From: a virus
Reading direction: 5' to 3' (one strand)
Length of the DNA stretch: 44,493 nucleotides
IMG/VR virus record: IMGVR_UViG_3300050016_000032
Coordinates: 1-44,493 of that record
In this document: positions 1 through 44,493 of the stretch, piece by piece
Numbering within the stretch: the first letter of the stretch is position 1
Layout of the letters: each line of letters opens with the position of its first letter
Notes under the pieces: generated by a model
Told to the model about the DNA's origin: nothing
The model's input: the letters and a program-made list of their open reading frames with translations, nothing else
The model's database searches: none
Position numbers and translations under genes: made by a program

Positions 1-127
1 CAGGTGCGATTGATAATCATTCTCAATTTGGATGGTCAGATGAGAATGGTTCGCAACAAAGATACCAGGTGCGATTGATAATCATTCTCAATTTGGATGG
101 TCAGATGAGAATGGTTCGCAACAAAGA
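1..127. repeat. Tandem direct repeat, 65-bp unit, about 1.95 copies (1-65; 66-127, second copy diverges after nt 127)
   Basis: Read directly: caggtgcgattgataatcattctcaatttggatggtcagatgagaatggttcgcaacaaagatac recurs with a 65-nt period. It is AT-rich relative to the rest of the window. It is non-coding and lies between the divergent early (-) and late (+) blocks. Confidence 0.95.
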
Positions 128-129
128 CC

Positions 130-150
130 GGGGTAGGGTGGGGGGTAGGG
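130..150 (+). other. G-quadruplex-forming motif GGGGtaGGGtGGGGGGtaGGG
   Basis: Four G-tracts (130-133, 136-138, 140-145, 148-150) separated by 1-2 nt loops, immediately 3' of the tandem repeat. The motif is certain; its function is unknown. Confidence 0.5.
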
Positions 151-253
151 CCCCACTCGCACGTGCACATGGTCAGTCAGCGCGCATGGCTCTCGCGCGG
201 CCGGTTTTTGGAAATTCACCCCATCCTATACTATTACTCAGGATGCCGCCCGC

Positions 254-282
254 TTGACTTCCCCCGCGGTATCCTATATTTT
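254..282 (+). promoter_or_regulatory. Candidate sigma70-type promoter for the terS/terL operon
   Basis: TTGACT (254-259), 17-nt spacer, TATTTT (277-282). Alternative -10 is TATATT (275-280) with a 15-nt spacer. The predicted start site falls on or next to the terS ATG at 289. Confidence 0.35.
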
Positions 283-288
283 TTTAGG

Positions 289-906
289 ATGACCGGCGCA
301 ACAGCGAAAACGATCACCCGACCGATGCTTATTCGCCTTGAAGACGAGGGCAAGTTCGGGCCTGCGATGGAAGCCCTGCCGAGCGATCGGATGCGGGCCT
401 TCGTGATAGCCCTTCTCAACCAGGGCGGGCGCGGGTTGGTCCGTGCCTACATGACCGCGGGCTACTCGGGCGACCCGAACTCGACTACTCTCAGCACGGA
501 AGCCTTCCGCCTCGCCCACGATGACCGCATCCAGGAAGCGATGCGCGAGGAAGCCATGCGTCGGATGGGCGGCGCCGGCATCCTGGCCGTAAGCACTCTG
601 CTCGACATCATGCAGGACGACGCGATCAAGCCTGACCTGAAGGCCAAGGTCGCCGGAATGATACTCAACCGCACCGGCATGCACGAAACGACAGAGCACA
701 AAGTCTCCGTGAAGAAGGAATTGAACGAAGCCGACAAACTCGCGGCGATCGAGAAACTTGCCGGCATACTCGGCGTGGATCCGAAGACCCTGCTCGGCGA
801 GCAGTACCAGCCGAAGGAAATCGCCGGCCCCGTCGTCGATGCCGAGTTTAGTGTGGTCGAGGAAATCGTACCCACCAGCGAGGGGCTAGAAGACCTCCTT
901 GGCTGA
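289..906 (+). CDS. terS: Terminase small subunit (Terminase_2 / P27-like)
   Basis: ORF 163..906 trimmed to the first ATG. The core RAYMTAGYSGDPNSTTLSTEAFRLAHDDRIQEAM matches the conserved GYS helix-turn-helix region of small terminases. It overlaps the large terminase gene by 8 nt. Confidence 0.75.
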   Translation: MTGATAKTITRPMLIRLEDEGKFGPAMEALPSDRMRAFVIALLNQGGRGLVRAYMTAGYSGDPNSTTLSTEAFRLAHDDRIQEAMREEAMRRMGGAGILAVSTLLDIMQDDAIKPDLKAKVAGMILNRTGMHETTEHKVSVKKELNEADKLAAIEKLAGILGVDPKTLLGEQYQPKEIAGPVVDAEFSVVEEIVPTSEGLEDLLG

Positions 907-2347
907 CCTCGACGCTATCCTGGCCGGACTTCAGCAGGCGGTCGATCTCCGCCAGCATTCGAAAATCCGTTTTTTCAAACCCTATCCGAAGCAGGAAGCA
1001 TTTTTCGAAATGGGTGCGACCATGCGCGAGCGCCTTCTGCTCGCGGGCAACCAGCTCGGCAAGTCGGAAGCTGGTGCCTATGAAGTCGCTTGTCATCTCA
1101 CCGGCCGGTATCCGTCGTGGTGGAAGGGACGAAAATTCGACCATCCGGTAAAGGTGTGGGCGTGTTCTGAAAGTTCGGGCGTAGTCCGTGACGTGGCCCA
1201 GTCGAAACTCTGTGGGCATTTTGGTGTCACGGAAGATTTTGGCACTGGGTATATCCCAAAGGGTGACTTCACTGACACGCCATCAACGGCCCGCGGGGTT
1301 ACAGACGCCTACGACATGATCCAGGTTCGCCACCACAACGCCAAGGGTGAGCCCGATGGCACCTCGACGTGTTCTTTCAAGTCCTACGAGCAGGGCCGGC
1401 TGAAATTTCAGGGCACCAGCATCGACGTTGCATGGATGGACGAGGAATGCCCAATGGACATTTACTCGGAAATCCTGACGCGCACGACGGCTACACACGG
1501 GATGGTATTCACCACGTTCACGCCGATGAAAGGTCCGACCGCGGTAGTCAACCGTTTCATTGTCGAGAAGTCGCCCGAGCGCGGCATGGTGACGATGACT
1601 ATTTACGACGCGCTTCACTTCACCGAAGAAGAACGCAAGCAAAAAATTGCGGATTATCCGGCTCACGAGCGCGAAGCCCGCGCGATGGGTGTTCCCATTC
1701 TTGGCTCGGGTCGCATCTTCTCCTACGCCGACGAGACAATCACCGAGAACCCGCTGACCTACGTCCCGCAACACTGGGTCAAGATTTGGGGCATCGACTT
1801 CGGCATCGACCATCCGTTCGCCGCTTCGCTCATTCTGTGGGACAAGGACGCGGATGTGATCCATGTCCACTACGCCTTCCGCATGTCGGGCGGTCTGCCG
1901 ATCAACCATGTCGCTGCGATGAAGCCGGTCGGCGCCGCCGTTCCCGTCGCCTGGCCCCACGATGGCGACAACCGCGAGAAGTCCACCGGCGTTACGCTCA
2001 TCACCTCGTACCAGAAAGCCGGGCTGCGCACGCTCGGCCAGCATGCGACGTGGGAGGATGGCGGCCTTTCGACCGAGGCCGGCGTGCTGGAGATGCAGCA
2101 GCGCATGACCACTAACCGCTTCAAAGTCAACCGTACGCTGATGCAAGGTGACTTCGGCGAAGAATTTCGTTTCTACCATCGTAAGGATGGTCTGATCGTC
2201 AAGGAGCGCGACGACATAATCTCGGCCACGCGCATCGCGATCATGGCGAAGCGGTTTGCCCAGCCGGTCCAGCTCGGCGGCAAGATCGGCAACCTTCATC
2301 GAAAAGAAGTTGCCGACGATGTTGACTTCGACCTCTGGGGGGGTTGA
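899..2347 (+). CDS. terL: Terminase large subunit
   Basis: 482 aa. Walker A-like LLLAGNQLGKSEAG. The nuclease-half motif IWGIDFGIDHPFA looks RNase H-like. TTG start. Position directly after terS. Confidence 0.88.
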   Translation: MADLDAILAGLQQAVDLRQHSKIRFFKPYPKQEAFFEMGATMRERLLLAGNQLGKSEAGAYEVACHLTGRYPSWWKGRKFDHPVKVWACSESSGVVRDVAQSKLCGHFGVTEDFGTGYIPKGDFTDTPSTARGVTDAYDMIQVRHHNAKGEPDGTSTCSFKSYEQGRLKFQGTSIDVAWMDEECPMDIYSEILTRTTATHGMVFTTFTPMKGPTAVVNRFIVEKSPERGMVTMTIYDALHFTEEERKQKIADYPAHEREARAMGVPILGSGRIFSYADETITENPLTYVPQHWVKIWGIDFGIDHPFAASLILWDKDADVIHVHYAFRMSGGLPINHVAAMKPVGAAVPVAWPHDGDNREKSTGVTLITSYQKAGLRTLGQHATWEDGGLSTEAGVLEMQQRMTTNRFKVNRTLMQGDFGEEFRFYHRKDGLIVKERDDIISATRIAIMAKRFAQPVQLGGKIGNLHRKEVADDVDFDLWGG

Positions 2348-2427
2348 ACTTTTCTGACCCGGCCGAGTTGACACCGGCTGGGGGGGCGAGTAGAGAAATT
2401 CGCGCCCACAATTTTGAGGCAGACCCC

Positions 2428-2808
2428 ATGTACGCTTGGATAGACGCAGTTCTTCTGTTCCTCGTCCTCCTGGTCGTACTCAACTCACGAGGTACTATCA
2501 TGGCACTCAAGGATGATCTCACCGCACTCGCGTCCGCGCTCACGGCCTACATCGCCGCGGTCGGCGTGGCTACCGCCGGAACCAACGCAGCCGTTGCTGC
2601 CGCGGTTGCAGCGGACGAAGCCGGCACGGACGTAGACGTGCAGGCGCTCAAGGCGCAGGTCGCGGCCGCTCAGGCTGGTCTTGCTCCGGCAGCGGCAACC
2701 GTAGCCGCAGCGGTCACCACTCCGGCGATCGTCGCAGCGGCTCCGGCCATCGTCCCCCCGACCACAGTGGCGGCGGACGGCACTTCGAACCAGCCGACAC
2801 TCGGCTAA
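2428..2808 (+). CDS. Ala-rich membrane protein (N-terminal TM helix), function unknown
   Basis: ATG at 2428 has GAGG about 9 nt upstream. The N-terminus WIDAVLLFLVLLVVL is hydrophobic and the rest is Ala/Val/Thr-rich. Followed by an intrinsic terminator. Confidence 0.55.
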   Translation: MYAWIDAVLLFLVLLVVLNSRGTIMALKDDLTALASALTAYIAAVGVATAGTNAAVAAAVAADEAGTDVDVQALKAQVAAAQAGLAPAAATVAAAVTTPAIVAAAPAIVPPTTVAADGTSNQPTLG

Positions 2809-2828
2809 CCGCTACTTTGAATGACAAG

Positions 2829-2859
2829 ACCCCCGGGCCAAAAACCCGGGGGTTGTTTT
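2829..2859 (+). terminator. Rho-independent terminator
   Basis: 9-bp GC stem acccccggg / cccgggggt with a 7-nt loop (ccaaaaa), followed by tgtttt. Confidence 0.8.
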
Positions 2860-2872
2860 CGGAGGAAGTCAC

Positions 2873-3061
2873 ATGGACCTCATTTTTCTCGTTGCCGCCT
2901 TCATCGGCGGTTGCTTTGCGGGTGGCTTCATCAATCACTGGATGATTTCCAGCGGTGTCAGCGCGGGCCTGTCCTCGCTTGAGGTGAAGGTCGGCAATCT
3001 TCAGGCGACCGTCGCCAACAAGGTTGCCACGCTCAAGCCGGCGACAACCAGCAAATCCTGA
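2873..3061 (+). CDS. Small single-pass membrane protein (holin/antiholin or spanin-like candidate)
   Basis: Strong SD GGAGGAAG upstream. N-terminal TM LIFLVAAFIGGCFAGGFI. The stop overlaps the endolysin ATG (TGATG). Confidence 0.6.
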   Translation: MDLIFLVAAFIGGCFAGGFINHWMISSGVSAGLSSLEVKVGNLQATVANKVATLKPATTSKS

Positions 3062-3852
3062 TGCTGAACCGGGATCAGTTTTTCGCCCACGTCAGCGCCT
3101 CGCTGTTCGCGGGGCACATACTTGGAACACAGCAGGCGGGGATCACGATTATCCTCGACGAGTGGGACAAGCGTGGACTGACTGATCTTCACTGGCTGGC
3201 CTACATGCTGGCAACTGCGTATTGGGAGTGCGACCGCACCATGCAGTCCATTCGCGAAGTCGGTGGGTCGCGAGCGCGGTACGCTCCCTGGTATGGGCGT
3301 GGTTTCGTTCAACTGACTTGGCAGGCAAACTATGCAAAAGCGTCAAAGTTTGTGGGTGTGGACCTTATTGCTAATCCCGATCTGGCTCTTAGCCCACCCA
3401 TTGCCGTCCAAATTCTGTTCGACGGAATGCTCGACGGATGGTTCACCGGCAAAAAGCTCTCCGACTACAATACTTCCAACGGTTTCGACTACGTTGGTGC
3501 CCGCCACATCATCAACGGCAACGACCGCGATACCGTCATCGCCGGCATCGCCGGTACGTTCTTTTACTGCGCCATCGCCGCCAACCAAGGGAAAACCTTT
3601 ATCCCGGTCAGTTCACCCGCGCTCACACCTCCGCTCGGTAAAATCCCCGGCTCCGCCCCGGAAGTTGCCAAGCCCCTCCCCGCGACTACTGCCGCCCGTG
3701 CCTCAGCCGGGGTTACAGCAGTTGTGGTTGCAATTGGTGGGGCCATCGCTGCCACCTCCGGCGCCGTCTTCAACCCGGCCTTTCTCGTCATGGCACTTTG
3801 CGCATCTGCCATCGTCGTGCTACTCGCTTATCTGCACCTGAAAGGAAAATAA
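3061..3852 (+). CDS. Glycoside hydrolase family 19 (chitinase-like) endolysin with C-terminal Pro-rich linker and two predicted TM helices
   Basis: GH19 signature LATAYWECDRT ... WYGRGFVQLTWQANY. C-terminus AGVTAVVVAIGGAIAATSGAV and FLVMALCASAIVVLLAYL. Confidence 0.85.
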   Translation: MLNRDQFFAHVSASLFAGHILGTQQAGITIILDEWDKRGLTDLHWLAYMLATAYWECDRTMQSIREVGGSRARYAPWYGRGFVQLTWQANYAKASKFVGVDLIANPDLALSPPIAVQILFDGMLDGWFTGKKLSDYNTSNGFDYVGARHIINGNDRDTVIAGIAGTFFYCAIAANQGKTFIPVSSPALTPPLGKIPGSAPEVAKPLPATTAARASAGVTAVVVAIGGAIAATSGAVFNPAFLVMALCASAIVVLLAYLHLKGK

Positions 3853-3853
3853 C

Positions 3854-3979
3854 ATGGTCCATGCTTCAATCCCCGGAATTGCCCTCGTCATTGCTGGCAT
3901 CCTCGGCGCCCTTGGCGTCGATGCCCGCATTGCTTGGGCTTGTGTCGCCATCGCCGGCCTGTTCCTTTTGGTTGGCTGA
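3854..3979 (+). CDS. 41-aa double-TM peptide (below the ORF-track cutoff)
   Basis: Hand translation gives MVHASIPGIALVIAGILGALGVDARIAWACVAIAGLFLLVG. SD AAAGGAAA lies 8 nt upstream. The stop overlaps the next ATG. Confidence 0.5.
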   Translation: MVHASIPGIALVIAGILGALGVDARIAWACVAIAGLFLLVG

Positions 3980-4212
3980 TGAAGTTCACGATCAACGCAG
4001 ATTGGATTGGGGGTGTGTGGGGCCGAGTGACCACGCACGTCCTCACCATTTTGACCGGCGCGCAGCCGATCTTTTCGGCGCTGGACCCGACCCTGTACAC
4101 GGGTGCCCCGTGGCTACGTTGGGTTGGTCCAAGTGTTGCGCTCGGCATCATCCTGCTTAGTGAGTGGGCGCCCCCGCACGAGCAACACGAACAGCACGAC
4201 GGGGACCACTGA
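3979..4212 (+). CDS. Small membrane protein
   Basis: ORF 3934..4212 trimmed to the ATG at 3979, which overlaps the preceding stop. Hydrophobic segments VTTHVLTILTGAQPIF and VGPSVALGIILL. His/Glu-rich tail. Confidence 0.5.
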   Translation: MKFTINADWIGGVWGRVTTHVLTILTGAQPIFSALDPTLYTGAPWLRWVGPSVALGIILLSEWAPPHEQHEQHDGDH

Positions 4213-4634
4213 TGGGCGCGATCTTCGGCTGGCTTCTCAATTTTCTTGGCGGCAACGTCGTTCAGGACGTGCTCAACTATTTGCAGGTGAACGCCAACAC
4301 CGACGTTCAGAAGTCGCAGATTGCGGCGACGAAAGAAACTACCCTGGCCGCAACGTCGGCAAGCGTCGTTCTTGGCGGTATGGCGCATAAGACATTCTGG
4401 TTCTTTTGGGCGCTCTTTGTCGCGCCGCTCGCGTTCTGGTGGATCATCGTTTTCACCAACACGGTCCTGGCCGGGTGGGTCGGAAGCTGGGATATTGCGG
4501 AGATCCCGCCGCAGCTCGTGCCGTGGGCAAATTTCATCTTCAGTAACGTCTTTTATTCAGGCGCCGGGGTGGCGGGGGTGGGCATCATCAGCACCGCTGC
4601 GGTTCAGGTTGCAAAAATCGTGAAGAAGGTGTAA
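4212..4634 (+). CDS. Multi-TM membrane protein, holin candidate (about 3 TM)
   Basis: ORF 4164..4634 trimmed to the ATG at 4212 (TGATG overlap, GGGGA upstream). Amphipathic N-terminus, then FWFFWALFVAPLAFWWIIVF and further hydrophobic helices. Confidence 0.55.
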   Translation: MGAIFGWLLNFLGGNVVQDVLNYLQVNANTDVQKSQIAATKETTLAATSASVVLGGMAHKTFWFFWALFVAPLAFWWIIVFTNTVLAGWVGSWDIAEIPPQLVPWANFIFSNVFYSGAGVAGVGIISTAAVQVAKIVKKV

Positions 4635-4670
4635 GGCATTTTTTTATCCTCTAGTCGAGAATGAGACGCA

Positions 4671-4874
4671 ATGTCAGGAACGATGAACCAAAACCCCATC
4701 GCTGCCAGCGCCGCCATTTTCGACATGGGCCTTGGCGACGGCGAGAACCTTCAGAAACAGCGCCTTCAGGAAACCGAGGACGAGCGTAAGCGCCGTCTTG
4801 GCCTGATGACCCAGCCTGACCAGACGCCGCGGGACATAATCAGCCCGGCAGTCGCTTCGATTTTCGGAGGCTGA
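4671..4874 (+). CDS. Hypothetical protein (67 aa)
   Basis: ORF in the operon gap directly upstream of the portal gene. Weak SD. No recognisable motif. Confidence 0.45.
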   Translation: MSGTMNQNPIAASAAIFDMGLGDGENLQKQRLQETEDERKRRLGLMTQPDQTPRDIISPAVASIFGG

Positions 4875-4875
4875 G

Positions 4876-6603
4876 TTGGCAGTCGGGATTTCGCAAGCGG
4901 AAGAAGAAAAGGTCCGGCGCACTCTGCATGACTTCGAAACCATGCAGACCAATCGGAGCACGTTCAATGCGCACTACGAAGACGTGGCCTCGCTCATCCT
5001 TCCGAGTTATCGCGGTACCTTCTATTTCGGTTCGACCAACTACCCGGGGCAAAAGAAAACCGACCTTCAGGTCGATGCGACTGGGATGGTTGCTCTATCC
5101 CGCTTTGCTGCTATTTGCGATAGCCTGCTTACACCTCGCAATCTCACATGGCATGGCCTTGAGGCTGACGACGACTATGTGATGAAGGACCGGCAGACGC
5201 GCGAGTGGTTTCAGAACACGTCGCGAAAGCTGTTCAAGTATCGCTACGCACCAAGCGCGAACTTCGTCGCCAACAATCAGGCGGTCTATCAATCGCTCGG
5301 TGCCTTTGGCACGGGCGTCCAGTTCATCGAACCTTTCTACGATATTCACCGCAACCGCCCCGGGCTCCGCTACCGCTCGATCCCACTCGGCGAAATCTAT
5401 CTGCGCACCAACCACCAGGGTTTGTTCGACGGTTACATTCGCGTGCTCAAGCGCACCGCGCGCCAGTTCCTTCAGGTCGAAGCGTGGAAGGCCAAGGCGC
5501 CGGAAATGGTGCTCAAGGCCAACGAGACGGACAGCCCGCAGGAGTTCATCATCCTTCAGGACGTGAAGCCGAACACGGATTACGAGGTTGGTCGCAAGGA
5601 CGACAAGGGCAAGCCGTACTACTCGTGTTACGTCTCAATGGAAGGTAAGTGCATCCTTGAGGAAGGCGGCTACAATTCGTTTCCCGCGGCGGCTTCACGC
5701 TACCAGCAAGCCCCGGGCGAAGACTACGGGCGTGGTCCGGCAATGGACGTGCTGCCTGCGCTGAAGACTTTGAACGCGCAGAAACGGGACTTCCTCAAAG
5801 CAGGCCATCGTGCAGCCGACCCGGTGCTTCTGTCGCATGACGATGGCATGCTCAATCTTTCGCTGCGCCCGGGGGCGCTCAACAAGGGTGGCATGTCGCC
5901 TGACGGCAAGCCATTAGTCGGTGTCCTCCCGGTCGGGCAAATCCAGGTCAGCCTGGAGATGATGCAGGAAGAACAGAAACTCATCAACGACGTGTTCTTG
6001 GTTTCGCTGTTCCAGATCATGACAGAGAAGAACGACATGACCGCGACCGAGGTCATCGAGCGCGTCAACGAGAAGGGCATCCTGATCGCGCCGACCGTTG
6101 GCCGTCAGCAGTCGGAATACCTCGGGCCGATGATCGACCGTGAACTCGATGTCCTCTCGTCGCTCGGCGCTCTCGACCCGATGCCACCGCGGCTGAAGGA
6201 AGCCGGTGGAAATTACAACGTCGTCTACACGTCGCCGCTGGCGAAGGCCATGCGCGCGGGTGAAGCGGCGGGCTTCATGCGTACCGTTGAAGGCGTCAAG
6301 GAACTCGTCAACATCACGGGCGACCAATCGTTGCTCGACCCGTTCTCATTCGATCGCGCCATACCGGAAATCGCTGACATTCAGGCGGTGCCGATCACAT
6401 GGATGGCGACCCAAACCGAGATCAACCAGAAGCGCAAGGGCCGCGCGCAGGCGGCGGCGGCACAGCAGAAGATACAGGCAGCGCCGGCCGCGGCCGCAAT
6501 AATGAAAGCGCAGGCGGCATCGCAGAAGGCGGGTATCGCGCCGGCCGCGCGTAATCTCGCCCCCGGCCCCGGTCAGGCTCAACCCGGGATACCCAGTCCA
6601 TGA
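4876..6603 (+). CDS. Portal (head-to-tail connector) protein, T7 gp8-like
   Basis: 575 aa. TTG start 5 nt after GGAGG. Gene order is portal, scaffold, capsid. The Ala/Gln-rich C-terminal tail is typical of podovirus connectors. Confidence 0.8.
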   Translation: MAVGISQAEEEKVRRTLHDFETMQTNRSTFNAHYEDVASLILPSYRGTFYFGSTNYPGQKKTDLQVDATGMVALSRFAAICDSLLTPRNLTWHGLEADDDYVMKDRQTREWFQNTSRKLFKYRYAPSANFVANNQAVYQSLGAFGTGVQFIEPFYDIHRNRPGLRYRSIPLGEIYLRTNHQGLFDGYIRVLKRTARQFLQVEAWKAKAPEMVLKANETDSPQEFIILQDVKPNTDYEVGRKDDKGKPYYSCYVSMEGKCILEEGGYNSFPAAASRYQQAPGEDYGRGPAMDVLPALKTLNAQKRDFLKAGHRAADPVLLSHDDGMLNLSLRPGALNKGGMSPDGKPLVGVLPVGQIQVSLEMMQEEQKLINDVFLVSLFQIMTEKNDMTATEVIERVNEKGILIAPTVGRQQSEYLGPMIDRELDVLSSLGALDPMPPRLKEAGGNYNVVYTSPLAKAMRAGEAAGFMRTVEGVKELVNITGDQSLLDPFSFDRAIPEIADIQAVPITWMATQTEINQKRKGRAQAAAAQQKIQAAPAAAAIMKAQAASQKAGIAPAARNLAPGPGQAQPGIPSP

Positions 6604-6896
6604 CGCCTGGTGAAGAAAATCTGCTTGAGACGCTGCGCCAGAAGAAGGGCGCGTTTCAGGTCACGTTCAATAACCCGACCGGGCAGCAGGTGTTGCTCGA
6701 TCTGGCAAAGGTCTGCGGCGAAGGCGTTACGGTCTACGATGTCAACGATCGCGAGCATTGCAGAAAAACGGGGCGCTATGAGGTCTGGCTTTACATTGCG
6801 CAATTGCTGAACCTCAGTACGGAAGAACTTTTCACTCTGGCAACCGGGCGTCCGGTGATCCACCAGAAACCACAAGAGGAAGTAGACGATGCCTGA
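6600..6896 (+). CDS. Hypothetical protein (98 aa)
   Basis: ATGA overlap with the portal stop. Overlaps the scaffold start. Confidence 0.55.
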   Translation: MTPGEENLLETLRQKKGAFQVTFNNPTGQQVLLDLAKVCGEGVTVYDVNDREHCRKTGRYEVWLYIAQLLNLSTEELFTLATGRPVIHQKPQEEVDDA

Positions 6897-7731
6897 TGAA
6901 CCCATTGTAGCCCCAGTTGTTGCTCCGGTAGTTTCTGGTGATCCTTGGTACAAGGGCGCCGATGCTGAACTGACCGGCCACATTCAGAACAAGGGCTGGG
7001 ACAAGAAGCCCGTCGCCGAAGTCGCGATGGAAGCAACCCGATCACAGCGTGAGGCGGAAAAGCTGCTTGGCGTCCCGGCCGAGCGTATTCTTCGTTTGCC
7101 GGCCGACCAGAAGAACGCTGACGAGATGAAGCCGGTTTGGCAGCGCCTCGGCGCACCAGCGGATGGCAAGTACGATTTCACTACGGTCAAGAAAGCTGAC
7201 GGCAAGCCACTCGATCAGCCGCTCGTCGATGCACTCACTGCGGCGTCGGCGGCGAATAGCTTGACCAAGGACGCCGCGCTCGGCGTAGCTCAGGCGGTTG
7301 CCAAGCATCTTGAAGGCGCCACGGCAACCCGCACTGCGGAGCAGACTGCGGCGCTGGCGACGGAAAAAGCCGAGCTCGACAAGAACTGGGGCGCCAACAA
7401 AGAAGCCAACATGTTCATCGTCAAGAACACGGCGAAGAACCTTGGCATCACACCCGAGGCTGTGGCCGCGCTGGAGGGTGTGGTCGGCTACAAGGCCGTC
7501 ATGGACATGATGCTCAACATCGGCATGAAGACCGGCGAAGCAAAGTTCGTCACCAGTCAGACGCCGAATGCCGGTGGTGGCGTGATGACCAAGGAGCAGG
7601 CTATCGTCCGCAAGGGTGAACTTTTCAAGGACGAGGCATGGGTGTCGGCGTACAACAAGGGTGACAGCGCCAAGAATAAGGAAATGCTGGCCCTCAACGT
7701 AATCATCACGGGCGAAGCTCCGTCGTGGTGA
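6889..7731 (+). CDS. Scaffolding protein (candidate)
   Basis: 280 aa, helical, Ala/Lys/Glu-rich. Lies between the portal and major capsid genes, as T7 gp9 does. Confidence 0.6.
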   Translation: MPDEPIVAPVVAPVVSGDPWYKGADAELTGHIQNKGWDKKPVAEVAMEATRSQREAEKLLGVPAERILRLPADQKNADEMKPVWQRLGAPADGKYDFTTVKKADGKPLDQPLVDALTAASAANSLTKDAALGVAQAVAKHLEGATATRTAEQTAALATEKAELDKNWGANKEANMFIVKNTAKNLGITPEAVAALEGVVGYKAVMDMMLNIGMKTGEAKFVTSQTPNAGGGVMTKEQAIVRKGELFKDEAWVSAYNKGDSAKNKEMLALNVIITGEAPSW

Positions 7732-7742
7732 GAATTATTCTC
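7730..7742. promoter_or_regulatory. Perfect 6-1-6 palindrome GAGAAT-T-ATTCTC, operator-like
   Basis: Read directly. Lies 8 nt upstream of the -35 of the capsid promoter. Same architecture as GATAAT-C-ATTCTC in each 65-bp terminal repeat unit. Confidence 0.45.
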
Positions 7743-7750
7743 AATCGCGC

Positions 7751-7779
7751 TTGACAGAGTTTTTCGGAAGTGCTTCAAT
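7751..7779 (+). promoter_or_regulatory. Sigma70-type promoter upstream of the major capsid gene
   Basis: TTGACA (7751-7756), 17-nt spacer, TTCAAT (7774-7779), in the 111-nt gap before the capsid ATG. Confidence 0.5.
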
Positions 7780-7788
7780 GCGACAACT

Positions 7789-7812
7789 GACGGCCCCCGT
7801 TGTGGATAAGCC
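7789..7812 (+). promoter_or_regulatory. Conserved late box, copy 1: GACGGCCCCCGTtgTGGATAAGcc
   Basis: 20 of 22 nt identical to 24124-24145. It starts 9 nt after the -10 and ends about 30 nt before the ATG. It contains the mini-palindrome ACGG-ccc-CCGT. Confidence 0.55.
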
Positions 7813-7842
7813 ATGTGATTTGGCATCAACAAGGGGTCGGTC

Positions 7843-8760
7843 ATGTCCGAGAACCTGTACAAACTCGAAACCACGCAGTTCAGCACCAATCTGGAGCTGA
7901 AGCTGCAACAGCAGGGCTCGAAACTCCGCGGCCGGGTGGCCGAGGGTTTCCACGTCGGCAAGCAGGCTTCGCCGGTCCAGTACGAAACCGCCATCAAGTC
8001 GCAGACCCCCGCAGGCCGCTTCGCGCCGCTCGGTCGTGTTGACAGCGATTACGAACGTCGGTGGGTTTTTCCGCAGGACAAGGAAATCCCGCAGTTGATC
8101 GACAGCTTCGACATGCTGAAGACCATCGTCGATCCGAAGTCGCCCAAGCTTACCAACGCCGCCAACGCGGTCGGCCGTGACTGGGACGACGCACTCATTC
8201 TTGCCGCCACGGGCCCCGCTTCGATCGGCATTGACAGCTCCAGCTTCACGCAGGAGACTTTCAGCACCACCAACTATCGCATCACGGACACCTTCGGTGC
8301 GTCGGCGACCGCCGGCCTCACCGTTGCGAAACTCCGCGAAGCGCGGCGCATTCTGCGCCACTACGAGAACGATCTCGACGTTGAACAGGCGACCCTGATT
8401 GTCGGTTCGCAACAGGAGAGCGATCTGCTCGGCCTGGTGCAAGTCGTTTCGACCGACTTCAACGACAAGCCCGTGCTCGTCGATGGCAAGGTCAAGCGCC
8501 TGCTTGGCTTCGATATTGTGGTCATGGAACGTCTCCCGACCTACACCACCAACGTTCGTGGCTGTCTCCTGTTTGTGCCCGGGGGTCTGTACCTCGGCAT
8601 GTGGAAGGAGACGCAGAACACCGTCACGATCCGTAACGATCTGTCGGGCCAGCCTTGGCAGCTTTACACCGGCTATTCCTACGGGGCCGCTCGCCTCCAG
8701 GCCGGCAAGCTGCTTCAGATTGGCTGTGCCGATAGCATCGGCGCCGCGATCAACCCGTAA
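7843..8760 (+). CDS. Major capsid protein
   Basis: 305 aa. SD AAGGGG. Position after the scaffold gene with its own promoter. The size and sequence character look HK97-fold-like to me (by eye only). Confidence 0.8.
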   Translation: MSENLYKLETTQFSTNLELKLQQQGSKLRGRVAEGFHVGKQASPVQYETAIKSQTPAGRFAPLGRVDSDYERRWVFPQDKEIPQLIDSFDMLKTIVDPKSPKLTNAANAVGRDWDDALILAATGPASIGIDSSSFTQETFSTTNYRITDTFGASATAGLTVAKLREARRILRHYENDLDVEQATLIVGSQQESDLLGLVQVVSTDFNDKPVLVDGKVKRLLGFDIVVMERLPTYTTNVRGCLLFVPGGLYLGMWKETQNTVTIRNDLSGQPWQLYTGYSYGAARLQAGKLLQIGCADSIGAAINP

Positions 8761-8772
8761 GAGGACACGAAC

Positions 8773-9330
8773 ATGGCTGTCGATCACGTCAAATCTACCG
8801 CGATTACCAACCTCGACGCGCCGTTCGCGACCGTCCCGGGGCCGATTTTCATCAGCACCTCGGCCGAGGGCGCTTTCGGCATGATGCGTCGGGCAACCGG
8901 TTACGCCACTGCGGTCGCTTCGTCTTCGGTCGGTGCGACCTACCAGTTGGTCCGGGTTCCGTCCAACGCCAAGATACAGTCGATCGACTTCGAAAGCGCC
9001 GCTCAGGGCGCCGGCAAGTTCAGCCTCGGCGTTTACTACGCCACGGATGGATCGAACGCTTCTTCGGTGACCGGGGGCTTGCTCCTGGCCGCGACGATCA
9101 ATGCCACTTTCTTCGCCTCGCAGATTGACTGTTCGAGCGCGGTGGCGATCACCAACGAAACCAACCAGTCGGGTAACTACACCATCGACCTCCGCACCAA
9201 GCCGCTTTGGTTGGCTCTTGCGCTGGCGACGGACCCGGGTGGCAATCTCGACATTGTGGCAACCGTGGACACGACTGCGGTCACCACGGGCACCGGCAAG
9301 TTCGGTATTGCCGTCACGTACGCGATCTAA
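8773..9330 (+). CDS. Virion structural protein, beta-rich (head decoration/fibre candidate)
   Basis: SD AAGAGGA. Ser/Thr/Ala/Gly-rich. Directly follows the capsid gene. Confidence 0.6.
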   Translation: MAVDHVKSTAITNLDAPFATVPGPIFISTSAEGAFGMMRRATGYATAVASSSVGATYQLVRVPSNAKIQSIDFESAAQGAGKFSLGVYYATDGSNASSVTGGLLLAATINATFFASQIDCSSAVAITNETNQSGNYTIDLRTKPLWLALALATDPGGNLDIVATVDTTAVTTGTGKFGIAVTYAI

Positions 9331-9339
9331 GGGTGGAGC

Positions 9340-9558
9340 ATGGCTCAGCGTTATATCGGTGCAAACCGCGGTAACATCCACCTCGATACGGATACCGATC
9401 TTACCTACGGGACTTCGACCGGATCGACGGACGTTGAGTTGCGCATCGACGACAGCAAAAGCTGGACGCGGTTGGAACTCATCAATTTTCTGACCGTGCT
9501 CCAGGCATTTCTGGAAGCGCCCACCAACATCTCCGGCACCCAGTTTCCGCCGAACTAA
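9340..9558 (+). CDS. Hypothetical structural-module protein (72 aa)
   Basis: SD GGGTGGAG. Same frame and operon as its neighbours. Confidence 0.55.
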   Translation: MAQRYIGANRGNIHLDTDTDLTYGTSTGSTDVELRIDDSKSWTRLELINFLTVLQAFLEAPTNISGTQFPPN

Positions 9559-9570
9559 AGGAAGACGATC

Positions 9571-10212
9571 ATGGCTGATTTTTCCGTTTCCACTGGTCGC
9601 TTTTACGGGCGCAATGGATCCATCGTTGACAAGGTTCTCGCCATTGGTGACGACGGCTCGATGCTCGAAACCGGCGCCTACGCCAACGCGACCATGCGCG
9701 GTCAACAGTACGGCGCCTCGTTTTCTGCGGTCACTCTGCCGGTCATCGCGGCCACCCTCGCGTCGAAGGCTGGCCTCTACAATCCGCCCAATTCGAACAC
9801 CTTCGTTGAAATTCTTGAGGTCACCGTTCAGACGGTCGTCGCGACGACTGTGGTTGATGCGGTGGGTGTCTACGCTTCGCAGGGCAGCAATGCCACTGGC
9901 GCTACCTTCACGACCCCGGGCGCGACCACACTCAACTCACGCGTTGGAGAAGGCCCGACTTCGATTGCCACTGCATACTCTGCGGTTACTCACGTTGGCA
10001 CACCGTTCCTGGTGGACATCGTTGGTGGTTATGGTGCGGTCACGGCAAGCGGCAATGGTTCGGTTTACAAGGCATACGGCCTTTCGTCTGGCCGTCGTCT
10101 CCTGTTCCCGCCCTCGTCCCTGATCGCGATTGCAATGTCCACGGCGGCTTCCACTGCTTCGGGCGTTTCCGTTGAAATTGTGTGGCAGGAAATTCCGTAC
10201 TTCACGCTGTAA
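9571..10212 (+). CDS. Virion structural protein, beta-rich
   Basis: SD AAGGAAG. Composition similar to 8773-9330 and 10999-11586. Confidence 0.6.
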   Translation: MADFSVSTGRFYGRNGSIVDKVLAIGDDGSMLETGAYANATMRGQQYGASFSAVTLPVIAATLASKAGLYNPPNSNTFVEILEVTVQTVVATTVVDAVGVYASQGSNATGATFTTPGATTLNSRVGEGPTSIATAYSAVTHVGTPFLVDIVGGYGAVTASGNGSVYKAYGLSSGRRLLFPPSSLIAIAMSTAASTASGVSVEIVWQEIPYFTL

Positions 10213-10219
10213 GAGGTGA

Positions 10220-10570
10220 ATGGTGGCTGACCAGGCATACGTTGACGCGATCAACGCCTTCTCGGCTACCATCGCGCCGCTCACTGATCCTGACGACATC
10301 GCGGGGACGCTGACTGCGCTCGACGCGACGTTTGCGGCTATCCGTGCCAAAGCCAGGGCAGTCGCCAACGTGGCTGTGCTGGCCGCTGATGCGGTTGCGG
10401 CACAGGCTGCGGCTGATCAAGCTACGGCGGCTCATAGTGAGGCTGTGGCTCTCGCAGCCGCGCCTACGCCGACCCTTGCCATGATTGATGCTCCTGCACC
10501 CGCCGAGGCAGTGACAATTACCGCAGCCGACGTGGGTCCGATGCCCGCCGCAGTTTTGGCAGGAGGGTAA
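10220..10570 (+). CDS. Ala-rich hypothetical protein
   Basis: SD AGAGGTG. 116 aa, strongly Ala-rich and helical. Confidence 0.5.
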   Translation: MVADQAYVDAINAFSATIAPLTDPDDIAGTLTALDATFAAIRAKARAVANVAVLAADAVAAQAAADQATAAHSEAVALAAAPTPTLAMIDAPAPAEAVTITAADVGPMPAAVLAGG

Positions 10571-10573
10571 CCC

Positions 10574-11002
10574 GTGGCCGCATATAACAAGATCAACCAA
10601 TTCGTCCAGGACTTGGCGAACAAGAAGCATGACCTGTCGGCTGACACCTTCAAGGTCATGCTCTCCAACACGGCGACGATCGCGACGAACGCGGTTTACG
10701 CCGACGTGTCTGGCGCGGAACTCGCGAACGGCAACGGCTACGCCACGGGTGGCAGTTCTTGCTCAATCACGTCGAGCACGCAGACCAGTGGCACGGAGAA
10801 GTGGATCCTCGCGCAGCTCGTGTTCACTGCCTCGGGCTCGATGGGTCCGTTCCGTTACGCCACGCTCTACAACTTCACGCAGGCTTCGCCGACCAAGCCA
10901 CTCATCGCGTGGTGGGATTATGGTTTTTCTGTCACGCTGGCCTCGGGTGACACCTTCACGGTCGGCTTCGACATCACCAACGGGGTTTTGACAATCGCAT
11001 GA
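10574..11002 (+). CDS. Virion structural protein (142 aa)
   Basis: GTG start 6 nt after GGAGGG. Beta-rich. No specific family recognised. Confidence 0.55.
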   Translation: MAAYNKINQFVQDLANKKHDLSADTFKVMLSNTATIATNAVYADVSGAELANGNGYATGGSSCSITSSTQTSGTEKWILAQLVFTASGSMGPFRYATLYNFTQASPTKPLIAWWDYGFSVTLASGDTFTVGFDITNGVLTIA

Positions 11003-11586
11003 GCAAACAAGGTTGGGTTGAAGGTCTTATCACTTCGCAGGTTGACGGTGCCGCTCTGGTGTCTTCGACTTCGCAGACCAGTATCTTGCCCGCGGCCGCG
11101 CGCATCACGTTGCCGGCCAACTATTTCTCAGAGGCGGGCAAGACCGTTCGTGTTACTGCGGCCGGGCGCTATGGCAGCGGCACAGCTTCGACAGGCAACA
11201 TCAGTTTCTTCATTACGCTTGGCACTGTGGCCTCTCCGATCAATGCTTGGGTCAGCGGCGCGCTGGCGCTTGCCACCGGCACGATCGCGGCTAACTGTTC
11301 GTGGCTGATGCAGGTGTATCTAACGGTGCGCGCGATCGGTAGCGGCACTTCGGCCACGCTCATGGGTGTCGGGGCGCTCAATGCCCGGTTCACTCTCGGC
11401 AACGTGGCTCTTGCCACCAACCAAGGTACTTATACCGCGCTCATGCCTGACACCGCTCCGGTGGTTTCGGCGGCAGGTTTTGACAGCACGATCACCAACG
11501 TCCTCGATTTGCAGGCACAGTTTTCCGTGAACTCGGCCAACCAGACCATCCTTGCTCACATGTTGGTCGTCGAGAGCCTGAATTAA
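10999..11586 (+). CDS. Virion structural protein, beta-rich
   Basis: ATGA overlap with the upstream gene. Ser/Thr/Ala/Gly-rich. Confidence 0.6.
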   Translation: MSKQGWVEGLITSQVDGAALVSSTSQTSILPAAARITLPANYFSEAGKTVRVTAAGRYGSGTASTGNISFFITLGTVASPINAWVSGALALATGTIAANCSWLMQVYLTVRAIGSGTSATLMGVGALNARFTLGNVALATNQGTYTALMPDTAPVVSAAGFDSTITNVLDLQAQFSVNSANQTILAHMLVVESLN

Positions 11587-11604
11587 CCAAGAGAGGTTAA
11601 CTCC

Positions 11605-13440
11605 TTGGTCCAAGTAGTTTCCTATTTCAATGGTTTTGAAACCGGTGACGGGAGTGAATTAAATTCACTCGGCGCGGGTAATTCTGTTGTCACGTCCCCG
11701 GTGCGATCGGGCGCGTATTCGCTGCATAGCCCCGTTTCCGGCACTGGTACGATTTTTGTTGCTGGGCTCGGGGCAATACAGAACGCTGGATGCGCCTATT
11801 TCTATTTCACCACTCTGCCGAGTGGTAGTCCAAACGTCATTATCGAAGCGCCAGTTTCTGGCACCGCTCGATTTACTATCGGGTATTTTACGACCACGGG
11901 CACGCTAGATGTGTTTGACAACGGGGCTACTTTAGGCCTCACGAGTACAGCAGGTCTTACTGTTCTTCAGACCAACACATGGTATCGTATTGAGTGGGTA
12001 CTTGATCTCGCGGCCGGGGGTGCTGTTAAACTTTGGTTGAATGGTCACCTGGAAATCGGTATCACTCACACGTCTGATGTGTCTGTTTCGCCAACGGACC
12101 AGTATAGGACAGGAAATCTCACTCCAGGAAACTCGTCGCTGTGGTATTTTGATGATTTTCGCGTCGACACGGGCGGTTTAAACCCAATCGGAAATCATGT
12201 AGTTCAGAGATTTCAGGGCGCCGCAGGAACGCCGAGTTTTGACGCCTGGGCGAAGAACGGGGCGGCTACATCTGCGCTGTGTTGGTCGGATACGCCGTTT
12301 AACGCGGGGACGAATTGCAGCGACACTTCGTTGTCAGCGTATCAGACTATGAAAATACGCTCTCCCACCAACTTTGTCTTGCCAGAAGATGTTGTTAATG
12401 CGTGTAAGGTGGGTTTGGTCGGAAATTCAAATCTTACCGCAGCGGGTGCCGGCGCGTTCTTTGTGAGTTACTACGATGGGTCGGTAAAGACCGACACCGC
12501 CAACACCTTCACAACGGTTGACGCGTATTACCAGTCTTCAATTTTTACTGATACACTCGCCAACTTGATAAATTATGAGATTGGTGCTGGGCATGGGGTT
12601 ACGGCTGCGACCCACACGGTTGAAGACGTGTGGTTGATGGTCGACTTCACGCCGAGCGCAGGCGAGACTTCAATTGGCCGGTCGCCAGTTTGGGAGTTTT
12701 CCCCGAACGCAGGCCCGACAAAACATCTTCGGCCGACACGAGCGTATCCGCGGCTCCCGTACATCTTCACACTCGCCGCATCTTCGGGGGCGTATGCACT
12801 TTCCGGGGTCACGATCAGCAACACGATCGCGCGCATCGTCTCCGCAATCACCGGGGTTTACACCTTGACCGGGGTTGCGGCGGCGCTGGTTTGGAACCAT
12901 GTTCTCACCGCAGTCAAAGGTGCCTACGTCCTCACCGGAATTTCGTCTGGCCTCAGTGCGGTTCGCAAACTGACAGCGGTCACAGGCGCCTACGTTCTGA
13001 CTGGTGTGGCCGCAACACTCATGCACGGATACGTCCTTGCTGCGGTCAAAGGCGCGTACACACTCACCGGGGTTGCCATTACGAACAAGATCACGCGCAT
13101 CGTCACTGCGGTCACAGGCGCCTACGTTCTGACTGGTGTGGCCGCAAAACTCATGCACGGATACGTCCTTGCTGCGGTCAAAGGCGCGTACACACTCACC
13201 GGGCGCACGGCGGCGCTCTCGGCCATCCGCACAATGGCGATGGCGACGGGCGTCTACATTCTCACCGGAAACGCCACGATTTTGGCGGTTCTGCATCAGG
13301 TCAGTCTGTTCCTCAAGCGCCGTTTCGTGGCCCCGACATTGCAACTCATTCGCGATGTCACCCCTTCCCTAACCTTGCGACGTAGTGTATCACCGAAACT
13401 GACCAAACTCCGCGACCGCGATCCATCTTTGGGGGACTGA
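11605..13440 (+). CDS. Fibre/spike-like structural protein with C-terminal 22-residue repeats
   Basis: 611 aa with a TTG start. The N-terminal ~370 aa are beta-rich and visibly lower in GC. Eight G-x-Y-x-L-T/S-G-centred 22-aa repeats follow, then short xPxLxLxR repeats. Confidence 0.65.
   Translation: MVQVVSYFNGFETGDGSELNSLGAGNSVVTSPVRSGAYSLHSPVSGTGTIFVAGLGAIQNAGCAYFYFTTLPSGSPNVIIEAPVSGTARFTIGYFTTTGTLDVFDNGATLGLTSTAGLTVLQTNTWYRIEWVLDLAAGGAVKLWLNGHLEIGITHTSDVSVSPTDQYRTGNLTPGNSSLWYFDDFRVDTGGLNPIGNHVVQRFQGAAGTPSFDAWAKNGAATSALCWSDTPFNAGTNCSDTSLSAYQTMKIRSPTNFVLPEDVVNACKVGLVGNSNLTAAGAGAFFVSYYDGSVKTDTANTFTTVDAYYQSSIFTDTLANLINYEIGAGHGVTAATHTVEDVWLMVDFTPSAGETSIGRSPVWEFSPNAGPTKHLRPTRAYPRLPYIFTLAASSGAYALSGVTISNTIARIVSAITGVYTLTGVAAALVWNHVLTAVKGAYVLTGISSGLSAVRKLTAVTGAYVLTGVAATLMHGYVLAAVKGAYTLTGVAITNKITRIVTAVTGAYVLTGVAAKLMHGYVLAAVKGAYTLTGRTAALSAIRTMAMATGVYILTGNATILAVLHQVSLFLKRRFVAPTLQLIRDVTPSLTLRRSVSPKLTKLRDRDPSLGD
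12781..13295 (+). repeat. In-frame 66-nt (22-aa) repeat array, ~8 units, including a 96-nt segment duplicated at a 132-nt offset
   Basis: Units such as TGAYVLTGVAATLMHGYVLAAV and KGAYTLTGVAITNKITRIVTAV. Nt 12976-13071 and 13108-13203 differ at one position (95/96). Confidence 0.9.
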
Positions 13441-13443
13441 AAC

Positions 13444-14724
13444 ATGCCATTTCTGGACAGTCTCGACATCGCGAACCGGGCGCTCGACCACCTCGGCCAG
13501 CCTCACATTGTTGAAATTGGCGAGGACAGCAAAGCCTACGAATTGCTGTCCAACGCCTACGACAAACTGCGCCAGCCCGAGCTGCGCCGCAATAGCTGGA
13601 AGTTCGCCAAGCGCACCATCTATCTGCGCGCGATCGACACGACTACGATGCTCTTGGCCCCGCAGTACTGGAACGCCGTTACGACGTATCAGCCCGGCTC
13701 GATCGTCCAGGATGAGAATGAAATCCTGTGGTCGTCCACACTTGCGGGCAACGTTGGCAACGATCCGGCCACGACAACGGTGTGGGAGCGATATTTCGGC
13801 GCGATGACTGCTGACCTGTGGTCCAGCACAGTTACCTACTTCGCTGGCGAACTCGTCTATGTGCCGGCGACGAACCCGGGCAGCTTCGTGGTCTATCTTT
13901 CGCGCATCAGCAACAACGCTGACGTGCCGAACACGGCGACCCCGTGGAGCGCGACGACGCAGTATGGGCTCGGCGATGTCGTCTCCAATGCGGGTTCGCA
14001 GTGGCGCAGCCTGATCCCGTACAATCTCAACATCACCCCGGCATCGGTGGCTTTGACGTTCTCGATCAGCACCACCTACTCGATTGGGCAGGCGGTGACC
14101 GGCAGTGACGGCTTTAAGTACACTTCGGTCGGTAATGGCAACATCGGAAATGACCCGGTGCTGGATGCGGGTGTGCATTGGACGAACACCACGATCGCGA
14201 GTGCGTGGACGAACCTGCCGACCCTGTGGCCGAGCGCGAGTTCGTGGGTGCCGATCTTCGCGAGCCTTACCAACATCCTGATCCCGTACCCGCTCGGTGC
14301 CGGTCCCTTCTCGCAAAGCAGCACGAAGAATTTCTTCCATCTTCCTGACGGTTATCTGCGCACCGCGACGAACGACCCGAAAGGGCGACACCTGTACCGG
14401 GACTGGGACTATCAGGGCGACTACTTCGTTTCTGGCGAGCAGTCGATTATGATGTCGTTCACCGCGGACGTGACGGAAGTCACCGACATGGACCCGATGT
14501 TCTGCGAGGGCTTGGCCGCGCGCATGGCGCTGGAGGTTGAGGAACCGCTGTTGCAGAGTTCGGGCAAGTTCCAACAGGTCGGGCAGAGTTATCAGACGTT
14601 CATGGGTGAGGCGCGAGCGATCGACGCGATCGAGCGTGAGTACGAGGAACCGCCCGAGGACGATTACCTGACGGTGCGTGTCTCTGGTTTCGGCCCGTGG
14701 CCCAACGGATTGGGTGGGTGGTAA
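13444..14724 (+). CDS. Tail tubular protein A / adaptor (T7 gp11-like) with an inserted array of carbohydrate-binding-like repeats
   Basis: The N-terminus ANRALDHLGQPHIVEIGEDSKAYELLSNAYDKLRQPELRRNSWKFA parallels the T7 gp11 N-terminus. The C-terminal MDPMFCEGLAARMALEV parallels gp11 MPECFRYWIVTKASRQF. The middle holds about 4 copies of Y-x-x-G-x-x-V...W-x-S...N-x-G-N-x-P. Confidence 0.65.
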   Translation: MPFLDSLDIANRALDHLGQPHIVEIGEDSKAYELLSNAYDKLRQPELRRNSWKFAKRTIYLRAIDTTTMLLAPQYWNAVTTYQPGSIVQDENEILWSSTLAGNVGNDPATTTVWERYFGAMTADLWSSTVTYFAGELVYVPATNPGSFVVYLSRISNNADVPNTATPWSATTQYGLGDVVSNAGSQWRSLIPYNLNITPASVALTFSISTTYSIGQAVTGSDGFKYTSVGNGNIGNDPVLDAGVHWTNTTIASAWTNLPTLWPSASSWVPIFASLTNILIPYPLGAGPFSQSSTKNFFHLPDGYLRTATNDPKGRHLYRDWDYQGDYFVSGEQSIMMSFTADVTEVTDMDPMFCEGLAARMALEVEEPLLQSSGKFQQVGQSYQTFMGEARAIDAIEREYEEPPEDDYLTVRVSGFGPWPNGLGGW

Positions 14725-17700
14725 ATGGGTTCCGCAAGCTGGGCACAAACATCGTTCTTAGGCGGTGAATGGTCGAAGTCGGCGCAGGGTCGTTTCGACG
14801 ATCCGATGTACCGCAAGGCCATGAACGTCTGTCTCAACACTCTGCCGATCGTGGAGGGTTCTACCGCGCGTCGGCCAGGCTTCCGGGTTGGTGCGACCAC
14901 TCGTGGCGGTCTGCCAGCGAAGTTGCTGCCGTACACCGAAGCCACGGTGGACATGGAGCTGGAACTGTCTGAGGGCCATGCCCGGTTTTTCCGGGATGGC
15001 AAGATTTACACCAACGACCAAGCGGTTGTGACGAATATCTCTGCGGCGAACCCGGGTGTCATCACTCTGGCGAACGCCGTCACCTGGCCCGACCAATCGC
15101 AGGTGGTGGTTCAGTTTCTCGACCAGACCGCCGCAGCGGCAGTGCCGCGACTGGGGAACCGGATCTTCCTGCTCGACCTCATCACGACATCTACCTTCGC
15201 TCTCCGTGATGCGGTCACCGGCATGCAGGTGGATTGCACTTCGCTTGGATGGTCGGCTGGCCTTAACCTTCAGGTGAACTTGGTTGCCGATGTCGTGACG
15301 CCGTACACGGGTGGCGCATGGGCCAACATGAACATCGTCCAGAGTGACAAGCGTGCGCTCCTGGTCGGCCCGGGGCAGCAGCCGGAAGTCATCACGACGA
15401 CGAGCATTGATCCGGTGTCGTTCACCGATGGCCCGTATCTCGACCCGTTCCCAGGGAGCCAGGTGACGCCGGATGCGCTGACAGGCATCGTGAACCTCAC
15501 GCTTTCGTTCCAGCCATACGATGCGACGGTGGCGTATGCCCCGGGCGAGTACGTCACGTCTTCGTCGGTCGGATATATCTCGCTCGTTGATCTCAATCTG
15601 AACAACACTCCGGCGTCTAGTCCGACGTTTTGGCAGGTGGTTGCGCCGGGCATCGTGGTCAACGGCGGCGCCGGGTTTGGCGCGGGTGACGCTGGTCGGC
15701 ATGTCCGGCTTTTCTCGGAACCGTTGCTGTGGGTTTCCGCTACGACGTATGCGATCGGTGACATCGTTTCGTTTGGCGGTTCGTATTGGACTGCGATCAT
15801 GTCGATGACCGGCACATCGCCGAGCGTGGGTACGGCTAACCCGAACCAGCCGGGCCAGTTGGCGACAACGTGGGCGCCGAACTCGTCGGCTGCGGTGTGG
15901 ACATGGGGCAAGATTACAAATGCGTCGGTGACAACGAGCATCCCGGGCTTGGCAAACATGGCGGGTACGTTCTTTGGCACGATGACGGCTTACGGTGGTG
16001 TCGCCGCGCCGTTCTCGGGAGCGGTTTCAAAGGCGGCGGGTGCGTGCGCGATCGGTACAGCGGACGGATCGGTGGGAGTTAACTTCGCGTCAGCGACCGC
16101 AATCAGTTCTGCGAAGGTCTACCCCTCGGCGGATGAGGGTTTTTCAGTCTACGTCACGCAGATAAATCTCGTCACGCTCAACCTGCGGGGTAAACACACC
16201 GCTCCGGCCACTCCAGCGGACGGAACATTGCTCGGGACTTCAGGGAGTTTTCTGGACACAAAAACTTCTAAGATAATAATTTCTACTGACCTTTCGACGT
16301 TGTGGGAATATGTGTGGGTTGAGGCGGTCATAACGTATCAGGGTAACCCGTCCTACTCTCAATCGGTCATTAGTTACATCCAATTTTTTGACGCAAATGC
16401 CGGTGGTTCGGGCACGGGTTTCTCTGTTCAGATTATCAGTGCGCCACTGCTCTACAATTCGGCCATACGGACGTGGCGGCTTGGGGCGTACAACAACACT
16501 GACCCGGCATGGCCGACATGCGGGTGCTATCACGAAGGCCGGTTCTGGCTGGCAGGCGCTATCGAAGGGCGCTTTGACGCGAGCACTTCCAACAACGTCG
16601 GGGGCGACATTGGCAACGTGGAAAACGTACTCGATTTTTCGCCGACCGATGACACCGGAGCCGTGCTCGACAGCAGCGCAATTTCATACACGCTGAACGC
16701 TAAAGAGGCTGGGCAATTCGTCTGGATGAAGTCGGACTTGCAGGGCATTCTCGTCGGCACGGGAAAGACCGAGCTGCTGATCCACGCTTCCGACAACACG
16801 AACATCATCACGCCGACCAGCATTCAGGCGCACCCGACGACGGAGTACGGGACGACGAACACGAACCCATTGGCCGCACCGCTTTCCAGCGTCTTCATTC
16901 ACAAGTCTGGCAAACAGATTTTCGAGTACTTTATCGCGGCGTACACTCGCCGGCCGGTGGGTCTGGAAATCTCAACGATGTCCCGGCATCTGACTGCGGA
17001 TACGGTGAAGGAACTCGCCTACACCTCGCGGCTCAATCCGACCATCTGGTATCGCACAGCCAAGAACATGCTCCGGGCGATCACGTACCGGCGCACCGAC
17101 TTGATGGCGAACTCGCCGCCCGACTTCAGCGCGGCCCACCAGCACGTCCATGGCAATAATGCTGGGATTATCGGCGTCTGTCAGGCGCGGTCGGTAAGCG
17201 GGGACAAGACCGACACGCTTGCCATCGTGGCGCAGGATCCCATAACGGGGGTCTGCACGGTTGAGTACATGACGGACTTGCCCGGCGAAGACCTCGATGT
17301 GTTTCATGCGCAATATCTTGATGGGGCGCTTGTCCCGGCCGCGGTGACCTCGATCACGGGTGGCATTCGGTTCTCGGGCCTGCACATCTATAACGGCAAG
17401 ACCGTGACGGTGTACGCGGCCGGGCTCGACCTTGGCGACCATGTGGTTGCGAGCAGCGTGGTGGATGTCCTGTTCGTCAACGCGGACCCGGACGGCATTC
17501 TCACGCAGCGGTATCTGACTGAACTTCAGGGTCTTCAGTTGGACTATGGCGACCTCGGTGTGCCGCTCGACAATGGCGCTCCCATCCCGGCTTTGGTGGG
17601 TTTCACCTACACATCGCAGGGCCAGGTGTTGCGCCCGATTGCACCCGATGCCACGGGCTCGCAGTCTGGCCCGGCGCTCGGCAAACTCCGTCGTCAGGCT

Positions 17701-17946
17701 ACGTGGTCGGCTTTGTTCCTCAACACCCGTGGCCTCTCCATCGGGACGACGTTTGACAAGGTTCGCACCATCCTTTTCAAGCGCAACAACAATGCGAACC
17801 TGTCGCCGACCGAACTCTTTTCGGGGGCCATGTACGGCAATCTGGACGATGCCACTACCCTCGACAGTATGCTATGCTGGGAAACAACCCGGCCGTCTCC
17901 GGCGAACATCATCGCCCTTGGCGGCTTCATCACGAGTGACAAATAA
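14725..17946 (+). CDS. Tail tubular protein B / nozzle (T7 gp12-like), enlarged
   Basis: 1073 aa. The N-terminus SFLGGEWSKSAQGRFDDPMYRKAMNVCLN...EGSTARRPGF follows the gp12 pattern. Position directly after the gp11-like gene. Confidence 0.7.
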   Translation: MGSASWAQTSFLGGEWSKSAQGRFDDPMYRKAMNVCLNTLPIVEGSTARRPGFRVGATTRGGLPAKLLPYTEATVDMELELSEGHARFFRDGKIYTNDQAVVTNISAANPGVITLANAVTWPDQSQVVVQFLDQTAAAAVPRLGNRIFLLDLITTSTFALRDAVTGMQVDCTSLGWSAGLNLQVNLVADVVTPYTGGAWANMNIVQSDKRALLVGPGQQPEVITTTSIDPVSFTDGPYLDPFPGSQVTPDALTGIVNLTLSFQPYDATVAYAPGEYVTSSSVGYISLVDLNLNNTPASSPTFWQVVAPGIVVNGGAGFGAGDAGRHVRLFSEPLLWVSATTYAIGDIVSFGGSYWTAIMSMTGTSPSVGTANPNQPGQLATTWAPNSSAAVWTWGKITNASVTTSIPGLANMAGTFFGTMTAYGGVAAPFSGAVSKAAGACAIGTADGSVGVNFASATAISSAKVYPSADEGFSVYVTQINLVTLNLRGKHTAPATPADGTLLGTSGSFLDTKTSKIIISTDLSTLWEYVWVEAVITYQGNPSYSQSVISYIQFFDANAGGSGTGFSVQIISAPLLYNSAIRTWRLGAYNNTDPAWPTCGCYHEGRFWLAGAIEGRFDASTSNNVGGDIGNVENVLDFSPTDDTGAVLDSSAISYTLNAKEAGQFVWMKSDLQGILVGTGKTELLIHASDNTNIITPTSIQAHPTTEYGTTNTNPLAAPLSSVFIHKSGKQIFEYFIAAYTRRPVGLEISTMSRHLTADTVKELAYTSRLNPTIWYRTAKNMLRAITYRRTDLMANSPPDFSAAHQHVHGNNAGIIGVCQARSVSGDKTDTLAIVAQDPITGVCTVEYMTDLPGEDLDVFHAQYLDGALVPAAVTSITGGIRFSGLHIYNGKTVTVYAAGLDLGDHVVASSVVDVLFVNADPDGILTQRYLTELQGLQLDYGDLGVPLDNGAPIPALVGFTYTSQGQVLRPIAPDATGSQSGPALGKLRRQATWSALFLNTRGLSIGTTFDKVRTILFKRNNNANLSPTELFSGAMYGNLDDATTLDSMLCWETTRPSPANIIALGGFITSDK

Positions 17947-18395
17947 TGTCCTTCGATTTCAAAAGCGCCTTCTCGGACTTGGGTGGTGCGGTCAGCGACA
18001 TCTTCGCCTCGCAGGGCGCGCAGGATAGCGCGGCGGCCTACGGCCAAGCGGCGGCACAGGCCGGGGTTGAGGCGACGATCGCAGGATACAGCGGTGAGGC
18101 GAAGACGGCTCTAGTGACGCGACAGGCATATGGCATCATCGGAAGCCAGAAGGCCGACGTGGCGGGCGCGGGCTTCACTGGCGGGGGCAGCGCGGGCGAC
18201 CTGGAACGGGACAGCACCATGCAGGCCAACATTGCTATCGGGGCAACCAAGATGCAGGGCGACTTGCAGGTTGAAGAATACAAGTCGCAGCAGCAGATGG
18301 ATTTGGCAAAGCAGCAAGAGGCGCAGCAACAGTCGAGCGGCGACATCTTTGGGGCGATCATCAAAGGTGTCGGGCTCATAGCTTCATTCTTCTAA
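17946..18395 (+). CDS. Internal virion protein (gp14-like position)
   Basis: ATAATG overlap. 149 aa, Ala/Gly/Gln-rich with a hydrophobic C-terminus. Confidence 0.5.
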   Translation: MSFDFKSAFSDLGGAVSDIFASQGAQDSAAAYGQAAAQAGVEATIAGYSGEAKTALVTRQAYGIIGSQKADVAGAGFTGGGSAGDLERDSTMQANIAIGATKMQGDLQVEEYKSQQQMDLAKQQEAQQQSSGDIFGAIIKGVGLIASFF

Positions 18396-18404
18396 GGAAC
18401 GAAC

Positions 18405-20639
18405 ATGGCTGGCGGGAACATCAAAGAATACGAACCTTCGTCGAACGAGGTTGAGTTCAACCCGACCGGCCGCACATCTGCGTTCACCGCGGAGGCTGCG
18501 TCGAGCGCGGCATCGGCCGGCCGTGAACTTGGCAACACGATCGGCGATGCAATCGCAGGGCTCGGTCAACCCGCCGAGGACATCTATAACAAAGCGGTCG
18601 TGCGCCCGGATCTGAACGACCTTGCCCTGAAGGCGTCCACGGTTCTCGCACAAGGCACACAGAGTTGGTCCAACTTCGTGCGCACGGATACCGGCCCTGC
18701 GGCCACGCAAGCGGCGCGTTGGCAGCAGGATCAACTGGAGCCGATGCTGCAAGGGCTGACCGACAGCGCCAAGACCGACAAGGGCCGTGAGTACGCGGAC
18801 AAAGTTACTGACAGTTTCCGCCAGCACTTCACCATGTCGAACCTTGCCGACAGTGCAGCGATGTCCGCGGACCGGATGAGTGCGGATCAGTCAGCCACGC
18901 TGAATAATAATGTGACCACGCTCCAGAATGATCCGACTAAGTGGGGCATTGTAAAAGATAGTTTCGATTTGGCGTATGAGACAGCCAAAGCCAAATCAGG
19001 GATCGACCCGAAGATGGTCGGCCGGCTCGACGAGCAGCACGACACGCACACCGGCATTCTCGCTGCCGCCGCGCTCATGGGCTTGGCCCAACAGCACCCC
19101 CAACAGTTTCAGGAAGACCTTCAGAACGGTGTCTTCGACAAGACGTTCGGACAATACCTCGGGCGGTCCACGGCCACTGGCGATACGCTCAAGGACAGTC
19201 TGATGAAAGCGGCTGGCTTTTATCTGCGGGCCGACCACACGGCACAGACCGAAGCCGACAAACAGTTTACCAAGGCCAGCCAGGACAAAGCATGGAACTA
19301 CGAACTCGGCACGCTCGACCCGGACACGGGCGCGCGTAAGCCGGGTCTTGATATTGGCAAGACGGTGACGCAGATCACTAACGACCCGGACATGCGGGCC
19401 GAGGACAAGGTGAACGCGATCAAGCGCATCATCAGCACCAAGCCCCCGGCCGAGATCAGCACTGCCGGTTATCAGCACTCCTTGCTTGTGCGCATCGGTA
19501 CGGACAATCCGCCAACCGAGCAGGAGGTGCGCAACTCGATCAACAATCCGTCTGGTGGTCCGACGCTGACGCAATCGGCCGCTGCCGTCGTTATTGGTCA
19601 ACTCGAGTTGAAAAAGTCCAACCCCGCGTTGGCGAAGACACAGGAAGAAGCCCGCGCGGCAGCGCGTGCGGTTTACAACACTCCGTCCTCGGCCGCAGCA
19701 CCCGACGCAGCCGCCATTCAGAAAACAGCGTCGTACAAGTCGTGGTTCGACAACGCCTATCAGGCGCAGGTCAATGCGGGCAAGCCGCCGATGGACTTGC
19801 TCGATCCGAACAGCAAGGACTACCTGCCGAAGCAGTGGCCCGGGTTCAATGCGGCCACGGATGGCAAACTGTTTCCGCTCACCGATGCGGAGACGAAGGC
19901 CCAGTACGGCGAAGCGCCGGCTGGCAGTTCCAGTTTCGTGCAAGGTCTTTTCCACTCCGGCCCTAGCGCACAGGATGTCGTCAATTGGGCCAAATCATTT
20001 TTCCATCAAAATGGTGGTCCACCTCCCAAGGCCCCGCCATTGCCAGCGGCACCCGGGGCGTCCGATACTGACAGGATAACAAACGGCCTGTCGATGAACG
20101 ACACCGGGGCCGCGCTCGATGCAGCCAAACTCGGTCAGATAGAAGTCGCTGGCGGCGTGACCATGAAGGCGGTCTTTGCCAATCCCCATGTGCCGCCCGC
20201 TGGCCCTGCCGCTGATCGGCAGAACTACGCGCTCGGTGTCTTCACCAATGCCGGGTACTCGCAAGCGCAGGCAGCGGGCATCGTTGGCAACCTGATTGCA
20301 GAGAGCGGTTCGCACCTTGATCCGACCGCAGTTAACCCGACGAGCAAGATGCGTGGCATCGCGCAGTGGGACACGCATCGCGACATGCTGTTCCAGCGCA
20401 TGTACGGCCACACGGTCACCGCAGGCACGTTCGACGAACAACTTCAGTTCGTGGCGTGGGAGTTGAACAACACCGAGAAGGGCGCGGGTGACGCGCTCAA
20501 GGAAGCCACCACGGCGCAGGACGCAGCGAGCATTGTGGAGCGCCTGTATGAGCGGGCCAATGGAGAAGGGCGGCATGCCCGCATCGCCAACGCCATGTCG
20601 GTTTACGCGCGCTCACAGGGTGGTGGCCTGAATGTCTGA
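18405..20639 (+). CDS. Internal virion protein with C-terminal phage tail lysozyme (peptidoglycan hydrolase) domain
   Basis: C-terminal motifs AAGIVGNLIAESG ... GIAQWDTHR ... QLQFVAWELNN ... IVERLYERA match the Phage_lysozyme2-type domain. Confidence 0.8.
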   Translation: MAGGNIKEYEPSSNEVEFNPTGRTSAFTAEAASSAASAGRELGNTIGDAIAGLGQPAEDIYNKAVVRPDLNDLALKASTVLAQGTQSWSNFVRTDTGPAATQAARWQQDQLEPMLQGLTDSAKTDKGREYADKVTDSFRQHFTMSNLADSAAMSADRMSADQSATLNNNVTTLQNDPTKWGIVKDSFDLAYETAKAKSGIDPKMVGRLDEQHDTHTGILAAAALMGLAQQHPQQFQEDLQNGVFDKTFGQYLGRSTATGDTLKDSLMKAAGFYLRADHTAQTEADKQFTKASQDKAWNYELGTLDPDTGARKPGLDIGKTVTQITNDPDMRAEDKVNAIKRIISTKPPAEISTAGYQHSLLVRIGTDNPPTEQEVRNSINNPSGGPTLTQSAAAVVIGQLELKKSNPALAKTQEEARAAARAVYNTPSSAAAPDAAAIQKTASYKSWFDNAYQAQVNAGKPPMDLLDPNSKDYLPKQWPGFNAATDGKLFPLTDAETKAQYGEAPAGSSSFVQGLFHSGPSAQDVVNWAKSFFHQNGGPPPKAPPLPAAPGASDTDRITNGLSMNDTGAALDAAKLGQIEVAGGVTMKAVFANPHVPPAGPAADRQNYALGVFTNAGYSQAQAAGIVGNLIAESGSHLDPTAVNPTSKMRGIAQWDTHRDMLFQRMYGHTVTAGTFDEQLQFVAWELNNTEKGAGDALKEATTAQDAASIVERLYERANGEGRHARIANAMSVYARSQGGGLNV

Positions 20640-23600
20640 TACCTCCAACGCGGATGGTCTACCCGGGCCAGCCATCAATGAGCCTGTAGCCACCCCGCAG
20701 AAGGTTCCCGGCTACAACATCGAAGGGGGCGGCATCGCCATCGGTGTTGGGCAAGACATCCCACTACCAGATGCCAAAACTCCGCCGCCAGTTACGCCCG
20801 TCGGGGGCGCCGTGCAGGCTCCGACAATCGTTGACGACCTCAATCCGGTTGGCAGTGCTGAAGCGGCCGAGCCGTCTATCTTTGACAACCCTGTGGTCAA
20901 GGCGATGGTGGCTGTGCGCGTCAACGGCAAGACGTGGGGCGACCCGGGTTCGACTGATCCGAATACGATCAATGGCCGACTGAATGCAAACATCCAATCG
21001 CTCCGCAACGATGGCCGCACCCAGGATCAGATTGACCAGGCTATGGGCTTCAAGTCCGGCGACCTGGCCGCGGTCGAGACATTGATTGACGCGCACGCCG
21101 CCAAGGCTGCGGAGAGTGGACCAGCACCGGCACCCGACGACCAGCAGGGCTGGTTCAATCACATCGTCCGTTCCTTTGCGGGTGGCGCACAAGAGACTGG
21201 CATTGACCAATCGCTCGCTGCGGCGGGCTATCCGATGCCCGACCTGACCGTGGCGGACCAGAGTTGGGCCGACCGCGTGGCGGGTATGCTCGGCATGCAG
21301 TCGGAGAGCATTGCCGCGATGGGGAGCGGAGCCGCGATCGGTGCGGCAATGGGTTCGGAAATCCCGGTCATTGGCAACGCCGTAGGCGCGGTGGCCGGTG
21401 GCCTCATCGGCTACTGGCTCGACGACAATTTCCGCCGCACTGTGACCGAAACACGCAAGCAGGGAAACATTTCGGTCGAAGATATGGCGACGAACATGGC
21501 TGTGCGGGCTTGGGAAGCCACCAAGAGTACGGCGACGGTAGGTGCCGCTATGCTGGTGGGCGGGCCTGCTGGTGGCCTCGCGGCCAAAGCAGGGCTCGGC
21601 GCAGTCGGTTCCAAGGTGGTTGCCGGCACAGCCGAGCTGATGGCGATGGCGGGCGCCGCCAAGGTCTTCGGACAGAATATGGGCACGGGGCAGGACTGGC
21701 TCGACCAGGCTGTGACGCTGGCCCTGCTGCACACGACCGGCGTTCCCGCCAAGGCCAAGGAACTCACGATGTCTTCGATCAAGACAGCGCACGACTTCCT
21801 CGCTGATAACAAAGCTGCGACCAATGAAGACCCGGCTGACTTCGTGGCTCGTGCGCAGGCTGCGGCTAAGGCGGCAGGTAAGCCAGTCCCGATCGACCCC
21901 ATCAAACCACCGGAAGCGCCCCGCACGATACCGGACATCAAGAAGATCATTCCGCCAAAGCCCGAAGACGCCAGCTCGAGCCTTGAGGACGACCTGCACG
22001 GATTGACCACGCGGGGCGAAGCCGACCGCATTCAGATGATGCAATACCTTGCCGCGCTGCCTGACACTGTGAGCCAGCCGCCAGCCGAGGGTGGCTATCA
22101 GTCGTTCGACGAGAAAGCCTACAATCACATCGAGCGCCCGGATGCGGTGCCGCTCGATCCAACCGAACAGAAACTCTACGACCAGACCATCCAGCCCTTG
22201 CGCGACGTGCATGCGGAACTTTATCAGCGCGCGAAGGGTATCCTCAACGGCGTCGAGCAGGCGCAACTTGACCCGAACTATGTGCCGCGTCTGGCCCAAG
22301 GAAAGAACTTCGAACAGGACCGACTGGCCGGTGGGCAGGAAGCCATCCCGTTCATGGGCGGTCAGGGCAAACTCAGCCAGACGACCGGGGCACTGCGCAC
22401 GCCGACGTTCCACACCATCGTCGATCAGGATGGCAACCGTGACGTGGTCAGCGAAGGCAAGCGCGGTGGCCTGATCGTTTATCACATGGGCGAAAAACCC
22501 AAGCCGGTCAACGGCCAGATCACAGACCCGAAGGCGGAAGACCCGGAAGCCAGGGCGGACTTGCGCGCGGGCATGCAGTTCACCGATGATACGGGCGTCG
22601 AGTGGCGGGTCACGCGGTCGAACACGAAAGAGATCGAGGACAATACCTCGACCAAATACCACAAGTCGGCCGTGGGCAACCTCGCTGACAGCATTCTCAA
22701 ACTCAACCGCGTCATCCGAAACAAGGAACTCGCGGACAAGGTGACGAGCAGCCCCGAGTGGCTCGACCACGCGACGGAGGCAGGCGGCAACCAAGGTGCC
22801 GAGGCACTGGCCGCAGGATGGAAGGAAGTTCACATTCCCGGCTACGAGGGCTGGCTGATCGACCCCGAGACACGCGAGAAACTGGAGGACTTCGTGAGCG
22901 GTGGTCCGCAACTGCTGGGCGACCGCACTTGGGCCATAAACAAGATCGCGGTGGGTTCTCTGTTCTCCACTCCGTTCGGCCTGCTCGCCCACGCCAAGAA
23001 CCTCGTTAGCATGGCTTTGATCGGACGCGGGTTCGACAATGCCAACGTGGCGCGTGGCTGGCGCACCGGCATGAAGGCGATCAACGACGTTTACAATCTC
23101 AGCCCCGACTATGTTGCCACGCTCAAGGCCAAGGGGTCGCTGATCTCCAGCGGCATCGGCAAGGGCAGCATGACCGAGTTCCTGATGAACAAGTTCGGGC
23201 AGGACATCCCGAAAGACCCGAACCACTTCGGCCCCATCGTCAAGGCGCTCGGGCTGAACGGTCCCGCCGACCTGGCCTCGAACTACATGAAATGGATGTC
23301 GAAGGAACTGTTCCAGGTCGGCGACGTGCTCTACATGCAGCGCGTCAATGAACTGATGGAGAAAGGTTTGTCGCGCGAGGACGCGATCAACGAGACGGAA
23401 AAGTACCTGCCCACCTATCGTTCCTACTCACGCACGCTCGGGAGCCGCTTCATTTCCAAGGCGCTCTATGGTTCGAACACCACTTCATTCGGCCGGTTCG
23501 ACGCGGGCAAGATCAAGGCCATCGCCAACATGGTGACATCGCTCAAGGAAGGACTTCAGGACCAGAACCCCGTGGCCGTGAAGGACGCGCTCGGGCGCTT

Positions 23601-24093
23601 CGTCGTCATGGGCCTCATGGTTACGATGGTGGCGCCGATCATCAACGCCGTCGTGCAGAAGGCGACGGGCAACCCGAACGCCACCTTCGGCCTCGGTGGC
23701 ACGGCCAAGATGGTGCAGGACGCAGTGGACTACGCCAAGGAACCAAGCGCCGACGCTTTTCTGAAGTTGGTCGGAAACCAATGGATACCCGCGATCGGAA
23801 CCAAGGAAGCCGTGCAGCAGTTCCCCGAAGTCAACACCGATTTCTTTACTGGCAATCGCATCCGTGAAGGCGACACCAGGCAACAGATACTGGAGAGCGG
23901 GGAGCATGCGGCACAGGGCATGGTCAGCCCCGAGGCGGGCGCGGCCAAGGACTTTGGCAAGTTCATCCGTCAAGGCTTGGGCATACGGGACAACAACCCA
24001 TACAACCCGAGCCGCCAGCAGCTTCGGGAAATCCAGAAACGCTGGTCGAAAGACACTTCGCTCATCCCGAAGATCGAGGCTTGGTTCCATTGA
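20632..24093 (+). CDS. Large internal virion / DNA-ejection protein (gp16-like position)
   Basis: 1153 aa. Gly/Ala-rich membrane-like segments (GAAIGAAMGSEIPVIGNAVGAVAGGLIGYWL). Last of three post-nozzle genes. Confidence 0.6.
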   Translation: MSDTSNADGLPGPAINEPVATPQKVPGYNIEGGGIAIGVGQDIPLPDAKTPPPVTPVGGAVQAPTIVDDLNPVGSAEAAEPSIFDNPVVKAMVAVRVNGKTWGDPGSTDPNTINGRLNANIQSLRNDGRTQDQIDQAMGFKSGDLAAVETLIDAHAAKAAESGPAPAPDDQQGWFNHIVRSFAGGAQETGIDQSLAAAGYPMPDLTVADQSWADRVAGMLGMQSESIAAMGSGAAIGAAMGSEIPVIGNAVGAVAGGLIGYWLDDNFRRTVTETRKQGNISVEDMATNMAVRAWEATKSTATVGAAMLVGGPAGGLAAKAGLGAVGSKVVAGTAELMAMAGAAKVFGQNMGTGQDWLDQAVTLALLHTTGVPAKAKELTMSSIKTAHDFLADNKAATNEDPADFVARAQAAAKAAGKPVPIDPIKPPEAPRTIPDIKKIIPPKPEDASSSLEDDLHGLTTRGEADRIQMMQYLAALPDTVSQPPAEGGYQSFDEKAYNHIERPDAVPLDPTEQKLYDQTIQPLRDVHAELYQRAKGILNGVEQAQLDPNYVPRLAQGKNFEQDRLAGGQEAIPFMGGQGKLSQTTGALRTPTFHTIVDQDGNRDVVSEGKRGGLIVYHMGEKPKPVNGQITDPKAEDPEARADLRAGMQFTDDTGVEWRVTRSNTKEIEDNTSTKYHKSAVGNLADSILKLNRVIRNKELADKVTSSPEWLDHATEAGGNQGAEALAAGWKEVHIPGYEGWLIDPETREKLEDFVSGGPQLLGDRTWAINKIAVGSLFSTPFGLLAHAKNLVSMALIGRGFDNANVARGWRTGMKAINDVYNLSPDYVATLKAKGSLISSGIGKGSMTEFLMNKFGQDIPKDPNHFGPIVKALGLNGPADLASNYMKWMSKELFQVGDVLYMQRVNELMEKGLSREDAINETEKYLPTYRSYSRTLGSRFISKALYGSNTTSFGRFDAGKIKAIANMVTSLKEGLQDQNPVAVKDALGRFVVMGLMVTMVAPIINAVVQKATGNPNATFGLGGTAKMVQDAVDYAKEPSADAFLKLVGNQWIPAIGTKEAVQQFPEVNTDFFTGNRIREGDTRQQILESGEHAAQGMVSPEAGAAKDFGKFIRQGLGIRDNNPYNPSRQQLREIQKRWSKDTSLIPKIEAWFH

Positions 24094-24118
24094 CAGCCAA
24101 AGCCTAAGCGACTACCCT
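24090..24118 (+). promoter_or_regulatory. Sigma70-type promoter upstream of the tail fibre gene
   Basis: TTGACA (24090-24095, overlapping the upstream stop), 17-nt spacer, TACCCT (24113-24118). Confidence 0.45.
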
Positions 24119-24123
24119 TTGAA

Positions 24124-24148
24124 GACGGCCCCCGTACTGGATAAGGCC
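24124..24148 (+). promoter_or_regulatory. Conserved late box, copy 2: GACGGCCCCCGTacTGGATAAGgcc
   Basis: 20/22 identity to 7789-7810. It starts 5 nt after the -10 and ends about 29 nt before the ATG at 24175. Confidence 0.55.
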
Positions 24149-24174
24149 AAGGTTCCTATCCAGGATTGACGGCA

Positions 24175-25257
24175 ATGCCTGAAGCAACAACCAGTGGATT
24201 GGTCGATCAAGCGACGGCGGCGACAGCCATCACGCAGGCCCAGTGGGCCGCTGCGGGGGGTGCAGCAGACGCGATCACCGCCGCCTACCCAATCCCCAAC
24301 ACTGCGCTTACAGACGGCCTCATACTCGGTTTCCGGGCCTCCGCGGCCAACGCTACGGCGACCCCGACATTCTCCCCCGATGGCCTCACCGCTCACACGA
24401 TCACAGACGACGGCGGAACCGCGCTTACCCCGGGCGTAATCGCGGGCGCGAACGCTGAATACCTGGTTCGGTACAACCTTGCCAATACCCGGTGGGAATT
24501 GCTCAACCCTAACGATGTCTCACAGATCCCGTGGGTGATCGCTGGCGGCACCGGGGACGCCATCACGGCTACCTATGCCCCGGTCGTTCTAAGCCTCACT
24601 GACGGGCTTATGCTGGCCTTCCGGGCATCCGCCGCCAACACCCTGACCAACCCCACCTTCGCCCCCAACGGGCTCACGGCGCACGCCATTACGAAGAAGG
24701 GTGGCACAGCCCTTGCGGCCGGCGACATCCCCGCTGCCGGGGCGGAAGTTCTGGTTCGATACAATCTCGCCAACACGCGGTGGGAAACCGCTGCGGCCAC
24801 GCCAAGCCTGCGTCAGATCTTTGCCGTTGTCGGTGGCACCGGCACCAACGTCAACACCGCACAAGCATGGTTTCCCGGGGTCGCCGTCGCTCTTGGCGTT
24901 GGAACGTACACCCTCGACGGCTTCCTGTTTCTCAGTCGCGCAGCGGGCTCGACCTCGCACACCACGGCGCTCCTGTTCGGCGGCACGGCCACCGTTGGAG
25001 TGATCGGCTATGTGGTGCAGGCGTCCACCGCCGACGCTCTTGCCCTTGTTGCGGCAAACACATTCTTTGGATCATCTGCGGCCGCGCTTGTGGTCAAGGC
25101 GGCTTCGACCAGCACGACGGAACAGGCTTGGTTCAAGGTGGGAGGCATCGTGGTTATCGGTACAGCCGGGACGTTCATCCCACAGTTCATCTACTCGGCC
25201 GCGCCCGGTGGCGCACCCACGATCACTGCCGGCTTCGAACTCGTGAATGTGGGGTAA
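24175..25257 (+). CDS. Tail fibre protein with a tandemly duplicated ~95-aa N-terminal module
   Basis: ORF 24166..25257 trimmed to the ATG at 24175. Two copies of GG..DAITA.Y......LTDGL.L.FRASAAN....PTF.P.GLTAH.IT..GGTAL..G.I......L.RYNLANTRWE, a module common in phage fibres. Confidence 0.7.
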   Translation: MPEATTSGLVDQATAATAITQAQWAAAGGAADAITAAYPIPNTALTDGLILGFRASAANATATPTFSPDGLTAHTITDDGGTALTPGVIAGANAEYLVRYNLANTRWELLNPNDVSQIPWVIAGGTGDAITATYAPVVLSLTDGLMLAFRASAANTLTNPTFAPNGLTAHAITKKGGTALAAGDIPAAGAEVLVRYNLANTRWETAAATPSLRQIFAVVGGTGTNVNTAQAWFPGVAVALGVGTYTLDGFLFLSRAAGSTSHTTALLFGGTATVGVIGYVVQASTADALALVAANTFFGSSAAALVVKAASTSTTEQAWFKVGGIVVIGTAGTFIPQFIYSAAPGGAPTITAGFELVNVG

Positions 25258-25651
25258 GACATTGGCGATCCATCTTCCGCAACCCATGCAGGCCAGCATC
25301 GACGTAGGGATCGTCGCCGTCATCCTTGGGACATTGGGCGGCGTGGTCCCCGCCGTCGCCGCCGTACTCGGCCTGCTCTACTATGCCATCCAGGTATGGG
25401 AGAGCGCCACGGTGAAAGAATGGGTGCGCTCTTATCGCCAACGGCATGCGGCACGAAGGCTGCGCAAGCTAGCGGCCAAGCAGAAAGTGCTTCAGGCGTC
25501 GATTGCCGCGGCCGAACTCGTCCGTCAGGCTACCGCAGTGGCGGCGGTGGTGATCGAGAACGCTAAGGCTGAGGCGACGATTGCTGCGCAAGCGCCCGTT
25601 CCGCCTCTATCTCTGTCTGAAGCAGCGCCAAAGCCCGCCAAGCAACTTTAG
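25247..25651 (+). CDS. Membrane protein, holin/i-spanin-like, two possible starts (25247, 25286)
   Basis: Hydrophobic IDVGIVAVILGTLGGVVPAVAAVLGLLYYAI, then a charged helical tail. Last gene of the + block. No clear SD at either ATG. Confidence 0.5.
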   Translation: MWGKTLAIHLPQPMQASIDVGIVAVILGTLGGVVPAVAAVLGLLYYAIQVWESATVKEWVRSYRQRHAARRLRKLAAKQKVLQASIAAAELVRQATAVAAVVIENAKAEATIAAQAPVPPLSLSEAAPKPAKQL

Positions 25652-25886
25652 CACTATGCCTGATCCCATCTGTGTCCAGAGTGCCGCGCTCGATCAGATG
25701 ACGCGCGATGCAGTCGGCATGGTCGGTGGACTTCTCCCGCGCCCAATGCAACGGCTGACCCGGGTTGTGTTGCTCGTTGCCGATGCGTGAAGTCTCGGCC
25801 ACCGCAGCGATCGCATCGGGGAAGTAGTCTAGAACACCTGTGGTGATCGGCGTGGCCTTACGCTGGGCTGCGTCTGCGGTGAGCAT
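25563..25886 (-). CDS. DUF5664-like protein (dATP/dGTP diphosphohydrolase N-terminal-domain-like)
   Basis: Strong SD GGAGGAAG. The pattern LDYFPDAIAAVAETSRIGNEQHNPGQPLHW...HADCIARHL...D.DG..HSAKVAWRALALLQ resembles that domain family. This is recalled, not searched. Confidence 0.5.
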   Translation of the reverse strand: MLTADAAQRKATPITTGVLDYFPDAIAAVAETSRIGNEQHNPGQPLHWAREKSTDHADCIARHLIERGTLDTDGIRHSAKVAWRALALLQTEIEAERALAQQSSPQP

Positions 25887-26202
25887 CAGTCTTCCTCCAG
25901 TTGACGAGTTGTTCGTCGTCTAGGCGTGAGCCTTGGTGAATGCAGAGCGGGTCGTCCTCGATCCACACGTCGATCTTGATGCCACGTTCTTTTATCACGT
26001 CAGCCTTTGGCCGGCCATCGCAATAGACGATGCCGGCGCCGAGGCGTTCGAGGTGGGTTTCCAGGGCCAAGCGATCGTGGACAGCGTGGCGCAGCGTGAC
26101 GATCAGAACCTTGTAGCCGTGGGCCTTGCAGTTGTGCAGGAACAAGTCCCAAAAGGCCGGGTGCAGTGTGTAGGTGCCATCGAAGTCGAGCGCGATCTTC
26201 AT
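25858..26202 (-). CDS. HAD-superfamily phosphatase (deoxyribonucleotidase-like)
   Basis: ORF trimmed to the ATG at 26202 (SD GGGAGA). HAD motifs are DFDGT (I), IVTLR (II), RPK (III) and IEDD (IV). Confidence 0.7.
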   Translation of the reverse strand: MKIALDFDGTYTLHPAFWDLFLHNCKAHGYKVLIVTLRHAVHDRLALETHLERLGAGIVYCDGRPKADVIKERGIKIDVWIEDDPLCIHQGSRLDDEQLVNWRKTDAHRRRSPA

Positions 26203-26519
26203 GGGCCAATCTCCCGGTACTCGACGGTCTTGCCCGCCTTTGTAGCCGCCGCGATACCGTAGGCCATGCCGCGGGAAATTCCCCGATCCACATAGACCAC
26301 AGTTCCATCGGACACATGCCGCCACGCAAGACCCGCGTCAATGCCCCACTGGCGTTCTTCGGGCACTTCGTCCCGCAGCACCCCGGGCTGCGTGTAGAGA
26401 AGGTGTGACGCTATCGGTGCCTCCCCACGCGCAAGGCTGTCCCGCACCGCACGGCGAGCGTATTCAGTGTTGGCCTCGATGTCGCCCGCATACGGGCTTT
26501 CTACGATGACGAGTTTCAT
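26199..26519 (-). CDS. Nucleoside 2-deoxyribosyltransferase-like (DUF4406-like) small Rossmann protein
   Basis: ORF trimmed to the ATG at 26519 (SD GGAAGGG). The pattern KLVIVESPYAG...YARRAVRDSLARGEAPIASHLLY...VVYVDRGISRGM fits that fold family. Assignment tentative. Confidence 0.5.
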   Translation of the reverse strand: MKLVIVESPYAGDIEANTEYARRAVRDSLARGEAPIASHLLYTQPGVLRDEVPEERQWGIDAGLAWRHVSDGTVVYVDRGISRGMAYGIAAATKAGKTVEYREIGP

Positions 26520-26520
26520 A

Positions 26521-26724
26521 TCAGACCCTTCCGAGTTCGGAGGTGCAGATGACTTCTTTGGTGAAGAACTTGAACTCGCACCGTGCGCACCAGCGATACC
26601 GGCGTATCGTCCCTTTGTGCGCCCGGCTCTCCAACACACGAAGAGAAGTCATTTCACACACCGGACAGGCCAGAGATTTGCCGTTGCCCCTCCAGTTAAC
26701 GCCGCTCTCATTTGACCTCGCCAT
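26521..26724 (-). CDS. NrdR-like zinc-ribbon protein lacking the ATP-cone
   Basis: CPVCEMTSLRVLESRAHKGTIRRYRWCARCEFKFFTKEV aligns with E. coli NrdR [41 protein letters not shown]. The protein ends about 10 aa after the ribbon. SD GGGAGA. Confidence 0.7.
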   Translation of the reverse strand: MARSNESGVNWRGNGKSLACPVCEMTSLRVLESRAHKGTIRRYRWCARCEFKFFTKEVICTSELGRV

Positions 26725-27955
26725 TCCGTGTCTCCCACTCTACCCACTTGGCCGTGTCAGATGATTTCAGTTTGGGCTCCAGGTACACCGCCCACTGCGC
26801 CGTGATGCCGTACTTGGCATTGACGAAGAACAGGGCTTGGCAGGGGCGGGAGTACGGCACCCGCAGCATCAGGCGGGCGTACTCGTCGTATCCTTTGAGA
26901 GCTCCGTTGACGATTACTGGAACTGCGTCTCCCCTGGGAATGTAAGTGTGGTAGTGCCCCATGAGTAGCGTGTCGAAATCTCGACCGATTTGAGCCTCTG
27001 ATCTTCCAACCTTGGTGACACCGCGAGCGATAGGACCGATTGCTCCAATGATGCCATCGCCTCCCTTAACTCCGAGAGTGTCGCCGTGTGTGAGAAGGAA
27101 ACGGTGGCCGAGAACTGAGAAATAGGCGTCGGTTTCTCCGGGGATTGAGAATTGGACACGGGTATCTCCTTTTGCTTTGAACCAGCGTTCGAGCTGGCAG
27201 TAGATGTTCCACTCATAACTCTCGTAGACCCGGTTCTTGGCCCGGGGCTTGAGCGTGTTGCGACCGTGGTTGCCGACCACACAGGGTACGAAGACCTTGC
27301 CGAACTGATCCGCCATGCGGGTTAGCGCGGCGATCAGTTGCTCCTGCACCTCTAGGATGGATTGCTGTACGGGTCCGTCGTTAGTCTCACGAAGTTCATC
27401 GTGGATAGTCCCTGAGATAAAATCACCGCCAAGACAAACAACAATGCCAGGATAGTTAGGCCGTACCATGTGATGTACCGCCAGTTCGATCGTGCCATCG
27501 ACAAGCCGCTGGAGCCTGGCCTTGGCGATCTTGCGGTTGAACTCATTGACCCCTCCGACTTCTTCCTTGTTGACGACCTCGCCCCAGTGGAAGTCGGACC
27601 AGATGGCGACCGGCACGCCGGCGTGGCCGACGTTTGGTTTCTTCGTCAGCCATGCGGGCGGGTCAGGTGTGTAGGCCGACAGGTTGTAAATCTTCTCACG
27701 GACATCGGCAGCGGAATTGTTGTCTCGGCTGATTTTTACTAACTCGGCCTGCAAAATCTTAACTTTGGTCTTCAGCTTGGAGAACTCGTCGTCAACCTTG
27801 GTGTCCGCCGTCAGGCCACGGGTCTTGGCCTCAAGGATGGATGTGCGGAAGGCGCTGGTCTTCATCTGCATCATCTTCGCGGCTTCACTGGGGCCGCAGT
27901 CGCGATGAAGTTTCAGGCGTTCGACAAGTTCGGCATCGCTGAGACGGTCTGTCAT
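26708..27955 (-). CDS. Calcineurin-like metallophosphoesterase (SbcD/Mre11-like) with N-terminal helical/HTH-like extension
   Basis: Motifs IWSDFHWG, LGGDFISG, VVGNHG, LLTHGD, LMGHYH. Confidence 0.75.
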   Translation of the reverse strand: MTDRLSDAELVERLKLHRDCGPSEAAKMMQMKTSAFRTSILEAKTRGLTADTKVDDEFSKLKTKVKILQAELVKISRDNNSAADVREKIYNLSAYTPDPPAWLTKKPNVGHAGVPVAIWSDFHWGEVVNKEEVGGVNEFNRKIAKARLQRLVDGTIELAVHHMVRPNYPGIVVCLGGDFISGTIHDELRETNDGPVQQSILEVQEQLIAALTRMADQFGKVFVPCVVGNHGRNTLKPRAKNRVYESYEWNIYCQLERWFKAKGDTRVQFSIPGETDAYFSVLGHRFLLTHGDTLGVKGGDGIIGAIGPIARGVTKVGRSEAQIGRDFDTLLMGHYHTYIPRGDAVPVIVNGALKGYDEYARLMLRVPYSRPCQALFFVNAKYGITAQWAVYLEPKLKSSDTAKWVEWETRNGEVK

Positions 27956-28191
27956 TTAGGCCCACGATCAGTGTCAAGGATAAACCGGATTGCCATTGCC
28001 GCAACCTGAATGGCTTCCTTGCGGGCCTTCGCCGGGTCGCCATGAAAGACCTCGTATTTGAGTTCGTCCACTTCCTCCAGCAGTACCGCGTAGCCTTCGT
28101 GCGCAGAGTGGAAAGGCGGGAAGGCGAGAACAGCCTGAGTGAGTTCCGCTTCCACCTCGGCCAGAACACCCGTGTCGATAACCGTCTGCAT
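27952..28191 (-). CDS. MazG-like all-alpha NTP pyrophosphohydrolase (79 aa)
   Basis: ORF 27952..28494 trimmed to the ATG at 28191, because the upstream part overlaps the resolvase gene. Motif FHSAHEGYAVLLEEVDELKYEV. Confidence 0.65.
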   Translation of the reverse strand: MQTVIDTGVLAEVEAELTQAVLAFPPFHSAHEGYAVLLEEVDELKYEVFHGDPAKARKEAIQVAAMAIRFILDTDRGPK

Positions 28192-28195
28192 GGCT

Positions 28196-28528
28196 TCACA
28201 TCCCGATTGTGGCAAGAAGTCCGAGGAAATCAGATAGAGATAAGATGGTGACCCATTCACGCTTGCTTCTGCGATGGACCACAACAGGGATCCGTCCTTC
28301 TTTCGCGTCACGTTTAGATTGAGCGAGCCAATCGTAGAGGTTACCGTGCTCGGTCCTCTTGCACTCGATGTGAAATCCATCAAGTCCTGTAACGTCTGGG
28401 CTATCTCCGCCACCTCGAAACTGTTGACCCCGAGCTGCTCGAACATAGCCCGCTTCACGGAGTAACTTAGCGAGTTCACGTTCACCCTGGGCACCCTTCT
28501 GACGACTGTTGATCCGCTTTTCAGACAA
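28196..28528 (-). CDS. Hjc-like PD-(D/E)xK Holliday junction resolvase
   Basis: KGAQGERELAKLLREAGY ... SPDVTG ... FHIECKRTE (the GxxxER, D, ExK pattern). TTG start. Confidence 0.65.
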   Translation of the reverse strand: MSEKRINSRQKGAQGERELAKLLREAGYVRAARGQQFRGGGDSPDVTGLDGFHIECKRTEHGNLYDWLAQSKRDAKEGRIPVVVHRRSKREWVTILSLSDFLGLLATIGM

Positions 28529-28826
28529 GCAGTTTTCTCGTTTGCTGCTTGCCGGCGAGGTAGCCCTGGCAGAAAATCTGACAGGCGAACTCGGCCTCCT
28601 GCGGGTTCATTATCCGATCGGATACCGGGATCGCGCGCTCAGGCTTGATCCACTTCGGCACCCAGTAAAGCATGAACCGTTTGGGGTGCCACTCCACCCT
28701 GATCTCAGGGATGGAGGCTGTCTCCATAAGGTAGCCCTTTTCGTTGGGCTGGACCGGCTGCTCGAATTGGACCTGCGGGGCTTTCAATTTGAAGTCCGTC
28801 ACTTGCGGTATCTCCCTCCCGACCAA
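28521..28826 (-). CDS. Hypothetical protein (start uncertain: 28826, GTG 28802 or ATG 28727)
   Basis: ORF fills the gap between the polymerase and the resolvase. GTG at 28802 overlaps the polymerase TGA. Confidence 0.45.
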   Translation of the reverse strand: MVGREIPQVTDFKLKAPQVQFEQPVQPNEKGYLMETASIPEIRVEWHPKRFMLYWVPKWIKPERAIPVSDRIMNPQEAEFACQIFCQGYLAGKQQTRKLLV

Positions 28827-30787
28827 GTTTCAACAGCGACAGGCACCTGCAACTCACGCGCCCATGAAGGCAGGTCAGTCATTACCTGAGCAAAGGCTTG
28901 TTCGTCAACATCTTTTTCCATTGGCTCGGCCAGGGCTTCGTCATGGACGGTTAACACGATAGGGAAGTTTTCCTTCTCCAGTTTGAACATCGCCGTCACC
29001 AGCAAGTCGCGCGCCAAACCCTGCACCACGTTCTCCGTGAGCAGACCACCGAAGGCGTCGATCGTCTTGACCTGGCCCATCTTCAGCGCGCGGTACGTCC
29101 ACGCTGGCCGAACATCGGTATCGTCCCACGGCATCGCCTTGCGCACCGGCTGGGGATCCCAATACCAAATCTTGCGGCCGTTCATCAGGCGGGCGGTGAG
29201 CCAGCCATCCTCCAGCGCGTAGAGCACACCATAGGCTTCGTGCGGGGTCTTGTCCCACACCGTCCGCACCGCAGCTTCCTCCAGCCCTTCCCACACGTCG
29301 GGCACGCCCGGCGCCCACACCTCGCGATAGAGTTTGACGATGCGTTGGGCGAACTCGTCGGGTTTGTCCTTGGCATAGCGGGCCTTGAACTTCCGCCAGC
29401 CCATCTGGAAGCCGAGCCCGAGAACCGTGTTCTTTCCGGTCTGGTATTCCTCCGGGTCTTTCTTCTTGTCGAGCGGTCGGCTGTAGATCAGCCCGCCCAT
29501 GTCGAGGTAGAGCGAGCCGCCTTCGCGCATAATGTCCAGCTTGCCCTGCTCACCCGCCAAGGCCAGGACGATACGCGCCTCGATCTGCGCGAAGTCCCCC
29601 GACAGGTACTTGCGCCCGGGGTCGGGGATCAGCGCGTGGCGCAACCCGGATACCACCGTCTCGACCGGGGGGCCGATCACTGCTGCGACGTACTCGGGGT
29701 CGCGCGACATGATTGCGTCCACCACCATTTCAGGCGGTGGTGCCTTGTCGTCTATCTCAAGGGTCCCACGAGGAAAATTTTGAGGTTGCAATAGGCGACC
29801 TGCCCACCGACCTGGACCAGCTCCGTGATATTGCAGAAGTCTACGGACCCGTCCATCGGCGCCGACACACTGTTCCATACGCGAGAGTTTTTTAATACTC
29901 GCGCTTCCAATGAGGCGCCGGATTGATAAAGCTCGATGGACACTATCGGGGATGTCTTGGCCGGTTTCTCCGTAGTCGTATTGGTCTTCTTCATCGTCAT
30001 CTCCTAAAAGAACCGCGAGGGTTTCTTTGGTGAGGTTTGGTATCACGACCCCCTGGCCGCGCACCCAGTCAGCGATCTTCACCGCCTGCGATACCTTCAA
30101 CCCGGTCAGGCTGGTGAACTCCGCGGCCAGGGGCTTGCTCGCCTTGTCCACAATCTCACGACAGGCGGATACATAGTCGAGGTCGATCCTGACGCCGCGC
30201 TCGTTGATGCGTTGGTCGAGCAGCCAAACCTTGCGCTCGCCTTCGGTGAGGTGGCCGATGCGGTTGAGCATGGAACGCTGGGTGCGCACGTCCGTTTCGC
30301 AATAGCGATAGACGCGCTCCATGATCTCGGGCGTGCGCTCGGGGAGCATTCCAGTCTTCTTGTTGAAGCGGGATAGGCCAACGGTGAGACGACTTCCCTC
30401 CATGTCCTTCTCGATGTTCAAACCGAGGACACGAGCGCCGACTTCAAGCTGCTGCGGGATTTGCTTCATCGCGCAACACGCAAGAGTGCATTCGAAACGA
30501 GAATTTGGAACATCAGGGAAGCTAAACTGCGGTACCATAACGTACCGCCATATGTCTTTTTCAAAGCCAGCATTGTGGGCCACGAACATGACATCGGGAT
30601 CAATGACCAATGCTGTAAGGGCATTAGTGTAAGCGGCATCCCCGGGAACCCACGTACCGATGCCGCCTGAATGTTCAAACGACAGGCACAGGACTTCCGT
30701 AGTCGGGTGTTGCGCGTAGGCCGACGAGCCCGCGATCTTCAGATCACACCCGCTGGCCGTTTCGAAATCTAGGACCACCTCTCTCAC
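28799..30787 (-). CDS. Family A DNA polymerase with 3'-5' proofreading exonuclease
   Basis: Exo I LDFETAS, Exo II FVAHNAGFEKDIW, Exo III YCETDVRT. Motif A SGDFAQIEARI, motif B GKNTVLGLGFQMG, motif C LTVHDEALAE. Confidence 0.92.
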   Translation of the reverse strand: MREVVLDFETASGCDLKIAGSSAYAQHPTTEVLCLSFEHSGGIGTWVPGDAAYTNALTALVIDPDVMFVAHNAGFEKDIWRYVMVPQFSFPDVPNSRFECTLACCAMKQIPQQLEVGARVLGLNIEKDMEGSRLTVGLSRFNKKTGMLPERTPEIMERVYRYCETDVRTQRSMLNRIGHLTEGERKVWLLDQRINERGVRIDLDYVSACREIVDKASKPLAAEFTSLTGLKVSQAVKIADWVRGQGVVIPNLTKETLAVLLGDDDEEDQYDYGETGQDIPDSVHRALSIRRLIGSASIKKLSRMEQCVGADGRVRRLLQYHGAGPGRWAGRLLQPQNFPRGTLEIDDKAPPPEMVVDAIMSRDPEYVAAVIGPPVETVVSGLRHALIPDPGRKYLSGDFAQIEARIVLALAGEQGKLDIMREGGSLYLDMGGLIYSRPLDKKKDPEEYQTGKNTVLGLGFQMGWRKFKARYAKDKPDEFAQRIVKLYREVWAPGVPDVWEGLEEAAVRTVWDKTPHEAYGVLYALEDGWLTARLMNGRKIWYWDPQPVRKAMPWDDTDVRPAWTYRALKMGQVKTIDAFGGLLTENVVQGLARDLLVTAMFKLEKENFPIVLTVHDEALAEPMEKDVDEQAFAQVMTDLPSWARELQVPVAVETWSGGRYRK

Positions 30788-30969
30788 GGGATCATCCCGA
30801 GAGGTTTTATAGAGCGAGGTTGATCAATCCCACGAACGACATACGCCGCATTAATGACGCCGTACAGTTCACGCGGCACGAACAGGGGACGCTCGGCGTA
30901 AGCCTCCCACATGCGCAGAAACTCGACGACGTTCACAAAGTCATGGTCGGACAAGATGACAGGCGGCAT
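30784..30969 (-). CDS. Hypothetical protein (61 aa)
   Basis: ORF trimmed to the ATG at 30969 with SD GGAGGAAG. The stop overlaps the polymerase start. Confidence 0.5.
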   Translation of the reverse strand: MPPVILSDHDFVNVVEFLRMWEAYAERPLFVPRELYGVINAAYVVRGIDQPRSIKPLGMIP

Positions 30970-30989
30970 GGTCTTCCTCCAGAAATGTG

Positions 30990-31024
30990 GGCCGGGGGCG
31001 CCCTGGAGAAACGCCCCCGGCCCG
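30990..31024 (-). terminator. GC-rich hairpin, probable (leaky) intrinsic terminator after the SSB gene
   Basis: Perfect 12-bp stem gggccgggggcg / cgcccccggccc with an 11-nt loop. On the minus strand it is followed by acatttct. Confidence 0.55.
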
Positions 31025-31066
31025 GCCCGCATTGCTCGCATCTTTTCAGCGAGGCTTACGCGCGGG

Positions 31067-31747
31067 TTACCAATTGCCGTCCGTATCTTCCGACAGGTCG
31101 GCACCGCCAGTGGGGTCTTCGTCCTTGTGCGTTCCGATGTAACCCCGGAAACGCTCGGCCGCAGGAGCACCACCGCCAGCGATACGCTTGCCCTTGCCGG
31201 TGGCGAGGATGGCATTGACATACGCGGTCACACCATCCGGTCCATTGCCACCTTCGTAGGCGACGAAGTTGAACTCGGGCACCACCTCGGCGCCGAAGAA
31301 AAACTTCGCCTTGTACTTGGCGAACATCGTGTCGTCCTCAAGGTCGATCACCCGACCGTTCTCAAGGATGGACAAGGCCGGCCGGTACTTCGACGCGGCA
31401 TTGATGACGATGCAGCCACGCTGCCAGTCGCCATCGTCCTTGCCCGACTTTGCCTTACGCGCTTCGGCCAGGTCGTCACCCTTCGCGAAGGGCAACTTGA
31501 ACGTCCCGGCTGCATACTCGGCCTTCAGGTCGCGGGTCGGCCACTTGGCCTTGGCGACGGTGATGGCGAGCGCCCGCATGGACTTGAGTTCTTCGCTGTC
31601 CTTCGGGATGACGAATGCGGCCTTGTACTTGGGCTCACCCGAGGTCTTGCCGTTGCGCTTGAACTGCACCGGATCGACGAGATGCGGGTGGGCGAGAATA
31701 ACGGGCGTGGTCAGTGCGTAGCGTCCGTCTGCTGCTTGGTCACTCAT
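31067..31747 (-). CDS. ssDNA-binding protein, DUF2815 / T7 gp2.5-like
   Basis: 226 aa. SD GAAGGAAA. The acidic C-terminal tail ends in an aromatic residue (DLSEDTDGNW). Genomic pairing with a DUF2800 nuclease and PolA. Confidence 0.75.
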   Translation of the reverse strand: MSDQAADGRYALTTPVILAHPHLVDPVQFKRNGKTSGEPKYKAAFVIPKDSEELKSMRALAITVAKAKWPTRDLKAEYAAGTFKLPFAKGDDLAEARKAKSGKDDGDWQRGCIVINAASKYRPALSILENGRVIDLEDDTMFAKYKAKFFFGAEVVPEFNFVAYEGGNGPDGVTAYVNAILATGKGKRIAGGGAPAAERFRGYIGTHKDEDPTGGADLSEDTDGNW

Positions 31748-31845
31748 GTTTCATTTCCTTCTCATGGTTGCTCAGTTGGTGCTGTCGGGCCGGGAGGCGG
31801 CGCCATCCCGTCAGCAATAGCTACGATACACGACCGCCCTCTCGA

Positions 31846-32235
31846 TTAGATTTCGTTTCGCTTGGAGTCGAAGTCGAACTTGCCGACATGACCGTTTTGC
31901 GGGATGGGCTTCGGGTCTTGCGCGTCGTGGAAAAGTTTCGCGAGCTGTTCCGGCGTACCCGACACGGCTCCGGTTTCGCAGCCAGCGACATCGAAGAACC
32001 CGAACACGACGTTGGGCTGATCGGCCTTCTCGGCATACGCAACCTGCGTAGTTCCGGCCGGGGGCTGAAGCACCTTCACAACCTTCTGCGCGTCAGCGTC
32101 AGGGAGAAGTTCGAAGGTCCATCCAGCCGCGGTAAAGTCGGTCTGCTCGTTGGTGAGCGTACGGCCCGTGCAATCCGCCATCGCGGGGAGGACCAATGCC
32201 CCCAAGAAAGCCAGTCCGATAATCGCCGTTTTCAT
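31846..32235 (-). CDS. Secreted protein with cleavable signal peptide, function unknown
   Basis: MKTAIIGLAFLGALVLPAMA|DC. ATGA-coupled to the nuclease gene upstream. Confidence 0.65.
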   Translation of the reverse strand: MKTAIIGLAFLGALVLPAMADCTGRTLTNEQTDFTAAGWTFELLPDADAQKVVKVLQPPAGTTQVAYAEKADQPNVVFGFFDVAGCETGAVSGTPEQLAKLFHDAQDPKPIPQNGHVGKFDFDSKRNEI

Positions 32236-33416
32236 GCCCCGCCCTCCTGAATTGCGGCGATCGCACCTGCGAACCGCTCGCTGGAAGTCTTTACCTTTAC
32301 ACCCACCCGGCTATCGCTGGCAAGGGCTACGGTCAGGCCAGTCTCAGGGGTGTAGGCCCACTCGTGGACGAGGGTCTTGGCGTCTGCACCCAGCTTCTCT
32401 ATCTCGGCCGGCGACTTCATCTCAGGCGCCGTCATGGCTTGCGCCCCGACCTTTCCGGCGATCACCTCTGCGGCACCCGGCTTCCAGACCCGGTTGGCCT
32501 TCTTGTAGACCAGCTTCACCAGGTCGAGACAGTCGTCCATCTGGCCGAGGTTGAGACGGCGATACGTCTCATCCTCCAACGCCTTGGTGTAGAACTTCAC
32601 CGCGGCAAGTTGCTGGTAACTGAGGGCGAGGGTCTTGTTGTCGGATGCAACCACCCGCGCGGGGTCATAGGTGGCTGCGGCTTTGAACAGCCCTTCAACC
32701 AAAGGGCAAACAAGTTTGGCAGGGCAGAAGCGGCACCATGATCCAGCATCAAGGTGCTCGTCAAACTCAGTCTGGACCATTGTTGGAGCAAGCGTTCCAG
32801 TAGCCCATGCTCTAATGGTGTCAGCGTCGGTAACCCATTGCCGGATTGGTCCGTCATGGTGAAAGCCTCTTGGTTGGATGATGCGCAGGCGCACCGCACC
32901 ATTGATCTCGGGATGGTTGGCGAGGATGCCGAAAGCGTAGTACATGAGCTGCGGGTTGTTCTTGATCTCGACCGTGATGCCCTCGCCGTGTTTGTAGTCG
33001 TTCACGTCGAGGCAAATGAGTTCGTCCACCGGACGGATGACCCCGCAATCGACGGTGCCGTAGAAATCCGGGTGGATGTCGGACGAGATACCTTCCTCGA
33101 TCAGCACGGCCAAGGCGTTGACGAACGATGGCCGCACCGTGTCGAGATAGACCTGGATGGCGTCGGCGATCTCAACATCGACCTCAACGCCGTTGGTGGT
33201 CTTGAACCCAATCACCTCCCACGCATCCAGACCCTCGCGCAGACACTTGGCGATCGCCTCGTGCGCAGCAGTACCGTTGGCGCGGTAGTCGGGCTCGTCA
33301 GTGTCTTCGGGGATTTCGAGGCGCTTGATGAGCGCCACCGAACCCGGGCAGTTCATCCAACGCTCCGCGCTACTCGCCCCAAGAGGTGAGTGTGCTGGTC
33401 TGTTTTCGTCGGTCAT
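32232..33416 (-). CDS. DUF2800-family PD-(D/E)xK (Cas4-like) exonuclease
   Basis: N-terminal hallmark SPLGASSAERWMNCPGS. Core DVNDYKHGEG. C-terminal Cys cluster CRFCPAKLVCP. Confidence 0.8.
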   Translation of the reverse strand: MTDENRPAHSPLGASSAERWMNCPGSVALIKRLEIPEDTDEPDYRANGTAAHEAIAKCLREGLDAWEVIGFKTTNGVEVDVEIADAIQVYLDTVRPSFVNALAVLIEEGISSDIHPDFYGTVDCGVIRPVDELICLDVNDYKHGEGITVEIKNNPQLMYYAFGILANHPEINGAVRLRIIQPRGFHHDGPIRQWVTDADTIRAWATGTLAPTMVQTEFDEHLDAGSWCRFCPAKLVCPLVEGLFKAAATYDPARVVASDNKTLALSYQQLAAVKFYTKALEDETYRRLNLGQMDDCLDLVKLVYKKANRVWKPGAAEVIAGKVGAQAMTAPEMKSPAEIEKLGADAKTLVHEWAYTPETGLTVALASDSRVGVKVKTSSERFAGAIAAIQEGGA

Positions 33417-33439
33417 GTTTCTCTCCAGAAGAAACGGGG

Positions 33440-34096
33440 TTAAGCAAGCGCGGCCAAATCCTCAATGAACTTTGCACGTGCCTCGGCCGGGATGTCCCGG
33501 GCTTGCTTGGGCGGTGTCACGTACTTGCCAATCAACTGTCGGATTTTCGGCGCCGCAGCGTCACCGTGAACCTTCCGCAGCTCGCCGTTCTTATGGTTGA
33601 TCTTGCTGGTGAGTTCGAGGTCGGTGACCGCAGCGACTTCCGCACCCCACTCGTCCCCGGCCGGGTCTTTGCGTTCCTCGCCCGTGCTGATCTGTGGCTT
33701 GTCCACCTTCAGGTCAGCCGGGATGTCCGGGAAATCGGTGTCGTCAACCTTGGCCTCTGCCACCGGCGGTGCAACCTTGGGCGGGCGACCGGGCTTTTTC
33801 TTGTCGCCCTCCAGCTTGCCAGCGTTGGCTTCCTTGATGCCAGCGGCGTCGTGTGTGTCCTTCGTCGGTAATGCCTCACCCGACACGGATGCTGGAACCG
33901 CTACAGGCTTCAGCCCGAGCGCAGTGAAAACTTTGTTTTGCGCCAACAGGAATGCGGCATCTAACACCGTCGAAGCGTCTTCGCCATCAACCGCGCTGAC
34001 ATTGAATGTGATCGTTGCTTTCCGGTTTTCGTACTCAGCCAGCTTGCGCGACTGCTCGAAACCTACGGAACCGCCAGTGATCGTAGCCATGTTCAT
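33440..34096 (-). CDS. Hypothetical protein with a central Lys/Pro-rich disordered linker
   Basis: 218 aa ORF, SD GGAGAA. No family recognised. Confidence 0.55.
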   Translation of the reverse strand: MNMATITGGSVGFEQSRKLAEYENRKATITFNVSAVDGEDASTVLDAAFLLAQNKVFTALGLKPVAVPASVSGEALPTKDTHDAAGIKEANAGKLEGDKKKPGRPPKVAPPVAEAKVDDTDFPDIPADLKVDKPQISTGEERKDPAGDEWGAEVAAVTDLELTSKINHKNGELRKVHGDAAAPKIRQLIGKYVTPPKQARDIPAEARAKFIEDLAALA

Positions 34097-34227
34097 TTCT
34101 CCAGTTGTGGACCGCGGTTACGGTGTACCAGGTGAGCCGCGCGTCTCTCCAGTTTCAGGCCGTTCCCCGGATATGGAGTTTGCGGCTCCGTCTCCAGGCG
34201 GCTAGTCCGGCCAACCCGGCCAGCCCA

Positions 34228-34575
34228 CTAGCTATCTCTACGCTTGCTCCCGACAACTGTCAACTGCACCCGAGCGGTGCCGCCCATGCCGAGCGCACGG
34301 TGTGCATCCCGGGACAAGTCGATGACGCGGCCACGGACATAGGGACCGCGGTCGGTTATGGTGACCTCGATCGCGTGCCGACCCCAGGTAACCTTAACAC
34401 GGGATCCACACGGCAAAGACTTGTGCGCCGCTGTCAGTCCGCGTCCGGTGTAAGTCTGCCCGCACGCCGTTCGATGGCCGTAGAACCCGGGCCCGTACCA
34501 CGACGCCAAGCCGGTTTCAGCGTTTGCTGAAGTGGCGAGAAAGAGTGAAAGTGCCGCTGCCATGATCCGCATCAT
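34228..34575 (-). CDS. Secreted RlpA-like double-psi beta-barrel (DPBB) protein
   Basis: Signal peptide MMRIMAAALSLFLATSANA. The DPBB core is GLASWYGPGFYGHRTACGQTY...LTAAHKSLPCGSRVKV...ITDRGPYVRGRVIDLS. ATGA-coupled to the SNF2 gene. Confidence 0.85.
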   Translation of the reverse strand: MMRIMAAALSLFLATSANAETGLASWYGPGFYGHRTACGQTYTGRGLTAAHKSLPCGSRVKVTWGRHAIEVTITDRGPYVRGRVIDLSRDAHRALGMGGTARVQLTVVGSKRRDS

Positions 34576-36203
34576 GCTACCCTCCGATCGAGTGCCCGGT
34601 TTGTCGTACTCAGCTTCCGCAACGCTACGGCCAGCACTTTCTCCGCCAGCGAATTGGGGGCGACGAAAATATCAGCTTGAACGGTCTGCTTCTGCCCGCC
34701 CCGATCGAGCCTGTCAACCATTTGTTGGTTGTTGCCCGGGGTCCAGTCGGGCTCCGCGATCAGGACATGGGCGGACACGTCCTGCAAACCGTCCGTGCCG
34801 GTGCCGAGCGTCATCACGTTCCCGAGGATGATCTGCACCCGGGGGTTCCCGATGAACTCGGCCTTGGCGATGTCGTTGTGCTTCGTGGCCCCGGACTTGA
34901 AGCGCACCAGACCGTGCTTGCGCAGTTTGTTTTCAAGGATGTCCATGACCTCGATGTGCCACGCGAACACCACCAGCTTGCTCTCGCCGCCGTCGATCAG
35001 CATGGAAACGTAGTCGGCCACCTGGGGGGCCATCGCTATGCCCATCATGCGCCTGACCGTGCTGATGTCGCCCATCACGGAAATGTCCTTGCCCTCCAAC
35101 GTCTCGGGATCAATGTCGAGCAACGCTTCCGCGGCGAGCGCCTGCTTGATCGCGGCCGTCTCGTCGAGCTGGATCAGATCATACACGGGGAGTTTCAGTT
35201 GCGGCATGACCTCTCGCTTGAGGTGGCGGGTCATGAAGTTGGCGCGCAGCCGGTTCTGAAGTTCGGCGTGCCGGCCGCTGCGCTCGTCGATGTAGACTTT
35301 GGTGCGCTTCTCTACTTCGTCGTAGCGTTCGATTTTTTGCGAAGGGTTGAAGCGGTTCGAGAAACTGTCTTCCGACATCCAGTCTATAGCGTCGAAGCAC
35401 AGGCCGCGCGCTAGGGTATACGCTTCACGCGGTCGGTTGGGTAGGGGGGTCCCAGTGAGAGCCAAGATACTGCCCGCTCTGGATGCGATTGGCTCAAAAA
35501 GCGGGTTGTCACCTCCGCCAAAAACTGCACGCGTTCGTCTGGCATCAACCGACTTAAGATAATGCCCCTCGTCCAGAATGAGTAAATCATAGCGTCCTTT
35601 AGCGAGCCCTCGACCAATTGCTTCCTGTCTTGCGAGTTCATAGCTGACTATCGTCCATTGTGCGGTGGGGTGGACCCCGTGCCGACTGTGAAGGATGGGG
35701 TGGATGTAGTAGGGCCAGGGCATCATGGTCCACTCACGGATGCGTTTGACCCATTGCAGTCGGATGGAAGCTGGGCAGATGACAAGAACTCGTTTGGCAG
35801 AGATTTCATTAGCGAACGCAATTGCGATAGGAGTTTTGCCAAGGCCGGGCTCGTCTCCAACAAGGGTATTTCGTCTTCGGAGCGCATATTCGATATCCGC
35901 TTTCTGGAAGGGCCAGAGTTCCTGATCCATCGGAACCCGGATGTGGGCGCCGCTGCTCACACTACGCGAAGCCTCGATCTCTTTCAACATCGGGGACAGT
36001 TGCTCCAACGCCGCGGGTGAGGCGTACTGACCGAACGACGCCGCCGCGTAGGGTTCCTTCGTAAAAAGTATGGCTTCGGCCGCGGTCGAGCGCGGGTCGG
36101 AAATGTCCAGTCCGTGCTCACGCACCAGCATGGTCACGTCCGCCTCGCCGCGCGGCACGCGCAGCACGAAACTCGACGTGTTGGGAAACCAGTCGAGTTT
36201 CAA
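34572..36203 (-). CDS. SNF2-family helicase/ATPase
   Basis: Motif I DEPGLGKT, motif II LILDEGHYLK, and a C-terminal helicase domain (LTGTPLPN ... QQMVDRLDRGGQ). TTG start. Confidence 0.88.
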   Translation of the reverse strand: MKLDWFPNTSSFVLRVPRGEADVTMLVREHGLDISDPRSTAAEAILFTKEPYAAASFGQYASPAALEQLSPMLKEIEASRSVSSGAHIRVPMDQELWPFQKADIEYALRRRNTLVGDEPGLGKTPIAIAFANEISAKRVLVICPASIRLQWVKRIREWTMMPWPYYIHPILHSRHGVHPTAQWTIVSYELARQEAIGRGLAKGRYDLLILDEGHYLKSVDARRTRAVFGGGDNPLFEPIASRAGSILALTGTPLPNRPREAYTLARGLCFDAIDWMSEDSFSNRFNPSQKIERYDEVEKRTKVYIDERSGRHAELQNRLRANFMTRHLKREVMPQLKLPVYDLIQLDETAAIKQALAAEALLDIDPETLEGKDISVMGDISTVRRMMGIAMAPQVADYVSMLIDGGESKLVVFAWHIEVMDILENKLRKHGLVRFKSGATKHNDIAKAEFIGNPRVQIILGNVMTLGTGTDGLQDVSAHVLIAEPDWTPGNNQQMVDRLDRGGQKQTVQADIFVAPNSLAEKVLAVALRKLSTTNRALDRRVA

Positions 36204-36346
36204 TTTGGTTCTTTCGACGGTGGGCGGACTTTGCGCACCGGTTTCTTCCGGGTGCGCTCGGCGAGAATGATCTTCTGCGCTTCCACGACCCGAGCCCGAG
36301 CGTCGAGTTCACGCTGCTCCGCTTTGGTCGGAATTTTCGGTGGCAT
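36200..36346 (-). CDS. Small basic protein (48 aa), first gene of the leftward replication operon
   Basis: ATG at 36346 lies 7 nt after GGAGAA. Lys/Arg-rich. TTGA overlap with the SNF2 start. Confidence 0.45.
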   Translation of the reverse strand: MPPKIPTKAEQRELDARARVVEAQKIILAERTRKKPVRKVRPPSKEPN

Positions 36347-36428
36347 TTGACTTTCTCCAGATTGTCGGCGTACCGTACCAGCCGTCGAGAGGGAGCGCAA
36401 CATTAAATCCGCCCTGCACCTTGCCGCC

Positions 36429-38240
36429 TTGGCCTACGCCGAGGCCAGCATTCCTGTCTTTCCCTGCATCGCTGGCGGTAAGGCGCCAGCCACCGCACAC
36501 GGGTTTCAGGACGCTACCACCTCGATCGAGCAGATTGACGCCTGGTGGGGCGAGGCGGATTACAACCTCGCTCTCTGCCCCGAGAACGCGGGCTGGTGCG
36601 TCATCGACCTGGACCCGGACTGCGACGATCTCGATGTTCCCGACACATACGAAGTCAAGACCCCGCGCGGCGCCCATCTCTATTTCAAGGGCTCACTCCC
36701 ACCGACAACCGGCAAACTGGGCGAGCATATCGACACCCGCGGCGTCGGTTCCTATGTTCTGGTGCCGCCCTCGATCGTCGATGGAAAAACTTACGAGGTA
36801 TTGCATGACCGAGACATCGCAGAACTCCCAGCTTGGGTTGCTGAACGAGTTCGAAGATCGGATGAACAACATGGCAGCTCTGTGTCACAACCTGATCTTG
36901 GAACAGCACGTGCTCGCGCGCGAAGCCACCTGGCTAGTCTCGTACAGCGAGGCGATGTTGCAATCGATGGACGAGGCGGGGATACGCGAACTTTCCAACT
37001 TGCTTGCGAACTACTTAACCTGGGCGTCTCATCGGAGACTGCTCGGGAACTGTTAGAGGAAATATGGAACCCGCACTGCCTGCCGCCGTGGACTTCGGAC
37101 GAGCTGGCGGTTAAGGTTGATAACGCCGTCCGGTACGCGCAAAACGAACCGGGCGCGTGGGGTGTTGAGCCGGCAGAGACAACCTTCCGCGGTGCTCTCG
37201 ACAAGCTGGCGAAGGAAAAAAACTCGCCGGCTCAACGTTCCCGCTTTCACGCTGAAGACGAAACCGAACAGGAAGAAGGCAAAGACCCGTCATGGCTGAT
37301 AAAGGATTTGTTTCCCGAACTATCCACCATCCTGACGGTAGGACAGAGCGGATCCTACAAATCCTTTCTGATGCTGGATTTGGCGCTGTGTTTAGCAACG
37401 GGAAAATCGTGGTGCGGAAGCCAGCCATTGCAGATGGGACCAGTGTTCTATGCGGCGTCAGAAGGTCGGCACTCGCTGAAGAAGGCACGGCGTCGAGCCT
37501 GGAAGATCGCCAAAGAGTTCGATGGTGGGATACCTGACTTCTTCGTGATGCCGACGCCGATCGTGGCCTACCCGGAAGACTGCCAGGAGTTCGGCGACGA
37601 GATCGCCCGTCGCTGCGGTGACGACCGCAAGCCCGCCATCATCTTTCTGGACACCGTGGCGAAGTGCATGGCCGGGCTCAACGAGAACGACGCAGGCGAT
37701 GCCGGCCGCTTCGTCAAATTCTGTGATAGCCTTGTGGATGCCTTCGGCTGCTCCGTGGTGGCCGTGCATCACCAGTCGGACAAGGACGGGGCCAGCGTCG
37801 TGCGCGGCTCGTCAGCTCTACGCGCTGGCTTCGACAGCCTGATCCACGTCAAGGCTCATCGCGCCACCAAGGCCGTCGAGATGCGCGTATTGCAGCACAA
37901 GGACGCTGACGAGCCCGAACACCCGTGGACGTTCCAAGGCAAAGCGGTGGGGCCGTCGCTGGTATTCCAGCCAACCACACCCGACGAGCACCGGGCGCTG
38001 ACCGGCGAGGCTACCGGGCTCGATCGGAAATCAGTCGGCGCCATGCTGAAATCGTTGAACGCGATCGGGCCGAGCAATGCCGTGACCACGCATGTCCTGG
38101 CGATGTCGCTGGTGCCGGCCGGGTCGAGTGACGACCTAATTAAGACGATGACACGGAGCCTGACGACGCTCGGCCGCGGGAAACTGGAAGCCTACTGCCA
38201 GCGCCTTGGCCGCGACCTGGCCTGGTCACTACCCGCCTAG
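36429..38240 (+). CDS. Bifunctional primase-polymerase (Prim-Pol) fused to a RecA/DnaB-like (AAA_25-type) helicase domain
   Basis: Prim-Pol motifs VIDLDPD, GAHLYFK, IDTRGVGSYVLVPPS. Walker A GQSGSYKS, Walker B AIIFLDTV. The start is uncertain: the frame is open from 36351 and TTG 36429 is the first canonical start. Confidence 0.85.
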   Translation: MAYAEASIPVFPCIAGGKAPATAHGFQDATTSIEQIDAWWGEADYNLALCPENAGWCVIDLDPDCDDLDVPDTYEVKTPRGAHLYFKGSLPPTTGKLGEHIDTRGVGSYVLVPPSIVDGKTYEVLHDRDIAELPAWVAERVRRSDEQHGSSVSQPDLGTARARARSHLASLVQRGDVAIDGRGGDTRTFQLACELLNLGVSSETARELLEEIWNPHCLPPWTSDELAVKVDNAVRYAQNEPGAWGVEPAETTFRGALDKLAKEKNSPAQRSRFHAEDETEQEEGKDPSWLIKDLFPELSTILTVGQSGSYKSFLMLDLALCLATGKSWCGSQPLQMGPVFYAASEGRHSLKKARRRAWKIAKEFDGGIPDFFVMPTPIVAYPEDCQEFGDEIARRCGDDRKPAIIFLDTVAKCMAGLNENDAGDAGRFVKFCDSLVDAFGCSVVAVHHQSDKDGASVVRGSSALRAGFDSLIHVKAHRATKAVEMRVLQHKDADEPEHPWTFQGKAVGPSLVFQPTTPDEHRALTGEATGLDRKSVGAMLKSLNAIGPSNAVTTHVLAMSLVPAGSSDDLIKTMTRSLTTLGRGKLEAYCQRLGRDLAWSLPA

Positions 38241-38377
38241 CGGACGCGGAAGTGAAAGAAAACCTTGAAGCGCCACACAAGCCACGACCACAGCCATTTG
38301 CGGCCAGCGGTGGCGTTGCCCTGCAACGTGGTGCCGATGTGACCACCCTCAGCCTTGATCCCGTAGTGCTTGGGCAT
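38237..38377 (-). CDS. Possible 46-aa Trp-rich peptide (below the ORF-track cutoff)
   Basis: Hand translation gives MPKHYGIKAEGGHIGTTLQGNATAGRKWLWSWLVWRFKVFFHFRVR. Its ATG shares a base with the upstream TGA. Its stop overlaps the convergent primase stop (cTAG). Confidence 0.3.
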   Translation of the reverse strand: MPKHYGIKAEGGHIGTTLQGNATAGRKWLWSWLVWRFKVFFHFRVR

Positions 38378-38835
38378 CACGCGACCCTTTCCCACTTGGT
38401 CCCATTGTCAAAACTCAGCGTGGCGCCGATCGGTGGCGGGTTTACCATGTCGTCCGCCGGGAATGGTCCTGTTGCACGTGCAAGCGGTTTCGGAGCGTGC
38501 CAGCGCCACGGCCGGGCGAAACGCTTGACGCCGGCAATGACGACCTCGGCCTGGGGGCCACGCTCGCAGCAGTCAGCGAGCCCGCGCGTGGCGAGCGCCT
38601 TCAAAGCCTTGTAGAAACGCCTACGCGCCGTGATGCCATCGCCCTTGGCGAACTGCTCGGGCCACATCAACTCGACGATCTGATTGGTCGAGAGCGTGTC
38701 CTGCTCAAGATGCAGCCGCGCCACCGTGTCGGGGTCCGACAAACGCTCACGAACGCTTTCCTCGACGTAGGCGTAAGCGCCCTGCCAGTCGTTGTCAGCC
38801 GCCAAAGCGGTCTGTAGCCCGCGCCAATCGTTCAT
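38377..38835 (-). CDS. Hypothetical early protein (152 aa)
   Basis: ATGA coupling to the upstream gene. No family recognised. Confidence 0.6.
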   Translation of the reverse strand: MNDWRGLQTALAADNDWQGAYAYVEESVRERLSDPDTVARLHLEQDTLSTNQIVELMWPEQFAKGDGITARRRFYKALKALATRGLADCCERGPQAEVVIAGVKRFARPWRWHAPKPLARATGPFPADDMVNPPPIGATLSFDNGTKWERVA

Positions 38836-39269
38836 CCGAATGCATCCTTATGGGCTTTTTGCACGAGGTCAAAAGACAGTTCTTTGCACCGGGTGCTGTC
38901 ATCGGGCAAGAGCGCACGAACAGCCTCGTGAAACTTGAGTTCGCTCGCCAAGCCGGAAATCTGATTACGGCCACGGGAGATTGCAGCATCAAGATCAGCC
39001 GCCGTGCATTCGCCCAGTGACTTGCCATTGATGCGCCAGCGATCCCAAAGGCTGGTAGCGAAATGGCGATTACTTTCATTTGGCGTCGGGCCGCGCTTAA
39101 GCTGAATGCGAACAGCGGCTTCCGCGCGCAGTCGCAAAGTCTCCCAACCCACGTAAAGAACATGACGCATCAATTTTGGCTGCTTGACGAGCGTTACTTC
39201 CGCATCGTCAAAATCCTTGGCTTTCATCAACAGGTCACTGACCTGCATTTCAATCGGTTGAACGGGCAT
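38832..39269 (-). CDS. Hypothetical early protein (145 aa)
   Basis: ORF in the coupled operon. No family recognised. Confidence 0.6.
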   Translation of the reverse strand: MPVQPIEMQVSDLLMKAKDFDDAEVTLVKQPKLMRHVLYVGWETLRLRAEAAVRIQLKRGPTPNESNRHFATSLWDRWRINGKSLGECTAADLDAAISRGRNQISGLASELKFHEAVRALLPDDSTRCKELSFDLVQKAHKDAFG

Positions 39270-39600
39270 TATTGGCTCCTGCGTGTTCAGTCCACATTTT
39301 CATTACTTCAAACTGCGCCTCGATCGGCAGCAGCGGCATAACAAACTCCGTGAGTTTCTGTGCGAAGACCAGAGATTTTCGGTCGTACTTCAACTTTGCC
39401 GCATTTACCTTTTCTTTGTTTGCCGCCGCCCAAGCGAGCTCGCGATTTCGGCAAGCCCGATACCGTGCCGGGTCTTTCTTGATAGTTTCATGGTAGTATC
39501 TTTTGTGCGCTTCACGAACTTCTTTCAGGTGGCTCAAACGATACCTTCGAGAGGATGCCCTTTTGCTCTCAACCCCTGTCAGTCCGGTCCTCACTCTCAT
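39250..39600 (-). CDS. Hypothetical basic protein with RYR/KRYY...N.EK-type helical repeats
   Basis: 116 aa. ATGA coupling. The repeat style resembles the N-terminal regions of some phage HNH/AP2 proteins, but no nuclease motif is seen. Confidence 0.55.
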   Translation of the reverse strand: MRVRTGLTGVESKRASSRRYRLSHLKEVREAHKRYYHETIKKDPARYRACRNRELAWAAANKEKVNAAKLKYDRKSLVFAQKLTEFVMPLLPIEAQFEVMKMWTEHAGANNARSTD

Positions 39601-39896
39601 GTTGCGACCGGGAAAATGATGCCAACGGTCTGACCGGAATGCGAGGCGATGCGCGCGAGCGCGTCATTCGCCACAGTCGTTGCATCCTCCAGGCCGCGGG
39701 CAAGGTGAAGTTTCATGCGACCATAAGCAAAGGGGTCGCTGTGGTGCGCAGAGGCGTGCAGGCGAGCTGCGCGTTCGTCCAGTACCTTGTTGCGCGGCGC
39801 CACACGATAGGCGTCAGACATGCCTTGCAGGTCCGCCTTCCAGCGACGATCGAGCAAGCCGAGCAATTCCGATGGACCTTGCGGCAGATTGGTCAA
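39597..39896 (-). CDS. Hypothetical early protein (99 aa)
   Basis: TTG start overlapping the upstream TGA. Confidence 0.5.
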   Translation of the reverse strand: MTNLPQGPSELLGLLDRRWKADLQGMSDAYRVAPRNKVLDERAARLHASAHHSDPFAYGRMKLHLARGLEDATTVANDALARIASHSGQTVGIIFPVAT

Positions 39897-40138
39897 TTCC
39901 GTTCCTCCGCATCATGCATGAAGGCCGGCACCGGATTGCCCGGCTTCCACGGTTCCTGATACGTCGTCTGCGTCCGCAAACCCCGCGGAGCGGGTTTAGC
40001 CGCCGGCAGTTCCAGACGCCAGATGCGGCCAATGACGGAATTGCGCGTGCGATGCAGGTGGTCCCCAATCGCACGCCGGCTCATCTTGCGATGATTGTCC
40101 ACCAAAAATTTGTCGTCTTCCTCTGTCCATTTTTTCAC
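39893..40138 (-). CDS. GcrA-like cell-cycle regulator homologue (N-terminal DNA-binding domain type)
   Basis: KKWTEEDDKFLVDNHRKMSRRAIGDHLHRTRNSVIGRIWRLEL parallels GcrA W(T/S)xE...L...G.S...IA..LG.(S/T)RNAVIGK.HRLGL. GTG start overlapping the upstream TGA. Confidence 0.7.
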   Translation of the reverse strand: MKKWTEEDDKFLVDNHRKMSRRAIGDHLHRTRNSVIGRIWRLELPAAKPAPRGLRTQTTYQEPWKPGNPVPAFMHDAEERN

Positions 40139-40527
40139 AGCGATTTTCCTTTTGTGAAATGCAAAGCCTCGGGCAACTTGCGTTCATCCGCCACGATCCA
40201 GGCCGACAGACACGCAAACATTTCGATACGATCGGCGTCACTCAGGCCAATGTCATCGGCGAGCAACGAAAACGAATGTGTGAGAGCATCGACGTGGCCG
40301 ACGCGAACGAATGTCTTTTCCCAGTCTTCCGTCGAGGGGTCTTTACGAAAACCCGTTACCACGGAACCATCCTTTGCGATCTTGGCACGATCGGCAAGTT
40401 GGCTAGGCCAGTTGCGCAAGGGCTTGATCGCGAGAATGATTGAACCGCTTAGCGTGGTGTTGCCTTTGGTGACAACCAGCGCACGGTATTGCCAGCTCGC
40501 GGTCTGTGCTTCCCGGTCAATAATCAT
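40135..40527 (-). CDS. Hypothetical early protein (130 aa)
   Basis: ORF 40135..40698 trimmed to the ATG at 40527, because the upstream part overlaps the neighbouring gene. Confidence 0.55.
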   Translation of the reverse strand: MIIDREAQTASWQYRALVVTKGNTTLSGSIILAIKPLRNWPSQLADRAKIAKDGSVVTGFRKDPSTEDWEKTFVRVGHVDALTHSFSLLADDIGLSDADRIEMFACLSAWIVADERKLPEALHFTKGKSL

Positions 40528-40708
40528 TGCCGCCCTCCACATAGGCCCGCCAGGCGCTCGCATCGTGATCCGGGTCGCCGGCATGGGGATTGTAGTCGAA
40601 TGCCTCGCCGTGTTGCGTGGCCTTGCGGCGCTCGGCAAGGCGGCGTTCCACGCCACGCTGCCAGCGCGAGGTCTGCAACAGGTCTTCAATCGGATCATCT
40701 CCAGTCAT
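40517..40708 (-). CDS. Hypothetical early protein (63 aa)
   Basis: ATG at 40708 is preceded by AAGGGA. The alternative ATG at 40738 lies inside hairpin element A. Confidence 0.5.
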   Translation of the reverse strand: MTGDDPIEDLLQTSRWQRGVERRLAERRKATQHGEAFDYNPHAGDPDHDASAWRAYVEGGNDY

Positions 40709-40725
40709 CGCGCAATCCCTTTGGG

Positions 40726-40780
40726 GTTTAGCGTTCATTCCTTAGCACGGCCGGTTGACCATGCCAAGGCAGGAAAGCTA
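40726..40780 (-). repeat. Intergenic bipartite hairpin element, family A, copy 3
   Basis: 55 nt identical to 42562-42616. Upper stem 40740-40750 / 40759-40769. In minus-strand sense the element begins with the TAG stop of the upstream gene. Confidence 0.85.
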
Positions 40781-41512
40781 TTCCGTCAGATCAAGCCATG
40801 CGGATCCAGGTGACTTCATTGCAATCAAAATCTGCACGACGCCCTCGGCAAAAATCTCCCGAACTGCATAGGCCGCATAGGCCGCACGAGCCGCATCGGC
40901 CGCATAGGCCGCCTCGGCCGCATTGGCCGCCGCATTGGCCGCCGCATCGGCCGCCGCATCGGCCGCACGGGCCGCATAGGCCGCCGCACGGGCCGCCGCA
41001 CGGGCCGCCGCATAGGCCGCATAGGCCGCACGAGCCGCCGCATCGGCCGCATAGGCCGCACGAGCCGCCGCACGGGCCACCGCATTGGCCGCACGAGCCG
41101 CATAGGCCGCCGCATCGGCCGTTCCTTCGTGTTCGCAACGATCCGCTTCCGAAGTCAAACCCGCCAAACGCAAAGCCGGTGGCAAAATTTTTCGGATCGT
41201 AAATTCTGTGACACGTTTCGTAAACTCTACGTCGTCGAGAGTGTCGGTTCCGAGTTGAGCGATAGCAAGGCGACGCAATCCTTTGGCGCGGGCTTTATCC
41301 GACGACCACGTTTGATCGTTAAGCGTGATTTTCAGGGAACGTACCGCCTGTGAAACGCACTTGGGATTGTCCGAGTGTGGGAGGCCCAACGCATAACATA
41401 CAGCGGCCTCGACACACATTCCACCGGGCTTTTGAGTGCCTAAGCCTTTGACCAGGCCAGCATCGACGGTATCCAAAACTTTCTTTGCGATTTCTCGCGT
41501 CAGCGTTTGCAT
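40778..41512 (-). CDS. Early protein with a globular N-terminal domain and an ~85-residue Ala/Tyr/Arg/Asp/Asn low-complexity repeat
   Basis: ORF trimmed to the ATG at 41512 (SD GGAGAA). The repeat reads [83 protein letters not shown]. This is the only frame joined to non-repetitive N- and C-termini. Confidence 0.65.
40866..41120. repeat. Degenerate 9/12-nt tandem repeat, about 25 units of GCA-yrg-GCC(-GCC) on the + strand
   Basis: Read directly. It leaves long open frames on both strands (track ORFs 40791..41138, 40798..41202, 40825..41115). Confidence 0.9.
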
Positions 41513-41535
41513 TAGTTTTTCTCCAAGTTGAGGCC

Positions 41536-41590
41536 TAGCCCTCATTCCTTGGCATGGCCAACGGGTGCCCATGCCAAGGCAGGAAAGCTA
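41536..41590 (-). repeat. Intergenic bipartite hairpin element, family A, copy 2 (variant)
   Basis: Upper stem ccttggcatgg (41547-41557) / ccatgccaagg (41569-41579) is perfectly complementary. The flanks tcattcc and caggaaagcta are shared with copies 1 and 3. It begins at the TAG stop of gene 41588..41842. Confidence 0.85.
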
Positions 41591-41842
41591 GGCCAGTAAG
41601 GTTTCAATCTCCGTCACCACGTCGGCCGGGATTGTGCGCATCAGCCAAGCGTGGCCGTATCTGTAGGGTTTGCCATTGTGTAGATAGCCCGGATCGGGAT
41701 CGAGCCCGACCGCGGCCAGTGCCGCGCTGGCTTTTTCGTAGTGGCTTTCAGGATAAACCGCCGTGACCGGGTTCAGCCTTAGCCACTCATGTTGCGCGGG
41801 TGAGCCGGCCGTCATGTCGTTAAGGTGCCACTCGCGCCACAA
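41588..41842 (-). CDS. Hypothetical early protein; annotated start (TTG 41842 or ATG 41815) may be truncated
   Basis: The frame stays open upstream to 41989 without any ATG, GTG or TTG. A 170-nt gap precedes it in an otherwise tightly packed operon. Confidence 0.5.
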   Translation of the reverse strand: MWREWHLNDMTAGSPAQHEWLRLNPVTAVYPESHYEKASAALAAVGLDPDPGYLHNGKPYRYGHAWLMRTIPADVVTEIETLLA

Positions 41843-42011
41843 GCGAAGAATGGTTTGCGCCGTCGCGTTGTCGGGAAAATATCCGGCAACGTCCTCAACA
41901 ATCTGCCCGCCGCTAACAATGTCACGCCGCGACGGTTTCCAGATACTGCCACAAACTGAAAATCGCCCGTAATCTTTTTCACTTTTTTCTCATCCCTTCA
42001 GGGTTCGAGGT

Positions 42012-42341
42012 TTAGAACGTAAGAGCTTCCCATTGCTCGCGCGACATGCGGACGACCTCGCCATCGCCATAGCGATACACGATAACGTCGAGGTCGAGCG
42101 CCTTGGCTACGTCCGCGGCAATCTCCTGAATGCCTGGCGCGCCGTTGTCGATGACGGTAAACAGTTTGAACGCTTCATGCACGGTGCGGCCATTGCTATC
42201 AACCGACCATTGCTCGCTGTCGGTCACGTACACGGGCCCGAACGCACCAATCAGCCGATCGGTCAGAGCCTTGCGATAAATCTCCGTAGCCTTGCCGGCC
42301 CGGTCACGCAAGGGTACATAAATTTTGGCTTCACGTAGCAT
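42012..42341 (-). CDS. Hypothetical early protein (109 aa)
   Basis: ORF trimmed to the ATG at 42341 with SD GAGGAAA. Confidence 0.6.
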   Translation of the reverse strand: MLREAKIYVPLRDRAGKATEIYRKALTDRLIGAFGPVYVTDSEQWSVDSNGRTVHEAFKLFTVIDNGAPGIQEIAADVAKALDLDVIVYRYGDGEVVRMSREQWEALTF

Positions 42342-42546
42342 CGGATTGTTTCCTCGGGTTAATGCCAGAAATTGCGAACACGCGAAGGTCTTCCCATAGG
42401 CCAAACGCCGCGAGCCAAGGGGTTTCGAAAATTTCCCCGCGGTTGAATTTTTGCGCCATTGCCTTTTCGTGACTGTTGGCCGCACCGACCAAACGGGCCG
42501 CTTGCGATTGGGTTAACGTGTTCCAGTCGATTGACGCGAGCTGCAT
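42331..42546 (-). CDS. Hypothetical small protein (71 aa), possibly DNA-binding
   Basis: ATG at 42546 lies 5 nt after GGAGAA. The N-terminus WNTLTQSQAARLVGAAN looks helix-turn-helix-like (weak). Confidence 0.5.
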   Translation of the reverse strand: MQLASIDWNTLTQSQAARLVGAANSHEKAMAQKFNRGEIFETPWLAAFGLWEDLRVFAISGINPRKQSDAT

Positions 42547-42561
42547 GAGGTTCTCCAAGGC

Positions 42562-42616
42562 GTTTAGCGTTCATTCCTTAGCACGGCCGGTTGACCATGC
42601 CAAGGCAGGAAAGCTA
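42562..42616 (-). repeat. Intergenic bipartite hairpin element, family A, copy 1
   Basis: 55/55 identical to 40726-40780. Upper stem ccttagcacgg / ccatgccaagg. Confidence 0.85.
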
Positions 42617-42657
42617 AGGTTTGGAGGGCGCTAGAGTGTCCTTCGCCCGTTGATAGG

Positions 42658-42924
42658 CTAAATCAGCCGGCCAATGCCGTCTGCTTTTATCGTGACCGTC
42701 TTTCCGCTAACGTCGAGTTTGACGCGGATACCGCTTGCAAATTCAGGCTGGCAAACATGCCATGGGTTAGTGTCGCGCTTGAAGCGGTCAACATACAGGG
42801 ATTTGCGAACGAAGCGCACTACAGTCCCAAAACGGTCACCCATCATCCAACGATCAAGATGCGGCGCGATCTCAATGCGCGTGCCAACGCTGCAAACCGA
42901 TACGGTGCTAAATGGTCCGAACAT
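42658..42924 (-). CDS. Hypothetical early protein (88 aa)
   Basis: SD GGAGAAA upstream. No family recognised. Confidence 0.55.
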   Translation of the reverse strand: MFGPFSTVSVCSVGTRIEIAPHLDRWMMGDRFGTVVRFVRKSLYVDRFKRDTNPWHVCQPEFASGIRVKLDVSGKTVTIKADGIGRLI

Positions 42925-43009
42925 TTGGTTTCTCCGGTTTTCGGGCTCATTAGAAGCCCCTACAGTCGTTTCGTGGGAGTGTCGGCTAGGTAGGTCACCC
43001 CTCGCTTTT

Positions 43010-43062
43010 GGGCTTAGGCTTCATTGCCGCGCAACGCCACTTGCGCGGTGTATGAAGGCTAA
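43010..43062 (-). repeat. Intergenic bipartite hairpin element, family B, copy 1
   Basis: 53 nt, 51/53 identical to 43535-43587. Inner stem ccgcgcaa / ttgcgcgg. Outer stem aggcttcat / atgaaggct (read on the + strand; one mismatch). It contains the TAG stop of gene 43059..43514. Confidence 0.85.
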
Positions 43063-43514
43063 ACGATGGACCAAATCTCGGTAAGCGTGCCGTTGTCGGC
43101 AACGTAGAACGTGGCGTTGCCATGATCGTTGACGTGCAAGACCTCGCCTTGAAAGTCGGCAGGAATTTCGCTGGTGTCATTGACCATCAACACACCAGCG
43201 AAATTCATCATCTGTTGAAAATCCGGCATGAGCCAAAAACCAAAATCCGCGCCGTCGCCTTCATGCGTGCCAAAATAGCCATAGGCCGGCGCATACTCGT
43301 TCAAGGCGTCTTGCAGGCCATTGACCAATTCGCTGGCGGTCTCCCGATCGTCTGGCGTGGCGTTGTCGAGCATCCTGTCCGCCTCATCAACCAATTTGCG
43401 GTGATAACGTTGCGCACCGCAGAGCAAGGCGAGCTCGCCACTGAACGCTTCAATTAAATCCTCATCCAGCAGCGTACCAGTGGAAATGCTGCCAATCGTT
43501 GCCTTGTATGTCAT
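43059..43514 (-). CDS. Acidic early protein (151 aa)
   Basis: Asp/Glu-rich. Second gene from the early promoter. SD GGAGAAAAA. Confidence 0.6.
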   Translation of the reverse strand: MTYKATIGSISTGTLLDEDLIEAFSGELALLCGAQRYHRKLVDEADRMLDNATPDDRETASELVNGLQDALNEYAPAYGYFGTHEGDGADFGFWLMPDFQQMMNFAGVLMVNDTSEIPADFQGEVLHVNDHGNATFYVADNGTLTEIWSIV

Positions 43515-43534
43515 CTGATTTTTCTCCAGTTTTC

Positions 43535-43587
43535 GGGCTTAGGCTTCATTGCCGCGCAACGCTACTCGCGCGGTGTATGAAGGCTAA
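43535..43587 (-). repeat. Intergenic bipartite hairpin element, family B, copy 2
   Basis: See copy 1. It contains the TAG stop of gene 43584..44012 and is followed directly by the next RBS. Confidence 0.85.
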
Positions 43588-44012
43588 CTTTCGGCCGGTA
43601 CTAAGGCTAGGACGTCCGCTGAGAAAGCGGCGATTAGGTTCTCATAAACTGGCCGGCCGTCGCGTGGCTCATCCTCCGGGAAGATTTCGACAATCATCCA
43701 AGCGCCGTTGCCATCCGACCAGTTGCGGCCATCTTCAGCGTCTTCGCTTTCACTCCACGGCAATTCAGGATACTCGCCGTCGGCTGTGTCTTCGCAAGGC
43801 GGGTCATAGAAGATAGCGGAAATGCAATATTCCGCCTCGCCATCAATTTCGATGTTGCGCAATGCCCATGCTTGGCCGGCGCCTTCCTTCATTTGACTGA
43901 CTGCGGCGAGCTTTGCCAAACGCCACGGCTGATCGGTGTTTACGTAGTAGCTCGCGAACATGTGGCTTACACCATCGTTACCATTGCCACTGGATATCCC
44001 GTAAAGTGTCAT
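43584..44012 (-). CDS. Highly acidic early protein (142 aa), first gene of the early operon
   Basis: SD GGAGAAAAA. Long acidic stretches (PPCEDTADGEYPELPWSESEDAEDG, EIFPEDEPRDG). Confidence 0.6.
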   Translation of the reverse strand: MTLYGISSGNGNDGVSHMFASYYVNTDQPWRLAKLAAVSQMKEGAGQAWALRNIEIDGEAEYCISAIFYDPPCEDTADGEYPELPWSESEDAEDGRNWSDGNGAWMIVEIFPEDEPRDGRPVYENLIAAFSADVLALVPAES

Positions 44013-44059
44013 TTTGATTTTTTCTCCAGGTTTAGGACTTGTCTTAATCGCTTGCGTCT

Positions 44060-44103
44060 GTGCATCACCTCTCGTGCCAACCGAGGACGGTGGCGAGATG
44101 CAC
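44060..44103 (-). other. Structured 5' leader hairpin of the early transcript
   Basis: Nested complementary blocks on the minus strand: GTGCATC/GATGCAC, TCG/CGA, CCA/TGG, CCG/CGG with small bulges. Lies between the early promoter and the first RBS. Confidence 0.4.
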
Positions 44104-44114
44104 TAACGCTTGCG

Positions 44115-44143
44115 ATAATAGCAGTCCTAACGCGGCTTGTAAA
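44115..44143 (-). promoter_or_regulatory. Strong sigma70-type early promoter (leftward)
   Basis: The minus strand reads TTTACA, 17-nt spacer, TATTAT (5/6 and 5/6 to consensus), about 100 nt upstream of the first early gene. Confidence 0.55.
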
Positions 44144-44394
44144 GGGTAGAACAGGATAATTCGTATTCTGGCCTATCACAGTTGCGTTACCGCGCACCTC
44201 ACCTATGCGTTAAAACGGCTTTGCGTTCCATAATCCCACGCACCTCGTGGCTGGGATTTGCTCGGGTGTGGTAGCCTGTTACCATGGCCTATGATGATCG
44301 TCATAACCCCGCTTTGACAATCGTTCGCAACATTGCTGGCCTATGTGTGCTCATCTTGAGCATATATCGCCGCGCGCTTGCCCATGCGGTCTAC

Positions 44395-44493
44395 CAGGTG
44401 CGATTGATAATCATTCTCAATTTGGATGGTCAGATGAGAATGGTTCGCAACAAAGATACCAGGTGCGATTGATAATCATTCTCAATTTGGATG
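44395..44493. repeat. Terminal redundancy: nt 44395-44493 are identical to nt 1-99 (one full 65-bp unit plus 34 nt)
   Basis: Base-by-base comparison of the two ends. Consistent with a circular or circularly permuted assembly overlap, or a short direct terminal repeat. Confidence 0.95.

Follow-up and report, generated by a model that had tools for sequence, protein, structure and literature searches.

Do the six small genes that follow PolA and a resolvase-like gene in this phage form a single nucleotide-processing system? The stretch of DNA analysed here (the window; 44,493 nt) is the complete genome of a podophage, about 44.4 kb long and with a terminal repeat, the first 99 nt being identical to the last 99 nt. 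The six genes are the 3ʹ tail of its leftward replication operon. The initial annotation had described them as tightly packed and as one module, and the packing is borne out: all six minus-strand ORFs lie exactly where they had been placed (Table 1), and of their junctions, two are ATGA overlaps, two are longer overlaps (17 and 29 nt) and two are short gaps (1 and 4 nt). No promoter-like sites were found within positions 25000–31200, and terminator-like sites in the same interval showed no excess over shuffled controls.

Table 1. Genes at the 3ʹ end of the replication operon, in transcription order.
Gene	Coordinates	Strand	Description
PolA	30787-28799	-	PF00476, phrog_17; upstream, in the same operon as the six genes
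101-aa ORF	28826-28521	-	unassigned; between PolA and the resolvase-like gene
PD-(D/E)XK resolvase-like gene	28528-28196	-	PF24608, phrog_244
MazG-like	28191-27952	-	79 aa; all-alpha NTP pyrophosphohydrolase candidate
Metallophosphoesterase (MPE), calcineurin-like	27955-26708	-	415 aa; five motifs
NrdR-type Zn ribbon	26724-26521	-	67 aa; PF22811
DUF7768	26519-26199	-	106 aa; PF24963
HAD-like, cap-less phosphatase candidate	26202-25858	-	114 aa; HAD motifs I-IV
DUF5664 (dGTP_diPhyd_N)	25886-25563	-	107 aa; PF18909; last gene of the leftward operon

The genes are real, since those for which homologues were counted have many: DUF7768 has 6681 and the MazG-like protein 1604, the HAD-like protein comes from an unnamed family of 1098 cluster representatives, and DUF5664 occurs at over 588 viral loci. 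Each of the six domain calls is upheld by fold or motif at the least. The DUF5664, DUF7768 and Zn-ribbon proteins match Pfam families over the cut-off. For the MPE, MazG-like and HAD-like proteins, which lack such a match, the assignments rest on motifs, to which a predicted fold can be added for the MazG-like protein.

The gene content of relatives indicates that the six genes are a mosaic of a replication core, a lineage-conserved tail and two inserted accessory genes, and not one system. In the closest relative, L099, the order is PolA–resolvase–MPE–Zn-ribbon–HAD–DUF5664. The MazG-like and DUF7768 genes are missing, and L099 has gaps of 2 nt at both places where the window carries them; as judged from this comparison, both are inserted accessory genes. 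In L004, the MazG-like gene is found upstream of PolA. The MPE follows PolA and the resolvase in L001–L005 and L099–L101, the HAD-like slot is filled likewise in L099, L100 and L101, and the operon ends with the DUF5664 gene in L001–L005, L099 and L100. A Zn-ribbon homologue (52% identity) occupies the same slot in L099 and only there; the gene was not found in L001–L014, and in L100 a GerE HTH gene takes its place. Gene order points to the Zn-ribbon, HAD-like and DUF5664 genes as the lineage-conserved tail. The proposal that all six form one module is contradicted by the association of the MPE with PolA and the resolvase, by the two genes missing from L099, and by the restriction of the Zn-ribbon homologue to that relative.

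The MPE is most likely a DNA exonuclease of the replication and recombination core, to judge from its homologues. It matches phrog_284, annotated “exonuclease”, at 6.5e-50, and in cultured relatives it is annotated as an exonuclease or as PolD small-subunit-like. All five of its motifs (D121xH123, GD178, GN229H230, H290 and GH334xH336) remain invariant across 13 relatives. Pfam Metallophos does not match the window protein, and a PDB sequence search returned nothing. We assign the MPE to the replication core because of its exonuclease annotation and because it travels with PolA and the resolvase in every relative.

The Zn-ribbon protein is of the four-cysteine NrdR type (PF22811 at 3.9e-10, 39.9 bits, over the cut-off). 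TIGR00244 covers only residues 18–59, at 27 bits against a cut-off of 124.65. An NrdR repressor combines a Zn ribbon with an ATP-cone; the ATP-cone is absent from this 67-aa protein, and we rejected its identification as an NrdR transcriptional repressor. There are no NrdR-box-like sites in the window beyond chance. The protein is possibly a small DNA-binding protein.

What, then, might the DUF5664 gene and its neighbours do? A 2026 paper showed experimentally that DUF5664 converts dNTPs to dNMPs and PPi, with biochemical data confined to dATP, dGTP and dUTP (PMC12884076). The window protein matches PF18909 at 1e-10 (41.9 bits against a cut-off of 27, residues 8–96) and phrog_27780 at 4.7e-41. 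It aligns by hhalign with the experimentally active Wayne enzyme, ALY10775.1 (E 2.3e-5, probability 76%), and G36, P45, W48, R62, H63, D71 and H77 are identical in the profile alignment. Pairwise BLASTP between the two finds nothing, so the homology is remote, and the activity and specificity of the window protein, a predicted dNTP pyrophosphohydrolase, are inferred. Members of the same subfamily (47–75% identity) are found in Xp10 (33L), SIO1 and a phiKMV-like Sphaerotilus phage. In Xp10 and in the phiKMV-like Sphaerotilus phage R1, the gene likewise lies at the end of the DNA-metabolism genes. However, Xp10 33L and its counterparts in Roseobacter phage SIO1 and phiKMV-like phages are not accompanied by HAD-like, DUF7768 or MazG-like neighbours, and Xp10 33L has an additional C-terminal region of ~150 aa that the window protein lacks. 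Acinetobacter phage SH-Ab 15497 has the DUF5664 domain too, in a DUF550 (MazZ)–DUF5664 fusion that is a dATP/dGTP pyrophosphohydrolase and from which the Pfam name dGTP_diPhyd_N derives. In contrast to that enzyme, the window protein is a stand-alone domain of 107 aa without the DUF550 part, and PurZ and DatZ are absent here.

The HAD-like gene is, on the evidence of gene neighbourhoods, a conserved partner of DUF5664 in this phage lineage, and its product is a candidate phosphatase. The HAD motif set, I (DxDxT), II (T/S), III (K) and IV (DD), is represented in order by D6, D8, T10, T36, K66 and D82/D83, all of which vary little or not at all among 50 diverse homologues. Two of these 50 match PF12710, at a weak E of 0.064, and a match of the family profile to PDB 2obb, which brings motifs I, II and IV into register, is also weak (E 0.48). 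The same DxDxT, T, K and DD motifs are found in NT5C-type 5ʹ(3ʹ)-deoxyribonucleotidases of the HAD superfamily, whose genes adjoin DUF5664 in six other viral loci, the position that the HAD-like gene occupies here. Unlike NT5C, the HAD-like protein lacks a cap domain, and no significant sequence match links it to NT5C or to any Pfam HAD family. Of 80 HAD-like loci, 11 have a DUF5664-family gene immediately next to the HAD-like gene, involving three subtypes and both gene orders. L084 is another example of this abutment, and in L266 the order is DUF5664–HAD–NDT-like.

Other enzymes recur in the same position. NDT-clan genes (DUF4406 or NDT) are adjacent to or fused with DUF5664 in 25 of 80 DUF5664 loci, and DUF5664–DUF4406 fusion ORFs occur in at least 8. 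A Pfam census of 150 immediate neighbours of DUF5664 counted DUF4406 (13), Nuc_deoxyrib_tr (6), NT5C (6) and DUF1937 (5). Sister phages carry DUF4406, Nuc_deoxyrib_tr or dCMP deaminase in the same slot, and cultured phages with a similar theme include phi297 (DUF4406–DUF550) and BaileyBlu (MazG-like–NDT). About half or more of DUF5664 loci have no recognisable dNMP-acting neighbour. Together, these observations from many phages link DUF5664 strongly to genes of the HAD-like, NT5C and NDT-clan types, fusions included. The conserved core appears to be DUF5664 and a predicted dNMP-acting enzyme, joined either as neighbours or in a fusion.

As for the two inserted genes, DUF7768 matches PF24963 (3.7e-33, 114 bits), its sole Pfam match; PF05014 and PF15891 are unmatched. 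The initial annotation had called it NDT-like, and for the fold this is correct: the protein matches phrog_355, annotated “NDT”, at 4e-30, and the best Foldseek matches of its AF2 model (pLDDT 79) are 9emx (NDT, TM 0.77), 8pqt and 4kxl (DNPH1), with TM 0.66–0.77, probability 1.0 and E about 1e-3. The call does not extend to the catalytic nucleophile. Although the model superposes on DNPH1/Rcl and nucleoside 2-deoxyribosyltransferases (highest TM 0.77), its fold is short of theirs by one beta-alpha unit, and the nucleophile glutamate is not conserved in either alignment register. The candidate position for this residue, expected after the penultimate strand, is A86 in register A, where only 31 of 81 homologues carry glutamate, and G88 in register B, a glycine in 78 of 81. 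DUF7768 has instead its own invariant set, E7, H39, D78, G84 and M85. It also differs from the NDT superfamily in being typically linked to DNA methyltransferases: N6_N4 or Dam methyltransferases are direct neighbours elsewhere (20 matches among neighbours of 68 viral loci). DUF7768 lies beside DUF5664 in 4 of 80 loci.

The MazG-like protein is predicted to be a three-helix bundle (AF2 pLDDT 93.8). Its best PDB fold matches, 2p06, 2yxh and the MazG 7yh5, belong to the MazG superfamily and have TM 0.6–0.68 but weak E of 0.3–1, and named NTP pyrophosphatases are among its viral fold matches. PF03819 is matched weakly by 8 of 34 homologues. The invariant residues are H31, E32, E39, E40, E43, E59 and Q62. 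By comparison with the MazG-type metal-binding signature, ExxEExxE ... ExxD, the second metal motif is E59xxQ62 (ExxQ), an invariant glutamine replacing the aspartate.

We propose that the operon tail is a mosaic with a two-step nucleotide breakdown by DUF5664 and the HAD-like protein as its functional core, a reading to which we give a little better than an even chance. DUF5664 would hydrolyse a (d)NTP to (d)NMP and pyrophosphate, the activity known from its remote homologue. An adjacent enzyme would then remove the monophosphate, such that host kinases could not recharge it. Here, the cap-less HAD-like phosphatase would yield nucleoside and phosphate; in sister phages, an NDT-clan N-glycosidase-like protein, NT5C or dCMP deaminase takes its slot. 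The MazG-like and DUF7768 proteins may be a second pair with the same logic, because the two are fused in three jumbo contigs (L151, L163 and L199). The likely role would be pool sanitation or selective removal of a nucleotide, and not synthesis of a modified base, since no PurZ, Dut or base-synthesis gene is present. The nucleotide removed could be dUTP, dATP or dGTP, or a non-canonical or antiviral nucleotide.

The probable breakdown set (DUF5664 and the HAD-like gene, with the two inserted genes) has more in common with a phage pathway already in the literature than with a new system. An NDT-like partner of DUF5664, DmtZ, was shown to cleave dAMP in phages whose DNA carries 2-aminoadenine (Z) instead of adenine; in PurZ0 phages, DUF5664 and DmtZ serve the base-replacement pathway and are placed right after PolA (PMC12884076). 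The chemistry originally suggested for the window, dNTP to dNMP followed by removal of the dNMP, agrees with the experiments on these DUF5664 and NDT-like enzymes. The combination had also been thought undescribed, a view overtaken in February 2026, when an NTP pyrophosphatase paired to an NDT-like enzyme was published (PMC12884076). Compared with the DutZ/DmtZ/DUF5664-1 set of PurZ0 phages (Arthrobacter Wayne, Gordonia Ghobes; PMC12884076), the window likewise closes its replication genes, downstream of PolA, with a predicted DUF5664-family pyrophosphatase that is paired with a candidate dNMP-consuming enzyme, and fused pairs exist in both groups. The common logic would be dNTP to dNMP to irreversible removal. 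However, PurZ0, a Dut-like enzyme and a DmtZ orthologue are all missing here, the window DUF5664 is from a different, remote subfamily, and its partners are a HAD-like phosphatase candidate and an NDT-fold protein lacking the catalytic glutamate.

These differences bear on the strongest form of the earlier proposal: that the six genes are a salvage or base-swap route supplying PolA, or remove one canonical dNTP completely, with a base of the genome replaced. The PurZ0 precedent, right down to the position after PolA, speaks for it, and yet we consider it very improbable. Pfam scans of 116 ORFs and the local genes, covering the complete genome, found no PurZ, Dut, ThyA, kinase or glycosyltransferase, in agreement with the original observation that no synthase, kinase or other modification marker is present. 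PF00709 (the PurZ/PurZ0 adenylosuccinate-synthetase homologue) has no match among the genome's ORFs, and neither does the dUTPase family (DutZ-like). A DmtZ-type NDT with the catalytic Tyr/Asn/Glu triad is absent, the only NDT-fold protein in the genome lacking the nucleophile that transfer requires. Moreover, two of the six genes are missing from the closest relative, and the MPE is a replication nuclease. With no PurZ, Dut-like enzyme or DmtZ in the complete genome, we rejected a Z-genome (PurZ0) system; the genome most likely contains canonical bases, and nothing here supports a base exchange that would supply PolA with an unusual nucleotide. Of the earlier interpretation as a whole, the domain calls, the chemistry and the absence of marker genes survive; the six-gene unit, the base swap and the undescribed status do not.

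An alternative explanation is that these are independent accessory genes (morons) with no common pathway. Cap-less HADs often act on macromolecules, so the HAD-like protein could be a polynucleotide phosphatase, in this case a 3ʹ-phosphatase acting with the MPE exonuclease on DNA ends. DUF7768 would serve DNA methylation or another DNA transaction, consistent with methyltransferases being its main neighbours, and DUF5664 and the MazG-like protein would be stand-alone house-cleaning enzymes. The lack of conservation of the six-gene set and the exonuclease annotation of the MPE also fit this scenario. We nonetheless regard the scenario, taken jointly, as unlikely. DUF5664 and HAD-like genes adjoin each other, in either order and with various DUF5664 subtypes, at 11 viral loci that are unrelated, and NT5C and NDT-clan genes recur beside DUF5664, also as fusions. 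Such a pattern would be difficult to account for if the genes were not functionally coupled. Less probable still is that the pyrophosphatases and their partners act in counter-defence, destroying a host antiviral nucleotide (for example, a chain-terminating ddh-nucleotide or a modified NTP) or an immune signal. Like accessory genes, the genes are mobile and patchily distributed and show high sequence conservation (identities across unrelated contigs are 75–86% for DUF7768 homologues and 62–78% for DUF5664 relatives), they occupy the end of an operon, a place in which such genes collect, and the genome has no base-synthesis partner for them. However, a search that left out PADLOC and dedicated anti-defence libraries found no likeness to known anti-defence enzymes, the sole DUF5664 biochemistry is on dATP, dGTP and dUTP, and the subfamily is present in the long-studied phages Xp10 and SIO1 with no such role reported.

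What would two-step breakdown by DUF5664 and a partner mean more broadly? A bolder generalisation, which we offer tentatively and regard as rather unlikely, is that phages with canonical genomes widely carry a two-enzyme dNTP-destroying unit that eliminates one specific nucleotide, with two such pairs here, DUF5664 with the HAD-like protein and the MazG-like protein with DUF7768. If this were true, an all-alpha pyrophosphatase (DUF5664 or MazG-like) would work together with, and often be fused to, a monophosphate-cleaving enzyme of the DUF4406/NDT, NT5C or HAD-like family. The target would be dUTP, for which the genome has no Dut, one of the canonical dNTPs, or an antiviral nucleotide analogue made by the host, and DUF7768 would be an NDT-fold enzyme with a new catalytic mechanism.

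Six minus-strand ORFs lie between 28191 and 25563, with boundaries that match the initial annotation exactly. Two of the junctions around them are ATGA overlaps; at the others, neighbours share 17 or 29 nt or lie 1 or 4 nt apart. Genes for PolA, a 101-aa protein and a PD-(D/E)XK resolvase-like protein lie 5ʹ of the six. The 101-aa ORF, between the PolA and resolvase genes, is without a family match and is kept in the related viral loci L099 (68% identity) and L100 (34%). Elsewhere the genome carries T7-type head-tail connector, capsid and terminase genes, and a replication set consisting of a DUF2800 nuclease, an Enc34-type SSB, a SNF2 helicase and PrimPol. Since nt 1-99 are identical to nt 44395-44493, which we read as an assembler overlap, the window represents a complete phage genome of ~44.4 kb (about 44.39 kb), assembled as a circle and either circular or circularly permuted. 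Inside this 99-nt stretch, nt 1-34 recur at 66-99.

Coordinates of the six ORFs and of other genes discussed here
Gene	Position	Strand	Length
PrimPol + AAA_25 primase-helicase	36429-38240	+	
GcrA-like short ORF	39893-40138	-	
101-aa ORF	28521-28826	-	101 aa
MazG-like	28191-27952	-	79 aa
Metallophosphoesterase (MPE)	27955-26708	-	415 aa
Zn ribbon	26724-26521	-	67 aa
DUF7768	26519-26199	-	106 aa
HAD-like	26202-25858	-	114 aa
DUF5664	25886-25563	-	107 aa
Last rightward gene	25247-25651	+	134 aa

The primase-helicase gene is on the plus strand within an early region that is otherwise leftward; hence, the operon that contains the six genes probably starts in the divergent gap at 36204-36428. Within 25000-31200 we found no promoter-like sites, and terminator-like sites showed no excess over shuffled controls. 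The last rightward gene encodes a protein with one predicted transmembrane helix and, in convergent orientation, shares 89 nt with the 3ʹ end of DUF5664; a comparable overlap is also called in L099. Searched against phages at the DNA level, the 6-kb region gave only short matches (69-72%), over DUF7768 and DUF5664. An ORF weakly similar to GcrA, an alphaproteobacterial cell-cycle regulator, and the presence of DUF7768 homologues in records of Parvibaculum and Bradyrhizobium are hints that the host may be an alphaproteobacterium.

The initial annotation grouped the six genes as one nucleotide-pool module, but the gene content of relatives differs too much for them to be a conserved unit. A search with MPE led to five related genomes of 31-44 kb (L001-L005), which keep PolA, resolvase and MPE and end the operon with DUF5664. 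Among these five, a MazG-like gene occurs once, at another place, and neither DUF7768 nor the Zn ribbon was found. The closest relative, L099, has a PolA 84% and an MPE 88% identical to those of the window, and its gene order is PolA, orf101, resolvase, MPE, Zn ribbon, HAD-like, DUF5664. At precisely the two sites where the window has its MazG-like and DUF7768 genes, L099 has gaps of 2 nt, indicating that these genes are insertions or deletions. In three contigs of jumbo-phage size (357-392 kb), a single ORF of ~207 aa joins the MazG-like family to DUF7768 (L151 3707-4327, L163 3710-4330 and L199 3557-4198), and MazG-like and DUF7768 proteins may represent a second, parallel pair. Long ORFs upstream of DUF7768 were also considered as fusions; except in L151 and L163, they are GC-rich read-through.

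The slot between MPE and DUF5664 changes in gene family while the kind of gene stays constant. It holds DUF4406 in L001 and L005, Nuc_deoxyrib_tr in L004, a nucleoside 2-deoxyribosyltransferase (NDT)-like ORF plus a dCMP deaminase gene in L003, and the HAD-like gene in L099-L101. In 25 of the 80 closest viral loci with DUF5664, this gene abuts or is fused to one for DUF4406 or an NDT, and at least eight of the 80 have fusion ORFs of 311-367 aa with an N-terminal DUF5664 and a C-terminal, NDT-clan DUF4406 (L031, L035, L038, L039, L067, L077, L082 and L089); no full fusion was found among the cultured phages of the collection. The most frequent Pfam families among 150 immediate DUF5664 neighbours were DUF4406 (13), Metallophos (7), NT5C 5ʹ(3ʹ)-deoxyribonucleotidase (6), Nuc_deoxyrib_tr (6) and DUF1937 (5). 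Conversely, the HAD-like gene abuts a DUF5664-family gene in 11 of 80 HAD-like loci, all from the closest homologues, with three DUF5664 subtypes and both gene orders; in one locus, the order is DUF5664, HAD-like, NDT-like. For comparison, the background is much lower, with NDT-clan genes in 9 of 80 MazG-like loci and DUF4406 in one of 80 DUF7768 loci. Together, slot contents, neighbour counts and these background rates argue that the robust unit is DUF5664 with a predicted dNMP-acting enzyme. In Xanthomonas phage Xp10, the same DUF5664 subfamily forms the N-terminal third of the 255-aa product of gene 33L (L102 3986-4753), the remaining ~150 aa of which match no Pfam family.

The domain assignments vary in strength. 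PDB sequence searches with single sequences or profiles of five of the proteins (all except the Zn ribbon) gave nothing significant, and NCBIfam gave no useful names. The DUF5664 protein scores above the cut-off of PF18909, and the Zn ribbon protein above that of PF22811. The latter lacks an ATP-cone and is therefore not NrdR; no NrdR boxes above chance were found across the window. The HAD-like protein has no Pfam match and no cap domain. Its HAD-motif residues D6, D8, T10, T36, K66 and D82/D83 show little or no variation across 50 diverse homologues, and three HAD motifs align in a weak profile match to PDB 2obb. The MazG-like protein likewise has no Pfam match; its family keeps an ExxEExxE motif, and MazG-superfamily structures rank first for its model (pLDDT 93.8), with weak E-values. 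MPE matches PHROG 284, “exonuclease” (6.5e-50), and no Pfam family. Its five calcineurin-type metal motifs are all invariant in 13 relatives, and its relatives in cultured phages are annotated as exonuclease or PolD-small-subunit-like. We rejected a role as a nucleotide phosphodiesterase because MPE is kept with PolA and resolvase and annotated as an exonuclease; MPE is part of the replication/recombination core.

DUF7768, a strong match to PF24963, is the protein that the initial annotation had called NDT-like. The best matches of its AF2 model (pLDDT 79) are NDTs and DNPH1, with TM up to 0.77, so the call is right at the level of fold. Profile comparison with DUF4406 or with DmtZ, an NDT-like dAMP-cleaving enzyme, was too weak to set the active-site register, and two registers were therefore evaluated. 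In the one matching the NDT “GMELG” motif, the nucleophile position is Ala in the window and Glu in only 31 of 81 homologues; in that preferred by hhalign, it is an almost invariant Gly. Hence, judged from alignment, neither register shows a conserved NDT nucleophile glutamate. The family has 6681 homologues and its conservation is extraordinary, the top 120 all being at least 75% identical. Across 68 viral loci, its commonest direct neighbour is a DNA N-methyltransferase (12 N6_N4_Mtase and 8 Dam hits); no such methyltransferase was found in the window genome. The same neighbours also gave 3 DNMK hits and 1 Mom hit.

What might the pair do? A precedent comes from Arthrobacter phage Wayne and related PurZ0 phages, whose genomes contain 2-aminoadenine (Z) in place of adenine (Poubanne et al., NAR 2026, PMC12884076). 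The stand-alone DUF5664 of Wayne converts dATP, dUTP and dGTP to dNMP and PPi, and DmtZ, mostly fused with a Dut-like dATPase, releases adenine from dAMP and transfers deoxyribose-5-phosphate to the Z base, with Tyr6, Asn77 and Glu103 essential (PMC12884076). DUF5664 in phages with canonical genomes is mentioned there and not studied; our literature search found no other paper on these families in this context. The chain of reactions put forward in the initial annotation is plausible, and the combination can no longer be called undescribed. The Wayne genes for these enzymes come after PolA and PurZ0, at a position that matches the one in the window. The window DUF5664 is only remotely related to its Wayne counterpart (no BLASTP match; profile comparison E 2.3e-5, with seven identical core residues), and because of this distance we can only infer its function from that of Wayne. 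To our knowledge, DUF5664 activity has been demonstrated only in Z-genome phages.

The best reading of the gene associations is that DUF5664 and the HAD-like phosphatase would form a two-step nucleotide-breakdown pair. DUF5664 would make a (d)NMP, and the phosphatase (in relatives, an NDT-type or NT5C enzyme) would dispose of it, blocking re-phosphorylation; candidate substrates are dUTP, dATP/dGTP or an abnormal nucleotide. An alternative is the base-swap route suggested initially, for which Wayne offers a parallel. We found no PurZ, Dut, thymidylate-synthase-like, kinase or glycosyltransferase gene in the window genome, which makes a base-replacement pathway unlikely; a Z genome was rejected since PurZ is absent. 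Another explanation, that these are unrelated accessory genes, has to be set beside both the variable gene content of the relatives and the recurrent pairing of DUF5664. Counter-defence is a further, less likely rival to the breakdown pair.

Control of nucleotide pools by phages is a basis both of DNA modification and of their contest with nucleotide-based host defences. Taken alone, the result for the window is modest, namely an accessory cassette for nucleotide metabolism rather than a new system. The broader leads are the uncharacterized DUF7768 family and the widespread pairing or fusion, in phages that lack base replacement, of DUF5664 with partners predicted to act on dNMPs. The window locus and several hundred related loci show DUF5664 coupled to predicted dNMP-consuming partners in phages that have no base-replacement genes, classic phages such as Xp10 and SIO1 among them. 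If the pair removes a specific nucleotide, this would be a common, unrecognized phage function, and would give a testable role to three large, as yet unnamed families: HAD-like, MazG-like and DUF7768.

Follow-up and report, generated by a model that had tools for sequence, protein, structure and literature searches.

An in-frame hypervariable alanine-rich tandem array in an accessory protein of a large phage-restricted family

Results

Gene, start site and genomic setting

The window, which is the whole stretch of DNA analysed in this study (44,493 nucleotides, IMG/VR record IMGVR_UViG_3300050016_000032), is a podovirus-type phage genome of about 44.5 kb, the contig ends of which are joined as an overlap by a 65-bp tandem repeat. 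The plus strand carries the terminase, portal/head-tail adaptor, major head protein, tail genes and primase-helicase. DNA polymerase, helicase and exonucleases are encoded on the minus strand, where a block of small ORFans comes after them at 38-44 kb. In this block, the ORF list, its translation and the homologues define a coding sequence of 244 residues plus a TAG stop codon at positions 40778-41512 on the minus strand, with the ATG at 41512 and the TAG at 40780-40778. A Shine-Dalgarno sequence, GGAG, is located at 41521-41524 on the same strand, 8 nt 5' of the ATG. An alternative in-frame ATG is found further upstream at 41572. Because the homologues begin at the position equivalent to MQTLTREIA in the alignment and the ATG at 41572 falls within a hairpin, 41512 was taken as the start of the gene. 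The leader sequence that contains the GGAG recurs ahead of several early genes (repeat family D6).

The hairpin in the 5' leader is a long imperfect one, termed the type A element, at 41532-41594 on the minus strand (RNA fold ΔG -47 kcal/mol, z = -5.7). A second copy overlaps the stop codon and lies just 3' of the gene at 40723-40780, likewise on the minus strand (RNA fold ΔG -32 kcal/mol, z = -4.9), and is 98% identical to the copy at 42559-42616; the type A element occurs three times. The G-U pairs of the hairpin at 40723-40780 form in the minus-strand RNA only. A sigma-54 reading of the intergenic hairpins was considered and dropped, as the spacing was wrong when inspected by eye.

A sigma-70-like promoter (TTTACA-17-TATTAT with an upstream TG) is present at the genome end, at 44143-44115 on the strand of the gene, and is directed into the ORFan block. 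The alanine-repeat gene would be about the sixth gene of a likely early operon, judging by other podoviruses. The gene order is shared by a phage-like contig of about 45 kb that was binned with a Reyranella genome and has a homologue at the same place. A Pfam scan of 291 flanking ORFs from other loci of the family recovered Cro/CI-type HTH proteins and Dam or D12 methyltransferases upstream, ERF, YqaJ, Gp157 and an MT-A70 methyltransferase downstream, and one pentapeptide-repeat protein on each side, with most flanking ORFs being ORFans; RecT is also among the recombination-gene neighbours in other phages. Clustering of the neighbours gave no conserved partner gene, the top neighbour cluster occurring in only 9 of about 110 loci. 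The gene sits in the early or accessory regions of unrelated phages. An earlier reading made from the window's letters (the sequence-only reading) had placed the gene among early host-takeover genes, and its early or accessory placement is upheld by the promoter at the genome end and by the Cro/CI, methyltransferase and RecT/ERF/YqaJ neighbours elsewhere. Takeover and anti-defence genes usually sit in the accessory part of early operons.

Five of the six reading frames across the array are free of stop codons, which produces long shadow ORFs on both strands, as the sequence-only reading had pointed out. The open frames could be taken to mean that the ORF is fortuitous and that the repeat represents either a DNA-level, non-coding element or an artefact of assembly. 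Against this, N- and C-terminal segments are joined in the alanine frame in 118 of the 120 listed homologues, with the conserved C-terminal motif in frame downstream of arrays of every length; the gene has a good ribosome-binding site; and an identical protein is encoded on an independent 1.8-kb Logan contig, which matches positions 40751-42591 of the window at 100%. The family comparison effectively refutes the DNA-element or artefact reading. The in-frame C-terminal motif of these 118 homologues also shows that selection acts on the alanine frame, which is the one maintained in evolution. The locus encodes a cytoplasmic phage accessory protein of a large phage-restricted family.

Size and distribution of the family

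A word-indexed search returned at least 1413 homologues of the same architecture. The 120 listed ones are 211-332 residues long and have neither a Pfam domain nor a meaningful name. With the N-domain alone as query, an exhaustive phmmer search reached 1789 clusters at 50% identity when E ≤ 1e-3 was allowed and 1230 at E ≤ 1e-10, and in the best 150 matches listed (proteins of 117-337 residues) the domain was always N-terminal. There are 245 loci in IMG/VR and only 28 in 185,579 species genomes, most of the latter on phage-sized contigs in metagenome bins. The bins often belong to Alphaproteobacteria (Hyphomicrobium, Bosea, Bradyrhizobium, Devosia, Afipia, Reyranella and Pseudolabrys). Long chromosomal contigs hold a few of the species-genome loci, and the two that were examined resemble early regions of prophages. 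In Devosia algicola, the gene has a CI-like repressor on one side and exonuclease/RecT/NinB genes on the other, and in a 4.7-Mb Actinomycetota contig it is flanked by a methyltransferase and a helicase.

Among 50,697 phage records, a protein search found a single isolate carrier, Caulobacter phage Cr30, in which gp001 (YP_009098759.1) is annotated as hypothetical; a DNA search of the phage collection with positions 40000-43000 of the window gave no match. Cr30 gp001 has the same architecture, 64% identity over the N-domain and the shared motif, with a Tyr/Asp/Arg-Ala array and a FAEN...ILIEM...L tail. It differs in having another array and in its carrier genome, which is 156 kb compared with about 44.5 kb for the podovirus-type genome studied here. 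Cr30 has been described in the literature as T4-like. The carriers thus span the podovirus-type genome of the window, Caulobacter phage Cr30 and prophages.

A conserved core formed by the N-domain and the C-terminal segment

The protein consists of three parts, a non-repetitive N-domain, an alanine-rich array and a short C-terminal helix. ORF and array mapping at 40778-41512 agree with the anatomy of a domain followed by a repeat that had been proposed for this gene. The N- and C-terminal parts are highly conserved, and the array region is unalignable between members.

The conserved all-alpha N-domain comprises residues 1 to about 130 (41123-41512, minus strand) and was delimited from the alignments and an AlphaFold2 model. 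In two family alignments, of 32 and 97 members, the residues G19, L20, G25, G30, C33, E35, A36, A37, C39, H46, D48, C52, V53, R58, N65, D66, W69, R75, G78, Q86, L87, G88 and F97 are invariant, and K61 and C126 are near-invariant (≥90%). The three early cysteine residues reported by the sequence-only reading correspond to C33, C39 and C52, and the conserved C126 and H46 come in addition to them. The conservation of C33, C39, H46, C52 and C126 in a cytoplasmic protein suggests a metal site, and the N-domain may accordingly hold one of a Cys3-His(+Cys) type.

Motif conservation and the model define a conserved C-terminal segment of 27 residues, 218-244, which together with the stop codon occupies 40778-40861 on the minus strand and has the consensus RD..L..FAE.VVQILI.MK.PG..WL.L. 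A full-length AlphaFold2 model based on 32 sequences was all-alpha, with a pLDDT of 72 and a pTM of 0.73. The N-domain and the last 30 residues reached a pLDDT of 92-97, the C-terminal segment being predicted as a confident helix, and the array was modelled as four helices with a pLDDT of only 35-53. Modelled alone with 97 sequences, the N-domain had a pLDDT of 93.4. The C-terminal helix may pack back onto the N-domain, an arrangement that is putative given the pLDDT of 35-53 in the array.

A Foldseek search of the PDB with the full-length and N-domain models found no neighbour, the best E-values being 3.8 and 7.7. A fold search of BFVD returned family members only, with A0A067XQQ9 at the top (46% identity). 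On this evidence, the conserved core domain is one without a solved structural relative.

Structure and composition of the array

Tandem Repeats Finder, a repeat search and the codon table delineated an in-frame tandem array of about 25 units of 9 or 12 nt at about 40862-41121 on the minus strand. Tandem Repeats Finder reported overlapping arrays at 40866-41121 with periods of 9, 12, 21, 42 and 54 and scores up to 212, and the repeat search gave 18 in-register copies at a spacing of 9 or 12 nt. Read in the coding frame, each unit has the form GCC-NNT-GCG(-GCC). The encoded protein segment of about 85 residues, from about 133 to 217, follows the pattern (Ala)1-4-X. Residues 132-217 comprise 59 alanine residues and 27 guests, which are 8 Tyr, 8 Arg, 5 Asp, 3 Asn, 2 Val and 1 Glu. 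For Tyr, Arg, Asp and Asn, which make up 24 of the 27 guests, only the T-ending codons TAT, CGT, GAT and AAT are used.

Across the 120 listed proteins, the array is 37-141 residues long with a median of 76, and consists of 61% Ala, 8.7% Tyr, 7.9% Asp, 3.7% Arg, 3.5% Asn, 3.5% Ser, 1.5% Gly and 0.2% Pro. It is present and helix-compatible throughout, but its length and guest residues vary freely.

This composition bears on the idea that the array is a decoy or mimic of an alanine-rich host peptide, such as an ssrA-type degradation tag that titrates an adaptor or protease, or of another low-complexity segment of the host. The E. coli ssrA tag is AANDENYALAA, and its composition is close to the alphabet of the array, with Ala, Asn, Asp, Glu and Tyr; the early position of the gene would also be compatible with such a role. 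However, the protein ends in the conserved WL.LTE and not in an Ala-Ala carboxy terminus, many arrays of the family are built of Ser/Tyr, His/Thr or Trp/Glu/Arg and are unlike the tag, and no specific motif is conserved within the arrays. Because of the misfit of the C terminus and of many arrays, a decoy for ssrA or a protease is considered very unlikely.

Hypervariability of the array between near-identical genomes

The sequence-only reading had proposed that the array is a substrate for slipped-strand expansion and had suggested population data on repeat length as a check. Relatives of the gene were compared in short-read assemblies, in which collapse of tandem repeats can mimic length differences. 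The loci L011 and L017 differ by an in-frame array indel of 78 bp (26 residues), with no mismatches elsewhere in the gene and 1.5-kb flanks that are 100% identical. Similarly, L049 differs from L047, L050, L052, L053 and L054 by an in-frame array indel of 96 bp, with no other mismatches and identical 1.5-kb flanks. Ten near-identical pairs, with N-cores at least 97% identical and C-cores identical, were compared in the same way; the array differs in nine of them, in seven of these in length, by 1 to 52 residues. In some pairs, such as P0029 and P0040, it is largely rewritten despite the near-identical cores. These indels and core-matched pairs support the array as a slippage substrate, and repeat length does differ between otherwise identical relatives in the short-read assemblies. 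For the phage of the window itself, a 26-mer beside the array gave no matches in IMG/VR and JGI metagenome contigs, and the only near-identical sequence found was the 1.8-kb Logan contig, which is identical to the window.

A tandem DNA array is recognisable in 73 of 76 non-redundant complete family genes. Nearly all Tandem Repeats Finder periods (219 of 221) are multiples of 3, mostly 6, 9 or 12, and each lineage has unit sequences of its own, CGCCTC, GATGCTGCT and GCCGCCGCCAACGCCGCCTAC among them. The repetition at the DNA level is thus kept in nearly every lineage, which indicates ongoing slippage or unequal recombination and not an ancient, decaying repeat. Of 110 contigs, 24 end inside the gene, as would be expected if assembly graphs break at the array.

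A hypervariable segment inside an otherwise conserved phage protein is also characteristic of the variable proteins of diversity-generating retroelements (DGRs), and it was considered whether the array is the target of a DGR or of other templated mutagenesis. The hypervariability and the 24 NNT codons among the 27 guests are superficially like AAY-to-NNY diversification. A DGR would have a template repeat about 90% identical to the variable repeat and a reverse transcriptase nearby. A second (template) copy of the array is absent from the window, where BLAST finds only chance matches of 11-12 nt outside the array; Tandem Repeats Finder reports no other similar tandem array in the window, and no reverse transcriptase is present among the window ORFs scanned. 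Furthermore, the variation is largely in length, by slippage and not by adenine-specific substitution, and some guests are Trp, Glu or Lys, for which there is no NNY codon. The DGR reading was rejected because there is no template copy, and with neither a template repeat in the window nor a reverse transcriptase among the ORFs scanned it is effectively refuted.

Helical periodicity of the guest residues

In the array of the window, the guests follow one another at a spacing of 3 (14 times) or 4 (9 times), with a few spacings of 1-2. The spectral power at 3.5-3.6 residues is 1.6 compared with 0.35 ± 0.24 for shuffled arrays (z = 5.2), and none of 300 shuffles reached 1.6. The stripe with a period of about 3.5 residues is therefore real in this protein, although it drifts and is not perfectly straight because of 3-3-3 runs. 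Further spectral power is found at periods of 2.0 and 3.0 in the same array.

The spectrum summed over the arrays of the 120 listed homologues also peaks at 3.5 residues. Individually, only 44 of the 120 have a 3.5-residue stripe at z > 2, and in 38 of them z is below 0. Arrays with a period of 2, such as ASASAY, ANANAN, AYAYAY and ADADAD, are common in the family. The helical stripe put forward in the sequence-only reading thus holds for this protein and is no rule of the family.

Long alanine-rich helices with polar guests at intervals (about 3.5 residues here) are known from other proteins. Type I antifreeze proteins are alanine-rich amphipathic helices with a period of 11 residues, and the Alacoil is an alanine-rich type of antiparallel coiled coil. 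The likeness of the array to both is a physical resemblance only; the period of the antifreeze proteins is 11 and not about 3.5, and there is no sequence or fold match to them.

Since the stripe is missing in many members, a role at the level of composition, or as a spacer, fits as well as a specific binding surface. The array could be an alanine-rich helix that spaces or oligomerises the conserved core, in the form of a coiled coil or Alacoil-type stalk, in near-neutral drift since GCN-rich units of 6, 9 or 12 nt slip easily and without any arms race, which we regard as a real possibility that stays short of probable. Several observations speak for it: conservation is limited to composition (61% Ala, with very little Pro or Gly), the guests may be acidic, basic, Ser/Tyr or Asn alone, the indel sizes of 1, 3, 4, 7, 26, 28, 32 and 52 residues are unquantised, a third of the members lack periodicity, and the noise matches of the fold searches were designed helical repeats and coiled coils. 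On the other hand, the persistence of a tandem array with lineage-specific units in 73 of 76 genes points to continual turnover and not decay, and near-identical phages differ mainly in the array, as is the pattern of contingency loci; neutrality would still be compatible with both.

Searches against known families

The sequence-only reading had likened the array to alanine-rich repeats in some putative immunity or antitoxin proteins. An hmmscan against Pfam-A at E ≤ 10, which covered the Imm families of that library, matched no family, and PADLOC gave none at E ≤ 1. NCBIfam, and the PDB searched by sequence and by profile, returned only alanine-rich noise. In PHROGs, only families of unknown function were found, at E ≥ 0.08, the closest being phrog_3416 (E = 0.083). 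Neither PADLOC nor PHROGs tied the protein to a described defence or anti-defence family. A literature search on alanine-rich hypervariable phage early proteins, Cr30 and Imm5 found nothing that describes this family.

Imm5 and Imm-5-like proteins are all-alpha and alanine-rich, features that they share with the protein studied here. In polymorphic toxin systems, they have been predicted to act as immunity proteins (Zhang et al. 2012, PMC3482391). It is likely that they are the proteins behind the comparison made in the sequence-only reading. The present family differs from Imm5 in having no Pfam match at E ≤ 10, and none of the 120 listed homologues has a Pfam domain. Neither toxin domains nor a polyimmunity context were found in about 100 loci, in which the neighbours are phage early genes. 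The proposed link to immunity or antitoxin proteins thus found no support in the Pfam (E ≤ 10), PADLOC, NCBIfam and PDB searches.

Discussion

In-frame variable-number tandem repeats (VNTRs), or contingency-type loci, occur in bacterial surface and virulence proteins. The array studied here shares with them units that are multiples of 3 nt, slippage or unequal recombination, and length polymorphism between otherwise identical genomes; its copy number differs between near-identical genomes among the relatives of this phage, as assembled from short reads. We class it with the in-frame hypervariable tandem-repeat loci, its own features being an unusual alanine-scaffold design and a phage early protein as carrier. 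Unlike known VNTR loci, it resides in a cytoplasmic phage early protein and not in a surface protein, and its units of 6-12 nt encode a near-homopolymeric alanine scaffold with single guest residues.

The following mechanism is proposed. In-frame slipped-strand mispairing or unequal recombination would continually rewrite the array, and with a unit length that is a multiple of 3 the reading frame and the C-terminal helix would never be lost. The array may form an alanine-packed helical hairpin or bundle that projects from a core to which the N-domain and the C-terminal helix both contribute, a geometry that is tentative given the array pLDDT of 35-53. In the phage of the window, such an array would expose Tyr, Arg, Asp and Asn as a stripe that repeats about every 3.5 residues. 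A constant function would fall to the conserved core, which possibly binds metal via C33, C39, H46, C52 and C126.

The change in array length between otherwise identical phages suggests a fast-evolving host-interaction protein. From the genomic context and the hypervariability, it is conceivable, and we put it forward with some doubt, that this early-made protein binds a component of the host or its defence, with the array serving in an arms race as a fast-diversifying contact surface or as a surface that evades a sensor. The decoy, mimic or anti-defence function suggested in the sequence-only reading is likewise a conjecture from context and hypervariability. The spacer or oligomerisation element described above is almost equally likely. 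Taken as a whole, a conserved core combined with a slippage-diversified helical surface for contact or evasion is our best explanation, held tentatively and at somewhat less than an even chance.

A more far-reaching version of the contact-surface reading, which we consider rather unlikely, is that the family represents a phage hypervariability system that works without a retroelement and has not been recognised before. A slippage-rewritten alanine scaffold on a core of novel fold that may bind metal would then display changing stripes of Tyr, Asp, Asn, Arg and Ser, with which many unrelated phages, of apparently mainly alphaproteobacterial hosts, would bind or evade fast-evolving defence proteins. 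Minimalist binding interfaces are dominated by just these residue types.

The family is large, phage-restricted, widespread and previously uncharacterised. With thousands of members (1789 clusters at 50% identity) and no Pfam model, it clearly calls for a domain definition of its own. Metagenomic assemblies break at the array, with 24 of 110 contigs ending in the gene, which matters for viromics and requires long reads at the locus. If the array is a selected interaction surface driven by slippage, it would constitute a simple, retroelement-free means of protein diversification for phages, and the family would be a new candidate for anti-defence or host takeover.

Intergenic hairpins and small minus-strand genes

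The gene for the Ala-rich repeat protein (minus strand, 40778-41512) is flanked on both sides by copies of a repeated intergenic element, type A, which occurs at 40723-40780, 41532-41594, and 42559-42616. A second repeated intergenic element, type B, is found at 43006-43062 and 43531-43587. Repeat and RNA folding analyses showed that both types form long imperfect hairpins solely in the minus-strand, mRNA-sense RNA, with ΔG values for type A of -32 to -47 kcal/mol (z -4.9 to -5.7). The internal loops of the stems are symmetric, a U-tract is absent, and a GGAG leader is conserved after most of the hairpin copies. The hairpins resemble RNase III processing sites of the T7 type or the promoter/stem-loop borders of cassettes in T4-type phages. 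Both ends of the Logan contig, an independent 1.8-kb assembly identical to this region, fall exactly inside intergenic hairpin elements, two in all.

Directly upstream of the repeat protein gene, an 84-aa protein is encoded on the minus strand (41588-41842). A stretch of ~28 residues in this protein gave local matches to several PADLOC Cas1 profiles, the best with E=3e-4. The match is probably due to chance, though it recurred over eight Cas1 models. The 81-aa protein encoded at 39893-40138 (minus strand) matched the phage transcriptional-regulator families phrog_323 (E=1e-9) and phrog_14101. Judged from sequence, its N terminus (MKKWTEEDDKFL...SVIGRIWRL) appears to us to resemble that of GcrA, a likeness that would fit an alphaproteobacterial host. 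A sigma-70-like promoter (44115-44143, minus strand; TTTACA-17 nt-TATTAT with an upstream TG, 10/12 matches) reads into the block of small genes on the minus strand and is the likely early promoter for the host RNA polymerase.

Window ends and plus-strand genes

Both ends of the window (1-127 and 44392-44493) carry an exact tandem repeat with a 65-bp unit, CAGGTGCGATTGATAATCATTC..., through which they overlap, and thus the contig closes on itself via an array of ~3 copies. This array, in non-coding DNA upstream of the early genes, may represent a terminal repeat or else an origin or iteron-like region. Tandem Repeats Finder also detected 3.3 copies of a 66-bp unit at 12976-13191 (66% matches, score 226) within the plus-strand ORF 11605-13440 of the structural region, which would be a 22-residue repeat in the protein. 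The primase-helicase gene (36429-38240, plus strand) is on the strand opposite to every surrounding early and replication gene, and the related Reyranella-bin contig shares this inversion (L003, 9452-11347).

The repeat array as an assembly breakpoint

Among 110 metagenomic contigs carrying a homologue of the repeat protein, 24 end inside the family gene, including L015, L016, L020, L024-L026, L028, L031, and L037. Most of these ends fall within the array, and thus metagenomic assemblies of such phages break there recurrently.
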